A stretch of 64,000 bases of DNA, taken from Clostridiaceae bacterium. GTDB taxonomy: Bacteria > Bacillota > Clostridia > DUPQ01. The DNA is taken from contig DUPQ01000008.1 of assembly GCA_012838235.1 (NCBI GenBank), forward strand, positions 4,523 through 68,522, given 5' to 3'. Numbering within the stretch: position 1 is the stretch's first letter; each line of letters begins with the position of its first letter. Made by a program: the position numbers and the translations under genes. The notes under the pieces are model-generated. The model saw only the letters and a list, made by a program, of their open reading frames with translations. It had not been told where the DNA came from and did no database searches. Positions 1-64,000 of this stretch are shown piece after piece.

Positions 1-1
1 G

Positions 2-1048
2 CTTTTCGGTGACGGAAGCAAGATGAGCAAATCCAAAGGTAATATCTTATATGCCGATGACCTTTCCGCTCTTTTCGGTGTAGATGAAGTCAGATATTAT
101 GTATTAAGTGAGATGAATTATGCCAATGACGGCATAATATCGCACAGACAGATAATTGAGAAGATTAATTCCGATTTAGCCAATGTTCTGGGAAATCTTG
201 TTAACAGAACCGTTACAATGCAACACAAATACTTTGAAGGCACTGTTAAAAAGCCCGCATCGCTGCTACCGGAAAACCAAGCGGACAGAGAACTTATCGA
301 GCTGACAGAGAAAACGCCTGATAAAGTTTGTGATTTGATGATGCGGTATAAGGTCAGTGAAGCCATTCATGAGATTATGACTTTGGCAAAGCGTTGCAAT
401 AAATATATTGATGAAACTCTGCCCTGGACACTTTTTAAAAACGAGGAAGACCACGAAAGACTGAAAAAGGTTATGTACAATCTTTTAGAAGGAATAAGGG
501 TGGTATCGGTTTTACTGTATCCTTTTATGCCTTCCACTTCGGATAAGATAATTTCACAGCTCAATACAAAGGAAACAACTTTTGCTTCAACCTATACTTT
601 CGGAAAGTTGGAAGACGGCATTAAACTTGGGAAACCCGAGATACTCTTCAACAGGATAGATACCGAAAAGAAACTGCAGGAAATTGAAAAGAGTGACAAA
701 CAAAAGGAGCAAGACCTGAATGTAGCATTAATAGGGATTGAGGATTTTGCAAAAATTGAACTTAAGACCGCTAAAATAGTAAGTTGTGAACCTGTAAAAG
801 GAGCCAAGAAGCTTTTGAAACTGCAGGTGGAAACAGACAATAAAACCCGTCAGATAGTATCGGGCATAGCCGAGTATTATACATGTGACGAGTTAATAGG
901 AAAAACCGTTGTGGTTATAACCAACTTGAAGCCGGCCGTGTTGCGGGGTGAGACAAGCGAAGGTATGCTGTTAGCCGCATCGGATAAAGACAGACTTTCT
1001 TTAGTCACTATAGATAGGGAAATGCCTACGGGTTCAAAGATATCTTAA
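2..1048 (+). CDS. metG: methionine--tRNA ligase, C-terminal part (5' end upstream of window)
   Basis: Frame is open from nt 2. First residues LFGDGSKMSKSKGN contain the class-I aaRS KMSKS loop. The C-terminal ~100 aa (IEDFAKIELKTAKIVSCEPVKGAKKLLKLQVE...GETSEGMLLAA) look like the EMAP/Trbp111-type tRNA-binding domain of long MetRS. Confidence 0.93.
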   Translation, partial: LFGDGSKMSKSKGNILYADDLSALFGVDEVRYYVLSEMNYANDGIISHRQIIEKINSDLANVLGNLVNRTVTMQHKYFEGTVKKPASLLPENQADRELIELTEKTPDKVCDLMMRYKVSEAIHEIMTLAKRCNKYIDETLPWTLFKNEEDHERLKKVMYNLLEGIRVVSVLLYPFMPSTSDKIISQLNTKETTFASTYTFGKLEDGIKLGKPEILFNRIDTEKKLQEIEKSDKQKEQDLNVALIGIEDFAKIELKTAKIVSCEPVKGAKKLLKLQVETDNKTRQIVSGIAEYYTCDELIGKTVVVITNLKPAVLRGETSEGMLLAASDKDRLSLVTIDREMPTGSKIS

Positions 1049-1086
1049 TATACTTGTATATATTTCGATTGTCGCTTAGCAGGAGT

Positions 1087-2052
1087 TTATGCCCAATACA
1101 TAGTGCCTTTGGGCTCAAAAATCATTGTCTCTTTTAAGAAGGAGATAGCTTTTTTCAGGCCTTCCTGCCCGCTCATTAAACTGTCTTCATGTTCAATGGA
1201 TATTACATGATCATATTCAGCCATTCTTAATTCCGCAAAAATATCATTCCATACCTGTCTGTCATGGCCGGTACCCACAGTGCGGAACAGCCAGGACCGC
1301 TGCGGTTCATCGCTGTAAGGTTTTGTATCCAAGACTCCGTTTACTTGGGAATTGGGGTAATATATTTTTGTATCTTTCGCATGGAAATGATAAATTGCTC
1401 CTTTTAATGCCCGGATTGCTTTGATGATATCGATGCCCTGCCAGAAAAGGTGTGAAGGATCGAAGTTTGCTCCTATTACCGGTCCTACGGCATCTCTAAG
1501 TTTCAGGCAGGTTTCGGGATTGTATACGCAGAAACCCGGATGCATTTCCAAAGCAATCTGATGCACATTATGTTTCTTTGCAAATTCCACCTGCTTGGTC
1601 CAGTACGGTATAAGTACAGTATTCCACTGATAATCCAGAATCTTTAAAAAGTCATCGGGCCAGGGACAGGTCACCCAGTTGGGATATTTTGCATTATCAT
1701 GGTCACCTGGACAACCGGAGAAGGTTACTACCGTATTCACTCCCAGTTTCTCCGCCAGGATTATTGTTTTTTCAAAATCCTCCTGATAGGCGGCAGCTAT
1801 TTTCTTATCGGGATGAACTGCATTACCGTGACAGCTTAAAGCACTTATCTCCATGTCATATTTTTCCGTCAATTTTTTAATCTTCTTTATTTCTTCCGGC
1901 TTGTTATAAATCTTTTTAGCATCAAGATGCGCCGTTCCCGGAAATCCTCCCGTGCCTAATTCAATCGCCTGAACACCAAGATCTTTTAAGTAAATTATTG
2001 CATTTTCCAAACTCATAGAGCTTAAAACAACGGTAAAAACACCTAATTTCAT
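1087..2052 (-). CDS. sugar phosphate isomerase/epimerase family protein (xylose-isomerase-like TIM barrel)
   Basis: 321-aa ORF with the spaced E/D/H/E-type strand-end motifs of this fold (AIELG, ALEMHPG, HFHAKD, ISIEHED). Substrate cannot be inferred. Confidence 0.75.
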   Translation of the reverse strand: MKLGVFTVVLSSMSLENAIIYLKDLGVQAIELGTGGFPGTAHLDAKKIYNKPEEIKKIKKLTEKYDMEISALSCHGNAVHPDKKIAAAYQEDFEKTIILAEKLGVNTVVTFSGCPGDHDNAKYPNWVTCPWPDDFLKILDYQWNTVLIPYWTKQVEFAKKHNVHQIALEMHPGFCVYNPETCLKLRDAVGPVIGANFDPSHLFWQGIDIIKAIRALKGAIYHFHAKDTKIYYPNSQVNGVLDTKPYSDEPQRSWLFRTVGTGHDRQVWNDIFAELRMAEYDHVISIEHEDSLMSGQEGLKKAISFLKETMIFEPKGTMYWA

Positions 2053-2191
2053 GCTATCAATTTGTATAACTCAGTCGTTACCTGCAATATCGGACTGCTT
2101 ATACTCCTCCTCCTTTGTTTTATAACTATATTATACATTTATTCCACTCCTTGTGTTATACTTTTGCTTGAGTATCGATTGGGAGACGGAT

Positions 2192-2797
2192 ATGGAGCAG
2201 CACAAAACAAAACTTATGACAACAAGAAACATGGCTAAAATGGGTATTTTAGGAGCGGTAGCGGGAGTGCTTATGCTTCTGGAAATCCCGTTGCCTTTTG
2301 CTCCTGCTTTCTATGAAATAGATTTGAGTGAGGTCGCGGTTTTTTTGGGAACTTTCGCAATGGGACCGGTGGCGGGAATAATCATAGAGGCGGTTAAGAT
2401 ATTGGTCAACCTTGTCATAACCGGTACAGCCACTGCCGGAGTGGGTGAATTTGCCAATTTCTTAATAGGGTGCTGTCTGGTGGTTCCGGCAGGTATTATA
2501 TATAAAAGGAAGAAGAATATAAAGAATGCCATTATAGGTATGCTGGTAGGTATCGTATCCATGACTGTGGCCGGAGCGTTGTTGAATTATTTTCTTCTTA
2601 TACCTACATATGCAAAAGCTTTCGGAATGCCGGTTGAGGCAATAGTTGAGATGGGAACAAAGATCAATCCTAACATAAACTCTCTTTGGGATCTTATCTT
2701 ATTGGCAAATGTGCCGTTTAATCTCTTAAAAGGGGTATTGAGCGGTTTTATAACTTTCCTTATCTATAAAAGGCTGTCGCCGATACTTCACAAATAG
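2192..2797 (+). CDS. ECF-transporter S component (RibU-like substrate-capture subunit)
   Basis: About 200 aa with roughly 6 hydrophobic helices. Resembles RibU-type S components (LLEIPLPF..., ...FNLLKG...). I chose ATG 2192 behind GGGAGA rather than the track start at 2153. No ECF A/T genes are adjacent. Confidence 0.6.
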   Translation: MEQHKTKLMTTRNMAKMGILGAVAGVLMLLEIPLPFAPAFYEIDLSEVAVFLGTFAMGPVAGIIIEAVKILVNLVITGTATAGVGEFANFLIGCCLVVPAGIIYKRKKNIKNAIIGMLVGIVSMTVAGALLNYFLLIPTYAKAFGMPVEAIVEMGTKINPNINSLWDLILLANVPFNLLKGVLSGFITFLIYKRLSPILHK

Positions 2798-2911
2798 CGA
2801 TTTTTATGCAAGATGTACAAAAAGAGCGATATTTATTTGTAGACATACCATCTTATATTCCTACCCGTAAAGTGATAAAATATACGAAGAAATGAATAGG
2901 AGGAATCATAT

Positions 2912-4036
2912 ATGGCAAAAGTTATATTAAAAAACGTATATAAAAAGTATGAGCCCAACCGTGGCGGCATAACAGCTGTTTCCGACTTCAATCTTGTTAT
3001 TGAAGACAGGGAGTTTTTAGTTCTGCTCGGACCGTCGGGATGCGGAAAAACAACAACACTCAGAATGATAGCGGGATTGGAAGATATCACCGCCGGTGAA
3101 ATTTATATCGGGGACAGAATAATCAACGAAGTACACCCCAAAGACAGAGATATAGCAATGGTTTTCCAGAACTATGCATTGTATCCTCACATGACCATTT
3201 TCGATAACATGGCATTCGGTCTTAAATTAAGAAAGATGCCTAAAAATGAAATTCGTCACAGAGTTCATGCAGCAGCAAAGATATTGGAAATCCAGCATCT
3301 GCTTGACAGAAAGCCCAAAGCTCTCTCCGGCGGACAGAGACAGAGGGTTGCATTAGGTCGTGCTATTGTTCGTGAACCTAAAGTCTTCCTTATGGACGAG
3401 CCGCTTTCCAACCTTGATGCTAAATTGAGAGCACAGATGCGTGTTGAGTTGACAAAACTTCATCAGAGACTTAAGACAACATTCATATATGTTACACATG
3501 ACCAGGTAGAAGCTATGACAATGGGTACCAGAATCGTTGTTATGAGAGCAGGATTTATTCAGCAGGTTGATCCTCCTCAGATTATGTATGATAACCCCGT
3601 TAACATGTATGTTGCAGGATTTATCGGAACACCTCAGATGAACTTCTTAAATGCAACCATTGAAGAAAAAGGCAAGGATGTATGGATAGACATAGGCGGA
3701 ACCAAGCTTAAATTCTCTGAAAAGAGAGCAAAGAGTATAATCGGTAAAGGATACGACGGAGTGGAAGTTATACTCGGAATCAGACCGGAGCATTTCCGTG
3801 ATGAGCAGGTATTCCTTGACCAGATGCCTGAAACCACAATAGAGGTTAAGATTGATGTTGTGGAAATGATGGGACCGGAAGCTCTGTTGTACTTCTCATT
3901 TGCAGACAGCAATATTATTGCAAGAGTAAGTCCTTCCACAAAGGCAAGACCGGGATCTACCATTAAGGTAGCTATAGATACGGTCAGAGTACACATATTT
4001 GACAAGAAGTCGGAAAAGACTATATTTGCAGAATAA
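2912..4036 (+). CDS. sugar ABC transporter ATP-binding protein, orphan MsmK/MsmX/UgpC type
   Basis: Walker [10 protein letters not shown], signature LSGGQRQR, Walker B FLMDEP, and a C-terminal MalK-like regulatory/TOBE region. AGGAGG RBS. No permease or binding-protein gene is nearby, as for shared multitask ATPases. Confidence 0.9.
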
Positions 4037-4155
4037 ATAATATAACCATAATTTCGCAGAAAACTCCCGCCAATCAGGTGGGAGTTTCTCATTAGAATAA
4101 AAGCAAAAGATAACTGTAAATCGGCAAACTAATACAAGAATATTTAAAAACTGTA

Positions 4156-4184
4156 TTGTAATTGTTCCGATTATGCATTATACT
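4156..4184 (+). promoter_or_regulatory. sigma-A-like promoter for the Fic operon (TTGTAA-17 nt-TATACT)
   Basis: -35 TTGTAA at 4156-4161, 17-nt spacer, -10 TATACT at 4179-4184, about 40 nt upstream of the GTG start at 4225. Confidence 0.45.
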
Positions 4185-4224
4185 TTGTTTATATTTAATA
4201 TTCCGGAATCAGGAGGTATGAGAG

Positions 4225-5148
4225 GTGGAATATTTAACGGTTACACAAGCAGCTGAAAAATGGAATGTTTCCACTCGTCGTGTTCGCCTGCTTTGTGCCA
4301 ACGGAGAAATCGAAGGAGTTATCCGTAAAGGCAACTTATATATGATACCTTGCGATACTGAAAAGCCGTTGGATAAGCGGAAATTACCTCACAAAAGAAA
4401 GCATGGCAAATTTGCAAGTTTACTGACATCAATAGATATTAAAAAAGTAAAACTCGATAGTATGCGCCCTCTTACCGCGGGAGAAATAAAGCGTTTACGC
4501 AACGACTTTATGGTGAACTTCACGTATAATTCAAACGCCATTGAGGGTAACACCCTGACACTCAAAGAAACCGCTATGGTACTTGAGGGTATGACAATAG
4601 ATAAAAAACCGTTAAAAGACCATCTTGAAGCGGTCGGTCATCGTGATGCATTTCAATATATCGAAGATATTGCGCAAAACAAAGTGCGTCTTAAGGATAC
4701 GGAAATAAGAGCCATTCATTCTTTAGTGCTGATGGACAGACCGGATGATAAAGGTGTCTACCGCCGTATTCCCGTTACAATTACAGGTGCATATGCCGTC
4801 CCTGTGCAGCCATATCTTATAGAACCGAAAATGACGGACTTACTTACAAGAAATGAGGAAAGAAAAAAGACTATGCACCCGATTGAACGCATTGCCCGTT
4901 TTCATCTTGAATTTGAGGGTATACACCCGTTTATTGACGGTAACGGCAGAACCGGTCGGTTAATCTTAAATCTTGAACTTATCCGCAACGGTTATCCCGC
5001 TATCAATGTTAAGTTTACGGATCGCAAGCGGTATTATGATGCTTTCGATGCATTTTATCGTGACAGAAAAGCCGATGATATGGTTTTACTTATTGCGGAA
5101 TATGTAGGGGAGCAACTGGACAGATATTTGGAGATTGTGAAATTTTGA
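4225..5148 (+). CDS. Fic family adenylyltransferase with N-terminal HTH
   Basis: GTG start behind AGGAGG. N-terminal HTH-like TVTQAAEKWNVSTRRVRLLCANGEIEG. Inhibitory-type S-x-x-x-E-G element (YNSNAIEGNT). Canonical Fic loop HPFIDGNGRTGR. Confidence 0.9.
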   Translation: MEYLTVTQAAEKWNVSTRRVRLLCANGEIEGVIRKGNLYMIPCDTEKPLDKRKLPHKRKHGKFASLLTSIDIKKVKLDSMRPLTAGEIKRLRNDFMVNFTYNSNAIEGNTLTLKETAMVLEGMTIDKKPLKDHLEAVGHRDAFQYIEDIAQNKVRLKDTEIRAIHSLVLMDRPDDKGVYRRIPVTITGAYAVPVQPYLIEPKMTDLLTRNEERKKTMHPIERIARFHLEFEGIHPFIDGNGRTGRLILNLELIRNGYPAINVKFTDRKRYYDAFDAFYRDRKADDMVLLIAEYVGEQLDRYLEIVKF

Positions 5149-5162
5149 AAAGGAGATATGAC

Positions 5163-6266
5163 ATGAATACTACTAATTTGGATAAGGTTGTACAGGCCTA
5201 TATTGACAACTTTGACTATGTAAATGGTGATGAGCATCAAGAATACTATAAATGGGAAGCATTTAAACACTTTAAAGATAATTGGGATATTGATGCAGAG
5301 AATTTTGTAGAAATGTTTAAGGAGTCGGTGAAACTGACATACAATTTGATAGATAATAAGGCAGTGAGCCCGACCAACGGTATTGTGAAGCTTGCCGAGC
5401 GATCTGAGCTTACGGAAGTTATAAGGGAAATGTTTAGAATGCTGTTTATTGCTGATGACGGCAATATTGTACAACGTCAGAAACGGATTGAAGATTTCAG
5501 AGATAGGGTAAATGACTTACTTGATAAATACGAGCCCGGCAAATGGAGGTACCAGCATGATTTTCGAACAGTATTGTCCTACCTTAATATGCGTTATCCT
5601 AAAGAGAATTACCTCTTTAAGGCAACAGAAGCTAAGGAGTTTATGTACTGTATCGAATATCCTGATGATTTCGGAAGTGGAAAAAGTTTTAATTTATCCC
5701 GTTATTATCGTATGTGCGATGCACTTCTTGAGAAGATAAAAGATACACCTGAACTTATGCAAGCTCACAAGAACCGACTGACGGATACAATGTTGTCTGA
5801 CGATGATTATCACATTATGGTTTTTGATATCATTTATTGTGTCACAGTATACAAACTGTACGCAGACATTGCTATCAAAAAACCTGTTAAAAAGTCATCG
5901 GTAAAGCAACAACGAAATGCAAAAGCGGAAGAGTTAAACCTTGAACTTGATTCGGTTAATGCCGAGTTAGATACTGCACTTATTGAAAGAAGTAAGATTG
6001 ATGATATTGATGTTGTGGGTTGGAAAATCCGGCATAAGGTTTTTGGGCCAGGAACAGTCATATCGCAAGATGAGGATAGAATAATAGTTAAATTTGCAAA
6101 AGGTGAGAAGAAATTTGAATTACCAGGGGCATTTTCCGATGGCTATTTAATTTGTGAAGATCAGGATATTATTGAAATATTTAGTGAAATAGATAGATTG
6201 GATAAAAAAATATCTTCCTTGCGTAGCTCAATAAATAGAATAACTTCCACTTTAAGCAGATTGTGA
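5163..6266 (+). CDS. hypothetical protein: McrB-N-terminal-like module + coiled coil + PcrA/UvrD-Tudor-like C-terminal domain
   Basis: ATG 5163 lies 6 nt after AAAGGAGA and 14 nt after the Fic stop. N-terminus contains YYKWEAFKHFKDNWDIDAENF. K/E/Q-rich helical region (KKSSVKQQRNAKAEELNLELDSVNAELDTALIERSK). C-terminus is WKIRHKVFGPGTVISQDEDRIIVKFAKGEKKFELPG. No Walker motifs. Confidence 0.7.
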   Translation: MNTTNLDKVVQAYIDNFDYVNGDEHQEYYKWEAFKHFKDNWDIDAENFVEMFKESVKLTYNLIDNKAVSPTNGIVKLAERSELTEVIREMFRMLFIADDGNIVQRQKRIEDFRDRVNDLLDKYEPGKWRYQHDFRTVLSYLNMRYPKENYLFKATEAKEFMYCIEYPDDFGSGKSFNLSRYYRMCDALLEKIKDTPELMQAHKNRLTDTMLSDDDYHIMVFDIIYCVTVYKLYADIAIKKPVKKSSVKQQRNAKAEELNLELDSVNAELDTALIERSKIDDIDVVGWKIRHKVFGPGTVISQDEDRIIVKFAKGEKKFELPGAFSDGYLICEDQDIIEIFSEIDRLDKKISSLRSSINRITSTLSRL

Positions 6267-6333
6267 AAAGCAGCTCATGTTGTTTAATAGTCGATGATAG
6301 TATAAAATTATTGTGTTAAATACGGAGAAGAAA

Positions 6334-6828
6334 ATGGCATTAAGGACAATACGTAAGGAAGGCGACGAAATATTAAGAAAAAAGTCCAGGGAAGTCACAT
6401 CTTTTGATGACAGATTGCATACTTTAATTGATGATATGTATGAAACAATGGTAGCTGCACCGGGATTGGGACTGGCTGCGGTACAGGTGGGAGTACTCAG
6501 AAGGGTTGCCGTTATTGAAATAGATGATAAGAAGTATGAGTTGATAAACCCCGTCATAATCCAATCTGAAGGCGAAGATATCGATGTGGAAGGATGCTTA
6601 AGTCTGCCGGATTATTACGGAACGGTCAAAAGACCTATGAAGATAAAGGTACGCTATCTTGACAGGTACGGAAAAGAGCAATATGCCGAAGCCGAGGGAT
6701 ATGCAGCTCATTGCTTCTGTCATGAATTGGACCATATGGACGGTATTTTATTCAGAGATAAAGTTATTGAGGAAATTGATCCTGCGGATTTGGAAGAAAG
6801 AGAAAAGCAGAGTGAAGAAGATAAATAA
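6334..6828 (+). CDS. def: peptide deformylase
   Basis: Motifs GLAAVQVG, EGCLSLP and HELDH. ATG 6334 behind GGAGAAG; the track start 6313 is an upstream extension. Confidence 0.95.
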   Translation: MALRTIRKEGDEILRKKSREVTSFDDRLHTLIDDMYETMVAAPGLGLAAVQVGVLRRVAVIEIDDKKYELINPVIIQSEGEDIDVEGCLSLPDYYGTVKRPMKIKVRYLDRYGKEQYAEAEGYAAHCFCHELDHMDGILFRDKVIEEIDPADLEEREKQSEEDK

Positions 6829-7762
6829 TATCATTTTTATGGGTACTCCGGATTTTGCATTGCCTTGTCTTATTGCATTGATTGAAAACGGATATACCGT
6901 TAATGCCGTTATAACACAGCCTGACAGACCCAAAGGCAGGCATAATGTTGTGGAGTATTCGAATATAAAGAAGAAGGCGATAGAGTATGACATACCTGTT
7001 CTGCAACCGGAAAAAATACGCAAGAAAGAATGGGTGGAAACCATTTCAAAGATAGGTTGCGATTTAGCGGTGACCTGTGCATTCGGACAGATTCTTCCGC
7101 AAAGTATCTTAGATATACCAAAATACGGCACCATTAATGTTCATGCATCGCTGCTTCCCAAATACAGAGGTGCCTCCCCCATGCAAAGAGCGATAATAGA
7201 AGGGGAGAAGGTAACCGGTGTGACAACAATGCTGACCGATATAGGAATGGATACCGGAGATATGCTGTTGAAAATGGAGACCGACATAACAGAGGAAGAT
7301 GATATATGTTCTTTACATGACAGACTTTCTTTGATGGGAGCAAAACTCCTTATAGACACCGTAAAACTGTATGAGCAGGATAAGATAACGCCTGTTAAGC
7401 AGGATAACGATAAAGCCACATATGCTCCCATGATAAAAAAAGAAGAGGGCAGATTGGACTTTAACCTTGACTCATACAGACTGTTTAATCTTGTAAGAGC
7501 ATTTAATCCGTGGCCGGGAACATTTACAACTTACTGCGGAAAAACACTGAAAGTGTTAAAGGCGGATTATTCTTTGGAAGACTATAATAAAGATGTTGAC
7601 AACGGTACTGTTATATCCATAGATAAAGAGAGAATGGCTGTTAAATGCAAAAAGGGCATATTGTATATAACAGAGTTACAGTTTGAGAATAAAAAGGCAA
7701 TGCATATATCAAAATGCGGTCATAATATGCCGTGTGATATGGTTTTGGGTTGTGACGAATAA
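6812..7762 (+). CDS. fmt: methionyl-tRNA formyltransferase
   Basis: N-terminus (V/M)KKINNIIFMGTPDFA, motif HASLLPKYRGASPMQ, and a C-terminal tRNA-binding domain. The start is GTG 6812 (overlapping the def end) or ATG 6839. The track start 6659 lies inside def and is an artefact. Confidence 0.92.
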   Translation: MKKINNIIFMGTPDFALPCLIALIENGYTVNAVITQPDRPKGRHNVVEYSNIKKKAIEYDIPVLQPEKIRKKEWVETISKIGCDLAVTCAFGQILPQSILDIPKYGTINVHASLLPKYRGASPMQRAIIEGEKVTGVTTMLTDIGMDTGDMLLKMETDITEEDDICSLHDRLSLMGAKLLIDTVKLYEQDKITPVKQDNDKATYAPMIKKEEGRLDFNLDSYRLFNLVRAFNPWPGTFTTYCGKTLKVLKADYSLEDYNKDVDNGTVISIDKERMAVKCKKGILYITELQFENKKAMHISKCGHNMPCDMVLGCDE

Positions 7763-7809
7763 TGATGAGTGCATTGATTTTCTTTTGATAAAAATATATA
7801 ATTTTCGAC

Positions 7810-8841
7810 ATGAGCGCTCCTTCTATTCATATACTTTCCTATACACACAACGAACTTAAAGACCTTTTTCAGGAATACGGTTTGAAAAGGTACAGGGCTT
7901 TGCAGGTTTTAGACTGGATATATAACAAGAAGGTATTTGATTATTCCTTAATGACCAATATAAGTAAGGAAGATATTGAGATTTTGCAGGCAAACTTTTC
8001 TTTGGAGTTACCTGTAATAGAAAAGAAGCTTGTGTCGGTAGACGGTACCGTTAAATATCTTTTTCGTTATTCCGATAATGCAACGGTGGAAAGTGTGCTG
8101 ATGGACTATGATTACGGAACCTCCATCTGCATTTCCAGTCAATCGGGATGCAAGATGGGCTGTGTATTCTGTGCCTCATCAACAGTACCTTTCAGCCGGG
8201 ATTTGTGGGGTTATGAGATGACCGCTCAGATTCTTAAAGCGGCACAGGACAGCAACAAGACCATATCCAGAGCGGTGGTAATGGGTATAGGGGAGCCGTT
8301 TGATAACTATGATAATCTTGTAAATTTTCTCAATGTTATTAACATGAAAGAAGGGTTTAACATGGGAGGAAGACGCATAACCGTTTCCACCTGCGGAATA
8401 GTACCCAAGATATATGAGTTCGCCGATTTGTGTCTTCAGGTCAATCTGTCGGTATCGCTGCATGAAGTTACCGATGACAGGCGCTCGGCAATAATGCCGA
8501 TAAATAAAAAATACAACATCTCTTCCCTTATAAAAGCATGTGAATACTATTTCGAGAAGACCAACAGGAGAGTTTCTTTTGAATATGCTCTGATCCCGGG
8601 GTCTAATGACTCCTTAGAGCATGCGCGACGCTTGAGTGCTTTATTGAAAAATGTAATGTGTTATGTAAATGTAATTCCGGTAAATCCTGTTGAAAATATG
8701 AAAACAGTTCAAAACAGCAAAAATCTTTCGCCTTTTTGTGCTATACTGAAAGCACATGGCGTGCCCGTCACCATCAGAAGAGAACTGGGCAGAGACATTG
8801 AAGCCGCATGCGGGCAGTTAAGGAGACAGCATGATATTTAA
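7810..8841 (+). CDS. rlmN: 23S rRNA/tRNA A2503/A37 C2-methyltransferase, radical SAM
   Basis: CxxxCxxC cluster motif CKMGCVFCAS, C-terminal ...EAACGQL, and conserved position between fmt and stp. Confidence 0.92.
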   Translation: MSAPSIHILSYTHNELKDLFQEYGLKRYRALQVLDWIYNKKVFDYSLMTNISKEDIEILQANFSLELPVIEKKLVSVDGTVKYLFRYSDNATVESVLMDYDYGTSICISSQSGCKMGCVFCASSTVPFSRDLWGYEMTAQILKAAQDSNKTISRAVVMGIGEPFDNYDNLVNFLNVINMKEGFNMGGRRITVSTCGIVPKIYEFADLCLQVNLSVSLHEVTDDRRSAIMPINKKYNISSLIKACEYYFEKTNRRVSFEYALIPGSNDSLEHARRLSALLKNVMCYVNVIPVNPVENMKTVQNSKNLSPFCAILKAHGVPVTIRRELGRDIEAACGQLRRQHDI

Positions 8842-9583
8842 TTACGCTTCGTATACCGATATCGGGCAGGTAAGAGGAAATAATGAAGATTATCATATCG
8901 TCATTCCCTTTGATGAGCATAACGAATTTGCTGCTGCCGTTGCCGACGGTATGGGCGGTCATCTTTTCGGTGAGATAGCCAGTAAAACAGCAATAGACTG
9001 TTTTGAGAAGAAAATAAGGGACAGACGCTTCAAGAACTGCAACAATATAGAGGATTATCTCTTTAATATATGTAAAACGGCTAACAAAGAGATACTGGAC
9101 TTCAGTAAAAAGCACAATGTCTTTTCCGGAATGGGTACCACCTTGGATGCCATTTACATAAAAGATGATAAACTTCATGTTATACATATAGGCGATTCAA
9201 GGATATATACCGTGTATAACAATGAAATAAAGATGATAACAAAAGACCATTCGTATGTTCAGCAACTTATTGATAAAGGCGATATAACCGTTGATGAATC
9301 CCATAACCATCCCAACAGAAATATTATTACCAAAGCACTGGGCATATCCGATGTGCCGGAACCGGATATCTATGATATGACATTGGATTGCTGTGAATAT
9401 ATACTGCTTTGCACGGACGGTCTTACCAACATGCTTGACGATACGGATATTTTGAATATAATTAATCAGGAAACCGATTTGGAAGAAAAAGTCAAGGATC
9501 TTGCGCAAAAAGCCAATGAAAAAGGCGGAACCGACAATATCACCATAATTCTTATCAAAGCGGACAATAATCCGGAGGAATAA
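8831..9583 (+). CDS. prpC: PP2C-family Ser/Thr protein phosphatase (Stp/PrpC)
   Basis: Motifs RGNNED, ADGMGGH, IGDSR, CTDGL and GGTDNIT. Overlaps the rlmN end by 11 nt and precedes prkC. Confidence 0.92.
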   Translation: MIFNYASYTDIGQVRGNNEDYHIVIPFDEHNEFAAAVADGMGGHLFGEIASKTAIDCFEKKIRDRRFKNCNNIEDYLFNICKTANKEILDFSKKHNVFSGMGTTLDAIYIKDDKLHVIHIGDSRIYTVYNNEIKMITKDHSYVQQLIDKGDITVDESHNHPNRNIITKALGISDVPEPDIYDMTLDCCEYILLCTDGLTNMLDDTDILNIINQETDLEEKVKDLAQKANEKGGTDNITIILIKADNNPEE

Positions 9584-9584
9584 A

Positions 9585-11681
9585 ATGAATCCTGTTATAC
9601 TCAATAACAGATATGAGCTTCTAAGCAAGATGGGCATAGGCGGAATGGCTTATGTATATAAGGCAAAAGATAAAGCGCTCAACCGAATTGTAGCGATAAA
9701 AACGCTTAAAGATGAATATGCTCAGGATAAAGATTTTATAAAACGCTTCAAGGATGAAGCATTATCGGTAGCAAAACTGTCACATGAAAGCATAGTCAAT
9801 GTCTATGATGTAGGATATGACAATAACATGAACTACATTGTCATGGAATGTGTTGAAGGTACCACACTATCCAACTATCTGGAGTCGGCAGGACCTTTGG
9901 ATATAAAGGAAGTGGTGGATATTTCCATGCAGATTTTTGCGGCTTTGGAACATGCACATAACAACGGTATTATTCACAGGGATATCAAACCGCAGAATAT
10001 ACTGATATCCAAAAACGGAAGAATAAAAGTAACCGATTTCGGTATAGCCAAAGCGATAAATGCGCAGACTCTGACCACGGATAATAAAACATTCGGATCG
10101 GTCCATTACATATCTCCCGAACAGGCTAAAGGCGGTTTTTTAAGTAGCAGCACCGATATTTATTCTACAGGAATAGTTATGTATGAGATGGCAACAGGGC
10201 ATGTGCCCTATGATGCCGACACTCCTATATCCATAGTAATGAAGCATCTGCAGGATACTCCCATACCTCCGATTGATTACAGAAGAGATATGCCGGAAGA
10301 ACTCAACAAGATAATTCTTAAGGCAATACAGAAAAAACCGTCGGACAGATATCAGACAGCAGCCGATGTAATGGCAGATTTAAAGAAACTGAATAATAAT
10401 GCCAATTCTAAAGGCGATATTACATTGGACTTTATAAACGGAGAGGTTCTGCCTTCCGATGAAACGGTGACCTTGCCTGAAGTTACGGAAGATGATTTGT
10501 TTTTAGAAGAAGACAATGCAATTGTCAGAGGAAATACCGGAAAAGTAATCAAAATTAAAGAAAAAACCGATAAAATAACCGGTCCCAGACTGATAAATTA
10601 CGATGAGGAGTACAATGTTCCCCTGATTTACGCAAGAGGCAGAAAAAAGAAAGAGAAGAAATACTTTTTCACCACTCTTATAGCTTTAATCTGTGTACTG
10701 TCATTATCGGCCTTTTTTATTGTTTTCGCAATAGATGAGATGGCTAAAGTAGTGGTTCCCGAACCTAAAGAGTATGAAGTATTAAATTATGTTACATACG
10801 AGTATGAAACCATAAAAAAGAAACTGGAAACGGATTTCAATATTTCTGTATTAATGAAAGAAGCATACTCCGATGAAACACCTCCCGGTATAATAATGGA
10901 CCAGGATGTGGAACCGGGCAGAATTTTCAAAGAAGGTGCCAAGAATACCATTACATTTACGGTAAGTGTGGGAAGTAACTATGTGGAAGTTCCCGAGTGT
11001 GTCGGTAAGGATTATCGTATTGCGGAAAATATAATAATAAATGCAGGGCTTATCCCGGAAAAAGTAGAACAATATAACCAGGATATCCCGGCAGGAGAAG
11101 TGTATGCCGTATCTCCCTCTGAAACGATTAAAGTTAAATACGGAGAAACGGTTAAAATATATGTTTCTCTCGGTTCCGAATTTGAAAAGACAACGGTGCC
11201 GGATCTGTTCGGGTTGACAAAGGAGAAAGCTGCGGGAGCGTTACTGGAAAGAAACCTCATAATGAATGTAATGTCGGAAGAAGAGGTACCCGGTAAAGAG
11301 TCTCTTGTATCTTATCAGTATCCGGCAGCCGATACCGAGGTATATGAAAACAGTACCATAGATATAAAGCTCTCGGTGGATTACGGAGATACCGTGTATG
11401 AAGATATAACCGTTAAATACACATTTGACCCTACAATAGCGGAACTTGCCGGTATGGAAATGCCCATAACCTTGAGGTTCAAATTCGAGTATTCCGATCA
11501 GGATGAGGATTTTCAGACAACTGCGGTTATTTCTTCCATTGAAAAGTTGCCCTATCAAAGAGATGTCCGCATACCTGCAAAAGGCGAAACCAAAATGACT
11601 GTATTTATAGGCTCGGTTATCTATAAAGAACCGATAATATACAAATATTTCGACCACTATAAAGAAACCCCGGAACCGTAA
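9585..11681 (+). CDS. prkC: Ser/Thr protein kinase with three PASTA repeats
   Basis: Hanks kinase motifs (GIGGMAYVYKA, HRDIKPQNIL, DFG, SPEQ). One TM segment (FFTTLIALICVLSLSAFFIVFAI). Three ~65-aa PASTA-like repeats, then a C-terminal beta-rich domain. Confidence 0.93.
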   Translation: MNPVILNNRYELLSKMGIGGMAYVYKAKDKALNRIVAIKTLKDEYAQDKDFIKRFKDEALSVAKLSHESIVNVYDVGYDNNMNYIVMECVEGTTLSNYLESAGPLDIKEVVDISMQIFAALEHAHNNGIIHRDIKPQNILISKNGRIKVTDFGIAKAINAQTLTTDNKTFGSVHYISPEQAKGGFLSSSTDIYSTGIVMYEMATGHVPYDADTPISIVMKHLQDTPIPPIDYRRDMPEELNKIILKAIQKKPSDRYQTAADVMADLKKLNNNANSKGDITLDFINGEVLPSDETVTLPEVTEDDLFLEEDNAIVRGNTGKVIKIKEKTDKITGPRLINYDEEYNVPLIYARGRKKKEKKYFFTTLIALICVLSLSAFFIVFAIDEMAKVVVPEPKEYEVLNYVTYEYETIKKKLETDFNISVLMKEAYSDETPPGIIMDQDVEPGRIFKEGAKNTITFTVSVGSNYVEVPECVGKDYRIAENIIINAGLIPEKVEQYNQDIPAGEVYAVSPSETIKVKYGETVKIYVSLGSEFEKTTVPDLFGLTKEKAAGALLERNLIMNVMSEEEVPGKESLVSYQYPAADTEVYENSTIDIKLSVDYGDTVYEDITVKYTFDPTIAELAGMEMPITLRFKFEYSDQDEDFQTTAVISSIEKLPYQRDVRIPAKGETKMTVFIGSVIYKEPIIYKYFDHYKETPEP

Positions 11682-12569
11682 ATGGAAACAGGTCTTATCA
11701 CAAAAGCGCTGAGCAACCGTTACACCGTAAGAACCGATAAAGATGAATATATCTGCAAACCGAGAGGGTTGTTCAGAAAAGAGGGATTCAAGCCTCTTTG
11801 CGGAGACTTGGTGCGTTTTGATATAACCGATTATGCCGATAAGGAAGGCTATATCATAAGTATAGAAGAAAGAAAGAACAGTCTGGTACGACCACCCGTT
11901 GCCAATGTGGATGTTGCGGTTATTGTGTTTGCAACGGAATATCCGACATTGGATGAACTGCTGATTGATTTGCTGATACTGGCATTTCGTACAAACGATA
12001 TAGAGCCGATATTATGTTTAAACAAATGCGATTTGTCGGCAAAAGAGGATATTGACGATGTATTAAGGCAATATTCCGGGAGCGGATGCAAAATAGTAAT
12101 AACCGATGCAAAACATAAGACAGGTTTGGATCCGTTAAAGAGTATGCTGAGCGGGAAAGTCAGTGTTTTTGCAGGTCAGTCGGGAGCAGGGAAGTCCACA
12201 CTTATCAATGCCATAACAGGAACGGCCGATATGGAAATCGGGATTTTGAGTGAAAAGATAGGAAGGGGAAAGAATACCACAAGACATTGTGAGCTGCTTT
12301 CCTTTGAAGGCGGCTATATCGTAGATACTCCGGGTTTTTCCAAATTTGACCCCGGTCTTCTGCAGCCGGACCTGATAAAGGGTATGTATAATGAGTTCCT
12401 GCCGTACATCGGGCAGTGCAGATACAATGACTGCAAACACATAAATGATGACCACTGTGCCGTACTGCAGGCGGTGGAAAAAGGCGAAATTCCGATTGAA
12501 CGCCACTTAAGGTATGAAATGATATATAATATGTCTGAAGAAGCTTTAAGAGTAAGGAGGGGATATTGA
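11682..12569 (+). CDS. rsgA: ribosome small-subunit-dependent GTPase A
   Basis: Circularly permuted GTPase: NKCD precedes GQSGAGKSTLIN. C-terminal zinc knuckle CRYNDCKHINDDHC. Confidence 0.92.
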   Translation: METGLITKALSNRYTVRTDKDEYICKPRGLFRKEGFKPLCGDLVRFDITDYADKEGYIISIEERKNSLVRPPVANVDVAVIVFATEYPTLDELLIDLLILAFRTNDIEPILCLNKCDLSAKEDIDDVLRQYSGSGCKIVITDAKHKTGLDPLKSMLSGKVSVFAGQSGAGKSTLINAITGTADMEIGILSEKIGRGKNTTRHCELLSFEGGYIVDTPGFSKFDPGLLQPDLIKGMYNEFLPYIGQCRYNDCKHINDDHCAVLQAVEKGEIPIERHLRYEMIYNMSEEALRVRRGY

Positions 12570-13216
12570 TGATAAAAATCTCACCGTCATTATTGGCTTG
12601 TAATTTTGCAAGATTGGAAGAAGAAGTAAGAAAAATAGAAGAGGGCGGAGCCCATTATGTGCATGTGGATGTAATGGACGGACATTTCGTTCCCAATATT
12701 TCAGTAGGCATTCCCATTGTGCAGGCTTTGAAGAGCATAACAAAATTGTCGCTGGATGTTCATCTTATGATTTCCGACCCCGACAGATACATTGAAGAAT
12801 TTGCAAAAGCGGGGGCGGATATAATAACCGTTCAGCAGGAGGCCTGCATTCATCTGGACAGAACCGTAAGGTACATAAAAGAGCAGGGCAAGAAAGCCGC
12901 GGTTGCTCTTAATCCCGCCACCGATATAAGGGTTTTGGAATATGTTCTGCCTATGTTGGACATGGTGCTTATAATGAGTGTAAATCCCGGTTTCGGAGGA
13001 CAAAAGTATATACCGTACAGCACGGAGAAAATAAAAGCTCTTAAGAAAATGATAGACAAAATGGGGCTGAAAACCGACATTCAGGTTGACGGCGGCGTAA
13101 CGGTGGATAACTGCCGTGAGATAAAGGCTGCGGGAGCCAATGTTCTTGTTGCGGGATCGGCAATATTCCAATCGAAAGATATTAAAGAAACTATTAGAAA
13201 ACTTATAGAATACTGA
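12566..13216 (+). CDS. rpe: ribulose-phosphate 3-epimerase
   Basis: Motifs HVDVMDGHFVPN, MSVNPGFGGQ and VDGG. 4-nt overlap with rsgA. Confidence 0.93.
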   Translation: MMIKISPSLLACNFARLEEEVRKIEEGGAHYVHVDVMDGHFVPNISVGIPIVQALKSITKLSLDVHLMISDPDRYIEEFAKAGADIITVQQEACIHLDRTVRYIKEQGKKAAVALNPATDIRVLEYVLPMLDMVLIMSVNPGFGGQKYIPYSTEKIKALKKMIDKMGLKTDIQVDGGVTVDNCREIKAAGANVLVAGSAIFQSKDIKETIRKLIEY

Positions 13217-15469
13217 TTATTCTGCTCTTTTGATTATATCTTTAATTTCATCCGCTGTTTCTTTATAAACATTAATTCTGAGAGTATCCGCACCGGATGC
13301 TCTTATTAAATCTTTATGCAAAAGATTATTTACCGTAAATGCACCTAAAAGATATGTGGTATCACAGTCGGGATATGTAACTATGTCAATGCGTTTTTTA
13401 TGTCGGTCTAAAAGATATATTTCTTGTGTATCGGTATCGGTGAATATATCCTTTATACGGTATTTGGTTTTCATTACGGCAACTCTGCCGTATACAAGGT
13501 ACTCCAGACTTATATTCCCGTTAAAGTTTGCGAATCTTCTTATATCTTCAACAGGTAATTCATATGAAAGGTGTATAGCTTTTACACCTTGATATCCCGA
13601 AAGAGCATCAACAGTATAAGTATTCAAGCAGTTTATTCCCGCATCTAATACTTTATCCGCAGGAATATCTAAAATCCCCATGGAAGAGGAAATAATTCTT
13701 TGCCGATTGCCTGCCGTATCTTGAGGATTGGCTCCTATGGGTATATACAAGTACACTCTGTCATCGCGAAGATATCTTTTATACATGGTAGAAGGTACAT
13801 ATATCCTGTCGGCATCAATATCCGCTATATCAAAATCCAATCGGTCCTCAAAAAAGAATAGGGATATACCTGTTTTTTTATTACTTATATCTCTGTTTAC
13901 CGGAGTATCTCTTTTTTCATTTTTTTCTGTCTTCTCTGTATTAAAACTTTCCGAAGATAACGATAGGTTTTCATACTTGGGAAACAGTTCGGTTTTACTA
14001 TTTCTGTTTTTTATGCTCTGCCTTAATTCTGCTAATCCGTCCAGCGCATCTCTTCTTAAAGCATTTACCGTTTTAGCGGGAAGGAATGTAGCGGTATCGG
14101 TATCTTTCGTGAGAGAGGAGAATTCAAATACCGTATTTCCCGTTTTGTTGAGATTTTTCAATATGTCATCATCGGCATTAGGGTTTTTTGCCGCTTGTGA
14201 GTCTATATCGGAACAGGAGGTATAAGTGTTGCCGCTGTTATCGGTTACGGTAAAGCTTGCTCTTTGCCCCGCTTTAGATATGAAATGTCCTCTTACAGGA
14301 ACTTTGCGCAAGAAGTCGTCGGCATAGGATTTTTGTGCCTGTTCGGTCAGTTGCTTATCATATGTCAGGTATACGGGCTCATTTGGTTCGGGGAGTTTAT
14401 TTCTGCATATTAAACCGTACAGATTGCCGTTTTTTCTTAAAATATTGACATATGTCCCTATAGAGCTGTCGGGAAAACTTATCCCGTCACCGTTTATAAG
14501 TTCCTTGTTGCTTTCAATCTGTATCAGGTTTTTCTCTTTGTTTATTTTCTTGACGGTCCCTATCCTTATACCGGTATTTCCGGAAAAAGCATATGCCATC
14601 ATATCTTTGCCGGATTCGGAAAACATATATCCTTTGGAAAAGCCTTCTCTGTTGAATGCCATCATGGCATCCTGTCTGTCTTTATCTGTAAGAGTACCCG
14701 AAAGTGCCTTTCTGTATGTCTTTGTTATAATCGCCACATATTCCGGACTTTTCATTCTGCCTTCAATTTTCAAAGATACAACACCCGCCGATACAAGCCT
14801 GTCTATATCATCCATTACCGCTATGTCTTTGGTGCTGAGATAGTTTTTACAGGAGATATTACGATTATCTATAAACAGTGAGTAGGGAAGTCTGCAGGGC
14901 TGAGCACAACCGCCTTTATTTCCCGATTTGCCTCCGTTAAAGTAACTTAAACTGCACTGCCCCGAGTAACATACACATAAGGAGCCGTGACCGAAAACCT
15001 CCACTTCAATACCCGTGGCAACAAGCGCCTTTATCTGCTCTAAGGTGGCTTCTCTTGCCGCTATTATCCTTTTAAATCCCAAACTCTTGAGTAACAATGC
15101 TTCTTTCGGATGGATAACGCTCATCTGTGTGGATGCGTGCAGTCTCAGGTCGGGGAGCATTTTTCTTATCTGTGCAGCAAGCCCTAAATCCTGAATAATA
15201 ATCCCGTCTATACCTGATGAATATGCTTTCTTTGCATTATTAAGGGCGGTTTGCATATTCTCGTCATCTATAAGTGTGTTAAGTGTCAGATAAACGGATA
15301 CATCACGCAGATGACAGTATCTTACAGCTTCCGTCAATTCTTCAAATGTAAAATTGTCGGCATTTGCTCTTGCACTGAAAGTCTTTATCCCGAGATAAAC
15401 GGCATCGGCTCCGTTTTGCACTGCGGCTTTAAGACATTGCATATTTCCGGCAGGAGATAATAATTCCAA
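13217..15469 (-). CDS. U32 family peptidase-like protein, long (750 aa) form
   Basis: N-terminus MELLSPAGN and U32 signature region EVFGHGSLCVCYSGQCSLS...CAQPCR. Long C-terminal extension. Its stop codon abuts the rpe stop with no spacer. Confidence 0.85.
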   Translation of the reverse strand: MELLSPAGNMQCLKAAVQNGADAVYLGIKTFSARANADNFTFEELTEAVRYCHLRDVSVYLTLNTLIDDENMQTALNNAKKAYSSGIDGIIIQDLGLAAQIRKMLPDLRLHASTQMSVIHPKEALLLKSLGFKRIIAAREATLEQIKALVATGIEVEVFGHGSLCVCYSGQCSLSYFNGGKSGNKGGCAQPCRLPYSLFIDNRNISCKNYLSTKDIAVMDDIDRLVSAGVVSLKIEGRMKSPEYVAIITKTYRKALSGTLTDKDRQDAMMAFNREGFSKGYMFSESGKDMMAYAFSGNTGIRIGTVKKINKEKNLIQIESNKELINGDGISFPDSSIGTYVNILRKNGNLYGLICRNKLPEPNEPVYLTYDKQLTEQAQKSYADDFLRKVPVRGHFISKAGQRASFTVTDNSGNTYTSCSDIDSQAAKNPNADDDILKNLNKTGNTVFEFSSLTKDTDTATFLPAKTVNALRRDALDGLAELRQSIKNRNSKTELFPKYENLSLSSESFNTEKTEKNEKRDTPVNRDISNKKTGISLFFFEDRLDFDIADIDADRIYVPSTMYKRYLRDDRVYLYIPIGANPQDTAGNRQRIISSSMGILDIPADKVLDAGINCLNTYTVDALSGYQGVKAIHLSYELPVEDIRRFANFNGNISLEYLVYGRVAVMKTKYRIKDIFTDTDTQEIYLLDRHKKRIDIVTYPDCDTTYLLGAFTVNNLLHKDLIRASGADTLRINVYKETADEIKDIIKRAE

Positions 15470-15562
15470 AGTATCCTCTTTCCTGTACCAAGTATTAAAG
15501 TACAGATATTATGATAATATATATAATATAAAACGGCAATGTTTTGAAAGAGGGAGGATATC

Positions 15563-17338
15563 ATGCCGCTGGACGGAATTGCAGTAAAGTGTCTTGCAAA
15601 TGAATTGAACGGTATATGTAAAAACGGGAAGATTCAGAATATTTACATGCCGGAAAAAGATGAGGTTATACTGGGCATATACGCTAACGGCACATCCTAC
15701 AATGTGGCATTGTCTTTGCAGCCTTCTTCACCGGGGATATATTTCAAAGAAGAAAAGATAAACAATCGTAAAACCCCGTACGGTTTCTGCATGTTCTTGC
15801 GAAAGCACATAGGAGGAGGATTTATATCCGAGGTATATGCAAAAGATTATGAGAGAATAATATACTTTGATATAAATTGCACCGATGAATTCAGCGGCAA
15901 TTCGGTTAAGACCGTGATAATGGAGCTGACCGGTCGCAACTGTAACCTCATAGTCGTCAACTCTTCATGCAAAATATTGGACGCTTTAAGACATGTGGAC
16001 GAATCCATGTCTTCGGTAAGAAGAGTAATGCCTGCATGCGAGTATGTGCTTCCTCCCATACAGGATAAGATACCGATAGAAGATGTGCAGTGGGAGCATT
16101 TACTTAAATATGCGGATTTTCCCTTAAGTGATGCAATATTCCGAACGGTTTTAGGTATGGCACAGGTATTTGCAAAAGAAATATGTGTAAGAGCCGGAGT
16201 AGATGAAACAAAGACTGTTAAGAATATCAGCAAGGAAGAAGCGATACAGGTTATGTCCGTTATTAAAAAAACAGCACAAGACATATCGGCAAACACATAT
16301 TCTCCGATTGCCGTTTACAGCAATGAAAAAAAGACCATAACCGATTGCTACTGCTTCAATCTTTCGTTGTATAAAAATATATCGGAGTTTACGGTTAAGA
16401 AATATCCTTTATATATTGATGCATTAAGCGACCATTTAAACTTAAAAAATAAAAGAGCTGTTTTTATACAAGCATCCGATGTGGTCAGAAAATCGGTATC
16501 CGCCCATCTGGTAAAAGCGGAGAAAAAACTTTTAATATATAACAACAATCTTTCGGATAGAGAAAAGATAGATAAATACAAACTGTACGGAGAACTTTTA
16601 ACAGCCAATATTCATGCGATTAAACAAAAGACCGATTATGTGGAGCTTTTAGACTATTACACCGACAGGATTGTAAAGATACCGCTGGACAAATCGGAAG
16701 ATGCTCTCAAAAATGCGCAAAGTTATTATAAAAAATATAAAAAGGGGATTGCCGCATATAACTATGCCGTTAATGCAGTTAAGGGTATTAAAAAAGAGAT
16801 TGAGTATCTTAAATCGGTTCGGGCTTCTTTGGAGTTATGTGAAAACCTTTCCGACATAGAGGATATTAAGAAGGAATTGGTTCTGGAAGGCTATATGAAG
16901 GAAAAACTTAAGATTAAGAAGGGCAGGAAGGCATCTCAGCCGGAAGCGGTTTCCTTTAATCCCGTTAAGTACAGGTCAAAAGAGGGATATGAAATATATG
17001 TCGGAAGGAATAATACCGAAAACGATAAGCTTACATTTGATTACGCTCAAAACTTTGACATATGGTTGCATGTAAAGAACCTGCACGGATCTCATGTGAT
17101 AATAAAAAACCCTGCAAAATGCGAAGAGTTTCTGCCGGATAAGACATTAACCGAAGCAGCTATAATTGCGGCATATCATTCCGAAGCAAGAACATCGGGT
17201 CAGGTTGCGGTAGATTATACTTTCATCAAGAATGTTAAAAAGCCCAAAGGCGCAAAGCCGGGATATGTCAATTATTACAATTACTACTCCGCATATGTAA
17301 AGGCGGATGAATTGGTTGCAAAGAAGCTGAGGGAATAG
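15563..17338 (+). CDS. rqcH: ribosome quality control protein RqcH (NFACT / FbpA family)
   Basis: NFACT-N features (MPLDGIAV..., ELTGRNCNLIVVN), a central coiled coil, and the NFACT-R motif DIWLHVKNLHGSHVIIK. Confidence 0.85.
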   Translation: MPLDGIAVKCLANELNGICKNGKIQNIYMPEKDEVILGIYANGTSYNVALSLQPSSPGIYFKEEKINNRKTPYGFCMFLRKHIGGGFISEVYAKDYERIIYFDINCTDEFSGNSVKTVIMELTGRNCNLIVVNSSCKILDALRHVDESMSSVRRVMPACEYVLPPIQDKIPIEDVQWEHLLKYADFPLSDAIFRTVLGMAQVFAKEICVRAGVDETKTVKNISKEEAIQVMSVIKKTAQDISANTYSPIAVYSNEKKTITDCYCFNLSLYKNISEFTVKKYPLYIDALSDHLNLKNKRAVFIQASDVVRKSVSAHLVKAEKKLLIYNNNLSDREKIDKYKLYGELLTANIHAIKQKTDYVELLDYYTDRIVKIPLDKSEDALKNAQSYYKKYKKGIAAYNYAVNAVKGIKKEIEYLKSVRASLELCENLSDIEDIKKELVLEGYMKEKLKIKKGRKASQPEAVSFNPVKYRSKEGYEIYVGRNNTENDKLTFDYAQNFDIWLHVKNLHGSHVIIKNPAKCEEFLPDKTLTEAAIIAAYHSEARTSGQVAVDYTFIKNVKKPKGAKPGYVNYYNYYSAYVKADELVAKKLRE

Positions 17339-17412
17339 AATCGGTATATGTTGATGACACAATTTGCAAAAATCTTACCTATATTGTAATATGGCAGGAG
17401 GAGAGAGATGTT

Positions 17413-18591
17413 ATGTTTAATGAAAAGATAACACAGAGTTTGAGTAAATCGTCATTCATCCGTGCAATGTTTGAAGAGGGAAACAGATTAAAAGCGATAT
17501 ACGGGGAAGAAAACGTTTTTGATTTTTCCATAGGCAATCCGGAGATGGAACCGCCTGCAAAGGTTAAAGAGTGTCTTAAGAAAATAGCCTGCAGTGAAGA
17601 AAAAGGAATGCATAAATATATGAGCAATGCAGGGTATGATGCCACAAGAAAAGCGGTATCGGAAAGTATAAAAAAAGACTACGGTTATGATGTTCCTTTC
17701 AGTAATATAATAATGTCGGTAGGTGCAGCGGCGGGATTGTTTGTAACACTGAAATCCGTTTTAAATCCCGGTGATGAGGTTGTTGTTTTTAAGCCGTATT
17801 TTGCCGAATACGGGTTTTATGTCATGCATGCGCAGGGGGTGTTGGTAGAAGCCGATTGTGATGAATTCTTTTTACCGGATATTGATTCCTTTAAAAGTGT
17901 AATTACCGCAAAGACAAAAGCCGTTATCATAAATACACCCAACAATCCTTCGGGAGCGGTATATCCTAAGGAAGTGCTTTTAGCACTGAATGATGCAATA
18001 AGGCAGGCGGAAAGAAAGTATAACTCCGACATTTTTGTTATAAGCGATGAGCCTTATGTGAAAATTGTATACGATGACATAACGGTTCCCTGTGTATTTG
18101 ACTGTTTTGATAAGGCTATAATAGTAAACTCATACAGTAAATCATTGGCACTGCCCGGCGAAAGAATAGGCTATATTGCAATAGACCCCAAAATACCCGA
18201 TTATCAACTGTTGGTTAATATCTGTATATTCAATACCAGAACATTGGGGTATGTAAATGCTCCCGCCATAATGCAAAAAGTAATACAGTATGCATATGAT
18301 GCCAAGGTGGATATTGACGATTACAGGGAAAGACGGGATATTTTATATAATCACATGGTGAAATGCGGATTCAGTGTAAAAAAACCGCAAGGAGCTTTCT
18401 ATCTTTTCGTTAAGTCGCCTGTGGAAGATGAGATGGAATTTGTGGAAAAGGCGAAAGAATATAACATACTGGTTGTTCCGGGAAGAGGATTCGGTATGAA
18501 AGGCTATGTGAGGATGTGTTTCTGTATTTCCAAAAAGACAATACAGGCAAGCCTGCCGAAAATAACGGCTCTTGCAAGGGAGTATTTTTAA
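17413..18591 (+). CDS. PLP-dependent aminotransferase, class I/II (aspartate aminotransferase-like)
   Basis: Fold-type I pattern with NTPNNPSG and the PLP-lysine motif SYSKSLALPGERIGY. Confidence 0.85.
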   Translation: MFNEKITQSLSKSSFIRAMFEEGNRLKAIYGEENVFDFSIGNPEMEPPAKVKECLKKIACSEEKGMHKYMSNAGYDATRKAVSESIKKDYGYDVPFSNIIMSVGAAAGLFVTLKSVLNPGDEVVVFKPYFAEYGFYVMHAQGVLVEADCDEFFLPDIDSFKSVITAKTKAVIINTPNNPSGAVYPKEVLLALNDAIRQAERKYNSDIFVISDEPYVKIVYDDITVPCVFDCFDKAIIVNSYSKSLALPGERIGYIAIDPKIPDYQLLVNICIFNTRTLGYVNAPAIMQKVIQYAYDAKVDIDDYRERRDILYNHMVKCGFSVKKPQGAFYLFVKSPVEDEMEFVEKAKEYNILVVPGRGFGMKGYVRMCFCISKKTIQASLPKITALAREYF

Positions 18592-19559
18592 TGATTAAGA
18601 TTGATTTAGATAACGGGATTCATTCATTGAGCATGGATAAACTGGCTTTCGGTACCGGTGTTTTTTCCGACTATGCCGACAAGGAAAGCTATTTTCTTCT
18701 GATGGATAAATTTTATGAGCATTTTAAAACATATGATACCGCCCGATGCTATAACGAATGGCTTGTCGAAGGGAAAGATATTTCCGAGTATATGCTGGGT
18801 GAGTGGATGAAATCCCGGAAAAACAGGGAGGACCTGATAGTTATAACCAAAGGCGGATTTCCAAAGAATCTGAAATTGAAAAAAGATGTTATGGAAAGAA
18901 TAACTAAAGAAGAGCTTCAATATGATATAGATAAAAGCCTTTCCGTCATGAATATTGATTATGTGGATATATTCTTACTGCACAGAGACGATTTGTCCAA
19001 ACCTGTGGAATATATAATACCCATACTTCAGGATTTTATAAAGCAGGGTAAAACCCGTTTCATAGGTGTAAGCAACTGGACGAGTAAAAGAATTGAAGAG
19101 GCTCAGGCTTTCATTGCGAGTGAGAATTTGGTGCCGCTTTCGGTATCGCAATGTTATTTTTCCTTAGCCGAATCGACACCGGAGCGATTTGATGATGAAA
19201 CTATTGTATGTATCGATGATGAGCAATATGATTGGTATGAGAAGAAAAAGTTGCCGTTGATGGCATATACTTCCCAGGCAAAAGGCTTTTTCTCAAAATA
19301 CAATACCGTTCAGTTAAAAGACGGTATAGTTAAGAAATTTGTTTCAGATATTAACATAGAAAGAGCAAAGAGAGCCAAAATGCTTGCCGATGAATACAGT
19401 GTATCACCGACATGCATAGCCTTGGCATATCTTACAAATAATCCGGTGCAGACCTGTGCCGTAATAGGATCCAAGAATCTGTCGCAGTTGGAAGACAGCA
19501 TAGGTGTTAAAGATATCCTGCTGTCACAGGCACAGATTGACTGGCTGAAAGGAGAATAA
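18591..19559 (+). CDS. aldo/keto reductase family oxidoreductase
   Basis: ATG 18591 overlaps the upstream stop (TAATG); the track start 18516 lies inside the previous gene. AKR-like elements DTARCYN, LLHRDD, IGVSNW. Confidence 0.8.
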   Translation: MIKIDLDNGIHSLSMDKLAFGTGVFSDYADKESYFLLMDKFYEHFKTYDTARCYNEWLVEGKDISEYMLGEWMKSRKNREDLIVITKGGFPKNLKLKKDVMERITKEELQYDIDKSLSVMNIDYVDIFLLHRDDLSKPVEYIIPILQDFIKQGKTRFIGVSNWTSKRIEEAQAFIASENLVPLSVSQCYFSLAESTPERFDDETIVCIDDEQYDWYEKKKLPLMAYTSQAKGFFSKYNTVQLKDGIVKKFVSDINIERAKRAKMLADEYSVSPTCIALAYLTNNPVQTCAVIGSKNLSQLEDSIGVKDILLSQAQIDWLKGE

Positions 19560-20518
19560 TGGAAAACTTAAGAAGTCGCAAACTGCAACCCTATCAATCG
19601 TTTCTCCTCATAACTGCGGTTATGATTATATTCTTTACCGTTCAGACGGTGGGGATTTTCTTTTTAGGTGACAATCTCTATCTGTATCAGACGGCTTGTG
19701 AGGTGCTGGGACTGGCGGTACCGGTACTTTTGTACATGCTTTTTACCGGCAGATTCAAAGACAATGTACACTTTAAAAAAGTAAGCGGAAAGAATATTCT
19801 TATAATCCTGGCTGTTGTGACACTGTTTATACCCGTTTCCATGTTGCTGGCAACTTTTAACACATGGATTGTAGACAATCTGTTCGGAACCACCCCGGGA
19901 CTTGAGGACATTGTATTAATGGAAAACTTCGGTGATTATCTGAAGAGTATATTGGTTATTGCACTGGTCCCTGCAATATGTGAGGAGATAGCTTTTCGGA
20001 CTGCATTTATGTCGGGATTGGAGAGATTGGGTAAGGTCGGTTGCTTTTTCTTTTGTTCGCTCTTTTTCTCTTTGGCTCACTCAATACCGGAAAAACTGTT
20101 ATCCACTTTTGCATTGTCGGTGCTTCTTTGCTATTTTCTGTACAGAACCGGCTCCTTGCTTGCGGCAATGATGGGACATTTTATAAATAACTTTATTGCG
20201 CTTACCATAACATATGCGACCAGAAACATTCCCCCGGAATCGGGCGGTATAGAATTTCTCGAAGCATACGGACTGTCCGAATACGGTGTTTCTTTTATAG
20301 TTCTGGGAGCCATCTCTTTGCTGGTGTTACCGGTTATAGTGATTTTGCTGAGGAGATTTAGAAAAAATACCGAAAGTACAAAGATTAATATTATTAAAGA
20401 GACGAAACTGGACAGTAACGGAAAAGTGGCGTTTCTGGTTGCTTTTACGATATATATTATTCCTGTTGCTATAATAATTGTGACTAATGCTTTAAGCGGT
20501 TTTCAAAATGTCAAGTAA
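19559..20518 (+). CDS. CPBP family intramembrane glutamic endopeptidase (CAAX protease/Abi-like)
   Basis: Polytopic membrane protein with the three CPBP motifs EEIAFR, FSLAH and HFINN. The start overlaps the AKR stop (TAATG). Confidence 0.85.
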   Translation: MENLRSRKLQPYQSFLLITAVMIIFFTVQTVGIFFLGDNLYLYQTACEVLGLAVPVLLYMLFTGRFKDNVHFKKVSGKNILIILAVVTLFIPVSMLLATFNTWIVDNLFGTTPGLEDIVLMENFGDYLKSILVIALVPAICEEIAFRTAFMSGLERLGKVGCFFFCSLFFSLAHSIPEKLLSTFALSVLLCYFLYRTGSLLAAMMGHFINNFIALTITYATRNIPPESGGIEFLEAYGLSEYGVSFIVLGAISLLVLPVIVILLRRFRKNTESTKINIIKETKLDSNGKVAFLVAFTIYIIPVAIIIVTNALSGFQNVK

Positions 20519-21115
20519 CTTAAAGTAATCTTTTGTGTAGTATGTACACGGTGCGATATTCGGAATGTTATGCGAATCGTAATAACAGGAATGGATTTGT
20601 GCATTTATTGCGCATTCGATATCCACATCCCTGTCTCCTATAAACAGCATTTCTTTTCTGTCAAGACCGTATTTTTCTATCAGATACTCGACTGCTTCGC
20701 TGCCGGGTTTTAAGGGAAATCCCGAATTTCTGTGCAGGATCTCCTTAAAGTATTTCCTGTAATCCCGATATTCTAAAAACCGAAATACCGACTCGGCACG
20801 ATTTGTAACCATAAAAGTGTATCCTTCGGTGCTGTCTATTATTTCTTTTACTCCGGGGAATGGTAATGCTTCTTTAACATTCATTCTTTCTTCGGCTTGC
20901 ATGAATGTATCTTTGAACTCATTATAATCCAGAGTATGCTTATTTGAGAGGTGGGTCAGAGAGTGTGTAAGCGATATATGTAAGTTTTTTACTATCCAAT
21001 CAAGATTCTCAACTATTCCTCTGTTTTTCAGAACCTCTTCGATAACTTTCGCAATCTCTCCGTATGTGTCAAACAGCGTTCCGTCAAAATCCCAGATAAT
21101 ATGCTTGTATTTCAT
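20492..21115 (-). CDS. HAD-superfamily hydrolase (phosphatase, subfamily IA-like)
   Basis: Motif I IIWDFDGTLFDT, motif II MVTNR, motif IV GDRDVD. The 3' end overlaps the CPBP gene 3' end by 27 nt (convergent). Confidence 0.85.
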   Translation of the reverse strand: MKYKHIIWDFDGTLFDTYGEIAKVIEEVLKNRGIVENLDWIVKNLHISLTHSLTHLSNKHTLDYNEFKDTFMQAEERMNVKEALPFPGVKEIIDSTEGYTFMVTNRAESVFRFLEYRDYRKYFKEILHRNSGFPLKPGSEAVEYLIEKYGLDRKEMLFIGDRDVDIECAINAQIHSCYYDSHNIPNIAPCTYYTKDYFKLLDILKTA

Positions 21116-21194
21116 TATTCAATCATATTTATGCATTTGCATAACCTTTCCGTTCAAGTATAATAAAGTATAACATAGAAAGGATGATTTTCCG

Positions 21195-23342
21195 ATGTTT
21201 ATAACCGAAGCAGTAGTTTTAAAGGAAGATAAAGTGCTGAAAGCAGCGAATCTGTCTGAAGAACAGGTACAAAGAGCACGCGAGGGTACCATTGCTCATT
21301 CTATATTGAAATCACACAATACATCCGCTTCAAATCATATGCTCAAAATTAAATTTGATGCTGTTGCAAGCCATGACATCACATATGTAAGTATTTTACA
21401 GACCGCTTCCGCATGTAATTTAGAAAAATTCCCTATTCCTTATGTTCTGACCAATTGCCATAACTCTCTTTGTGCGGTAGGCGGTACCATCAATGAAGAT
21501 GACCATCTTTTCGGTTTGTCCGCGGCAAAAAAATACGGAGGCATTTATGTACCCGCTCATCTTGCGGTAATACATCAGTACATGCGGGAGAAAATGGCGG
21601 GGTGCGGCAAGATGATTTTAGGGTCGGACAGCCACACAAGGTACGGGGCGTTGGGCACCTTGGCCATGGGTGAGGGCGGAGGAGAACTGGTAAAGCAGCT
21701 GTTGGGAAAAACCTATGATCTTGCATATCCCAAGGTATGTCTTGTATATCTTACAGGTACTCTTAATCAGGGAGTGGGACCCCACGATGTAGCCATATAC
21801 ATGATAGGAAAAGTATTTAAGGATGCTTCGGTTACCAACAAAATATTGGAGTTTGCGGGACCGGGAGTTAACAATCTTTCTATGGATGACAGAATAGGTA
21901 TTGATGTTATGACCACCGAAACGGCATGTCTTTCTTCCATATGGGTAACCGACGATAAAACAAAAGAGTACTATGAGATACACGGGAGGAAGGAAGATTA
22001 TAAAAAGCTTTCTCCGGCAAAAGAAGCACTGTATGACTGTGCCTTAATGATTGACCTTTCCAAAATACAACCCATGATAGCTTTGCCGTATCATCCTTCC
22101 AATGCATATACCGTTAAGGACTTTTTGGAAAATAGTGAAGACATACTGGAACAGTTGAATCTCGGCAGTCTCAAAGTATATGCCGACAGTAAGAAGAGAC
22201 GCTTTTTTACGGGACAGGGAATAATAGCGGGATGTGCGGGAGGTTCTTTTGAGAATATCTGTGAAGCTGCGGCTGTTTTGCAAAAAGGTGATACCGGAAG
22301 TGGCAGTTTCTCCTTGTCCGTTTATCCTCAAAGTCAGCCGGTTGCATATGCGCTTAATAAGGCGGGGATTACAAACAAGCTTATGGAATCGGGTGTTGTT
22401 ATAAAAACGGCATTCTGCGGACCGTGTTTCGGTGCCGGTGACATACCTGCCAACAATGTCCTGTCGGTAAGGCATACCACAAGGAATTTCGAGAATCGTG
22501 AAGGCAGCATCCCCAAGGACGGTCAGGCCGCGTATGTCGCACTGATGGATGCCAGAAGCATTGCCGCTACCGCATTGAATAAAGGATATATAACTGCGGG
22601 TACCGATATAGAATATGTTAAAGATATTCCCGTATATGAATTTAACGGTAACATATATGAAAAAAGAGTATATAACGGATACGGAAAACCTGACAAAAAT
22701 CAGGAGCTGATATACGGTCCCAATATAAAGGTGTGGCCGGAAATACCGAGATTGCCTAAGAATTTGTTATTGAAAGTAGCTGCGGTATTAAATGACGAGG
22801 TTACCACCACCGACGAACTTATACCTTCGGGGGAGACTTCCTCTTACAGGTCCAATCCCATGGCTCTTGCGGAATATACATTGTCCAGAAGAGCTCCGGA
22901 TTATGTAAATAAAACAAAACTTGCCGTAAGGGAAGCAGGTGTGGACGGTCACCTCATATTCGCCAAAAAACCGGGAGACGGTTCCGCCCGGGAGCAGGCT
23001 GCTTCCTGTCAGAGAGTACTGAAAGGATATGCCAATATCGCATACCGATATGCCACAAAGAGATATCGCTCCAACCTCATAAACTGGGGACTTATACCTT
23101 TTACGGTAAAACAGGATCCCGCTCTTACCGTAGATGAATATGTCTATATTCCCGACATAAGAGACGCCGTTCTTTCGGGGAAAGAGCAGGTAATTGCATA
23201 TGTGTCGGCAACAAAGGAAGATGCTTTGCAAAGGACCGATAAAGCAAGAGCGGTCAGGTTATATATGGAGGGATTATCGGATGATGAAAGGGATGTACTT
23301 GCCGAAGGTTGTATGATAAACTATTACAGGAAAAGCATGTAG
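21195..23342 (+). CDS. aconitase-family Fe-S hydro-lyase (short, single-polypeptide type)
   Basis: GSDSHT motif. Candidate cluster cysteines in IIAGCAGGS and AFCGPCFGAGD. Swivel-domain motif GDGSAREQAA...SNLINWGLIPF. Substrate (aconitate versus related) not resolved. Confidence 0.75.
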   Translation: MFITEAVVLKEDKVLKAANLSEEQVQRAREGTIAHSILKSHNTSASNHMLKIKFDAVASHDITYVSILQTASACNLEKFPIPYVLTNCHNSLCAVGGTINEDDHLFGLSAAKKYGGIYVPAHLAVIHQYMREKMAGCGKMILGSDSHTRYGALGTLAMGEGGGELVKQLLGKTYDLAYPKVCLVYLTGTLNQGVGPHDVAIYMIGKVFKDASVTNKILEFAGPGVNNLSMDDRIGIDVMTTETACLSSIWVTDDKTKEYYEIHGRKEDYKKLSPAKEALYDCALMIDLSKIQPMIALPYHPSNAYTVKDFLENSEDILEQLNLGSLKVYADSKKRRFFTGQGIIAGCAGGSFENICEAAAVLQKGDTGSGSFSLSVYPQSQPVAYALNKAGITNKLMESGVVIKTAFCGPCFGAGDIPANNVLSVRHTTRNFENREGSIPKDGQAAYVALMDARSIAATALNKGYITAGTDIEYVKDIPVYEFNGNIYEKRVYNGYGKPDKNQELIYGPNIKVWPEIPRLPKNLLLKVAAVLNDEVTTTDELIPSGETSSYRSNPMALAEYTLSRRAPDYVNKTKLAVREAGVDGHLIFAKKPGDGSAREQAASCQRVLKGYANIAYRYATKRYRSNLINWGLIPFTVKQDPALTVDEYVYIPDIRDAVLSGKEQVIAYVSATKEDALQRTDKARAVRLYMEGLSDDERDVLAEGCMINYYRKSM

Positions 23343-23353
23343 CGGAGGAGAGA

Positions 23354-24031
23354 ATGACAAGAAGAATCACTGCACTTATATTGGTCGTAATCATGGTCTT
23401 TACATTGACCGCTTGCAATAATAAGAAGACACCTGACGAGGGTACTCCGAGTTATGTCGTAACGACCGAGCAGAACTGGCCTTCGGAATATCTGGGAGCG
23501 GATATTTTGCCTAAGATTAAAGGCGGCGAAGTCAACTATTACAAGTTTTACGGTCAGATACTGAGAATTTATCTTTATAACGTGGACGATGAATCCTTTA
23601 TGAAGTATATAGAGACATTGAAGGGTGTCGGGTATAAGAATATAAGTGTGGAAACAAAAGAAGCTTTTGCGGGATCGTTGGATGACTATTATCTGGCAAT
23701 GAACAGGGATGTCGATACGCATAAAATGGTTATTGAACTGACCACTCCTCTTACATGGCCGAAAGAAGGATATATCACAATGTTGTCCGCACCTCCCGGC
23801 GCAAAGGTTTTACAGATTATAGGCGAATCCAACAATATAACGGTAGTTACCGAGGATATCGGTAAAGAGAAATTCGAGTCATACACGGCGGATGCGATAG
23901 CTGCAGGGTTTACTGCAATACTGGTGACTTCGGAGACGGTTTTTGTTGCTGAGAATAATGATTACATTCTTACCATAGTAAGACAACCGGATAAGAATAC
24001 GATGGATATAGGTATATATGAAAAAAACTGA
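23354..24031 (+). CDS. lipoprotein of unknown function (two internal ~90-aa repeats)
   Basis: ATG 23354 behind GGAGGAGAG. Signal peptide with lipobox LTAC. Two segments each start with WP(S/K)E and share spacing of hydrophobic and acidic positions (by eye). Confidence 0.7.
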   Translation: MTRRITALILVVIMVFTLTACNNKKTPDEGTPSYVVTTEQNWPSEYLGADILPKIKGGEVNYYKFYGQILRIYLYNVDDESFMKYIETLKGVGYKNISVETKEAFAGSLDDYYLAMNRDVDTHKMVIELTTPLTWPKEGYITMLSAPPGAKVLQIIGESNNITVVTEDIGKEKFESYTADAIAAGFTAILVTSETVFVAENNDYILTIVRQPDKNTMDIGIYEKN

Positions 24032-24314
24032 TTATGATGACATGACGGGTTTTGAAGAAGGTATATTGGAGGAGCTTGCCTTGGACGAAAGGGATGTGGC
24101 TCTTCTTGTGCTTATAGAAAAGGAAATAGAGTCTACCTTAAAGAATATACGGATATTCGATTTACAGACCAACAAACGTATGGAGGAGATTTTATCCGAG
24201 GAGATATATAATCAGGGAGAAAAAATAAACATGCTGATGGACCATGCTTCTCCCGGGCTTAAGAAATATCTTGAAGAATATATGACAAAGATTAAGGAAA
24301 CATATCTCAACTGA
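24018..24314 (+). CDS. small acidic hypothetical protein (98 aa)
   Basis: ORF overlaps the lipoprotein gene end by 14 nt. Helical, E/D-rich, with no recognisable motif. Confidence 0.5.
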   Translation: MKKTDYDDMTGFEEGILEELALDERDVALLVLIEKEIESTLKNIRIFDLQTNKRMEEILSEEIYNQGEKINMLMDHASPGLKKYLEEYMTKIKETYLN

Positions 24315-24386
24315 TTGTACCTTAAGATTAAAGCAGCCGACTAAAGAAAAAAGCGATTAATTAAGAATAAAATTTATATATTTCTA

Positions 24387-24415
24387 TTGACACGGGCGGA
24401 TGTATGCGATAAGAT
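24387..24415 (+). promoter_or_regulatory. sigma-A-like promoter upstream of rpoB (TTGACA-17 nt-TAAGAT)
   Basis: Perfect -35 TTGACA at 24387-24392, 17-nt spacer, -10 TAAGAT at 24410-24415. This would give a ~150-nt leader before ATG 24574. Confidence 0.5.
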
Positions 24416-24573
24416 TGTGAATGATGCGCTAATCTGCGTATTTTTGCGCCTGTCGATAGGAAATTACTGCAATCGGAGGTGCATAAGGTAATTATGGCAC
24501 CGGTTTGCCGACACTGAAAATGGCAGCCGTTACCATGGGGATGATATAGAAAAGGACATGAGGTGACTAATTA

Positions 24574-27500
24574 ATGATACATCCTATTCAATACGGAAAA
24601 CGAGAAAGAATGAGTTTCTCAAAGATCAAAGAAGTTCTGGAAATGCCCAATCTTATAGAAGTTCAGAAAAAGTCCTATCAGTGGTTCCTCGATGAGGGAC
24701 TCAGAGAGGTTTTTAAGGATGTATCACCGGTTCGTGATCATACCGATAATTTAATGCTGGATTTTATTGATTACAGGATTGCGGACAAGCCTAAACTTGA
24801 CGTACAGGAATGTAAGGAAAGAGATGCCACTTATCAGGCTCCTTTGAGAGTAAAAGTCCGTCTTATAAGAAAAGATACCGGAGAGGTCAAGGAACAGGAA
24901 ATATTTATGGGAGATTTCCCCATAATGACCGACACCGGCACATTTATCATTAACGGTGCGGAGCGGGTTATTGTCAGCCAGCTGGTAAGATCTCCAGGCG
25001 CATATTATGCGGAGAAGAAGGATAAAGCCGGAAAAAGTCTTTTTTCCAGCACACTTATACCCAACAGGGGAGCATGGATAGAATATGAGACCGATTCCAA
25101 CGGGGTTTTGTATGTAAGAATAGACAGAACCAGAAAGTTACCTCTGACGGTTTTCTTAAGAGCTTTGGGATTTGCCAAAGATTCCGATATAACCGCGGTA
25201 TTCGGAGAAGACTATAAACTGGATGCAACATATGCAAAAGACGAAACAAAGACCAGAGAAGGCGGATTGTTTGAGATATACAAAAGGTTAAGACCGGGCG
25301 AGCCTCCTACGATAGAAAGTGCCGAAAACTTATTTGAAGGATTGTTCTTTGATGCCAGAAGATATGATCTTGCCAGATTCGGAAGATATAAATTCAACAA
25401 GAAGCTTTCCGTTGCTCCGAGAATAGCAGGAACTGTATCAGCCGAGAGAATAATAGATGCCGAGACAGGAGAGATATTGGTGGAAGCCGATGAAGTTATT
25501 GACGAGGCTAAGGCAATTGCGGTGGAAAATGCCGGAATAAACGTGGTAAAAGTAAAATGTGATAATCATGTTCATGTAGTTATAGGAAATGAGACGGTTG
25601 ATGCCTCACACTTTGTGGATTTCAATCATACCGCACTGGGGCTTACCGATAAGGTAAACTACAAAGTACTGAAAGAAATACTTGCCGAATGTTCCACAAA
25701 TGAAGAAATAAAAGAAGCTTTTGAAAAAAGAAGATATGACTTATGTCCTAAAAACATTACCAGGATTGATATTATAGCTTCCATAAGTTACTTGCTGGGA
25801 TTGGATTACGGTCTGTACCACACCGACGACATAGACCATCTGGGCAACAGAAGAATAAGATCGGTAGGAGAATTGCTGCAGAATCAGTTCAGGATAGGGT
25901 TTGCAAGAATGGAGCGGGTAATCCGTGAGAAGATGACCATTCAGGACATTGATATTGTAACACCTCAGGCATTGATTAACATCCGTCCCGTAACGGCGGT
26001 AATAAAGGAGTTTTTCGGCTCCAGCCAGCTGTCACAGTTTATGGATCAGCCCAATCCTCTTGCCGAGATAACCCATAAGAGAAGACTTTCGGCTTTAGGC
26101 CCCGGCGGTTTGAGCAGAGAGCGGGCCAACTTCGAGGTTCGTGACGTTCACTACTCGCATTACGGAAGAATGTGCCCCATTGAGACTCCGGAAGGACCCA
26201 ACATAGGACTTATAGCTTCTTTGAGTACATATGCAAGAATTAATGAATACGGATTTATCGAAACACCGTATCGCAGAGTAAATAAAGAAACTCACACGGT
26301 TACCGAAGAAATTGATTACCTGACAGCAGATGAAGAGGACATTTATATTGTGGCTCAGGCCAACTCGGAACTGACCCCAGACGGTCGTTTCGCAACGCCC
26401 AGAGTGAGCTGCAGATATCGCAATAACAAGGTAATGAGAGATTCCAAGGATGTTGACTATATGGACGTATCTCCCAAACAGCTGGTATCGGTTGCCACAA
26501 GCATGATACCTTTTTTGGAAAATGACGATGCCAACAGAGCGCTGATGGGTTCCAACATGCAAAGACAGGCCGTTCCCCTCATAAGAACCGAAGCTCCCAT
26601 TATTGCTACCGGCATGGAATATAAGGTTGCTACCGACTCGGGAGTATGCGTATTGGCAAAAAGAGCGGGAGAAGTCAAAAATGTTTCAGCCGACAGGGTG
26701 GTTATTGATACCGTGGACGGTGAGCGGGACGAATATAAGATACTTAAATATAAAAGAAGTAATCAGGGAACATGCATAAACCAGAAAGTTATTGTCAAGA
26801 AAGGCGATAAGGTTGAAGCAGGCGATGTCATTGCCGACGGGCCTTCCACAGACGGAGGAGAAATTTCCTTAGGAAAGAACGTGCTGGTCGGATTTATGAC
26901 ATGGGAAGGCTATAACTACGAGGATGCCATACTTATCAGTGAGCGACTGGTCGAGGACGATGTTTTCACATCCATTCACATTGAAGAATATGATCTGGAA
27001 GCAAGAGATACCAAACTCGGGCCTGAGGATATAACAAGAGATATACCCAATATCGGTGATGATGCACTTAAAGACCTGGATGAAAGAGGTATTATACGTA
27101 TCGGTGCCGAAGTTCAGGCAGGCGATATACTTGTAGGTAAAGTAACTCCCAAGGGAGAAACGGAGCTTACACCGGAAGAGCGACTTTTGAGAGCCATATT
27201 CGGAGAAAAATCCAGAGATGTAAGAGATACATCGCTGAGAGTACCTCACGGTGAATCGGGTATAGTAGTGGATGTTAAACTGTTTACAAAAGAAGCCGGC
27301 GACGACCTCAATCCCGGAGTTAATCAGGTTGTAAGAGTGTTTATCGCTCAGAAGAGAAAGATAGCCGTCGGTGATAAGATGGCCGGACGTCACGGTAACA
27401 AGGGTGTTATCTCCCGTGTGTTACCCGAAGCGGATATGCCTTTATTAGAAGACGGCACACCGTTGCAGATAGTATTGAATCCTTTAGGTGTTCCTTCGCG

Positions 27501-28323
27501 TATGAACATCGGGCAGGTACTGGAAGTGCATTTAGGATATGCCGCAAAAGCTTTGGGATGGAAAATAGCCACACCTGTATTCGACGGCGCATCGGAAATG
27601 GACATAATCGAGTGTCTTAAGATGGCAAACCTGTCGGAAGACGGAAAAACCGTTCTGTATGACGGAAGAACGGGAGAGCCTTTTGACAACAGAGTTACCG
27701 TAGGCTATATGTATATGCTTAAACTGCATCACCTTGTTGATGATAAGATTCATGCCCGTTCCACAGGACCGTACTCGTTGGTTACGCAACAGCCTTTGGG
27801 CGGTAAAGCACAGTTCGGCGGACAGCGTTTCGGAGAAATGGAAGTGTGGGCATTAGAAGCATACGGCGCCGCCTATACTTTGCAGGAGATATTGACCGTC
27901 AAATCCGATGATGTTGTCGGAAGGGTAAAGACATACGAGGCAATTGTTAAGGGAGAAAGTATCCCCAAATCCGGTATTCCGGAATCCTTTAAGGTTCTGG
28001 TTAAGGAACTTCAGAGTCTTGCTTTGGACGTGAAGATACTCAAGTCGGACCATTCGGAAGTTATGCTTCGTGACGGAAGTGAAGATGATATACCCAGATT
28101 GGATATCAATATTTCCGGAACCGAAGATTACACGCTGGATAATGATGAATTATTCAATATGGAGCTGGCAAAAGTTGACGACGATTCTGAAGACCAAGAT
28201 AACGATTCCGAGGAAATGCCCGGTATGAGCATGAAAACCGCTGATGACGATGACACCGGCGTAGATTATTCAAAGATATCCGATGTGCAGGATATAGTTG
28301 ATTTAGATGACATGGGAGAGTAA
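24574..28323 (+). CDS. rpoB: DNA-directed RNA polymerase subunit beta
   Basis: 1249 aa with conserved blocks ([37 protein letters not shown]). GAGGTGA RBS. Confidence 0.99.
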
Positions 28324-28326
28324 AGA

Positions 28327-31300
28327 ATGCAAGATTATACAAATTTTGACATGATTAAGATAGGTTTGGCTTCTTCCGAGATGATTAAGGAATGGTCCAG
28401 AGGCGAGGTTAAGAAACCTGAAACAATTAACTACAGAACACTGAAACCTGAAGCCGGCGGACTCTTCTGTGAAAAAATATTCGGTCCCACCAAGGACTGG
28501 GAATGCCATTGCGGAAAGTATAAAAGAGTCAGACACAAAGGCATCATATGTGACCGTTGCGGAGTGGAAATTACCAAAAGCAAGGTAAGAAGAGAGCGTA
28601 TGGGACATATAGAACTTGCCGCGCCTGTCTCCCACATATGGTATTTCAGAGGAATTCCCAGCAGAATGGGTCTTGTACTGGATATGAGTCCCAGAGCATT
28701 GGAAAGGATTCTGTATTTTAACTCTTATGTAGTGCTGGAAGTGAATAATGAGGATGTGAAGGTTAACGACAAAACCATTGAAGTAAAAGATTTACTTACG
28801 GAACTTCAGTACAGAGAATTAATCGACAAGTACGGCAGAGACTCTTTCAAAGCACGTATGGGTGCCGAAGCGATACAGATATTACTTGCAAGAATTGATG
28901 TTGAAGAGGAGAGTGCTCTTCTTAAAGAAGAACTGCAGACGAGCACAGGTCAAAAAAGAGGAAGAATAATCAAGAGATTGGAAGCTATGGAATCATTCAG
29001 AGTGTCCGGAAACAAGCCGGAATGGATGATTTTGGATACCATTCCCGTTATACCTCCCGATCTTCGCCCCATGGTGCAGTTGGACGGCGGCAGATTTGCC
29101 ACTTCCGACCTTAATGACCTTTACAGAAGAGTTATTAACAGAAATAACAGGCTTAAGAGGCTTTTGGAGCTTACCGCTCCCGATATTATAGTCAGAAATG
29201 AAAAAAGGATGCTTCAGGAAGCTGTCGATGCCCTCATAAACAACGGCAGAAAAGGAAAACCCGTGGTAGGACCGGGCAACAGACCGCTAAAATCCTTATC
29301 GGATATGTTAAGAGGAAAACAGGGCCGATTCAGACAGAACCTTTTGGGTAAGAGAGTAGACTATTCCGGACGTTCGGTTATAGTTGTGGGACCGGAACTG
29401 ATGATGTATCAATGCGGTCTTCCCAAGGAAATGGCACTGGAGCTTTTCAAGCCCTTTGTCATGAAACGTCTTGTTACCGATAAGTTCGCTCAGAATATTA
29501 AGAGTGCAAAGAAAATGGTGGAAAGAGTACGCAATGAAGTATGGGATATTCTTGAGGATGTTATTAAAGATCACCCCGTTCTTCTAAACAGAGCACCTAC
29601 TCTGCACAGATTGGGAATACAGGCGTTTGAACCGGTTCTTGTAGAGGGAAGAGCAATAAAGCTGCATCCGTTGGTATGTACCGCATACAATGCGGACTTT
29701 GACGGAGACCAGATGGCTGTTCACGTTCCTCTTTCTGCAGAGGCTCAGTCGGAAGCCAGAATACTTATGCTTTCCGCAAACAATCTGCTTGCACCCAAAG
29801 ACGGAAAACCCATTACCGTTCCCACTCAGGATATGGTTCTGGGAGGTTACTATCTTACCACCGCAAAAGACGGAGAGATAGGCGAAGGAAGAGTATTCCG
29901 CAACTTTGACGAAATGCTTATGGCATTGCATGAAAAGACAATAACTCTTCATTCCAAGGTTAAAATGAGAACGGAAAGAGAAGTAGACGGAAAAGTTGTA
30001 AGCAAAATAATTGATGTAACTTGCGGTAAAGTTATATTCAATGAAGCTATTCCTCAGGACCTGGGTTTTGTGGACAGGACCAATCCCGATACCATGTTTA
30101 ATCTGGAAATAGATCAGATGGTGGGTAAAAAGAATCTTTCGGAAATCATTGAAAGATGCATAACCAAACACGGTATTGCAAAAACCGCCGAAGTGCTGGA
30201 TAAGATAAAATCCATCGGATTCAGATACTCCACTCAGGGTGCTATTTCCATATCGGTAAGCGACATGATAATCCCCAGCTCCAAGAACGAGATTCTTGAA
30301 GCTACCGAGAAAAAGGTGGATAAAATTACCCATGACTTCAGAAGAGGTCTCATAACCGATGAAGAGAGACACGATCAGATAATAAAGCTTTGGAGAAAAA
30401 CAACCGATGACGTTACAAAGATGCTTATGGAAGGCTTGGATGCATTCAATCCTCTTAATGTAATGAGCAGATCGGGAGCCAGAGGCGATATGAACCAGAT
30501 AAAGCAACTTGCGGGTATGAGAGGACTGATGTTTGATACAGCCGGAAAGACCATAGAGATTCCGATAAAGTCCAACTTCCGTGAAGGCTTGAATGTTCTG
30601 GAATTCTTCATTTCCAGTAACGGTGCAAGGAAAGGTCTTGCCGATACGGCGTTAAGAACGGCCGACTCCGGTTATCTTACAAGAAGACTTGTGGACGTTT
30701 CGCAGGATGTAATAGTAAGAGAAGCCGATTGCGGAACGGAAGACGGTATCTATGTTTCCGATATTGTGGACAGCGGTGAAGTTGTAGTAAAACTGAAAGA
30801 CAGGATATACGGTCGTTATGTCACCGATCCCGTTGTAGATAAGAAAACAGGCGAAATCATAGTGGAAGCCGGCGGATATATAGATGCCGATGCTACCAAG
30901 AGAATTGTTGATGCGGGTATTAAAGAAGTTAAGGTGCGTTCGGTATTAACCTGTAAGTCGGAACTCGGAGTTTGTGCAAAATGCTACGGAATGAACCTTG
31001 CTTCCAGCAAGCCCGTTAATATCGGGGAAGCTGTCGGTATTATTGCCGCTCAGTCGATAGGTGAGCCCGGTACTCAGCTTACCATGAGAACCTTCCATAC
31101 GGGCGGTATTGCGGGAGACGATATTACTCAAGGTCTGCCGCGTGTCGAGGAACTTTTTGAAGCCAGAAAACCCAAAGGGCTGGCAATTATATCGGAAAAT
31201 GACGGTATTGTTAAGATAAATGAGAGCAGAAAACGCAGGGAAGTTATTGTTACGGGTGAGGATGAGTCTCATACATACACTATTCCTTACGGTTCCAGAC

Positions 31301-32025
31301 TGACCGTTGTCGATGACCAGGAGATCAAAAAAGGCGATAAGATAACCGAAGGTTCGGAAAATCCGCATGATATCTTAAGGATAAAAGGTGTAGAAGGAGT
31401 ACACAGATATATTGCCTGCGAAGTACAGAAAGTTTACAAACTTCAGGGTATTGATATTAACGATAAGCATATAGAAATAATAGTTAAGCAGATGTTGCGT
31501 AAAGTAAAAGTGGAAGATTGCGGAGACACCAATCTCATACCCGGAAGTTACTGCGATGCAACTGATTTCTATAAACAGAATAAACTTGCCGAACAGGAAG
31601 GCAAACAGCCTGCTACGGGGGAAGTAGTATTGTTAGGTATCAGTAAAGCTTCTCTTGCCACCGATTCATTCCTTTCCGCCGCTTCCTTCCAGGAAACAAC
31701 ACGTGTTCTTACCGAAGCTTCCATCAAAGGCAAAACCGATAACCTGATAGGACTTAAGGAGAATGTTATTATCGGAAAGCTTATTCCGGCCGGAACAGGC
31801 ATGAATGCTTATCAGGACCCGTATCTTGAGATGGATCCGATAGATGATGAAGAGGATTTCATTGCCGAAGAAGGCTATGAAGATGAAGTGGATTTGTTTG
31901 ACGAGATGAATGATGATGAAGAAACTCTTGACCAAGACGATTCCGAAGAGTATGATGATGAAGTCCTTTCGGAAGATGCCGATTCCGACGACATATCCGA
32001 ATCGGAAGAAGAGCAGACGGAATAA
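28327..32025 (+). CDS. rpoC: DNA-directed RNA polymerase subunit beta-prime
   Basis: 1232 aa. Zn-binding CHCGKY...CDRCG, catalytic [12 protein letters not shown], and trigger-loop/bridge regions. Ends in a 66-aa polyacidic tail. Confidence 0.99.
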
Positions 32026-32267
32026 TGATTAAGGCAGCGTCGCAGGATAAAAAGGTGATAGGCCTTAAACAATCGGCTAAAGCCGTTTTAGAAGACCGGG
32101 CAATGACGGTATACATTGCAAGAGATGCCGACCGCTCACTGATTGAGCCGCTTGCAGAATTATGTGAGAAAAAAGGTATTGAGATAAGATATGCCGATAC
32201 CGCCAAACAATTGGGATTGTTAAACGGTATAAGTGTGAAAGCATCAGCGGTATGTATTTTGAAGTAA
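32025..32267 (+). CDS. ybxF: L7Ae/L30e-family K-turn-binding ribosome-associated protein
   Basis: 80 aa. The start overlaps the rpoC stop (TAATG). Sits between rpoC and rpsL as ybxF does in Bacillus. Has the family pattern GLKQSAKAV...ELCEKKGI. Confidence 0.8.
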   Translation: MIKAASQDKKVIGLKQSAKAVLEDRAMTVYIARDADRSLIEPLAELCEKKGIEIRYADTAKQLGLLNGISVKASAVCILK

Positions 32268-32299
32268 ATATATAACTACTTAAAGAAAGGAGGGAAAAG

Positions 32300-32710
32300 A
32301 TGCCGACATTTAATCAACTGGTAACAAAAGGAAGACAGGTTTCCAAAAAGAAATCACTGTCGCCGGCTTTGCAGAAAAGCATGAATACCATAAGGAAGAG
32401 AACTACGTCAGTAGCTTGTCCTCAAAAGAGAGGAGTCTGTACGGTGGTAAAAACCAACACTCCCAAGAAGCCTAATTCAGCATTGAGGAAAATCGCAAGA
32501 GTAAGACTATCCAACGGTTATGAAGTGACAGCATATATACCGGGAATAGGACATAATCTTCAGGAACACAGTGTTGTTCTCATAAGAGGCGGAAGAGTCA
32601 AAGACTTGCCCGGCGTAAGGTATCACATTATCAGAGGAACATTGGACACCCAGGGAGTTGCTAACAGAAAACAAGGCAGATCCAAATACGGTGCAAAAAA
32701 AGGTAAATAA
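32300..32710 (+). CDS. rpsL: 30S ribosomal protein S12
   Basis: MPTFNQLV... and [10 protein letters not shown] motifs; AGGAGG RBS. Confidence 0.99.
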
Positions 32711-32724
32711 CGTACTTAGAAATA

Positions 32725-32765
32725 TCCGGTACTTAACATATATTAAAAGGTGATATGTACCCGGA
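32725..32765 (+). promoter_or_regulatory. stem-loop in the rpsL-rpsG intercistronic region
   Basis: TCCGGTAC (32725-32732) pairs with GTACCCGGA (32757-32765) with one bulged C, inside a 112-nt spacer. Confidence 0.35.
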
Positions 32766-32822
32766 CTGACAGCTGACACGGCTGAGTACCTATGAAAAAT
32801 TATTATTAAGGAGGGAAGACAA

Positions 32823-33293
32823 GTGCCAAGAAAAGGACATGTCCCAAAAAGAGAAATACTGCCCGATCCGGTATATAAGGACAAGGTGGTGGCAAAATTA
32901 ATAAACAATATAATGCTTGATGGTAAAAAAGGCGTAGCACAGAGAATATGCTATGATGCTTTTGATATTATCAAAACAAAGACGGGCAAAGATCCTCTGG
33001 AAGTCTTTAAACAGGCTTTGGAGAATATAATGCCTGCTCTTGAAGTTAAGGCAAGAAGAGTAGGAGGCGCAACATATCAGGTTCCTGTGGAAGTTCGTCC
33101 CGAGAGAAGACAGGCTCTTGCTTTGAGATGGCTTGTGCAGTTTGCAAGAAACCGCAATGAACACACTATGAAACAGCGACTTGCTGCTGAGATTATGGAT
33201 TCCGTCAACGGAGTCAGCAATACCTTCAAGAGAAAAGAAGAAATGCACAGAATGGCAGAGGCCAACAAGGCGTTTGCTCATTACAGGTGGTAA
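32823..33293 (+). CDS. rpsG: 30S ribosomal protein S7
   Basis: GTG start behind GGAGGG. (M)[15 protein letters not shown] and the rest is typical S7. Confidence 0.98.
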
Positions 33294-33308
33294 TTCGGAA
33301 AGAATAAT

Positions 33309-35384
33309 ATGCCGAGAGATTATGCACTGGAATTTACCAGAAATATCGGAATAATGGCTCATATTGATGCCGGGAAAACCACAACCACCGAAAGAATTCT
33401 CTACTACACCGGAAAGCTTCACAGGATGGGAGAGGTTCATGAGGGAGCGGCAACAATGGACTGGATGGAGCAGGAGCAGGAGCGTGGTATTACCATAACT
33501 TCCGCTGCCACGACAGCCTATTGGAAAGACTACCGACTGAACATTATCGATACTCCCGGTCATGTGGATTTTACCGCCGAGGTGGAGAGAAGTCTTAGGG
33601 TGCTTGACGGTGCCGTTTCGGTTTTCTGTGCAAAAGGCGGTGTGGAACCTCAGTCGGAAACGGTATGGAGACAGGCGGACAGGTATAAGGTACCCAGAAT
33701 TGCCTATATCAATAAAATGGATACTACCGGTGCGGACTTTTTCCGTTGTGTGGAAATGATGAGGAAGCGACTCAATGCCAATCCGGTTCCCATCCAGTTA
33801 CCTATAGGTAAAGAGTCGGACTTTACGGGAATAATAGACCTTGTTAAGTTCAAAGCATATTTCTACAGGGATGATTTGGGCAATAGTATTGAGGAACTGG
33901 ATATACCTGATGATATGTTGGATAAGGCTACCGAGTATAGGATTAAACTCATTGAATCGGTATGTGATGAATCGGAATGCCTTATGGAGAAGTATCTTGA
34001 GGGAGAGGATGTGGAGGAAAGCGAAATAAAAGCAGCTTTAAGGTCGGGAACCGTCAACTTAACCATAACTCCAGTATTGTGCGGATCTTCATACAAAAAT
34101 AAAGGGGTTCAGAAACTTCTGGATGCTATTACCGATTACCTTCCGTCGCCGGTGGATGTCAGTGACATAGAAGGTGTCAGCATGCATGACCATTCCAAAG
34201 TGATAACCAAACCGTCACGGGATGATGAACCGTTTGCCGCACTGGCATTCAAAATAATGTCCGATCCGTTTGTCGGTAAAATATGCTTTTTCCGGGTATA
34301 TTCCGGGACACTGGAAACAGGTTCCTATGTACTGAATACGACCAAGGATAAAAAAGAGCGTATCGGAAGAATACTCATGATGCACTCCAACAGCAGGACC
34401 GATATCAGTAAAGTTTATTCCGGAGATATTGCCTGTGCGGTAGGCTTAAAGTTCACTGTGACGGGAGATACTCTTTGTGACCCCAAAGATCCTGTAATTT
34501 TGGAATCAATGCAGTTTCCCGAACCGGTTATATCCATAGCCGTAGAAGGCAAAGATAAAATCAATCAGGACAGAATGGCATTGGCTTTACAGAAACTTTC
34601 CGAAGAGGATCCGACCTTCAAATTCAAAACCGACAAAGATACCGGACAGGTTCTCATATCGGGAATGGGAGAGCTTCATCTGGATATTATTGTGGATAGA
34701 ATGAGAAGAGAGTTTTCCGTAGAAGCAACCAAAGGAAAGCCTCAGGTAACTTACAAGGAAACCATCACAAAACCTGCACGTGCAGAAGGAAAGTTTATAA
34801 GGCAAACGGGAGGGCACGGACAGTACGGTCATGTAGTACTGGAAGTAGCACCTTCTAAACCGGGCGAAGGGTTTACCTTTATCGATAAAACCGTAGGAGG
34901 AGTTATACCCAAAATATATATTCCGGCGGTGGAAAAAGGCATAAGAGAATCCTTGAGCAACGGTATTCAGGCTGGATATCCGATTGTAGATGTTACCGTA
35001 ACCCTTCTGGACGGTTCCTACCATGAGGTGGACTCCTCGGATATGGCTTTCATGATAGCGGGAAGCATGGGTTTCAGAGAAGCATGTATGAAGGCCGATC
35101 CCATTCTTTTAGAGCCGGTAATGCGTGTAGACATATTTGTTCCCGAAAACTGTTTGGGAGATGTGTTGGGCGACATAACGGCAAAAAGAGGAAAAATAGA
35201 GAATGTGGAAACCGGAAAAACTGAATCGGTAATCACCGCAATCGTGCCTTTGAAGGAGATGTTCGGATATGCTACCGATCTTAGATCAAATACGCAAGGA
35301 AGAGGCACATTTACCATGCAATACGACCATTTTGAGAGGATACCTGACGATTTAGCGGCAAAAATACTCAAAACGAACTATTGA
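33309..35384 (+). CDS. fusA: elongation factor G
   Basis: [17 protein letters not shown] and NKMD G-domain motifs; 691 aa; position after rpsG. Confidence 0.99.
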
Positions 35385-35461
35385 CACAACCCGCATTCAT
35401 ATGTAGAATGTATATAAATTAATATAGAAATCAGCTCATTATAATTGGAGGAAATAATAAA

Positions 35462-36667
35462 ATGGCAAAAGCAAAATTTGAAAGAACTAAACCACATTGC
35501 AACATCGGTACTATCGGACACGTAGACCATGGCAAGACCACATTAACTGCTGCTATTACAAAGACATTGGCTTTAAGTGATAAAAATATCGTTTACAAAG
35601 CATACGAGCAGATTGACGCAGCACCTGAAGAAAAAGCAAGAGGAATCACCATTGCTACAGCTCATGTTGAGTATGAAACAAAGAACAGACACTATGCACA
35701 CGTTGACTGCCCGGGTCACGCAGACTATGTTAAGAACATGATTACAGGTGCAGCACAGATGGACGGAGCTATTCTGGTTGTTTCCGCTGCTGACGGCCCG
35801 ATGCCTCAGACAAAAGAACATATACTGCTTGCCCGTCAGGTTGGAGTTCCTTATATTGTAGTATATATGAATAAAACCGACCAGGTTGACGATCCCGAGA
35901 TTCTGGAACTTGTTGAGATGGAATTAAGAGAAATACTTAACGAGTATGAGTTCCCCGGAGATGATATTCCCATAGTCATGGGTTCCGCATTGCAGGCTTT
36001 ACAATCAACTTCCACAGATCCGAATGCACCGGAGTATGCATCAATCCTTAAACTTATGGAAACGGTTGACTCATATATTCCTACTCCGCAAAGAGATGTT
36101 GATAAGCCTTTCTTAATGCCGGTTGAGGACGTTTTCTCAATTACGGGAAGAGGAACTGTTGCAACAGGAAGAGTAGAAAGAGGAACTGTTAAAATTCAAG
36201 ATACGGTAGAGATAGTAGGACTTACGGAAAAGATTGCATCTACAGTTGTTACAGGTGTAGAAATGTTCAGAAAGATTCTGGATTTTGCACAGGCAGGTGA
36301 CAATATAGGATGTCTGTTAAGAGGAGTTCAGAGAACCGATATCGAAAGAGGACAGGTTCTTGCAAAACCCGGCTCCATCAAACCTCATACCGATTTTGTC
36401 GGACAGGTATACGTGCTGACAGCGGAAGAAGGCGGAAGACATACACCGTTCTTCACAGGTTACAGACCTCAGTTCTATTTCAGAACAACCGACGTTACCG
36501 GTGTTGCCAACCTTCCCGAAGGTGTGGAAATGGTTATGCCCGGCGACCACATTGATATGAGAATTGCTCTTATCACACCTATCGCTATGGACGAAGGCTT
36601 GAGATTCGCTATAAGAGAAGGCGGAAAGACAGTAGGCGCAGGAAGCGTTGTTAAGATAATGAAGTAA
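35462..36667 (+). CDS. tuf: elongation factor Tu
   Basis: [17 protein letters not shown] and NKTD motifs; 401 aa. Confidence 0.99.
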
Positions 36668-36691
36668 GACTATAGCAATAGTTTACACTAT

Positions 36692-36724
36692 GGAAGCAGG
36701 TTTACACTTGCTTCCGTTTTTTTT
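36692..36724 (+). terminator. rho-independent terminator after tuf
   Basis: GGAAGCA (36692-36698) pairs with TGCTTCC (36709-36715), followed by a run of eight T (36717-36724). Confidence 0.85.
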
Positions 36725-36793
36725 AAAGCAATTTTGAATTAAAACGTATTCTTTCTTTTATTTTCTTTTGAGTTTGCCGGGACTTTTGCTACC

Positions 36794-36822
36794 TTGTCAT
36801 GCAGTTATAAAAAAGATATAAT
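36794..36822 (+). promoter_or_regulatory. sigma-A-like promoter of the GH78 gene (TTGTCA-17 nt-TATAAT)
   Basis: -35 at 36794-36799 and consensus -10 at 36817-36822, about 35 nt before ATG 36858. Confidence 0.55.
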
Positions 36823-36857
36823 TAAAAGGCAAAATAAGTAAGTCAGGAGATGAGTAA

Positions 36858-39464
36858 ATGTCTATCACTATCAAGGATTTAACAGTAAACTATCTTACCA
36901 ACCCGTTGGGAATTGATGAGATTCCGAGATTCTCATGGAAGCTTGCACAGGACGGAAGAGGTAACAAACAACGTTCATACAGAATCAAGGTCATGACGGG
37001 GAGCAAGGTGGTATGGGATTCGCGAAATGTCAGAAGCAATGAATCCGTACTTATCGAGTATAAAGGTAAGAAACTGCTGCCGAGGACCACATATCGCTGG
37101 AATGTAAGTGTAACCGACAAAAAAGGTGAAAGAGCACAAAGTGAAGATTCTTTTTTTGATACGGGTAAACTGGAAGAAGAGTGGGTCGGCAAATATATAC
37201 AAGCAGGATACAGAGTGCCCAGAGAACTTGCGGCTTCTTCTCCTTACTTAAGGAAAAGGTTTGATATTACAGAAGATTTTTCCAAAGCCATGCTCTATAT
37301 AACCGGAGCAGGTTTCTTTGAACCCTATATTAACGGTAAAAAGATAAATGACCATATTATGGATCCGCCTTTTACCGCATATGACAGAACTCTTCTGTAC
37401 TACACTTTCAATGTAACGGAATACTTACGTAAGGGCTCCAATATGCTGGGTGTTATTTTAGGAAACGGATTCTTCAATTATCCTACAATTGATCAGTGGA
37501 ATACCCATGCCGCTTCCTGGAAGGGCAGTCCTAAGATGATATGCGAACTGTATATCACCACCAAGAATAATAAGCAGATATGTATTCCTTCGGATATTAC
37601 GTGGGAAAGCCATATGAGTCCCATTACCTTTAACAGTTTAAGAAACGGAGAGTTCTATGATGCGAGGTTGGAAATACCTGCCTGGTGCGAACCTGATGCA
37701 TTAGTTGATGATTGGGTAAATGTAAGTATATCACGCGATCCGGGAGGATTACTCAAAGCAAATGAAATGCCTTCGGTGAAAGTTGACAGAGAATATCCGG
37801 CAATCAGTGTTAAGAATGTAGCCAAAAACACATATCTGTTTGATTTCGGACAGAACATGGCGGGATTTGTCAGAATAAAAGTAACAGGTCCCAAAGGCAC
37901 CGAGTTTGTCATAAAGATGAATGAAAAACTTAAAGATGACGGCACATTGGATACTGTCTATAACAGCGGTTTCACAAAGACGGGTGAATTCCAGACGGAT
38001 AAGTATATTAAAAAGGGTGACGGAGAGGAAACCTGGCAACCCAGATTCGTATACCACGGTTTCAGATATGCACAAATAGAAGGATTTACAAGCCAGCCGG
38101 ATTTGTCGAGTGCAACCGCTATATTCCTTCATACCGCAGTAAAGGAAATAGGACAGTTCTCCTGTTCCGACGACATTATAAATCAGATTCAGAAGAATAC
38201 CAGAATGGCCACCTATTCCAACATGTACGGTTTATTGACCGATTCGCCTCACAGAGAGAAGAACGCATGGACAGGAGATACCAATGTGTCCACCGAGCAG
38301 ATTCTCTTCAACTATATGTCCGGTCCCTTGTGGATGAAGTGGCTTAACGATATTAAAGATTCCATGAAGGCAAAGGGAAATATACCCTGTATGGTACCGA
38401 CCGGAGGATGGGGATATAACTGGGGGAACGGACCGGACTACTCTTCCGTACTGACATGGCTTCCCGACAGTATGTATACATATTACGCGGATAAATATGT
38501 AATACGCAAATACTATCAGTACATGAAGAGAAACATGAAATACATGCTTTCCATGATGCAGAACGATGTATGCGTCAATGACTACGGGGTGGGCGACTGG
38601 TGTGCACCTTTTGAAGGACCGGCTATTTCAGTCAATATGTCGTCATTTAAAGCACCTATCGATTTAACCGATACGGCATGTATGTATACCATGGCCAATG
38701 TACTGGAGAAATTTGCAAAATTGTTAGGACACCGTGACGATGCAAAGGAATTCAATAAAACCGCAAAGAAGATTAAAGCAGGTTTCAGAAAAACTTTTTA
38801 TGACCCTCAGACAGGCAGGCTTAAAGGAGACGGACAGACCTGTTATGCCGCAATGCTTTATCATAACCTTTATGAAGGTAATAAGGAATACGACCTTATT
38901 TACAGTCATCTCATAAGAACTATTAACGAGGCCGACGGACATCTGGATTACGGCATACTGGGTAATAAGTATGTGAACAATATATTAGGAAGACAAGGCC
39001 GTGCCGATTTGATATATTCCATGATTACTAAAGATACGTTCCCGAGTTATGCACATGAAATTAAAGAATTAGGTGCAACAACTCTCTATGAGACATGGAA
39101 CGGAGAAGGTTCCAGAAATCATCACATGTTCGGTGACATATCCGCTACATTCTTCAAATATTTTGCAGGCATAAGGCCCGATCCCGACTATCCGGGTTTC
39201 AAGAAATTTACCATTGCTCCGGCATTTAATACTCCGCTGGTAAATGTAGATGCGGTTTTTGAAAGTATGTACGGAACAATACGTTCATCATACGTCAAAG
39301 AGGGTAAAGTAATATCCATGGAGATTGAGATTCCTACCAATACAAGTGCGGTTCTTCAAACGGGAGCAGGTATGGAGATATATGAAGACAACAATCTCTT
39401 AGGTAAAGAATATCTGGAGCTGGAGTCCGGAAAATACAAGCTGGAGATAAGAAAGACTGTATAA
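36858..39464 (+). CDS. alpha-L-rhamnosidase (GH78)
   Basis: Hallmark N-terminus LTVNYLTNPLGIDEIPRFSWKL; 868 aa with the expected beta-sandwich and six-hairpin length. No signal peptide. Confidence 0.88.
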   Translation: MSITIKDLTVNYLTNPLGIDEIPRFSWKLAQDGRGNKQRSYRIKVMTGSKVVWDSRNVRSNESVLIEYKGKKLLPRTTYRWNVSVTDKKGERAQSEDSFFDTGKLEEEWVGKYIQAGYRVPRELAASSPYLRKRFDITEDFSKAMLYITGAGFFEPYINGKKINDHIMDPPFTAYDRTLLYYTFNVTEYLRKGSNMLGVILGNGFFNYPTIDQWNTHAASWKGSPKMICELYITTKNNKQICIPSDITWESHMSPITFNSLRNGEFYDARLEIPAWCEPDALVDDWVNVSISRDPGGLLKANEMPSVKVDREYPAISVKNVAKNTYLFDFGQNMAGFVRIKVTGPKGTEFVIKMNEKLKDDGTLDTVYNSGFTKTGEFQTDKYIKKGDGEETWQPRFVYHGFRYAQIEGFTSQPDLSSATAIFLHTAVKEIGQFSCSDDIINQIQKNTRMATYSNMYGLLTDSPHREKNAWTGDTNVSTEQILFNYMSGPLWMKWLNDIKDSMKAKGNIPCMVPTGGWGYNWGNGPDYSSVLTWLPDSMYTYYADKYVIRKYYQYMKRNMKYMLSMMQNDVCVNDYGVGDWCAPFEGPAISVNMSSFKAPIDLTDTACMYTMANVLEKFAKLLGHRDDAKEFNKTAKKIKAGFRKTFYDPQTGRLKGDGQTCYAAMLYHNLYEGNKEYDLIYSHLIRTINEADGHLDYGILGNKYVNNILGRQGRADLIYSMITKDTFPSYAHEIKELGATTLYETWNGEGSRNHHMFGDISATFFKYFAGIRPDPDYPGFKKFTIAPAFNTPLVNVDAVFESMYGTIRSSYVKEGKVISMEIEIPTNTSAVLQTGAGMEIYEDNNLLGKEYLELESGKYKLEIRKTV

Positions 39465-39488
39465 CTAAAATACATTTCAAACAGATTA

Positions 39489-39530
39489 ACAACACTGCAC
39501 CGAAACAAAAGTGCAGTGTTGTGTTTGTCT
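39489..39530 (+). terminator. rho-independent terminator after the GH78 gene
   Basis: 12-bp stem ACAACACTGCAC / GTGCAGTGTTGT with a 10-nt loop, then GTTTGTCT. Confidence 0.7.
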
Positions 39531-39641
39531 ATAGCAAAAAGCTTTTTCAGATTCGAATAAAGTATATGAAACGGGACAGTCTGCTTGTGTAGGAATGTGC
39601 AGACATAATATGTAATAATTCAGGGTATTTGTTTAATTTTA

Positions 39642-39670
39642 TTGATTTAACAAGTACCATATGTTATTAT
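39642..39670 (+). promoter_or_regulatory. sigma-A-like promoter of tig (TTGATT-17 nt-TATTAT)
   Basis: -35 at 39642-39647 and -10 at 39665-39670, about 32 nt before ATG 39703. Confidence 0.5.
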
Positions 39671-39702
39671 AAACTGCGACGCAAAGAAGGCGGAGGTATG
39701 TA

Positions 39703-41118
39703 ATGGAAAGCAAAATAGTAAAAAAAGAAGGCTATAAAGTGGAAATGGAGATTGCTCTTACAAAAGAGGAATTTGACGGATATATTACAAAGGCATATAA
39801 CAAAGACAAGAATAAGTATACGATACAGGGTTTCAGGAAGGGGAAAGCTCCTCAGTATTTGATTGAAAGAATTTATGGGAAAGGTATTTTTTATGATACA
39901 GCGGTGGATATGGCTTTGAATGCGGAATATCCCAAAGCAATAGATAATCTCAAATTGGATGTAGTGGATTATCCGCATGTGGATTTAAAAGATATGGATG
40001 AAGAAAACGGCATTACCTTCTCTATTAACGTGGATGTCAAACCCGATGTGGAATTGGGTAAATACAAAGGTGTTGAGATAAAGAAAGCGGAAGTTGAAGT
40101 AAGTGATAAAGATGTTGAAGATGCCCTCAACAGAGAAGCAGATAAGAACTCCCGTATGATCGGTATTGAAGATCGTCCCGTACAGGATGGAGATACCGTA
40201 ATCATTGATTACGAAGGATTTGTTGACAATGTTGCTTTTGAAGGCGGAACGGCGGAAAAACAACAGTTGGTAATAGGTTCAAAAACATTTATACCGGGAT
40301 TTGAAGAGCAGATTATCGGGCACAACATTAATGATGAGTTTGATGTCAATGTCAAGTTTCCCGATGAGTATCATGCGGAGGAATTAAAAGGCAAGCAAGC
40401 TGTTTTCAAGGTAGTACTTCATGAGATAAAAGTCAAGGAATTGCCGGTTATTGATGATGAGTTTATAAAAGACATAAGCGAATACGATACGGTTGAGCAG
40501 TATAAGGAAGAAACAAAAAAGAAAATGCTGGAAGAAAGACAGAAAAGAGCGGAAGATTCCATGCGTTCGGCAGCACTTGCAACCGCATGCAAAAATGCTA
40601 AGGTTGATATACCAAATGCCATGATAGAAAGGGCGACCGACAATATTATTGACAATATGAGGATGGAAATGCAATACAGCGGATATACGTTGGAGCAATA
40701 TCTGGAATATACCGGAATGAAGATGGAAGATATCCGCAGTCAGTATAAGGAACAGGCAGGAATGATGGTAGTTCGCGATCTGGTAGTGGAAGCGATTAAG
40801 AATGTTGAAAACATTCAGGTTACCGACGAAGAAATTGAAGAGCTGCTTAATAAAGATGCGGAAACATACAAGATGGAACCGGACCGGATAAAGCAAGCCA
40901 TAGGCGATTATAAGCAATACTATACCGATAAAATAGCAAGCGATAAAGTTGTGGATTTAATATATTCCTCAGCAAAGAAAGTTAAAGAAGTTAAAGAAGA
41001 TAAAAAAGATAAAGAAGTTAAAGAGAAAAAGAGCGTAGATAAAAAAAAGAAACAGGACGAGGAACCCGAAAAGAAAGCGGCTCCCAAGAAGACCGCGGAA
41101 GATAAGTCGGAAAAGTAA
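39703..41118 (+). CDS. tig: trigger factor (with ~45-aa Lys/Glu-rich C-terminal extension)
   Basis: Ribosome-binding signature GFRKGKAP and a central FKBP-type PPIase. At 471 aa it is longer than the usual ~430 aa. Confidence 0.96.
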   Translation: MESKIVKKEGYKVEMEIALTKEEFDGYITKAYNKDKNKYTIQGFRKGKAPQYLIERIYGKGIFYDTAVDMALNAEYPKAIDNLKLDVVDYPHVDLKDMDEENGITFSINVDVKPDVELGKYKGVEIKKAEVEVSDKDVEDALNREADKNSRMIGIEDRPVQDGDTVIIDYEGFVDNVAFEGGTAEKQQLVIGSKTFIPGFEEQIIGHNINDEFDVNVKFPDEYHAEELKGKQAVFKVVLHEIKVKELPVIDDEFIKDISEYDTVEQYKEETKKKMLEERQKRAEDSMRSAALATACKNAKVDIPNAMIERATDNIIDNMRMEMQYSGYTLEQYLEYTGMKMEDIRSQYKEQAGMMVVRDLVVEAIKNVENIQVTDEEIEELLNKDAETYKMEPDRIKQAIGDYKQYYTDKIASDKVVDLIYSSAKKVKEVKEDKKDKEVKEKKSVDKKKKQDEEPEKKAAPKKTAEDKSEK

Positions 41119-41141
41119 TAGCCGACAAGGAAGGATAAGTG

Positions 41142-41723
41142 ATGAATACCATACCATATGTAATTGAACAGACCAGCAGAGGAGAGAGGTCATATGACAT
41201 TTTTTCCAGACTGCTGAAGGACAGGATAGTATTCTTGGGAAGTGAGGTCAATGATATTGCAGCAAGCCTTATAATAGCCCAGATGCTGTTCTTAGAACAT
41301 GAAGATCCGGAAAAAGATATAAAGCTGTACATTAACAGCCCGGGCGGATCGGTTACATCGGGATTGGCGATTTACGATACCATGCAACTTGTTAAATGCG
41401 ATGTTTCCACAATGTGTGTAGGATTGGCAGCTTCCATGGGAGCGTTTCTGCTTGCGGCAGGTACCAAAGGGAAGAGATATGCTCTGCCCAACAGCCAGAT
41501 AATGATACATCAGCCGTCCGGAGGAATACAGGGGCAGGCAACCGATATACGCCTTCATACCGATTGGCTGTTGAAAGTAAAGGATAATCTCAACAGGATA
41601 TTGGCGGAAAAAACCGGGCAACCCTTAGAACAGATAGCAAAGGATGTTGAAAGGGACTACTTCATGTCATCAGCCGATGCAAAACAATACGGCATAATTG
41701 ATGAAGTACTGAATAAGAGATAG
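41142..41723 (+). CDS. clpP: ATP-dependent Clp protease proteolytic subunit
   Basis: Catalytic Ser in [11 protein letters not shown] and His in [11 protein letters not shown] 41142 (GTG 41139 also possible) behind AAGGAAGGA. Confidence 0.98.
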
Positions 41724-41732
41724 GAGAATTGA

Positions 41733-43004
41733 ATGTCAGACGAAATAAAGAAGATCAGATGCTCTTTTTGCGGTAAATCCGAAGACAGGGTTCAGAGACT
41801 TATCTCCGGTCCCGGTGTCTATATATGCAATGAGTGTGTGGATTTATGTTCCGATCTTCTTGATACTGAACTGGGATATGATGATGAAGAGGAAGAGGTA
41901 ACGGAAACGGTTATAGATGAAGTTCCTCATCCCGAAGAGATTAAAAGACAACTGGATACCTATCTGATAGGGCAGGATGATGCAAAAAAGGCCATATCCG
42001 TAGCGGTATACAATCACTATAAAAGGATAAGTTACAATGTTGCTCATGAGCCTGATGATGTGGAAATTCAAAAAAGCAACATACTTATGTTGGGTCCTAC
42101 AGGTACGGGCAAAACCTACATGGCACAGACTCTTGCCAAGATACTCAATGTCCCCATAGCCATCTCCGATGCTACAACGCTTACCGAAGCCGGTTATGTG
42201 GGAGATGATGTGGAAAACATATTATTAAGACTTATACAGGCCGCGGACTATAACCTGCAAAGAGCTCAAAGGGGAATTGTTTACATAGACGAAGTGGACA
42301 AAATAGCCAGAAGAGGCGATAACCCTTCAATAACCAGAGATGTTTCTGGTGAGGGAGTACAGCAGGCATTATTGAAGATACTGGAAGGGACTGTAGCCAA
42401 TGTACCTCCTCAGGGAGGAAGGAAGCATCCGACACAGGAATATATACAGATAGATACTACCAATATACTGTTCATATGCGGCGGAGCATTCCAGGGTATA
42501 GATGAGATAATATTGAACAGATTGGGTAAAAGAGCAATAGGTTTCGGAGCGGAAATTCATAAAACAAACAGTGTGGAAAAAGACAGGATTTTGAAACATA
42601 TTGAAACGCAGGACTTGTTGAAATACGGACTTATTCCCGAATTCGTAGGCAGATTGCCGGTTATCGTTACGCTGGAACAGCTTACTGAAGATATTCTTGT
42701 TTCTATACTGAAGGAACCTAAAAATGCCTTGGTAAAACAGTATAAAAAGATATTGGAAATGGACGGTTGCGAGCTGGTATTCGAAGAAAAGGCATTACGT
42801 GCCATAGCTAAGAAGACTTTGGAGCGAAAGAGCGGAGCGCGCGGATTGCGGTCCATTATAGAATCGGCACTTATGGAAGTAATGTATTCGGTTCCGTCGG
42901 ACCCGTCCATTGTAAAGTGTATAGTGGAGGAAAGTACCATATTGAACAATACACCTCCCAAATTAGTGTATAAAGGTAATCTTTTGGAAGAAAATGTGTC
43001 ATGA
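41733..43004 (+). CDS. clpX: ATP-dependent Clp protease ATP-binding subunit ClpX
   Basis: N-terminal zinc finger CSFCGK...CNEC, Walker A GPTGTGKT, Walker [10 protein letters not shown]. Confidence 0.98.
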
Positions 43005-43786
43005 CTATCTGGCAAGCAATTCTATTAGGAATAATTCAGGGTTTAACGGAATTTCTTCCGGTATCCAGTTCCGGTCATTTAGTGCTGTTTGAAAAGATAC
43101 TGGGTATAGAAACACCCACTCTTACATTTAATATAGCCGTGCATTTTGCAACATTGGTAGCGGTCTGTGTCGTGTTTTGGAAAGATATTATTGAGTTGGT
43201 TAAGAAACCTGTTCAGAAACTCACATTATGGCTGATAATAGCTACAATTCCTGCGGCTTTGGCGGGTGTTCTGTTTAACGACTTTTTTGAAGGATTAAAT
43301 GACAGCGGGGCTACTCTGGGTATAGGGTTTTTAATAACCGCGGTTTTACTGATAGTGTCCTCCGTATTAAAACCCGGAACGGTAGAGAAAGAAAATATGA
43401 AATGGTATGATGCCCTGATTATCGGGGTTATACAGATGGTGGCGATTGTACCGGGAATCTCCAGGTCGGGCTCCACTCTTACGGGCGGATTATTCAGGAA
43501 ACTTAAAAAAGAAGATGCTGTTAAATTTTCTTTTTTACTTTCAATACCTGTAATACTGGGCGGATTTATTCTGGAAATATATGGTGCTATTAAGGTCGGA
43601 TTGGGAAATATCGAAGTGTTGCCGATTATTGTAGGCATGATATTTGCAGGAGTATCGGGATTCTTTGCCATTAAGCTTTTTGTTAAAACGGTTTTAAAAG
43701 GTAAAATACTCTACTTTGCATACTATGTTGCCGCTTTAGGCATTTTCTGTATATTGGACCAGTTCATATTTCATATAGTGTTATGA
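43001..43786 (+). CDS. uppP: undecaprenyl-diphosphate phosphatase
   Basis: BacA/UppP motifs [10 protein letters not shown] and PGISRSGST; polytopic membrane protein. Confidence 0.93.
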
Positions 43787-44760
43787 TTATTTTAGGAATA
43801 GAAACAAGCTGTGACGAAACCGCCGCTTCCGTAGTAAAAGACGGAAGAATTATACTGTCGAATATTATTTCTTCCTCTGCAAAGATATTTGAAGAATACG
43901 GCGGAGTGGTACCGGAAATAGCATCAAGAAAGCATGTGGAATACATACTGCCTGTCATTGATAGAGCAATCAAAGAAGCAGGTATAAAGAGGGAAGATAT
44001 AGATGCAATAGCTGTTACATACGGACCCGGGCTTATAGGAGCTCTGTTGGTGGGTGTAACTGCTGCCAAAGCACTTGCCGCATCTTTAAATATTCCTTTA
44101 ATACCGGTTAATCATCTCAAAGGTCATATAGCAGCAAATTATCTGACACATAAAGAGCTTAAGCCTCCTTTTGTATGCTTACTGATATCGGGCGGACATA
44201 CCAATATATTGGATATACAAGGGTATGATGATATTAAGATTTTAGGCGGAACACGGGACGATGCGGTAGGAGAGGTTTACGATAAGGTCGGAAGGGTAAT
44301 GGGGCTGGTTTATCCCGGCGGTCCGAAAATAGACAAACTGGCTAAAGAAGGTAATCCCGAAGCAATTTCTTTTCCCAGAACCAAGTTCAGAGACAATGTG
44401 TTTGACTTCAGTTTTTCCGGTCTCAAGACCGCTGTTATAAACTACATACATTCAAAAGAACAGAAAAACGAGGACTATTCCAAGGAAGATGTCGCCGCAT
44501 CTTTTCAAAAGGCGGTTACCGATGTATTGGTGGATAATGTATTTGAAACTAAAAGTAAAAAAATAGTGGTGGCCGGGGGTGTGGCGGCAAACAAAGGATT
44601 AAGGGAAGCATTGAATAAAAGAGCCGCTAAAGAGAATACGGAAGTCTTCTATCCCGATATTCATCTTTGCACCGATAATGCGGCAATGATTGCGTCGGCA
44701 GCATACTATATCAACAAAGAAGACTTTGACATCAATGCCGATGCATCACCGGATATGTAA
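43783..44760 (+). CDS. tsaD: tRNA N6-adenosine threonylcarbamoyltransferase
   Basis: N-terminus [12 protein letters not shown] and Kae1/TsaD ASKHA-fold motifs (HLKGH, GGVAAN). Confidence 0.95.
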
Positions 44761-44807
44761 ATAACGGTTGACATTACCGCACAACTGATAGTATATTATT
44801 GAAAGTC

Positions 44808-44883
44808 GGGGGTATAGCTCAGCTGGGAGAGCGCTTGAATGGCATTCAAGAGGCCAACGGTTCGATCCCGTTTATCTCCACCA
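44808..44883 (+). tRNA. tRNA-Ala (anticodon GGC)
   Basis: 76 nt, GGGGGTATAGCTCAGCTGGGAGAGCG...GGTTCGATCCC...TATCTCCACCA. Has the G3:U70 alanine identity pair, anticodon stem CTTGA/TCAAG with loop ATGGCAT, and an encoded CCA. Confidence 0.93.
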
Positions 44884-44924
44884 TATAGATTTACAATGGA
44901 CGGTATATCCGAACGGTTATACCG

Positions 44925-44936
44925 TTCACTTATTTA
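44925..44936 (+). repeat. 12-nt direct repeat TTCACTTATTTA, left copy (partner at 46459-46470)
   Basis: Identical 12-mer on both sides of the abiEi-abiEii pair. The left copy follows a hairpin (ACGGTATA...TATACCGT, 44900-44926). Confidence 0.6.
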
Positions 44937-44960
44937 GAAGAAAGAAAATCCGATAATGCA

Positions 44961-44990
44961 TTGACTTTTATACGGTCTTTAGGATACAAT
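44961..44990 (+). promoter_or_regulatory. sigma-A-like promoter of abiEi-abiEii (TTGACT-18 nt-TACAAT) with flanking inverted repeat
   Basis: -35 at 44961-44966 and -10 at 44985-44990. ATACGG (44970-44975) and CCGTAT (44993-44998) form an inverted repeat bracketing the -10. Confidence 0.5.
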
Positions 44991-45016
44991 ATCCGTATGA
45001 AAGTTGGTGATTTTTA

Positions 45017-45607
45017 ATGAAGTATGACTATATTGACAAAATCTTGGCGGATAACGATGGTATTTTGAAAACGGCTGATATTGTTGCCGCAGGTATTTGC
45101 AAAGAAACTTTCTATAATTACGCAAAAGATACAGAGCTTGAAAAAGCTGCCCACGGCATTTATATTTCACCGGATGTGCCGGTAGACGAAATGTTCTTAC
45201 TGCAAACTCAGATTCCGAAAGTCATATATTCCCATGAAACTGCACTGTATTTGCACAATCTTTCCGAAAAAGAACCGATTCCGCTTACTGTAACGGTGCC
45301 TGCAAAGTATAACAATCCGACATTAACGGAAAAGGGTGTAAAAATTGTTTATGTAAAGAAGGAATGGTATTCGCTTGGTATCTGTCAAATGTCCTCGCCT
45401 GCAGGATATGATATTACTGCATACGATATGGAACGCACTATTTGTGATGTAATCCGTAAACGATCTTACATGGATATTTCCGCTTTTAACTATGCTTTAA
45501 CTGAATACATGAAACAAAAGGGAAAAGACCTTAACCGGCTTATGGAATATGCAAAAATAATGAGACTGGAAAAGAGAATTCGTGAAACAATGGGGGTATT
45601 GTTTTAA
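45017..45607 (+). CDS. abiEi: type IV toxin-antitoxin system AbiEi-family antitoxin / transcriptional regulator
   Basis: 196 aa. The N-terminal wHTH segment (GILKTADIVAAGICKETFYNYAKDTELEKAAHGIY) is typical of AbiEi_4-type proteins. The stop overlaps the start of the AbiEii-type gene (TAATG). Confidence 0.8.
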   Translation: MKYDYIDKILADNDGILKTADIVAAGICKETFYNYAKDTELEKAAHGIYISPDVPVDEMFLLQTQIPKVIYSHETALYLHNLSEKEPIPLTVTVPAKYNNPTLTEKGVKIVYVKKEWYSLGICQMSSPAGYDITAYDMERTICDVIRKRSYMDISAFNYALTEYMKQKGKDLNRLMEYAKIMRLEKRIRETMGVLF

Positions 45608-46446
45608 TGATTAAAACAGCTAGACAACTTAAAGATTTAATTCGGAATGTTGCGAAAGGCGATAGCGGTAAATCGCAACTGCTATTCCGCAATTATGCAA
45701 TGGAACGGTTTTTGGAGCGTATCGCTCTGTCAAAGTATAGGAATAATTTCATTCTAAAAGGTGGCATGCTCGTTTCCTCTATTGTTGGGTTGGATATGCG
45801 GGCGACAATGGATATGGATGCTACAATCCTCAATTTACCCCTTAATCCTGAACATGCAAGGATAATTGTTGAGGATATCACTGCCATAGAGATTGGTGAC
45901 AATATGGCTTTTTCTGTTAAGGATATTTCAAACATAATGGATGAAGCGGACTACATCTGTGTACGTCTCTCACTTGAGGCATTGTTAGAAAATATGAGAA
46001 TTCCCTTTAGAATTGACATATCAACCGGGGATTCAATAATACCGAAAGAAATTACATATAGCTACAAACTGATGTTTGAGCATCGATATATTCCTATACG
46101 GGCATACTCTCTTGAAACTATACTTGCGGAAAAAATCGAAACCGTATTAATCCGAACAATCTTTAACACAAGACTACGGGATTTTTACGATATATATATC
46201 CTACAAAACACCCGAATGGATATTGATATAAATATACTTACCGTTGCACTGACAGCAACCTGTCGTAATCGGAACAGTGAAAAGGTATTAACGGATTATC
46301 GATATATTTTGAAAGAAATTGAAAATAATCCTACTATGCGGGAATTTTGGATTAGTTACCAAAGGAAAAATAGCTATGCGGCAGATATCACATGGGAGAC
46401 AGTAATAAAATCAATCCGTGCATTGTGTGATAGCTGTATTTTATGA
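45607..46446 (+). CDS. abiEii: nucleotidyltransferase AbiEii/AbiGii-family toxin (DUF1814)
   Basis: 279 aa with the pol-beta-type NTase core KGGMLVSSIVGLDMRATMDMDA, plus AEK and RDFYDIY motifs characteristic of AbiEii. Confidence 0.82.
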   Translation: MIKTARQLKDLIRNVAKGDSGKSQLLFRNYAMERFLERIALSKYRNNFILKGGMLVSSIVGLDMRATMDMDATILNLPLNPEHARIIVEDITAIEIGDNMAFSVKDISNIMDEADYICVRLSLEALLENMRIPFRIDISTGDSIIPKEITYSYKLMFEHRYIPIRAYSLETILAEKIETVLIRTIFNTRLRDFYDIYILQNTRMDIDINILTVALTATCRNRNSEKVLTDYRYILKEIENNPTMREFWISYQRKNSYAADITWETVIKSIRALCDSCIL

Positions 46447-46458
46447 AAATAAAGATCT

Positions 46459-46470
46459 TTCACTTATTTA
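46459..46470 (+). repeat. 12-nt direct repeat TTCACTTATTTA, right copy
   Basis: Identical to 44925-44936. Begins 13 nt after the abiEii stop and is preceded by the 10-nt palindrome AAAGATCTTT (46451-46460). Confidence 0.6.
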
Positions 46471-46556
46471 TCAATGAATCTATATCAACACCTTCTCGTA
46501 ATACATTGTGTTACATATGTTTCAAGTTATAAATATTGAATAAAATGTATCATATT

Positions 46557-46605
46557 ACAAAAAGTCGCTGAAGAAAGTGTTGCATTAGCACAAAAAGTCG
46601 TTGAA
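46557..46605 (+). repeat. two 16-nt direct repeats ACAAAAAGTCG(C/T)TGAA, 33-nt period, upstream of the ATPase gene
   Basis: Copies at 46557-46572 and 46590-46605 match at 15 of 16 positions. The second overlaps the -35 of the promoter below. Confidence 0.6.
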
Positions 46606-46629
46606 CATTTTGTAAAATGCTGATATTAT
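46601..46629 (+). promoter_or_regulatory. sigma-A-like promoter of the AAA/DUF4143 gene (TTGAAC-17 nt-TGaTATTAT)
   Basis: -35 at 46601-46606 and extended -10 at 46621-46629, about 29 nt before ATG 46658. Confidence 0.5.
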
Positions 46630-46657
46630 GTCTATTGTGAGCGAAAGGAGGTCGGTT

Positions 46658-47956
46658 ATGTATCGTACTTCTTTAGAATATTTGTATAAATGGAAAGAAA
46701 AAGACAATAGAAAGCCGTTGATTATTCGCGGAGCAAGACAGGTAGGAAAAACTTGGCTTATGAAGGAATTTGCGAATAAAGCATATAAATCGCATGCATA
46801 TATTAATTTTGATAACAATATGCAAATGAAGCAGCTGTTTTTGCAGGATTTAAATGTAGATAGGTTAATAATGGGACTGGAACTGTATACCGGAAAGAAG
46901 ATAGTTCCGTCCGAGACCCTTATCATATTTGATGAAGTTCAGGAAGTTCCCAATGCACTGACTTCTTTAAAATATTTTAATGAAGATGCTCCTTCATATC
47001 ATATTGTATGCGCAGGAAGTTTATTAGGTATTGCACTGCATCCCGGAACATCTTTTCCGGTGGGTAAAGTCGAGTTTATGGATCTTTATCCTTTGTCATT
47101 TTCAGAATTTATGCTGGCAATGGGAAAAGAACAGTATGCCGAACTGTTGGAATCAAAAGACTATGAGATGATTACAACTTTTAAGCAGGAATACATTAAT
47201 CTTTTGAAACAATATTTCTATGTGGGCGGTATGCCTGAGGTTGTTGCACACTACGCTGTTAATAAGGATTTTCAAGGGGTTCGGGAAATACAGAGACGTA
47301 TTTTAGATGCATACGAGCAGGATTTTTCCAAGCATGCTCCCAATGAGATTGTATCCCGCATTCGCATGCTTTGGAACAGTATTCCGGCTCAGCTTGCAAA
47401 GGAGAATAAAAAGTTTATATACGGTCTGATTAAAGAAGGTGCCAGAGCAAAAGAATATGAAACGGCACTATTGTGGCTTACCGATTGCGGCCTTGTCCAT
47501 CAGGTGAATCGTGTTAATGCGCCTAATATACCCCTTAAGGCATATGAGGATTTAAAAGCTTTTAAGTTATTTACCTTGGATGTAGGTCTCTTATCCTGTA
47601 TGGTGGGTCTGCATCAGAGTGCTTTGTTAAGCGGTAATGACTTGTTCAGGGAATTCAAAGGAGCTTTAACGGAGCAGTATGTTCTGCAGCAATTAAAGAC
47701 ATTGGATAATTTGAATGTCTATTATTGGACCAATGACAGAAACCGAGCCGAGATTGATTTTCTGATTGGCAGTGAGGGTAGGGTTATTCCGGTTGAAGTA
47801 AAAGCCGAAGTTAATTTACAATCTAAAAGTCTTAAAACATTTCGTGATAAATATGATATAGAGATTTCGGTCAGGACATCCATGTCGGACTATAAAAAAG
47901 AAGAGCGGCTTATTAATCTGCCGTTATACGCGATAAGTAATATCAAAAAGATTTGA
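46658..47956 (+). CDS. AAA-family ATPase with C-terminal DUF4143 / PD-(D/E)xK-like domain
   Basis: ATG 46658 behind AAAGGAGG; the track start 46628 lies inside the -10. Walker A GARQVGKT, Walker B LIIFDEVQ. The C-terminal AEIDFLIGSEGRVIPVEVKAE resembles a D...E-x-K nuclease core. Confidence 0.8.
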   Translation: MYRTSLEYLYKWKEKDNRKPLIIRGARQVGKTWLMKEFANKAYKSHAYINFDNNMQMKQLFLQDLNVDRLIMGLELYTGKKIVPSETLIIFDEVQEVPNALTSLKYFNEDAPSYHIVCAGSLLGIALHPGTSFPVGKVEFMDLYPLSFSEFMLAMGKEQYAELLESKDYEMITTFKQEYINLLKQYFYVGGMPEVVAHYAVNKDFQGVREIQRRILDAYEQDFSKHAPNEIVSRIRMLWNSIPAQLAKENKKFIYGLIKEGARAKEYETALLWLTDCGLVHQVNRVNAPNIPLKAYEDLKAFKLFTLDVGLLSCMVGLHQSALLSGNDLFREFKGALTEQYVLQQLKTLDNLNVYYWTNDRNRAEIDFLIGSEGRVIPVEVKAEVNLQSKSLKTFRDKYDIEISVRTSMSDYKKEERLINLPLYAISNIKKI

Positions 47957-48056
47957 AACCGTATAGCGGAGGATATGTGAAGATGATATAATCTAACAAG
48001 ATGTAGATTTGTCCGGATAAGTTTGAATAGGAAAATAAATAGAATGGGAGGTTGTT

Positions 48057-49520
48057 ATGGGAAGAGATTTGAGAAAACTGACTTTGCTGCATTCAAATGA
48101 CATGCACGGAGATTTTATGAGCGAGAATATTGACGATAAACTTGTGGGCGGAGTTGCAATGCTCTCAGGGTATATTGATAAAGTACGACAGGAAGAAGAA
48201 AATGTGGTTTACGTTATAGCAGGAGATATGTTCAGAGGCTCCATTATTGATCAGGAATACAGAGGACTTTCCACAATAGAAATAGTTAATATGCTTTCAC
48301 CCGATGTGGTTACATTGGGAAATCATGAAGTGGATTACGGTGTTGCCCATCTTCTGTTTATTGAGAAACTGGCCAAGTTCCCTATTATAAACAGCAATTT
48401 ATATATAAAAACCAATCATACCCGTCTTTTTAGACCATATCTCATAAAGGAAGTAGGCGGGATAAAAATACTGTATATCGGCATATTGACGGAGGAAGTT
48501 ATTGCTCAGACCAAACAGGAGACTCTTATAGGTTCCATAGTGGATGTTTATGAAGCCGCAAAGGAAGTGGGAAGAATTTGTAATGCCTATTCTCAAATAG
48601 ATATTGATTTCACAATACTTCTCACACATATCGGTCATGAAGAGGATAAGAAATTAGCTTCAATGCTGGATCCGGCTTGGGGAGTGGATATAATAATCGG
48701 GGGACATTCTCATACATTCTTAGAGCAGCCGGATATAGTAAACGGTATAGTTATTGCGCAAGCCGGGACAGGTACCGATCAGATAGGAAGATTTGATATT
48801 ATTGTTGATAAAGACAACAACTGCATAGAAGATTTTACCTGGCAGGCGGTACCCATAGATGAGACGCATTGCCCGGTAGATAAAGATTTGGAAGAAATAA
48901 TACTTCAGTATCATGAAAAAACCAATGAAAAATTCTCCAGAATAATAACCAGATTCAAGCGTGCATTAACCCATCCGAAAAGAAGTCAGGAAACCGAGTT
49001 GGGCAATTTATGTGCGGATGCGGTAGTGGATAACCTCGGCTTGGATATAATGTTGTTTGCGTCGGGAAGTATAAGAAAAAAAGAGTTGGGGCCTATACTG
49101 ACACTTAAGGATTTTAAGGAATGTTTCCCGTTTGATGACAAGATATACAGAATAAAGTTGACAAAGAAGCAGATAGAAAAAGCGTTCAACACAATTTTGG
49201 GAAGAGATTTAAGCGACCATGTGGAATTCTATCAGGTGTCCAGAGGGTTCAAGGTAAAGTATTCCAAAAAAGAGAACAGAGTTACCGAACTTTCATTGGA
49301 ATCCCAACCTTTGGATGATAATCATATTTACTCGGTAGGTTTACAGGAGTACCATTTTAACAATATGGCGGACTTTATAGGTATCACCAAGGAAGAAGCG
49401 GAAGCCAATTCCCCTATAAAAGTAGTTACCACCTCCAGCGGAGATGTGTTAGAAGAAGCATTTTTAGGAATGGTGCTTGCCGATCCGAAAGTTGAGGGCC
49501 GTATAGTTATTGAGTATTAG
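48057..49520 (+). CDS. bifunctional metallophosphatase / 5'-nucleotidase family protein (no signal peptide)
   Basis: Calcineurin-like motifs HSNDMHG, GDMFRG, GNHEVDYG and GGHSH, followed by a 5'-nucleotidase C-terminal domain. Confidence 0.85.
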   Translation: MGRDLRKLTLLHSNDMHGDFMSENIDDKLVGGVAMLSGYIDKVRQEEENVVYVIAGDMFRGSIIDQEYRGLSTIEIVNMLSPDVVTLGNHEVDYGVAHLLFIEKLAKFPIINSNLYIKTNHTRLFRPYLIKEVGGIKILYIGILTEEVIAQTKQETLIGSIVDVYEAAKEVGRICNAYSQIDIDFTILLTHIGHEEDKKLASMLDPAWGVDIIIGGHSHTFLEQPDIVNGIVIAQAGTGTDQIGRFDIIVDKDNNCIEDFTWQAVPIDETHCPVDKDLEEIILQYHEKTNEKFSRIITRFKRALTHPKRSQETELGNLCADAVVDNLGLDIMLFASGSIRKKELGPILTLKDFKECFPFDDKIYRIKLTKKQIEKAFNTILGRDLSDHVEFYQVSRGFKVKYSKKENRVTELSLESQPLDDNHIYSVGLQEYHFNNMADFIGITKEEAEANSPIKVVTTSSGDVLEEAFLGMVLADPKVEGRIVIEY

Positions 49521-49554
49521 TTGAATAGTAAAGAACAGATTTATTTGTTGAATT

Positions 49555-49594
49555 AAACCGTTTCGGCTATATATCGTACCGAAACGGTTTTTTC
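49555..49594. terminator. bidirectional rho-independent terminator
   Basis: 12-bp stem AAACCGTTTCGG (49555-49566) / CCGAAACGGTTT (49579-49590), with A-rich sequence 5' and a T-run 3'. Lies between convergent genes. Confidence 0.8.
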
Positions 49595-49651
49595 AGGCAG
49601 TTAAAATACTTTGCTTAAGATGAACTTATGTAAACTTAAGCATTGTAAGTT

Positions 49652-49924
49652 TTATTCGTATTCATCAATCTGTTTATTTATTGATGCAAGCTCTTCTTCT
49701 AAAAACTTCTTCTGATTAAGCAGAAGTTCCTTTGAGGGCTTTTCATCATATAGAGGAGCATCATCATAGTAATACAGCCTGTTGCATACGCCAAATCCTC
49801 TTCCTCTGCCTCCGCCTCTGCCATAGTATCTGCCTACCGGACGTCTGGCGCCTGTGCAGTATCCCATAGCTCTTCCTGTTAGCGGGCCCATTCCTCTGGG
49901 TCCTGTTCCGTCAAATCTGGGCAT
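49652..49924 (-). CDS. DUF5320 domain-containing protein
   Basis: 90 aa. The N-terminus MPRFDGTGPRGMGPLTGRAMGYC followed by a G/R-rich stretch and a C-terminal coiled coil is the DUF5320 pattern as I recall it. GGGAGG RBS. Confidence 0.75.
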   Translation of the reverse strand: MPRFDGTGPRGMGPLTGRAMGYCTGARRPVGRYYGRGGGRGRGFGVCNRLYYYDDAPLYDEKPSKELLLNQKKFLEEELASINKQIDEYE

Positions 49925-49947
49925 CTTTTGAACCTCCCTTATTTATT

Positions 49948-49963
49948 TCCGGCATATGCCGGA
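49948..49963. promoter_or_regulatory. perfect 16-nt palindrome TCCGGCATATGCCGGA in the DUF5320 5' UTR (candidate operator)
   Basis: Lies between the predicted -10 and the RBS of the minus-strand gene. A related GGCATATGTC site at 49987-49996 abuts the -35. Confidence 0.55.
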
Positions 49964-49970
49964 TACTATC

Positions 49971-49998
49971 AGTATACCACATTAATGGCATATGTCAA
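49971..49998 (-). promoter_or_regulatory. near-consensus sigma-A promoter of the DUF5320 gene (TTGACA-16 nt-TGgTATACT, minus strand)
   Basis: The reverse complement reads TTGACATATGCCATTAATGTGGTATACT. -35 is at 49998-49993 and -10 at 49976-49971. Confidence 0.6.
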
Positions 49999-50110
49999 TA
50001 ACTATTTTAATATTTAACCTTGTTTTGTTAAAAGTAATGTGGCAGAGGAATAAGGTTGTGTTATTTCATGATATAATACATATAACAGAATCTTGAACAA
50101 GGAGTAGCAT

Positions 50111-51235
50111 ATGTCTCTTACATCAAAAGAAAGATTAATGAGGATTTTTGCCAATAAACCGATAGACAGGCCCGCGATAAAGTTGTGGGGATCATGGAAT
50201 TACCGTAAGGGTGATAAATTATTGCATCCTTCATATGAGCCGGCAATGATAAAGGCCGCGGAAAAGACTGATCTTGTAGTCAATGCGAGCACTCCGTTTT
50301 TCATGTTCTGCGGACAGGTGGATATAGTCAGGAGAAAGAATGTGGAAATAAATGATCCTCTGTGGTACGAGGAGCATATAGTTTTCCATACACCTATGGG
50401 TCAACTTCGCAGGGTAGACAGAATATCAAAAATAGGTGAACCGGGGTTTACGATAGAATATCCCGTAAAACAACCGGAGGATATAAAGAGGATGCTGTCT
50501 ATGCCGTATGAGCCGTTTCCGTATATTGATAATATTGAAGAGCAGCAACAACTGTTGGGAGACAGGGGAATTGTCCTGTACCGTATTGATCACATCGCAT
50601 ATGCCCTTTATCGTATGATAGGTTCGGAAAATCTTGCATACTTTACCCATGACTGCAGAGACCTTTTAATGGAGGCATTGGATGTTTTTTCCAAAAGGCT
50701 GTATGCTCATGTCGAAGAAGCGCTTAATCATGGTGTCAGAGTACCTTTTTCCTGGGTGGGACCGGAGTTGCTTATTCCTCCGTTATTATCGGAAAAAGAT
50801 TTCATGGATTTCTGTTTTGATTATGATAAACACATTTGCGATATGGTACACAATGCCGGAAGTTACATCTGGGTGCATTGCCACGGTAAAGTACGGAACC
50901 TGATAGAGAATTTTATTGAGATGGGTGTCGATGTGCTTAATCCTTTGGAACCGCCCAAGAACGGAGATGTGGATTTGGACGAAGTGGCAAGAACATTCAA
51001 GAATCGCATAGGTCTGGAAGGCAATATAGAGATGCAGGATTTTTATGATGAATCCGAGGAAGTTATAAGGGAAAAAATAAAAACTTGCGTGCAAAGCGGA
51101 AAGCAAAGCAACAGATTTATAATGTGTACTTCCGCCGGCTTCATGGATTTTCCGACACCGAGCAAGCAATATCTTGATAACATCATGACATACATAGATT
51201 ACGGATATGAATGCGTCAATAATGCAAGGTATTAG
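50111..51235 (+). CDS. uroporphyrinogen decarboxylase (URO-D)-family protein, function unknown
   Basis: 374 aa with a URO-D/MtaA-like TIM-barrel pattern in the C-terminal half (VWVHCHGKV...GVDVLNPLEP...LEGNIE...FIMCTSAG). No haem-pathway neighbours. Confidence 0.7.
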   Translation: MSLTSKERLMRIFANKPIDRPAIKLWGSWNYRKGDKLLHPSYEPAMIKAAEKTDLVVNASTPFFMFCGQVDIVRRKNVEINDPLWYEEHIVFHTPMGQLRRVDRISKIGEPGFTIEYPVKQPEDIKRMLSMPYEPFPYIDNIEEQQQLLGDRGIVLYRIDHIAYALYRMIGSENLAYFTHDCRDLLMEALDVFSKRLYAHVEEALNHGVRVPFSWVGPELLIPPLLSEKDFMDFCFDYDKHICDMVHNAGSYIWVHCHGKVRNLIENFIEMGVDVLNPLEPPKNGDVDLDEVARTFKNRIGLEGNIEMQDFYDESEEVIREKIKTCVQSGKQSNRFIMCTSAGFMDFPTPSKQYLDNIMTYIDYGYECVNNARY

Positions 51236-51269
51236 TAATTATTATTAATAATTATCTTAACTAAAAGTA

Positions 51270-53405
51270 TTAGCCTATATTAAATACCGCTTTAATCTTA
51301 TTTGTATCGGGCTTTATAACGGCTTTTTGTTCGGTAATAACTGCCGAACCTCCCGATATGCTTTGTACGGTTACTTCTAAGTTTCTGTTTGGTAGCCGTA
51401 AATGTAAGCACAGTTCTCTGTTAATATCAAAAGAACACAAATCGGCAGTGAAGGTTACCGTATTCTTAGATACTTCTATACTGAAAGATATTTTGCCTTG
51501 GAATGCCGGTGCCTCCTTAATATTCATTGCATTGCCTTCTTTATAGAAATATCTCGGAACCGCACATGTTAAGTGCAACATATCATCTTTAAACAGATAA
51601 TCCGATACAAGCATATCCCGAATAAACTGAGCAACACATATAGGTGTCCATGCATGTTGCAGATCTCCTGTTATTCTTTTTGCTCCTTTTTCTTCGGTTC
51701 GCTCCTCGCACCAGGTAAACAGAGGAGTGCCGTGATTGAGTGCAGCTACAAGATAATCGGCCGATATGTCCGCTTTATCGGCTAATATATTTACATATGC
51801 CATGGCATCCAATGCTATAGCCACCCATAAACCGTCATGTATCCATCCGAGATTTTTCGGCAACCCTCCCTCACTTATATTCCCCTGTAACTTATTCATG
51901 GTACCTACAGCTAAGGGATGGTCCACGGGCAGTATATTGGTCGGATAAACCGCATCTGCCACAGCCCATCTGCTGCCTGATGTATTATGGGCACAGCTTC
52001 CTATCCAGACCGAACCGTCCGGCTCTTTGATATGTCCTATTTGCAGTGACTTTAATATACATTCTTTGTGGTCCAGATAAGTGGCAAGCAACTCATCATA
52101 AACGTCCTCTCTTTGTAACTCTTTAGCCGCCCAGACAGCTGCTTCCAATCCCATACAGTGCATGAAGTTGTGAGGATAAAAAACTCCGAAAAGGTCATCG
52201 CCGTTTTTCAGACCGCCGTCTCCCATGCCTCTGGGCATTAAGCCCCATTCGGGTGAATCGGGAGAGTTTTTCTTTTTGGTTTTTTCTCTTTGTGCCTTGG
52301 ACCATCTGGCGGAGGCAAGCATTCTTTCAAAATTCTCCTCTAAAAATGCTCTGTCTTTTGTCCGTAAATAGTAGTGCTGGATACAGCGGCTCTTCCATCC
52401 TGATGAAGCCCACATATACTTGCCCCATTGCTTATCATCTTCCCAGGAGCCGTTATTCAGCTGAAAACTTGCTACGAACTCGATGTTTTCTTTTGCAGGC
52501 TCAAAAAATCCGTATTTACCCAATGTAAGTGCCTGGAAACACGGCTCTCCGGTATTGGAGCTTCTGTACATTTCCGTTCCGGCAAGTCCCGCCATTCTGC
52601 CGTCAGCCATTTCTTCTCTCATTACGAATATATCGCACAGGCACGCTTTATATGCATTCTCAATCATGGGGTCGGGTAAATCAAATACCGGTGCTTTTTT
52701 GATAATATTTCTCCACTCATTCAGCCCCTGTTCGTACAGGGCATTCCAGTTTGTCTTCAACATAACTTCAATATCGTCGTTGTATTTTTTATTGGGGCGT
52801 ATAAGCATACTCTCACGGGTTTCTTTTGCTTTGAGTGTATATGCATATGTGACCGACTCTCTTCTGGAAGGAACAGTATCGGTAAGACTTGCATCCATAA
52901 TAACTATCCTGTCCGAAGCGTCATTGAATATGGGATTTACCACGCTGTATTCGCAGTCAAAATCCGCCCACTTGGTATTAATTGTGTTGTCCAATACGCA
53001 TGCGTCAATAAATATATTCTTATCGCTGCCGGTTGTATTGGTAACGGACATTTTAATAACATCTCCGAGTCTTGTAGCCACACATTGTACGGTAAGGTTT
53101 GCACCTTCCGCCTTTGCTTTATACAACAGTGACGGTATATATCCCTCAATTCTCTCCCAGGAAAAAGCTTCCATGGCAACATCGTTACACTTTGCAATTA
53201 TCTTGACTTTCCAGTCCAGACGAACTCTTTTGTATGCACCCAAAGGATTATGTGTTGTGTCGCTGTCGCTCCACAGCATGGATAAAGAATCTTTTGTACA
53301 GTCATACAGTGTCTTGTTACTCGAATTGGGAAGACATACACATATTCTGTGAGGTTCCGAAAATGCGTACCCGAAATCAATTTTTGTCTGCTTATTTTTT
53401 TTCAT
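51270..53405 (-). CDS. six-hairpin (alpha/alpha)6 glycoside-hydrolase-like protein, family unassigned
   Basis: 711 aa, no signal peptide. An N-terminal beta-rich region is followed by W/Y/G-rich helical repeats (NGSWEDDKQWGKYMWASSGW, GDLQHAWTP) and a beta-rich C-terminus. The assignment is by-eye fold resemblance only. Confidence 0.45.
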   Translation of the reverse strand: MKKNKQTKIDFGYAFSEPHRICVCLPNSSNKTLYDCTKDSLSMLWSDSDTTHNPLGAYKRVRLDWKVKIIAKCNDVAMEAFSWERIEGYIPSLLYKAKAEGANLTVQCVATRLGDVIKMSVTNTTGSDKNIFIDACVLDNTINTKWADFDCEYSVVNPIFNDASDRIVIMDASLTDTVPSRRESVTYAYTLKAKETRESMLIRPNKKYNDDIEVMLKTNWNALYEQGLNEWRNIIKKAPVFDLPDPMIENAYKACLCDIFVMREEMADGRMAGLAGTEMYRSSNTGEPCFQALTLGKYGFFEPAKENIEFVASFQLNNGSWEDDKQWGKYMWASSGWKSRCIQHYYLRTKDRAFLEENFERMLASARWSKAQREKTKKKNSPDSPEWGLMPRGMGDGGLKNGDDLFGVFYPHNFMHCMGLEAAVWAAKELQREDVYDELLATYLDHKECILKSLQIGHIKEPDGSVWIGSCAHNTSGSRWAVADAVYPTNILPVDHPLAVGTMNKLQGNISEGGLPKNLGWIHDGLWVAIALDAMAYVNILADKADISADYLVAALNHGTPLFTWCEERTEEKGAKRITGDLQHAWTPICVAQFIRDMLVSDYLFKDDMLHLTCAVPRYFYKEGNAMNIKEAPAFQGKISFSIEVSKNTVTFTADLCSFDINRELCLHLRLPNRNLEVTVQSISGGSAVITEQKAVIKPDTNKIKAVFNIG

Positions 53406-53432
53406 AATTTGTAGCTCCTGCTCCTTTCAAAT

Positions 53433-54230
53433 TTAACTTAATCCCAGTATTCTTGCGGCATTACCGCCTAATATCAAATCTTTAGAGGTTTGATTGATAG
53501 GTAAGCTGTTAATGGCATCTATTTCATTTTTGGCATTACTCCAGGGCGAGTCGGAAGCGAACAGTATTCTGTCGGCCCCGTGAGCCTTCACTATTCGCAA
53601 GAATTGTTCCTTGCCGTAATATTCAAAGCCCATTGAAGTGTCTAAATATATGTTTTTACCTACAAGATATCTTTCCACATCGTCCCACATGTTGTGGCTG
53701 CCAAGATGAGCCGCCACCATGATGCCTCCTTGCATGTGGTCGGCAATATATGCGAATTTTTGCGGATTACTTCTGTACGGGGGAGGCATACCGTGATCTT
53801 CACCGGCATGATGTACAATTATCAGGCCTTTACTCAAAGCATAATCATATATCCTTAAGGCTTTCGGATCATCCACACCGAAGGCTTGATATTCCACATG
53901 AAATTTTATACCTTTCAAGCCTAAACCGCAGACGAAATCTATATCTTTTTTGTAATCTTCCGTATGAGGAAAGATTCCTCCGAAAGATATTATTCTGTCA
54001 TCACAAACACTCTGTGCCCACAGATTGGTGCTTTGCAGTTGAGTTCTTTTAGTTATCACCGGCTGATTCACAGATATATCTATACACCATTTATCCATTG
54101 TTTCAATAAGCCCTGCCTTTGTAAGATCGGTAGCAGGCTCATATCTGTAGTTTACGTTTCTCAAAAGCGTCTCCTTGGCTTTTTTTGCAAGAGTATCGGG
54201 GAATATGTGAGTGTGGAAATCTATTATCAT
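53433..54230 (-). CDS. amidohydrolase-2 (PF04909-like) metal-dependent hydrolase/decarboxylase family protein
   Basis: N-terminus IIDFHTHIFPD (HxH), later HHAGED, AAHLG and FASDSPW (Asp). This matches the TIM-barrel amidohydrolase_2 ligand pattern. Confidence 0.8.
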   Translation of the reverse strand: MIIDFHTHIFPDTLAKKAKETLLRNVNYRYEPATDLTKAGLIETMDKWCIDISVNQPVITKRTQLQSTNLWAQSVCDDRIISFGGIFPHTEDYKKDIDFVCGLGLKGIKFHVEYQAFGVDDPKALRIYDYALSKGLIIVHHAGEDHGMPPPYRSNPQKFAYIADHMQGGIMVAAHLGSHNMWDDVERYLVGKNIYLDTSMGFEYYGKEQFLRIVKAHGADRILFASDSPWSNAKNEIDAINSLPINQTSKDLILGGNAARILGLS

Positions 54231-54448
54231 GTCGTTTTTTCCTTTTCATTAACTGTAACATTTTAATACCTTTTATTCAAGAAGCTTCGGCATATATTCC
54301 GGTGCACACCTTAACAAAAGTATGAGAAGGATAAAAACTGTTATACTTTAATTGACGACGATTTTATTGTAGAATCAATATTATAGAATGTGTATGAAGA
54401 AAAAAACAGGCTGATTAAAGTTCATGAAGTTGTGGAGGAAACCGATAT

Positions 54449-55684
54449 ATGAAGCCCGAACTTCTTAAGTTAAGAGAATATGCAAAACAATATGCCGAAA
54501 TAGCATTGAGCGACAGTAATCTGGCAATACCGGAGCAATACAGAAAACTTAACAGCCTGCAACAGGTGCGACCTCCCGTTCTTGTTTTTGAAGTGCCGTG
54601 GGGTGAACTGGAAGATCAGGAAAAACTTCGGTTGGAATGTGAAACCGACCTGTACAGAGGAATTGAAAGAGCCGTAAAGAGAGCTCTTTACCAGTTCGAG
54701 TATTTCCGGGGCGATTATGCAATACATCCGTATTACAAGGTAAGGATAAGAACAAAAGGTACCGGAATAGGTCTTACCGTGCAGGAGGTTAAGATTGGCT
54801 CCGCCACGGGGACCGATATCAGTGCTCATGAGTATCATGATATTTTACCCGATGAGGAATCTTTGGAAAAAATAACTATGCCTACGATGCAGGTGGATGA
54901 ACAGGCGACGCAAAGAGCACTGGAAGCGGCTCATGATGTATTTGACGGCATAATGGATGTGGGGCTTGGCGGCTATCAGCTCATATTTAATATGTGGGAT
55001 GAAATACCCCGATATCACGGTGTGGAGAATTGTCTTATCGATATATATGAAAGACCGGATTTTATTCATAAGATGATGGATAAGTTTACACGGTATCATG
55101 AGGAAACCGTCAGTCTATATGAAAAACTGAATATATTGGAAACCGATGCATATTATCTACACTGTACACCGGCATGCACCTATGAGCTGCCGGTAAAGGA
55201 TGTGGCCGAAGAAACCGTCAGTGCCAAGGATGTCTGGGGAAGGGGAATGGCTCAGATATTTGCCGTTGTATCTCCCGATATGCACAAAGAATTTGATATA
55301 AAGTACATGAAGCGGCTGTTTGACAGGTGCGGACTTACTTATTACGGCTGCTGCGAACCTTTACATAACAAAATTGATATTTTAACGGAGTTTGATAATT
55401 TGCGGAGAATATCCGTAACCCCCTGGGCGGATGTCGACATTGCAGCCGATGCCATGGGAAACAGATATGTACTTTCGGCAAAATCCAATCCCGCATATGT
55501 GTCGCAAGCAGTATTTGATCCTCAACCGGTTATTGAGGAGACAAAAAGAATACTTCTTGCATGTAAGAGAAACAACACGCCTTGCGAATTTGTATTGAAA
55601 GATATTTCCACGGTTAACAGAAATGTAAATCATCTGTCGGAATGGGTTAAGACGGTATCGCAAACCGTTGACAGGTATTGGTGA
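54449..55684 (+). CDS. hypothetical protein, possibly a distant URO-D-like TIM barrel
   Basis: 411 aa. The C-terminal part (YYGCCEPLHNKIDIL...ISVTPWADV...CEFVLKDIST) loosely resembles URO-D-family C-termini. No firm motif. Confidence 0.4.
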   Translation: MKPELLKLREYAKQYAEIALSDSNLAIPEQYRKLNSLQQVRPPVLVFEVPWGELEDQEKLRLECETDLYRGIERAVKRALYQFEYFRGDYAIHPYYKVRIRTKGTGIGLTVQEVKIGSATGTDISAHEYHDILPDEESLEKITMPTMQVDEQATQRALEAAHDVFDGIMDVGLGGYQLIFNMWDEIPRYHGVENCLIDIYERPDFIHKMMDKFTRYHEETVSLYEKLNILETDAYYLHCTPACTYELPVKDVAEETVSAKDVWGRGMAQIFAVVSPDMHKEFDIKYMKRLFDRCGLTYYGCCEPLHNKIDILTEFDNLRRISVTPWADVDIAADAMGNRYVLSAKSNPAYVSQAVFDPQPVIEETKRILLACKRNNTPCEFVLKDISTVNRNVNHLSEWVKTVSQTVDRYW

Positions 55685-56773
55685 TTATTTGTTAATGTAT
55701 ATATAAAGGTATGTGTCCGTCTTATCTTGACAGGAATACGGAGTAAATTTATCCTTCAGCCCTTCGGTGATATATACATGCTTATCTTCGGTTACGAAGA
55801 TCGCTTCAAAATCCCCGTATTCTCTCCATATTTCAACAGCTTTATCTAAACCTGTTACAAAAAGGGCTGTAGATAACGCATCGGCATATGTACCGTCATT
55901 TGCAACCACGGTGACCGAAAGGATACCGCTGTCGGCAGGATAGCCGGTGTGCGGATTGAGTATATGATGATATATTTTATTGTCTTTCTCAAAGTATCTC
56001 TGATAGCAACCGGAAGTTATGATAGAACAATCTGTATCATGGATTATTCCTATATAGGAGTGCTCGTCTTTCGGATCCTGAACGGCTATATTCCACACCG
56101 ATTTATCGGGGTTAAGTCCGAACAGTTGAATATTGCCCCCCAAAGAAAGCATGCCTGATTTAACACCGGAATCAATAAGCATTGCTGCCGTTTTTTGTCC
56201 GGCAAAACCTTTTGTAACGGCTCCCAAATCTATCTTTGTACCCGATTGCAGATTAAGCATATTACCTTCCAGACCAATCTTGTCATATCCGACAAGTTTC
56301 AGGATATCTTTAATACTTGCCTCATCCGGAACGGTATGGTTTTTATCATAGAATCCCCACAGCTCCATCAGCGGAAACACCGTTATATCAAAAGCTCCGT
56401 CAGTCATTTTTGATACTTTCAATGCCGTGCTTATCTGTTCTTTAAGTTCATCGGATATAGCTATATCCTTACCCGATGAATTGTTTACTTTTGATACTTC
56501 GCTGTTTTGTGAGTGAGCGGAAAAGGCGACATCATATGCCAGAATCCGCTTATATGCTTCATGCAATTCTTTTTCGGCATTTTTTGATATAACCGAGACC
56601 GACATTACGGTATCCATTGCTATAAAGGAAGTGGTATACATACCGTTTTTTTCCGTTATATACAGTGAAGATTCTTTTAAGCATCCGCTTAATAACAAAA
56701 GCAAAGACAAAACTATTATGACAGCTTTTCTTTTAGCATTAACTGTTGTTGAATTTTTGTTTTTTCCTGTCAT
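55685..56773 (-). CDS. apbE: FAD:protein FMN transferase (ApbE family lipoprotein)
   Basis: Signal peptide with lipobox LLLSGC. ApbE-like blocks (MDTVMSV, DLGAVTKGFA, AIITSGCYQRYF, HHILNPHTGYP). Confidence 0.85.
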   Translation of the reverse strand: MTGKNKNSTTVNAKRKAVIIVLSLLLLLSGCLKESSLYITEKNGMYTTSFIAMDTVMSVSVISKNAEKELHEAYKRILAYDVAFSAHSQNSEVSKVNNSSGKDIAISDELKEQISTALKVSKMTDGAFDITVFPLMELWGFYDKNHTVPDEASIKDILKLVGYDKIGLEGNMLNLQSGTKIDLGAVTKGFAGQKTAAMLIDSGVKSGMLSLGGNIQLFGLNPDKSVWNIAVQDPKDEHSYIGIIHDTDCSIITSGCYQRYFEKDNKIYHHILNPHTGYPADSGILSVTVVANDGTYADALSTALFVTGLDKAVEIWREYGDFEAIFVTEDKHVYITEGLKDKFTPYSCQDKTDTYLYIYINK

Positions 56774-57339
56774 CTTTTTATTGTTCCGTCCGGATTGAAC
56801 AAGGGAAGCGGAGCAATGTATGTTATATCATTCCGATAAATGGCATCACCTTCGGCTAAAACCGCCATTTTCCCGGCAACTATTCCGCCGGCTTGCAGTA
56901 CCAATTCCTCAACTGCACGTAATGAGCCTCCGGTGGAGATAACATCATCGACAATGAGGATGCGTTTTCCCTTCATAAATTCCGCATCGGCGGTGTCCAG
57001 ATAAAGTTTCTGAAGACCGGATGTGGTTATGGATTTCACATCCACCTCGAAAACTCCCGTCATATACAGTTTGGGAGCTTTTCTTGCAAGAAAATATTTA
57101 TTGACTCCGCTCTGTCTTGCCATTTCATGGACAATGGGAATCCCTTTGGATTCGGCGGTAATGGTGTAATCATATTCCGGTGCAAGTTCTAAAAGTCTCT
57201 TTGCACATGCTATTGTCAGCTCTATATCTCCGAAAACCACAAAAGCGGCTATATATAAATTGTCGGTAACTTTACATAACGGTAATCTTCTTTGCACTCC
57301 GGCGATGTTGATATCATAATAATCCATAAACCAACGCAT
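56770..57339 (-). CDS. phosphoribosyltransferase family protein (adenine/xanthine PRT-like)
   Basis: PRPP-binding loop RILIVDDVISTGGS. 4-nt overlap with apbE. The start is ambiguous: ATG 57339, or ATG 57327 which has better RBS spacing. Confidence 0.8.
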   Translation of the reverse strand: MRWFMDYYDINIAGVQRRLPLCKVTDNLYIAAFVVFGDIELTIACAKRLLELAPEYDYTITAESKGIPIVHEMARQSGVNKYFLARKAPKLYMTGVFEVDVKSITTSGLQKLYLDTADAEFMKGKRILIVDDVISTGGSLRAVEELVLQAGGIVAGKMAVLAEGDAIYRNDITYIAPLPLFNPDGTIKR

Positions 57340-57491
57340 CCTTTCAATGCTTTTTTAACATATATATTATACATCATAACGGTGATATATAGAATGTGAA
57401 AACAGTAATTTAAGCCAATCTTATACAAGCTTATACAAGAAATCTTATGTGCACCGGATTATGAACAATTGTGAACTTTCGAAACAATATC

Positions 57492-57519
57492 TTGAAAAGG
57501 AAAATATTAATGATATAAT
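57492..57519 (+). promoter_or_regulatory. near-consensus sigma-A promoter (TTGAAA-16 nt-TGaTATAAT), 224 nt upstream of mscL
   Basis: -35 at 57492-57497 and extended -10 TGATATAAT at 57511-57519. A second, weaker candidate (TTGCAT-16-TAAAAT, 57681-57708) lies closer to mscL. Confidence 0.55.
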
Positions 57520-57742
57520 AAAAACGCTATAGAGCCGGTAGAGGCAAAAACCTTTTTCTAAGCCGGCTGAGTCTTTGAAAGATCCGAAGTCGGCGTTCTG
57601 CATGATTGACGGTCTTTCTTCTTATATCGGGATAAAAACAGTTCTGATAAGAAACAGTCTGTAAGAGCTCTTAAATATTGTTGCATTTGTTTTTCAACAG
57701 TGTAAAATTAAGTTGCAGGGAATATATAAAGGAGATAAGTGT

Positions 57743-58195
57743 ATGGCTAAGAAGAACAAAACCAATCTGTTAAGCGAATTCAAGGCATTTATAACAAAAG
57801 GTAATGTAATAGATATGGCGGTAGGCGTAATTATCGGAGCCGCATTCGGAAAGATAGTATCTTCATTTGTAAATGATTTGTTGATGCCGTTAATAGGGTT
57901 GGTAATGGGGAAGGTTAATTTTAATGACCTGAAATGGGTATTGGCTACAGATGCGGAGGGCAATATTACATCGTCGGTGAATTACGGAACATTCCTTCAG
58001 AACATATTGGATTTTCTTATCATTGCGGCATGTGTATTCCTGTTGGTCAGGTTTGTGGCATTGGTGAGAAAGAAAGCTGAAGAAGCGAAGCAGAAAAACA
58101 AAGAGAAAGAGGAAGTAAAGGCGGCGCCGCCCGCTCCTTCCGAAGAGCAGGTACTTTTAACTGAAATAAGAGATTTGTTAAAAGAGAAAAAGTAA
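57743..58195 (+). CDS. mscL: large-conductance mechanosensitive channel
   Basis: ATG 57743 behind [44 protein letters not shown] is the MscL TM1 signature. Two TM helices and a charged C-terminal helix. Confidence 0.95.
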
Positions 58196-58221
58196 AGTAT
58201 AATTATCACAGGAGGTGAAAC

Positions 58222-58557
58222 ATGGAAAAGAATGAAGATTTGGGCACAAGACTGGAAAATGCAGGCAAGAGATTTTTCAAAAAAACAAAAGAATTTGCCG
58301 ACACCACAAAACTTTCAATAAAGTTGAAAGAATTGGATTTGGATCTGGATAACCTTTATCAGATAGCAGGCAAAGCGGCATACTTCGGCGAAGATACAAA
58401 AGAAATTTTTACCCAGATAACCGATAAACTGGAGCAGATTGAAGAGGTAAAGGTGGATATTGCCGATGCTAAAGGTATGAAGATATGCGGCAACTGTAAG
58501 GCTGAAATGCCCAAAGAAGCCGTTGCATGCATGAAGTGCGGCGAAAAATTCGAATAA
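58222..58557 (+). CDS. zinc-ribbon domain protein, unknown function
   Basis: 111 aa. Helical N-terminal part and a C-terminal CxxC...CxxC (CGNCKAEMPKEAVACMKCGEKF). GGAGGTG RBS. Confidence 0.6.
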   Translation: MEKNEDLGTRLENAGKRFFKKTKEFADTTKLSIKLKELDLDLDNLYQIAGKAAYFGEDTKEIFTQITDKLEQIEEVKVDIADAKGMKICGNCKAEMPKEAVACMKCGEKFE

Positions 58558-58562
58558 GATTA

Positions 58563-59471
58563 TTATTCTAAATCTTTAGGTTTAATCACATTTATAAGAC
58601 GGGGCACTATTTCCATTCGGATGCTCCTTCTTTCTATTATCTCTCCTTCTATATTGACTTTAAGCATATCCTTGCTTTCTAAGGATATGTTTTTTCCTTT
58701 GGGGAAGGTTATGCCTTCCACACCTACATGCTTGCCCTTCATATATTTAGGTAATACGGAAAACACGAAATCCAGACCTCTGGCTTCGGCAATGCACATA
58801 TCTATTATTCCGTCATCAAATGATGTGTGGGGCACAGGTATGAATCCTCCGCCGTAATACTTTCCGTTTGTACAGGCTGCCAGCATTACATAGCCGTCAT
58901 TTATTACTTGTCCGTCTATGGTTATTTTGACATCGAATTTGGTTTTTTTCTGTCGTAAAACTCTGAAGAAACCCAGAAGATATGCAAGCATTCCGGTTAT
59001 TCCGTATTTTCTTGTAATCTGTGTAGAGTTGTAAGCTGCCTCGGCATCTACACCCATAGATAATATATTTATGCAATAACCGAATAATTCCTCATCATAC
59101 AGTTTTATAGCATCTACCTTAATCACATCGCCTTCAACGGTCCTTTTCACGAGGTCTTTAAGTTTTGTGTAATCGGTAAGATTCTTAATGAAGTCGTTTC
59201 CGCTTCCCGTAGGAAGTATGCCTATCGGGGTATCATAACCTGCCACTCCGTTTGCGGCCTGGTTAACCGATCCGTCACCGCCTGCAACATATATCCTGTA
59301 TCCGCCCTTTTTTGCATACTCTTCACACAACTCTTTTATATGCGTGGCATGCTGTGTATAGACTATACTGTACTCATCCTCTCTGCCTTCAAAATATTTC
59401 TTTATTTCCGGTAGGAATTTTGCGGCTTTCTTACTTCCCGACATAGGATTGATTATAAACAGATGCTTCAT
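58563..59471 (-). CDS. diacylglycerol kinase-family lipid kinase (YegS/DagK type)
   Basis: Start MKHLFIINPMSGS at 59471 behind GGGAGG; the track start 59549 is an extension. Has the GGDGS motif (VAGGDGSVNQ) and GTGNDF-like GSGNDF. Confidence 0.88.
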   Translation of the reverse strand: MKHLFIINPMSGSKKAAKFLPEIKKYFEGREDEYSIVYTQHATHIKELCEEYAKKGGYRIYVAGGDGSVNQAANGVAGYDTPIGILPTGSGNDFIKNLTDYTKLKDLVKRTVEGDVIKVDAIKLYDEELFGYCINILSMGVDAEAAYNSTQITRKYGITGMLAYLLGFFRVLRQKKTKFDVKITIDGQVINDGYVMLAACTNGKYYGGGFIPVPHTSFDDGIIDMCIAEARGLDFVFSVLPKYMKGKHVGVEGITFPKGKNISLESKDMLKVNIEGEIIERRSIRMEIVPRLINVIKPKDLE

Positions 59472-59607
59472 GGCCCCCTCCCGACAGTATAAATGCTTAC
59501 TTACTTTTGTTATATAATAACACATCAAAGCAACATTATGTATACACACTGTTAAAAATAGGGCTTATGTATTAAAATATATTAAGATAACAATAAAGGA
59601 GTTAACT

Positions 59608-62097
59608 ATGAAAAATCTGCATTTAGTTTGTAACGCACACATTGATCCGGTATGGATGTGGAATCTTGATGAAGGTATTGCGGAGACTCTTTCAACATTC
59701 AGGGTATGTGCCGAGTTTTGTGAAGAATATGACGGATTCATATTCAATCACAATGAATCGCTGCTGTATGAATGGGTGGAAAGATACGAGCCTGCACTTT
59801 TCAAACGTATTCAGAAACTGGTTAAAGAGAAAAAATGGCATATCATGGGAGGTTGGTTTATTCAACCCGACTGCAATATTCCCACCGGAGAGAGTTTCGT
59901 AAGACAGATATTGGAAGGACACAACTACTTTATGGAAAAATTCGGTACTTTCCCGACAACATGTATAAATTTCGACGCATTCGGACATACAAGGGGGTTG
60001 GTGGATATTTTAAAAAACAGCGGATATGACTCTTATCTGTTCTGCCGTCCCGAGCCGGACATGATTGATCTTCCCGATGAGGATTTTCTTTGGGAAGGAT
60101 TTGGCGGAGAAACCATAATGTGTAACCGTGCTTTCAATTCTTATGAATCGCACAGAGGGGAAGCGCATGAAAAGATAAAATCCTGGATGGATAAGAATCG
60201 CCACAGAAAGGTGGGTATGGTACTGTGGGGTATAGGAAATCACGGCGGCGGACCTTCCAGAATTGATTTTAAAAACATAGCACAACTGGCAAAGAAGGAG
60301 AAGGACTTCAATATAATTCATTCCACTCCCGAAGCATATTTTGCCGAACTGGATGAGAAAAAGTTGCCGGTATTCAAAAAGACACTTAATCCGAGGTATA
60401 TCGGATGCTATACATCGCAGATTCGCATTAAACAGTTGCACAGACAGTTGGAAAACGAGTTGTATACAACGGAAAAGATGGCTGCACATGCATCTTTCTT
60501 AAAACTTATGAAGTATCCTGCGGACAGGATACGGACGGCAACAAAAGACATGCTGTTTATGGAATTCCATGACATATTGCCGGGCACCTCAATACAGTCG
60601 GTGGAAGACTATTCCATAGCTTTAGCGGGACACGGTTTGGATGAATTGGGCAAAGTTAAGACTCAGGCCTTCATTTCACTGTGCTCCGGTCAGAAAAAAG
60701 CAAACGAAGGAGAGATTCCGTTGCTGGTATACAATCCTCATCCTTATGAGGTACCGTATATTGTCGAGTGTGAATATCAGTTGGCGGACCAGAATAAAAA
60801 CAGAAATATATTTGCCAATCCCGTAGTTTACCGAAACGGTAAGAAACTGCCCTGTCAGGTGGAGAAAGAAGACTCCAACTTCAATGTTGACTGGAGAAAG
60901 AAATCGGTATTCTACGCTATGCTGAAACCCTGTCAGATAAACAGGTTTGATGTCAGAATAGAGATGATTGATGCAAAACCGTTGCCTAAGGTAAGACAGA
61001 CAAAGGATATGTTCATATTCAAGACAAAAGAATTGCTTGTTCATATTTCCAAGCTTACCGGAACAATAGATAAGTATGAAGTAAAAGGCATAGACTACTT
61101 AAAGAAGAATGCTTTTCTTCCCGTAGTTGTCAAAGACGATGAAAACTCCTGGGCGCACAAGGAAAAGAGTTTCAGAAACACCGAAGGATTCTTCAAAGTC
61201 ATGGACAAAGAAGAAGGTAATTATTTCTCCGGCATAATTGATGAGAACAAGATTGAAAGCGTCAGAGCAATTGAAGACGGTCCGGTAAGAACTATAATTG
61301 AAGCGGTTATGAAGTATGACAACTCCTTCATATGCATAAGATATCATCTGCCAAAGAGAGGTACACAGGTCAAAGTGACTGTAAGAGTATACTGGAACGA
61401 GAAGATGAAAATGCTTAAACTGTCAATTCCCACAACAATAGAAAATGCTTGTTATACGGGACAGCAGGCTTACGGTTCGGAACAACTGCTTACCGACGGT
61501 AACGAAAATGTCAGTCATAAATGGAATATCCTGTATAACAAAGATTATGCGGTCAGTGTCATAAATGACTGCACATACGGTTCCGATGTGTTGGACGGAG
61601 AGATAAGGATTTCGCTTCTCAGATCGGCCGGCTATGCAGCAGGAAAATCCGACTTTTCGGTTAGGAACAAATACATTATGCCGCAGGACAGATTTTCACC
61701 GTATATGGATCAGGGGGAAAGACAATACGAATTTTGGCTGGATGCTTCCGAAACAACCGAAAGATTCAACAAAGTGGAAAGAGAAGCGGCTGTATGTAAT
61801 GAAAAACCCATGGCATTATCTTTCTTCCCGACAGGTGCCGGAAAGAGGGTGCGACCGTTTGCCATACTGAGTGACGATGTTATCACCATGCCGGTATTCA
61901 AAAGAAGCGAAGACCGAAAGGGGTATATAATAAGGTTGTTCAATCCGACCGATACAAAGAAGACTACAAAACTGTCATTACCCCTTTTCAGATGGGAAAG
62001 AGAATTCACACTGGACAAGTATCAGGTCAGATCCTTCAGATTTGATGTAAAAACCAAACAGGTTACCGAAACCGATCTTATAGAAAGGGATATATAA
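59608..62097 (+). CDS. alpha-mannosidase (GH38), cytoplasmic
   Basis: N-terminus LHLVCNAHIDPVWMWN (GH38 metal site), GNHGGGP, and 829 aa with the expected C-terminal beta domains. No signal peptide. Confidence 0.88.
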   Translation: MKNLHLVCNAHIDPVWMWNLDEGIAETLSTFRVCAEFCEEYDGFIFNHNESLLYEWVERYEPALFKRIQKLVKEKKWHIMGGWFIQPDCNIPTGESFVRQILEGHNYFMEKFGTFPTTCINFDAFGHTRGLVDILKNSGYDSYLFCRPEPDMIDLPDEDFLWEGFGGETIMCNRAFNSYESHRGEAHEKIKSWMDKNRHRKVGMVLWGIGNHGGGPSRIDFKNIAQLAKKEKDFNIIHSTPEAYFAELDEKKLPVFKKTLNPRYIGCYTSQIRIKQLHRQLENELYTTEKMAAHASFLKLMKYPADRIRTATKDMLFMEFHDILPGTSIQSVEDYSIALAGHGLDELGKVKTQAFISLCSGQKKANEGEIPLLVYNPHPYEVPYIVECEYQLADQNKNRNIFANPVVYRNGKKLPCQVEKEDSNFNVDWRKKSVFYAMLKPCQINRFDVRIEMIDAKPLPKVRQTKDMFIFKTKELLVHISKLTGTIDKYEVKGIDYLKKNAFLPVVVKDDENSWAHKEKSFRNTEGFFKVMDKEEGNYFSGIIDENKIESVRAIEDGPVRTIIEAVMKYDNSFICIRYHLPKRGTQVKVTVRVYWNEKMKMLKLSIPTTIENACYTGQQAYGSEQLLTDGNENVSHKWNILYNKDYAVSVINDCTYGSDVLDGEIRISLLRSAGYAAGKSDFSVRNKYIMPQDRFSPYMDQGERQYEFWLDASETTERFNKVEREAAVCNEKPMALSFFPTGAGKRVRPFAILSDDVITMPVFKRSEDRKGYIIRLFNPTDTKKTTKLSLPLFRWEREFTLDKYQVRSFRFDVKTKQVTETDLIERDI

Positions 62098-62123
62098 AAG
62101 GAAGCCTTCGGGCTTCTTTTTTT
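62098..62123 (+). terminator. rho-independent terminator after the GH38 gene
   Basis: GAAGCC-TTCG-GGCTTC hairpin (62101-62116) followed by seven T. Confidence 0.85.
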
Positions 62124-62197
62124 CCCGAAAAACACAAAAAACCGCCTGCATGTCACAGTGGACAATAATCAGGCCTTGTAGTAAAATGTGTTAGCAC

Positions 62198-62273
62198 CGG
62201 GGTGTAGCGCAGTTGGTAGCGCGCATGGTTTGGGACCATGATGCCGCAGGTTCAAGTCCTGTCACTCCGACCA
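62198..62273 (+). tRNA. tRNA-Pro (anticodon TGG)
   Basis: 76 nt, CGGGGTGTAGCGCAGTTGGTAGCGCG...GGTTCAAGTCC...CACTCCGACCA. Anticodon stem CATGG/CCATG with loop TTTGGGA, and an encoded CCA. Confidence 0.92.
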
Positions 62274-62405
62274 GAAAAGAACGCCGGACCTCTTTCTCGA
62301 ACGGAAAGCAATCAGCCAGGCGCAGTACAACAAGAGTCTCGGAGACCTGGCCGAAAAGATGGGCTATAAAAATATATAGACAAATCAGAATTTGTGGAGG
62401 TGCTA

Positions 62406-63260
62406 ATGAATACTATATGGTCAGATAATGTTCAAGGGATTCAGACTCTTTATCTCAGCCGTAAATTGAGATTTGATGATGTGTTTTTTTGCCAATACAG
62501 GGATTCTTTTAATATAGACAAAGATGCAGAATTAAAGATATTAGAGATCGGCTGTGGACCCGGCGCGCTTGCTGAGGCGATGCATAGGTGGTATCCGAAT
62601 GCTCAAATAACAGCGATTGATCGAGATAGTAACTTTATTTCTTTCGGTAGGCATAATGTGGCAGGCGTTGAATTCATTGAAGGAGATGCAGAACATCTTC
62701 CGTTTGCGGATAACACATTTGATGTAACGATATCCAATACAGTTCAAGAGCATATTGAGCCTAATGCTTTTTTGAGTGAACAGTACCGTGTTTTGAAACC
62801 GGGCGGTATATGCCTTTGCCTTTCTACAAGAAAGGAATTGTCTTGTATTGCGCCGTGTCTGAAAATCACAAAAGAAGAGGAAGAATTTTGGAAATCTGTT
62901 ACCTCAGAAAAGATACTGGAAGAATATGGAGTATGCCAATATCCTATGTCTGAAGCGGAGCTTCCTGCTTCTATGGAACAGCATTGTTTTAAAGATGTTA
63001 CAACAAATTATGCTATTATCAATCTGACTCCCGACAAACCGGAATATTCGGTTACAATGGGGGAAAGAATAATCAAATCAATGCGTCAGACTAATTTGGA
63101 GTCTATTGCAATTGCATCAGCACATTCAACAGAGTATAAAAGAGCAATTGATGCAGTAAAGTCTAAGTTTGACGAGCGACTTCGCTTGTACGGCGAGGGA
63201 ATAAAACAGTGGGACACATCTGTTTTAATTATAATGATTATTCGCGGCAAAAAAAGATAA
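62406..63260 (+). CDS. class I SAM-dependent methyltransferase
   Basis: ATG 62406 behind GGAGGTG. Motif I ILEIGCGPGALA, an acidic post-I residue (AIDRD), and motif II-like FDVTISN. Substrate unknown. Confidence 0.8.
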   Translation: MNTIWSDNVQGIQTLYLSRKLRFDDVFFCQYRDSFNIDKDAELKILEIGCGPGALAEAMHRWYPNAQITAIDRDSNFISFGRHNVAGVEFIEGDAEHLPFADNTFDVTISNTVQEHIEPNAFLSEQYRVLKPGGICLCLSTRKELSCIAPCLKITKEEEEFWKSVTSEKILEEYGVCQYPMSEAELPASMEQHCFKDVTTNYAIINLTPDKPEYSVTMGERIIKSMRQTNLESIAIASAHSTEYKRAIDAVKSKFDERLRLYGEGIKQWDTSVLIIMIIRGKKR

Positions 63261-63280
63261 ATTTCAGTTTATCGGGATAG

Positions 63281-63308
63281 AAAAAAGACAGACAAATCCC
63301 GGTTTGTC
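63281..63308 (-). terminator. rho-independent terminator of the minus-strand Fic gene
   Basis: Hairpin GACAAA-TCCCGG-TTTGTC (63291-63308). On the minus strand it is followed by TGTCTTTTTT (63290-63281). Confidence 0.6.
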
Positions 63309-63354
63309 AAGCAAAACAAAATGACTTTATAATAAAGATAGAAGAAAAGGGTGT

Positions 63355-64000
63355 TTAAATCTTGATATATTTTGTTGAGCGTCCACTACCTACTTGTCTT
63401 ATTTTTTCGTTTTCCTTTAATTCTTTTAAGGCTCTTTCTATTGTCCTTTGAGATATGTCAGGACAAAGCATTACAAGATCTCCCTTAGAAAGAGGTTCCA
63501 GCGATTTTTGAATAACTGCCAATACTCTTTCAGGTGATGATAATGTCTTATCTCCTATCAGCTTAAATCTATTGTCACACTCTTCATAAGCTTTTAGAAT
63601 AATCCCCAACATGTATTTAATAAACGGTAATTCGTCATTCTCGCCTGTATGCCATTTTTCACTTGAATTTTGAAGTTCTTCATAGTAAGAATTTTTGCTA
63701 TCTTCAATCAGCATCTCAATACTTATATATCTTCCGACAAAATAGTTGAATTTATATAAGAGAAGAAGTGTTAATATTCTGCTCATTCTTCCGTTTCCAT
63801 CGTCAAATGGATGTATGCACAAAAAATCGTGGATAAGAACAGGTATCAAAATAAGCGGTGGAATATTTGCTTCAACGGCTTTTCTATAAGCTTCTACCAT
63901 TTCATCGAAATACTTTTCCGTTTCAAAACTGCTTACCGGTCTAAATCTTACTTTTCTGTTCCCCAAGCTATCGACTTCAACAATGGTATTATCCATCGTC
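63355..64000 (-). CDS. Fic family protein with C-terminal winged-HTH (N-terminus beyond window edge)
   Basis: Canonical Fic loop HPFDDGNGRMSR and a C-terminal wHTH-like LCPDISQRTIERALKELKENEKIRQVGSGRSTKY. The frame stays open to nt 64000, so the Met at 63996 is probably internal. Confidence 0.85.
   Translation of the reverse strand, partial: TMDNTIVEVDSLGNRKVRFRPVSSFETEKYFDEMVEAYRKAVEANIPPLILIPVLIHDFLCIHPFDDGNGRMSRILTLLLLYKFNYFVGRYISIEMLIEDSKNSYYEELQNSSEKWHTGENDELPFIKYMLGIILKAYEECDNRFKLIGDKTLSSPERVLAVIQKSLEPLSKGDLVMLCPDISQRTIERALKELKENEKIRQVGSGRSTKYIKI

Follow-up and report, generated by a model that had tools for sequence, protein, structure and literature searches.

Among the described systems, those closest to the locus analyzed here are Fic proteins, McrB-family GTPases and the helicases PcrA and UvrD. 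In FicT-FicA and VbhT-VbhA, the inhibitory helix of the Fic protein is provided by a small, separate antitoxin, the gene of which is adjacent to and co-transcribed with that of its partner. SoFic, a single-gene anti-phage system (PMC12249575; bioRxiv 10.64898/2026.07.09.737422), is a class II Fic protein with a C-terminal DNA-binding domain and is described as binding its own promoter and AMPylating EF-Tu. In McrB proteins, the N-terminal position holds a target-recognition module (PMC11090510). The Tudor domain of PcrA/UvrD is described as binding RNA polymerase and UvrB (PMC8318588; PMC5397179).

The window, i.e., the whole stretch of 64,000 nucleotides that was analyzed, harbors a Fic gene followed by a second gene, ORF2, between an ABC-ATPase gene and def-fmt; all features described below lie on the plus strand. 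A reading of the sequence alone, hereafter the sequence-only reading, had proposed that the two genes form a system. Our comparisons make it very probable that they are two independent accessory modules, inserted successively into the intergenic spacer between the ABC-ATPase gene and def.

The Fic Protein

The Fic gene (4225..5148) has a GTG start, is preceded by the ribosome-binding site AGGAGG (4211..4216), which is conserved in an alignment of 11 diverged Fic loci, and encodes a protein of 307 residues. Pfam searches found the Fic domain PF02661 at residues 158-251 (E 7.8e-20, 72 bits against a cut-off of 24) and HTH_17 (PF12728) at residues 3-44 (4231-4356; 27.3 bits against a cut-off of 27), in keeping with the HTH-like segment proposed earlier. 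The loop HPFIDGNGRTGR at residues 234-245 (4924-4959) is of the AMPylation type, HxFx(D/E)GNGRxxR. The class II motif (S/T)xxxE(G/N) is present on the same polypeptide, ahead of the Fic core, as SNAIEG at residues 103-108 (4531-4548), and it is homologous to that of FICD: in a phmmer alignment, 'ynsnaiegntltl' matches 'yhtvaiegntltl' of FICD column by column, which places the inhibitory glutamate on E234 of TVAIEGN. The protein is thus predicted to be an unexceptional member of class II that resembles FICD and has a loop of the AMPylation type. The sequence-only reading had called both the canonical loop and the intramolecular inhibitory helix; it had also placed the SxxxEG element about 100 residues upstream of the loop, and this distance is to be corrected to about 130, which is also what separates E234 from H363 in human FICD.

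FICD/HYPE is the best match of the protein among solved structures (2e-27), and BtFic (3CUC, 5.5e-23) and CdFic (4X2E, 7.8e-22) match as well; the loop HPFxDGNGRxxR is common to all, as is a Glu-His spacing of roughly 130 residues. FICD has a TPR/transmembrane region, whereas the protein of the window has an N-terminal HTH_17 of the excisionase/MerR-like type. With SoFic, it shares the combination of a class II Fic protein and a DNA-binding domain, and the PADLOC SoFic model matches it at 4.3e-27, the PDC-S04 candidates at 1.2e-35. However, solved SoFic matches it in the loop region only (E about 2.5e-7), and its HTH is N-terminal and belongs to another family, in contrast with the C-terminal domain of SoFic. 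It was accordingly ruled out as a SoFic orthologue, the NCBIfam equivalog NF046030 scoring 41.6 bits against a cut-off of 550. Given the promoter binding and the AMPylation of EF-Tu reported for SoFic, a promoter-binding, self-restrained toxin would by analogy be a reasonable working model here. FicT-FicA and VbhT-VbhA resemble the locus in that a Fic gene adjoins a gene that is co-transcribed, or here presumably so, but their inhibitory helix comes from the separate antitoxin, whereas here it would act within the Fic chain. Against the VbhT model of NCBIfam, the protein scores 13.7 bits (cut-off 800). A class I toxin-antitoxin of the FicT/FicA type was rejected, as the motif lies within Fic itself, and ORF2, at 367 residues, has no (S/T)xxxE(G/N) motif.

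The Control Region

After the stop codon of the ABC-ATPase gene, an inverted repeat (I9) constitutes a hairpin (AAACTCCCGCC / GGTGGGAGTTT, 4061..4087), which is likely the terminator of that gene. The control region of the Fic module (4119..4184) was delineated by a promoter scan and an alignment of 11 diverged Fic loci (alignment A4). It comprises a conserved AATCGG half-site (4119-4124), a -35 hexamer TTGTAA (4156-4161), the inverted partner of the half-site, CCGATT (4167-4172), and a -10 hexamer TATACT (4179-4184). The TTGTAA-17-TATACT promoter that had been called from the sequence was found at 4156-4184. The scan by itself performs at chance level (10 sites found vs. 11.1 expected); the call is supported because both hexamers are kept in most of the 11 loci. 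Homology to foreign Fic modules begins at position 4119 or 4155. The inverted half-sites form a putative operator for the HTH of the Fic protein itself.

ORF2 Belongs to an Unannotated Family

ORF2 (5163..6266) starts with ATG and encodes 367 residues. The AlphaFold2 model (pLDDT 91.5), considered together with the family alignment (A1), predicts an all-α N-domain (residues 1-235, 5163-5867), followed by a long helix (residues 247-277, 5901-5993), a Tudor-like β-barrel (residues 286-325, 6018-6137) and a C-terminal helix (residues 334-366, 6162-6260). The protein had been put down as uncharacterized, and indeed nothing above threshold was found in Pfam, NCBIfam, PADLOC, or PHROGs; with the PADLOC 2.0 models, no family reached E <= 1. 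Literature searches returned no description of the family.

When a PDB sequence profile and Foldseek (PDB, BFVD) were used, only the Tudor barrel was matched. It superimposes on the C-terminal domain of Thermus thermophilus UvrD (7egt_B; Foldseek probability 1.00, rmsd 1.0 Å over 35 columns, 37% identity), also matches 7egs_B, 6yi2, and 9dqs, and carries the signature GxxVxHxxFGxGxV as GWKIRHKVFGPGTV; G295 and F311 of the domain are conserved. The model thus has the predicted fold of the PcrA/UvrD Tudor domain PF21196, a small β-barrel, together with its signature, but the sequence matches remain below threshold (Pfam 13 bits vs. 23.9, E 0.095; PDB profile E 0.13). In addition, the Tudor domain of the ORF2 family is flanked by coiled coils and has no helicase attached, except in one fusion protein (P0325).

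The N-domain had no structural match in these searches; a likeness to MutY/OGG (TM about 0.2) was discarded as noise, and inspection of the family alignment by eye yielded no convincing HEPN-type Rx4-6H or other catalytic signature. Residues 6-230 are, on the other hand, homologous to residues 200-423 of a 1069-residue McrB-like protein (27% identity, E 3e-23; HMM 1e-34), and the N-domain also matches residues 1-219 of an 'AAA family ATPase' the gene of which immediately precedes mcrC on Butyrivibrio pCY186. The all-α domain of ORF2 thus also makes up the N-terminus of some McrB-like GTPases; it is not of the DUF3578/ADAM, YTH or EVE type. ORF2 itself is not McrB: it has no AAA+/GTPase domain, with no match to AAA_5 or another NTPase in Pfam or NCBIfam, and no McrC adjoins it in the window, as is usual in the family.

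ORF2 belongs to an unannotated family of Clostridia that combines an McrB-type N-domain, a coiled coil and a Tudor domain of the UvrD/PcrA type. The family comprises 391 clusters at 50% identity with E <= 1e-30, representative hits at E <= 1e-10 number 1,489, and no GTDB species representative matched ORF2 above 59% identity. A plasmid or phage gene was considered and rejected, as 2 of 72,556 plasmids and a single phage, the latter in part only, were matched; ORF2 is essentially chromosomal and borne by metagenome-assembled genomes.

Three States of the Locus

In sister taxa, the Def proteins of which are 78-88% identical, the order metG..ECF-S..ABC-ATPase is followed by def-fmt after a spacer of about 105 nt that harbors neither Fic nor ORF2. 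Positions 2-4036 and 6297-7750 of the window align to one of them (L183) with 80% nucleotide identity, and the accessory region between (4037-6296) has no counterpart there; homology resumes with the promoter/leader of def (6297..6333; blastn against L183, L184, and L179). The ABC-ATPase gene, and not priA, is the ancestral 5' neighbor of def in this lineage, which makes the earlier comparison with priA irrelevant. In two near-identical strains (L116 and L185; Fic 96-97% identical in amino acids), the order is ABC, Fic, 67 nt, and def, and ORF2 is missing. The window and 15 contigs with an identical ORF2 (the eight shown are L081-L088) have the order ABC, Fic, ORF2, and def, and this state is stable, since it was assembled from several independent samples. 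The proposal of an accessory two-gene insertion hence holds as to its accessory nature, the ABC-ATPase gene being directly followed by def in sister taxa, but not as to a single event, given the strains with Fic and without ORF2. The GC content of the pair (0.34-0.42) is like that of the flanks, with no sharp foreign island, and Rfam searches of 3500-7000 and of the whole window gave two tRNAs at a distance and no other RNA element.

The Junction Between Fic and ORF2

As the sequence-only reading had it, ORF2 starts 14 nt after the Fic stop codon (ATG at 5163) behind AAGGAG (5150-5155), and no terminator-like site was found between the genes on the plus strand. With this spacing and no terminator, the two genes are therefore almost certainly co-expressed in the window strain. 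Blastn aligns positions 2-5150 of the window to 772-5926 of L116 (96.3% identity) and positions 6263-11237 to 5938-10916 (94.7%), leaving a segment of 1112 bp (5151..6262) that is absent from L116 and contains nearly all of ORF2 with its ribosome-binding site. An exact 11-nt direct repeat, AGATTGTGAAA (D14), marks both edges of this indel: its left copy (5132..5142) lies in the last Fic codons and its right copy (6258..6268) spans the ORF2 stop codon. By chance alone, a repeat of this kind would be expected at both edges with a probability of about 7e-5.

Comparisons with other loci point to the same place. Positions 4155-5142 are 80% identical in nucleotides to foreign Fic modules (L100-L104), and this homology ends 6 nt short of the Fic stop codon; positions 5148-6238 are 70% identical to ORF2 genes at two other loci (L089-L090), with a homology that starts 15 nt before the ORF2 ATG. 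These alignments indicate that Fic and ORF2 have separate DNA ancestries, which meet around the Fic stop codon. The final Fic residue is F in the window and E where ORF2 is missing, and the ORF2 segment stands where L116 has a small hairpin after Fic. Because a clean deletion between the repeats would not have given the junction of L116, insertion of ORF2 appears to be the order of events, rather than its loss from L116 and L185.

Distribution of Fic and ORF2

The surroundings of ORF2 homologues were searched over +/-6 kb by tblastn with the Fic protein of the window and by a motif regex, with crude longest-ORF gene calls in the fetched loci. No Fic gene was adjacent to ORF2 at any of the 79 species-level loci where ORF2 could be placed, and a Fic protein or Fic motif occurred within 6 kb in 2 of the 80 loci fetched. 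Conversely, none of 83 loci of the Fic clade contained ORF2. This is the outcome that the sequence-only reading had named as a refutation of its proposal: homologues of ORF2 as a rule lack a Fic gene beside them, and the pair shows no synteny at other loci. The two genes do not recur side by side in many unrelated genomes, as a conserved system would.

Clustering of the neighbors of ORF2 (+/-4 genes) reduced 499 proteins to 400 clusters and disclosed no fixed partner; the direct neighbors match 122 Pfam families. The largest cluster, a Na/Pi cotransporter at 8 loci, reflects gene order inherited vertically in related genomes of Eubacterium and other Lachnospiraceae. HMMs of the N-domain or the Tudor domain matched neighboring genes only in L089 and L090 (McrB-like) and in L063, with one Tudor-bearing neighbor. 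In L089 and L060, the ORF2 homologue directly follows McrC; the operon of L089 comprises genes for an McrB-like protein, McrC, the ORF2 homologue and a kinase.

For the Fic clade, 54 downstream neighbors fell into 33 clusters, and 20 of them, from 9 families, lie on the same strand within 40 nt. These tight neighbors include type III Mod/Res, Mrr with an HsdR-like protein, a GmrSD fragment, SNF2, and YobI. Homology among Fic loci stops directly after the stop codon, and Fic is also found alone beside housekeeping genes (Amedibacterium, L116, L185). The clade spreads horizontally among anaerobic Firmicutes and, on mobilizable elements, usually heads interchangeable restriction-type cargo, most often type III restriction-modification; no description of this clade with such systems was found in literature searches. 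The cargo of Fic and the neighbors of ORF2 both lean to restriction-type genes. The juxtaposition of the two genes may be non-random with respect to function.

Origin and Possible Function of the Locus

A dedicated pair, in which Fic and ORF2 act as toxin and sensor or ORF2 recruits Fic to a target, would agree with the 14-nt spacing, the common promoter, the lack of a terminator, and the presence of both genes on 15 contigs of the species. We consider it very unlikely, given that the pairing recurs at none of the 79 ORF2 and 83 Fic loci, that L116 and L185 have Fic without ORF2, that the two DNA ancestries join around the Fic stop codon, and that Fic has its own predicted inhibitory helix and occurs alone, for instance in Amedibacterium. 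The idea of a new Fic-based two-gene defense or toxin system does not stand up to these data and is best abandoned. ORF2 might otherwise be an antitoxin or regulator of Fic, akin to FicA, VbhA, or the small downstream AS1 of E. coli Sofic. Its downstream position and presumed co-transcription fit this role, for which the downstream anti-Sofic gene (PMC12249575) is a precedent, but ORF2, with 367 residues, is not small and has no inhibitory motif; moreover, neither the sibling strains nor any of the other Fic loci examined have ORF2, and Fic is therefore tolerated without it. The chance that ORF2 is such an antitoxin seems slight indeed. A housekeeping function in the translation neighborhood, to which the proximity of def-fmt-rlmN and the location of some homologues by dnaE or the Na/Pi cotransporter might point, has next to no credibility: it is contradicted by presence or absence at the strain level and in sister taxa, by highly variable contexts, and by the lack of any GTDB representative above 59% identity.

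Another reading concerns position rather than ORF2. The HTH-Fic gene could head a generic cargo slot, 3' of which restriction-type genes are swapped, and either control transcription by way of its HTH and promoter or supply an abortive back-up toxin that is triggered by inhibition of the cargo, following the logic of PrrC/EcoprrI. The 20 of 54 tight downstream neighbors are nearly all restriction-like although from 9 unrelated families, homology breaks right past the Fic stop codon, and promoter and putative operator are conserved; the McrB-type N-domain of ORF2 and its homologues directly after McrC would also suit such a slot. However, the same clade also stands alone by housekeeping genes, its link with cargo is read from gene position, and the apparent diversity of cargo may partly reflect life on mobile elements. 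On balance, we regard this reading as unlikely, if worth keeping in mind.

Successive insertion of two modules, the reading that we favor, can be pictured as follows. Module 1 (about 4119-5148) would be an HTH-Fic gene that is complete in itself, with a conserved promoter of its own. The AMP-transfer site of its product would be restrained by the SxxxEG helix, and the N-terminal HTH may bind the AATCGG/CCGATT half-sites in the promoter. Module 2 (5151-6262) would be a later, strain-variable insertion of a single promoterless gene into the last Fic codons, which turned the last residue of Fic from E into F and took the place of the small hairpin seen in L116, so that ORF2 would be read through from the Fic promoter. 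The juxtaposition of the genes is directly observed in the assembly, and it may have created a new functional link between them in the window strain. ORF2 itself might be a dimeric adaptor or sensor; by analogy with PcrA/UvrD, its Tudor domain could dock on RNA polymerase or UvrB, and its N-domain would have the role that it plays in McrB-like GTPases, where it is N-terminal and presumably recognizes the target.

Implications

The locus offers a clean, datable case of two accessory genes stacked in one intergenic spacer, with all three states extant, and it draws attention to a widespread HTH-Fic clade with a habitual position before exchangeable restriction-type cargo. The ORF2 family links an McrB-type N-domain to a Tudor domain of the type that binds RNA polymerase, and is a possible lead for work on McrBC specificity domains or on the contact between PcrA/UvrD and RNA polymerase. 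We put forward, as a rather improbable conjecture, that ORF2 represents an undescribed stand-alone surveillance protein or adaptor, in which an McrB-type recognition domain, dimerized by its coiled coil, is docked via the Tudor domain on RNA polymerase (or UvrB), and which travels as promoterless cargo behind HTH-Fic leaders. If this were true, the recognition of foreign or modified nucleic acids by ORF2 would be coupled to transcription, and genes of this type would enter slots that also host type III restriction-modification, Mrr, GmrSD, and SNF2 cargo.

The Fic gene and its regulatory region

The first gene of the pair (Fic; 4225-5148, + strand) starts at GTG and encodes 307 residues. Pfam assigns it to PF02661 (Fic; E 7.8e-20, score 72 bits, cut-off 24), with an N-terminal HTH_17 domain at residues 3-44 that barely reaches its cut-off (27.3 vs. 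27 bits). The inhibitory motif SNAIEG (residues 103-108) and the Fic loop HPFIDGNGRTGR (residues 234-245) complete the features that the sequence-only reading had recognized, namely an HTH-like N-terminus, an S-x-x-x-E-G element and a canonical loop, except that the spacing between the last two is ~130 residues rather than the ~100 it had given. The closest relatives of solved structure are human FICD (2e-27), BtFic 3CUC and CdFic 4X2E. In the alignment, the Fic segment 'ynsnaiegntltl' lies over 'yhtvaiegntltl' of FICD, which contains the inhibitory Glu234, and this homology supports a class II protein with an AMPylation-type loop, probably self-inhibited, as had been predicted. The annotation of the Fic half of the locus is right and ordinary.

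The TTGTAA-17-TATACT promoter described ahead of the pair is present at 4156-4184. It was picked up by a promoter scan that performed overall no better than on shuffled sequence (10 sites vs. 11.1 expected), and the call is based instead on an alignment of 11 Fic loci with diverged surrounding DNA (A4), in which the -35 and -10 hexamers and a pair of inverted half-sites, AATCGG (4119-4124) and CCGATT (4167-4172), are nearly invariant. The half-sites flank the -35 hexamer and form a candidate operator for the HTH of Fic itself. As had also been described, the downstream gene (ORF2; 5163-6266, + strand, ATG start, 367 residues) begins 14 nt after the Fic stop codon behind AAGGAG (5150-5155, + strand), and a scan found no terminator-like site on the + strand between the two genes. 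An Rfam search returned no family.

PADLOC matched Fic to the candidate system PDC-S04 (1.2e-35) and to SoFic (4.3e-27), but the NCBIfam SoFic equivalog scored 41.6 bits, far under its cut-off of 550, and the domain order differs from that of SoFic. A recent preprint describes SoFic as AMPylating EF-Tu, requiring dimerization and binding its own promoter (bioRxiv 10.64898/2026.07.09.737422), and an E. coli Sofic reportedly acts as a toxin in abortive infection, with a small antitoxin encoded downstream (PMC12249575). By analogy, the Fic protein of the window might be a self-restrained AMPylase/deAMPylase whose HTH would bind AATCGG/CCGATT and control its own promoter, a control that might extend to whatever gene lies 3'.

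Three states of the locus

Three states of the interval between the ABC ATPase gene and def were observed. In sister taxa (Def 88, 82, and 78% identical), neither Fic nor ORF2 is present, the ATPase-def gap is ~105 nt, and the gene order is metG, an AP-endonuclease-2-family gene, ECF S-component, ABC ATPase, def, fmt, rsmB, rlmN, stp, prkC, and rsgA. One of these taxa, L183, aligns with the window at ~80% nucleotide identity over 2-4036 and 6297-7750, and has no counterpart of 4037-6296. In the near-identical strains L116 and L185 (Fic 96-97% identical), Fic follows the ABC ATPase gene and is separated from def by 67 nt. The L116 sequence runs colinear with that of the window (96.3% over 2-5150, 94.7% over 6263-11237) and lacks precisely 5151-6262. 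Both genes occur in the window and in 15 contigs with identical ORF2 from several sequencing projects (eight shown, L081-L088). ORF2 is dispensable in sibling strains. The accessory insertion proposed ahead of def is thus borne out by the absence of 4037-6296 from L183, but it was not a single two-gene event, since L116 and L185 carry Fic without ORF2.

Further along the locus, rsmB (16S rRNA m5C methyltransferase, ~410 residues) lies between fmt and rlmN in the sister taxa L179, L181, and L183 and is missing there in the window (7763-7809), L116, and L185; ~1.16 kb of a further sister taxon, L184, corresponds to ~11 bp of the window at this site. The mechanical ORF list starts fmt (6659-7762) at a TTG inside def, at 6659, and the gene calls of the identical contigs place its start at the equivalent of 6812, with a 17-nt overlap with def.

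The ORF2 indel is bracketed by an 11-nt exact direct repeat, AGATTGTGAAA (5132-5142 and 6258-6268); ~1.7 such repeats are expected by chance somewhere in the region, and the probability that one sits at both indel edges is ~7e-5. Its left breakpoint falls within the last Fic codons: the protein ends in ...IVKE* in all relatives, including L116, and in ...IVKF* in the window, where a short GTGAAAGGCTTTTCAC hairpin found 3' of Fic in L116 is replaced. A simple deletion between the repeats would not turn the window sequence into that of L116, which argues for insertion of ORF2 as the likelier direction.

The two genes also match different foreign DNA. Window 4155-5142 is 80% identical to the Fic modules of loci L100-L104 and 4119-5138 is 74% identical to Amedibacterium Fic copies; the ORF2 genes of L089-L090 and L091-L093 share 70% identity with 5148-6238. 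The Fic homology begins at the conserved promoter/half-site region and ends 6 nt short of the Fic stop codon; that of ORF2 begins 15 nt before its ATG. Judged from these alignments, Fic and ORF2 have separate DNA ancestries and were acquired separately.

Linkage of Fic and ORF2 in other genomes

One genome per GTDB species was scanned for ORF2, yielding 80 loci, and Fic was sought within 6 kb by tblastn with the window protein and by a Fic-loop regular expression across all ORFs. Within that distance, no Fic gene was adjacent to an ORF2 homologue, and only two loci had one at all, 2 kb upstream with genes between (L004) or on the opposite strand (L051). The 499 neighbors within four genes of ORF2 formed 400 clusters, the biggest being a Na/Pi cotransporter at eight loci of related Eubacterium and other Lachnospiraceae genomes. 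Conversely, of 83 loci encoding this Fic clade (72 from metagenomes and 11 others; 52-97% identity, with one outlier at 30%), none contained an ORF2 homologue. The neighborhood survey suggested by the sequence-only reading thus gave the outcome that it had itself named as refuting a recurrent pair. The proposed two-gene system, a toxin/sensor pair or a Fic enzyme recruited by its partner, is not supported, because the genes were acquired separately, are unlinked elsewhere, and one of them is dispensable in sibling strains.

The Fic clade is very common (at least 8,000 matches, many at 80-88% identity) and present in unrelated Firmicutes. In Amedibacterium intestinale the gene stands alone amid housekeeping genes. 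Elsewhere, a mobilizable element carries it together with a relaxase and TnpV, and exactly 19 nt beyond it come genes for an N6/N4 methyltransferase and a ResIII helicase, which together resemble a type III R-M pair. This Fic-Mod-Res arrangement is a recurrent module on a mobilizable element, and no published description of it was found in the literature. The same exact 19-nt spacing to the N6/N4 DNA methyltransferase and ResIII helicase, with Fic 87-88% identical, was seen at L100-L104, L107, L109-L111, L115, and L131, the relaxase and TnpV lying upstream in L100-L104.

Fic loci lose mutual homology immediately 3' of the Fic stop, and at 60 full-length loci the 54 downstream neighbors fall into 33 clusters. 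Twenty of the 54 are on the same strand within 40 nt, in nine unrelated families that include type III Mod/Res (12), Mrr with an HsdR-like helicase, a GmrSD fragment, an SNF2 helicase, a YobI-like NTPase, and an MmeI-like methylase, as well as DUF6650 and a radical-SAM pair. A looser reading, in which HTH-Fic genes head a slot collecting restriction-type cargo and ORF2 is one example of it, is a less likely alternative.

ORF2 is a promiscuous accessory gene that leans to restriction-type company and has no obligatory partner, as its contexts vary widely and a same-strand neighbor lies within 40 nt at only 29 of 79 loci. The nearest foreign homologue, at 71% identity, overlaps the McrC stop codon in an island of L089 (1-10500) comprising AbiH, a small HTH_17 gene, a 1069-residue McrB-like protein, McrC, the ORF2 homologue, a 961-residue protein kinase, and TnpV. 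The next closest (70%) lies amid IS110, integrase, and resolvase genes. Other tight neighbors are GmrSD, a second McrC, a UvrD-helicase/PD-(D/E)XK protein, ADP-ribosylglycohydrolase, radical SAM/SPASM, DnaE, and a GH88 hydrolase. In one ORF2 sub-clade (L003, L005, L067), an ORF of ~90-110 residues precedes ORF2 and an ADP-ribosylglycohydrolase gene follows 8-27 nt downstream.

The ORF2 protein family

Approximately 173 full-length ORF2 homologues (90% clustering), all of ~370 residues, contain no Pfam domain; among 1.84 billion cluster representatives, 391 clusters match at E ≤ 1e-30 and 1,489 at E ≤ 1e-10. A confident AlphaFold2 model built on the family alignment A1 (mean pLDDT 91.5, pTM 0.71) predicts an all-alpha domain (residues 1-235), a 30-residue helix (247-277), a five-strand barrel (288-325), and a 33-residue C-terminal helix. 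In Foldseek searches of the PDB, the barrel alone matched, to the C-terminal Tudor domain of UvrD/PcrA (7egt_B, probability 1.00, rmsd 1.0 Å, 37% identity; also 7egs_B, 6yi2, and 9dqs), and sequence comparisons, though under threshold (E 0.095 in Pfam, 0.13 with the PDB profile), point in the same direction. In PcrA/UvrD, the Tudor domain is reported to contact RNA polymerase and UvrB (PMC8318588, PMC5397179). At L063, where an ORF2 homologue follows a GmrSD gene, a 270-residue ORF (7689-8501) lies two genes further downstream, and its first 44 residues match the ORF2 Tudor HMM (E 1.6e-08).

The N-terminal domain had no match in the PDB or in viral structure models. It is homologous to residues 200-423 of the McrB-like AAA+ protein of L089 (27% identity, E 3e-23; HMM 1e-34) and to the first 219 residues of an 'AAA family ATPase' encoded immediately 5' of mcrC on Butyrivibrio proteoclasticus pCY186. 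McrB proteins carry their target-recognition modules at this position (PMC11090510). The L089 operon contains the domain twice, fused in the McrB-like protein and free in the ORF2 homologue. A complete ORF2 module (residues 1110-1464) is fused to a DEAD/ResIII and Helicase_C helicase in the 1469-residue protein P0325, one of the cluster representatives matched by the family. The N-domain is also present in a phage genome (NatCom_35866, PV036449.1; L178), where a 952-residue protein (3953-6811) beside a DNA methyltransferase matches ORF2 residues 19-153 (35%, E 5e-16).

Tentatively, ORF2 might form a coiled-coil dimer in which the Tudor barrel could dock on RNA polymerase or UvrB and the N-domain could recognize some nucleic-acid feature. 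The novelty that remains at this locus is the unannotated ORF2 family.
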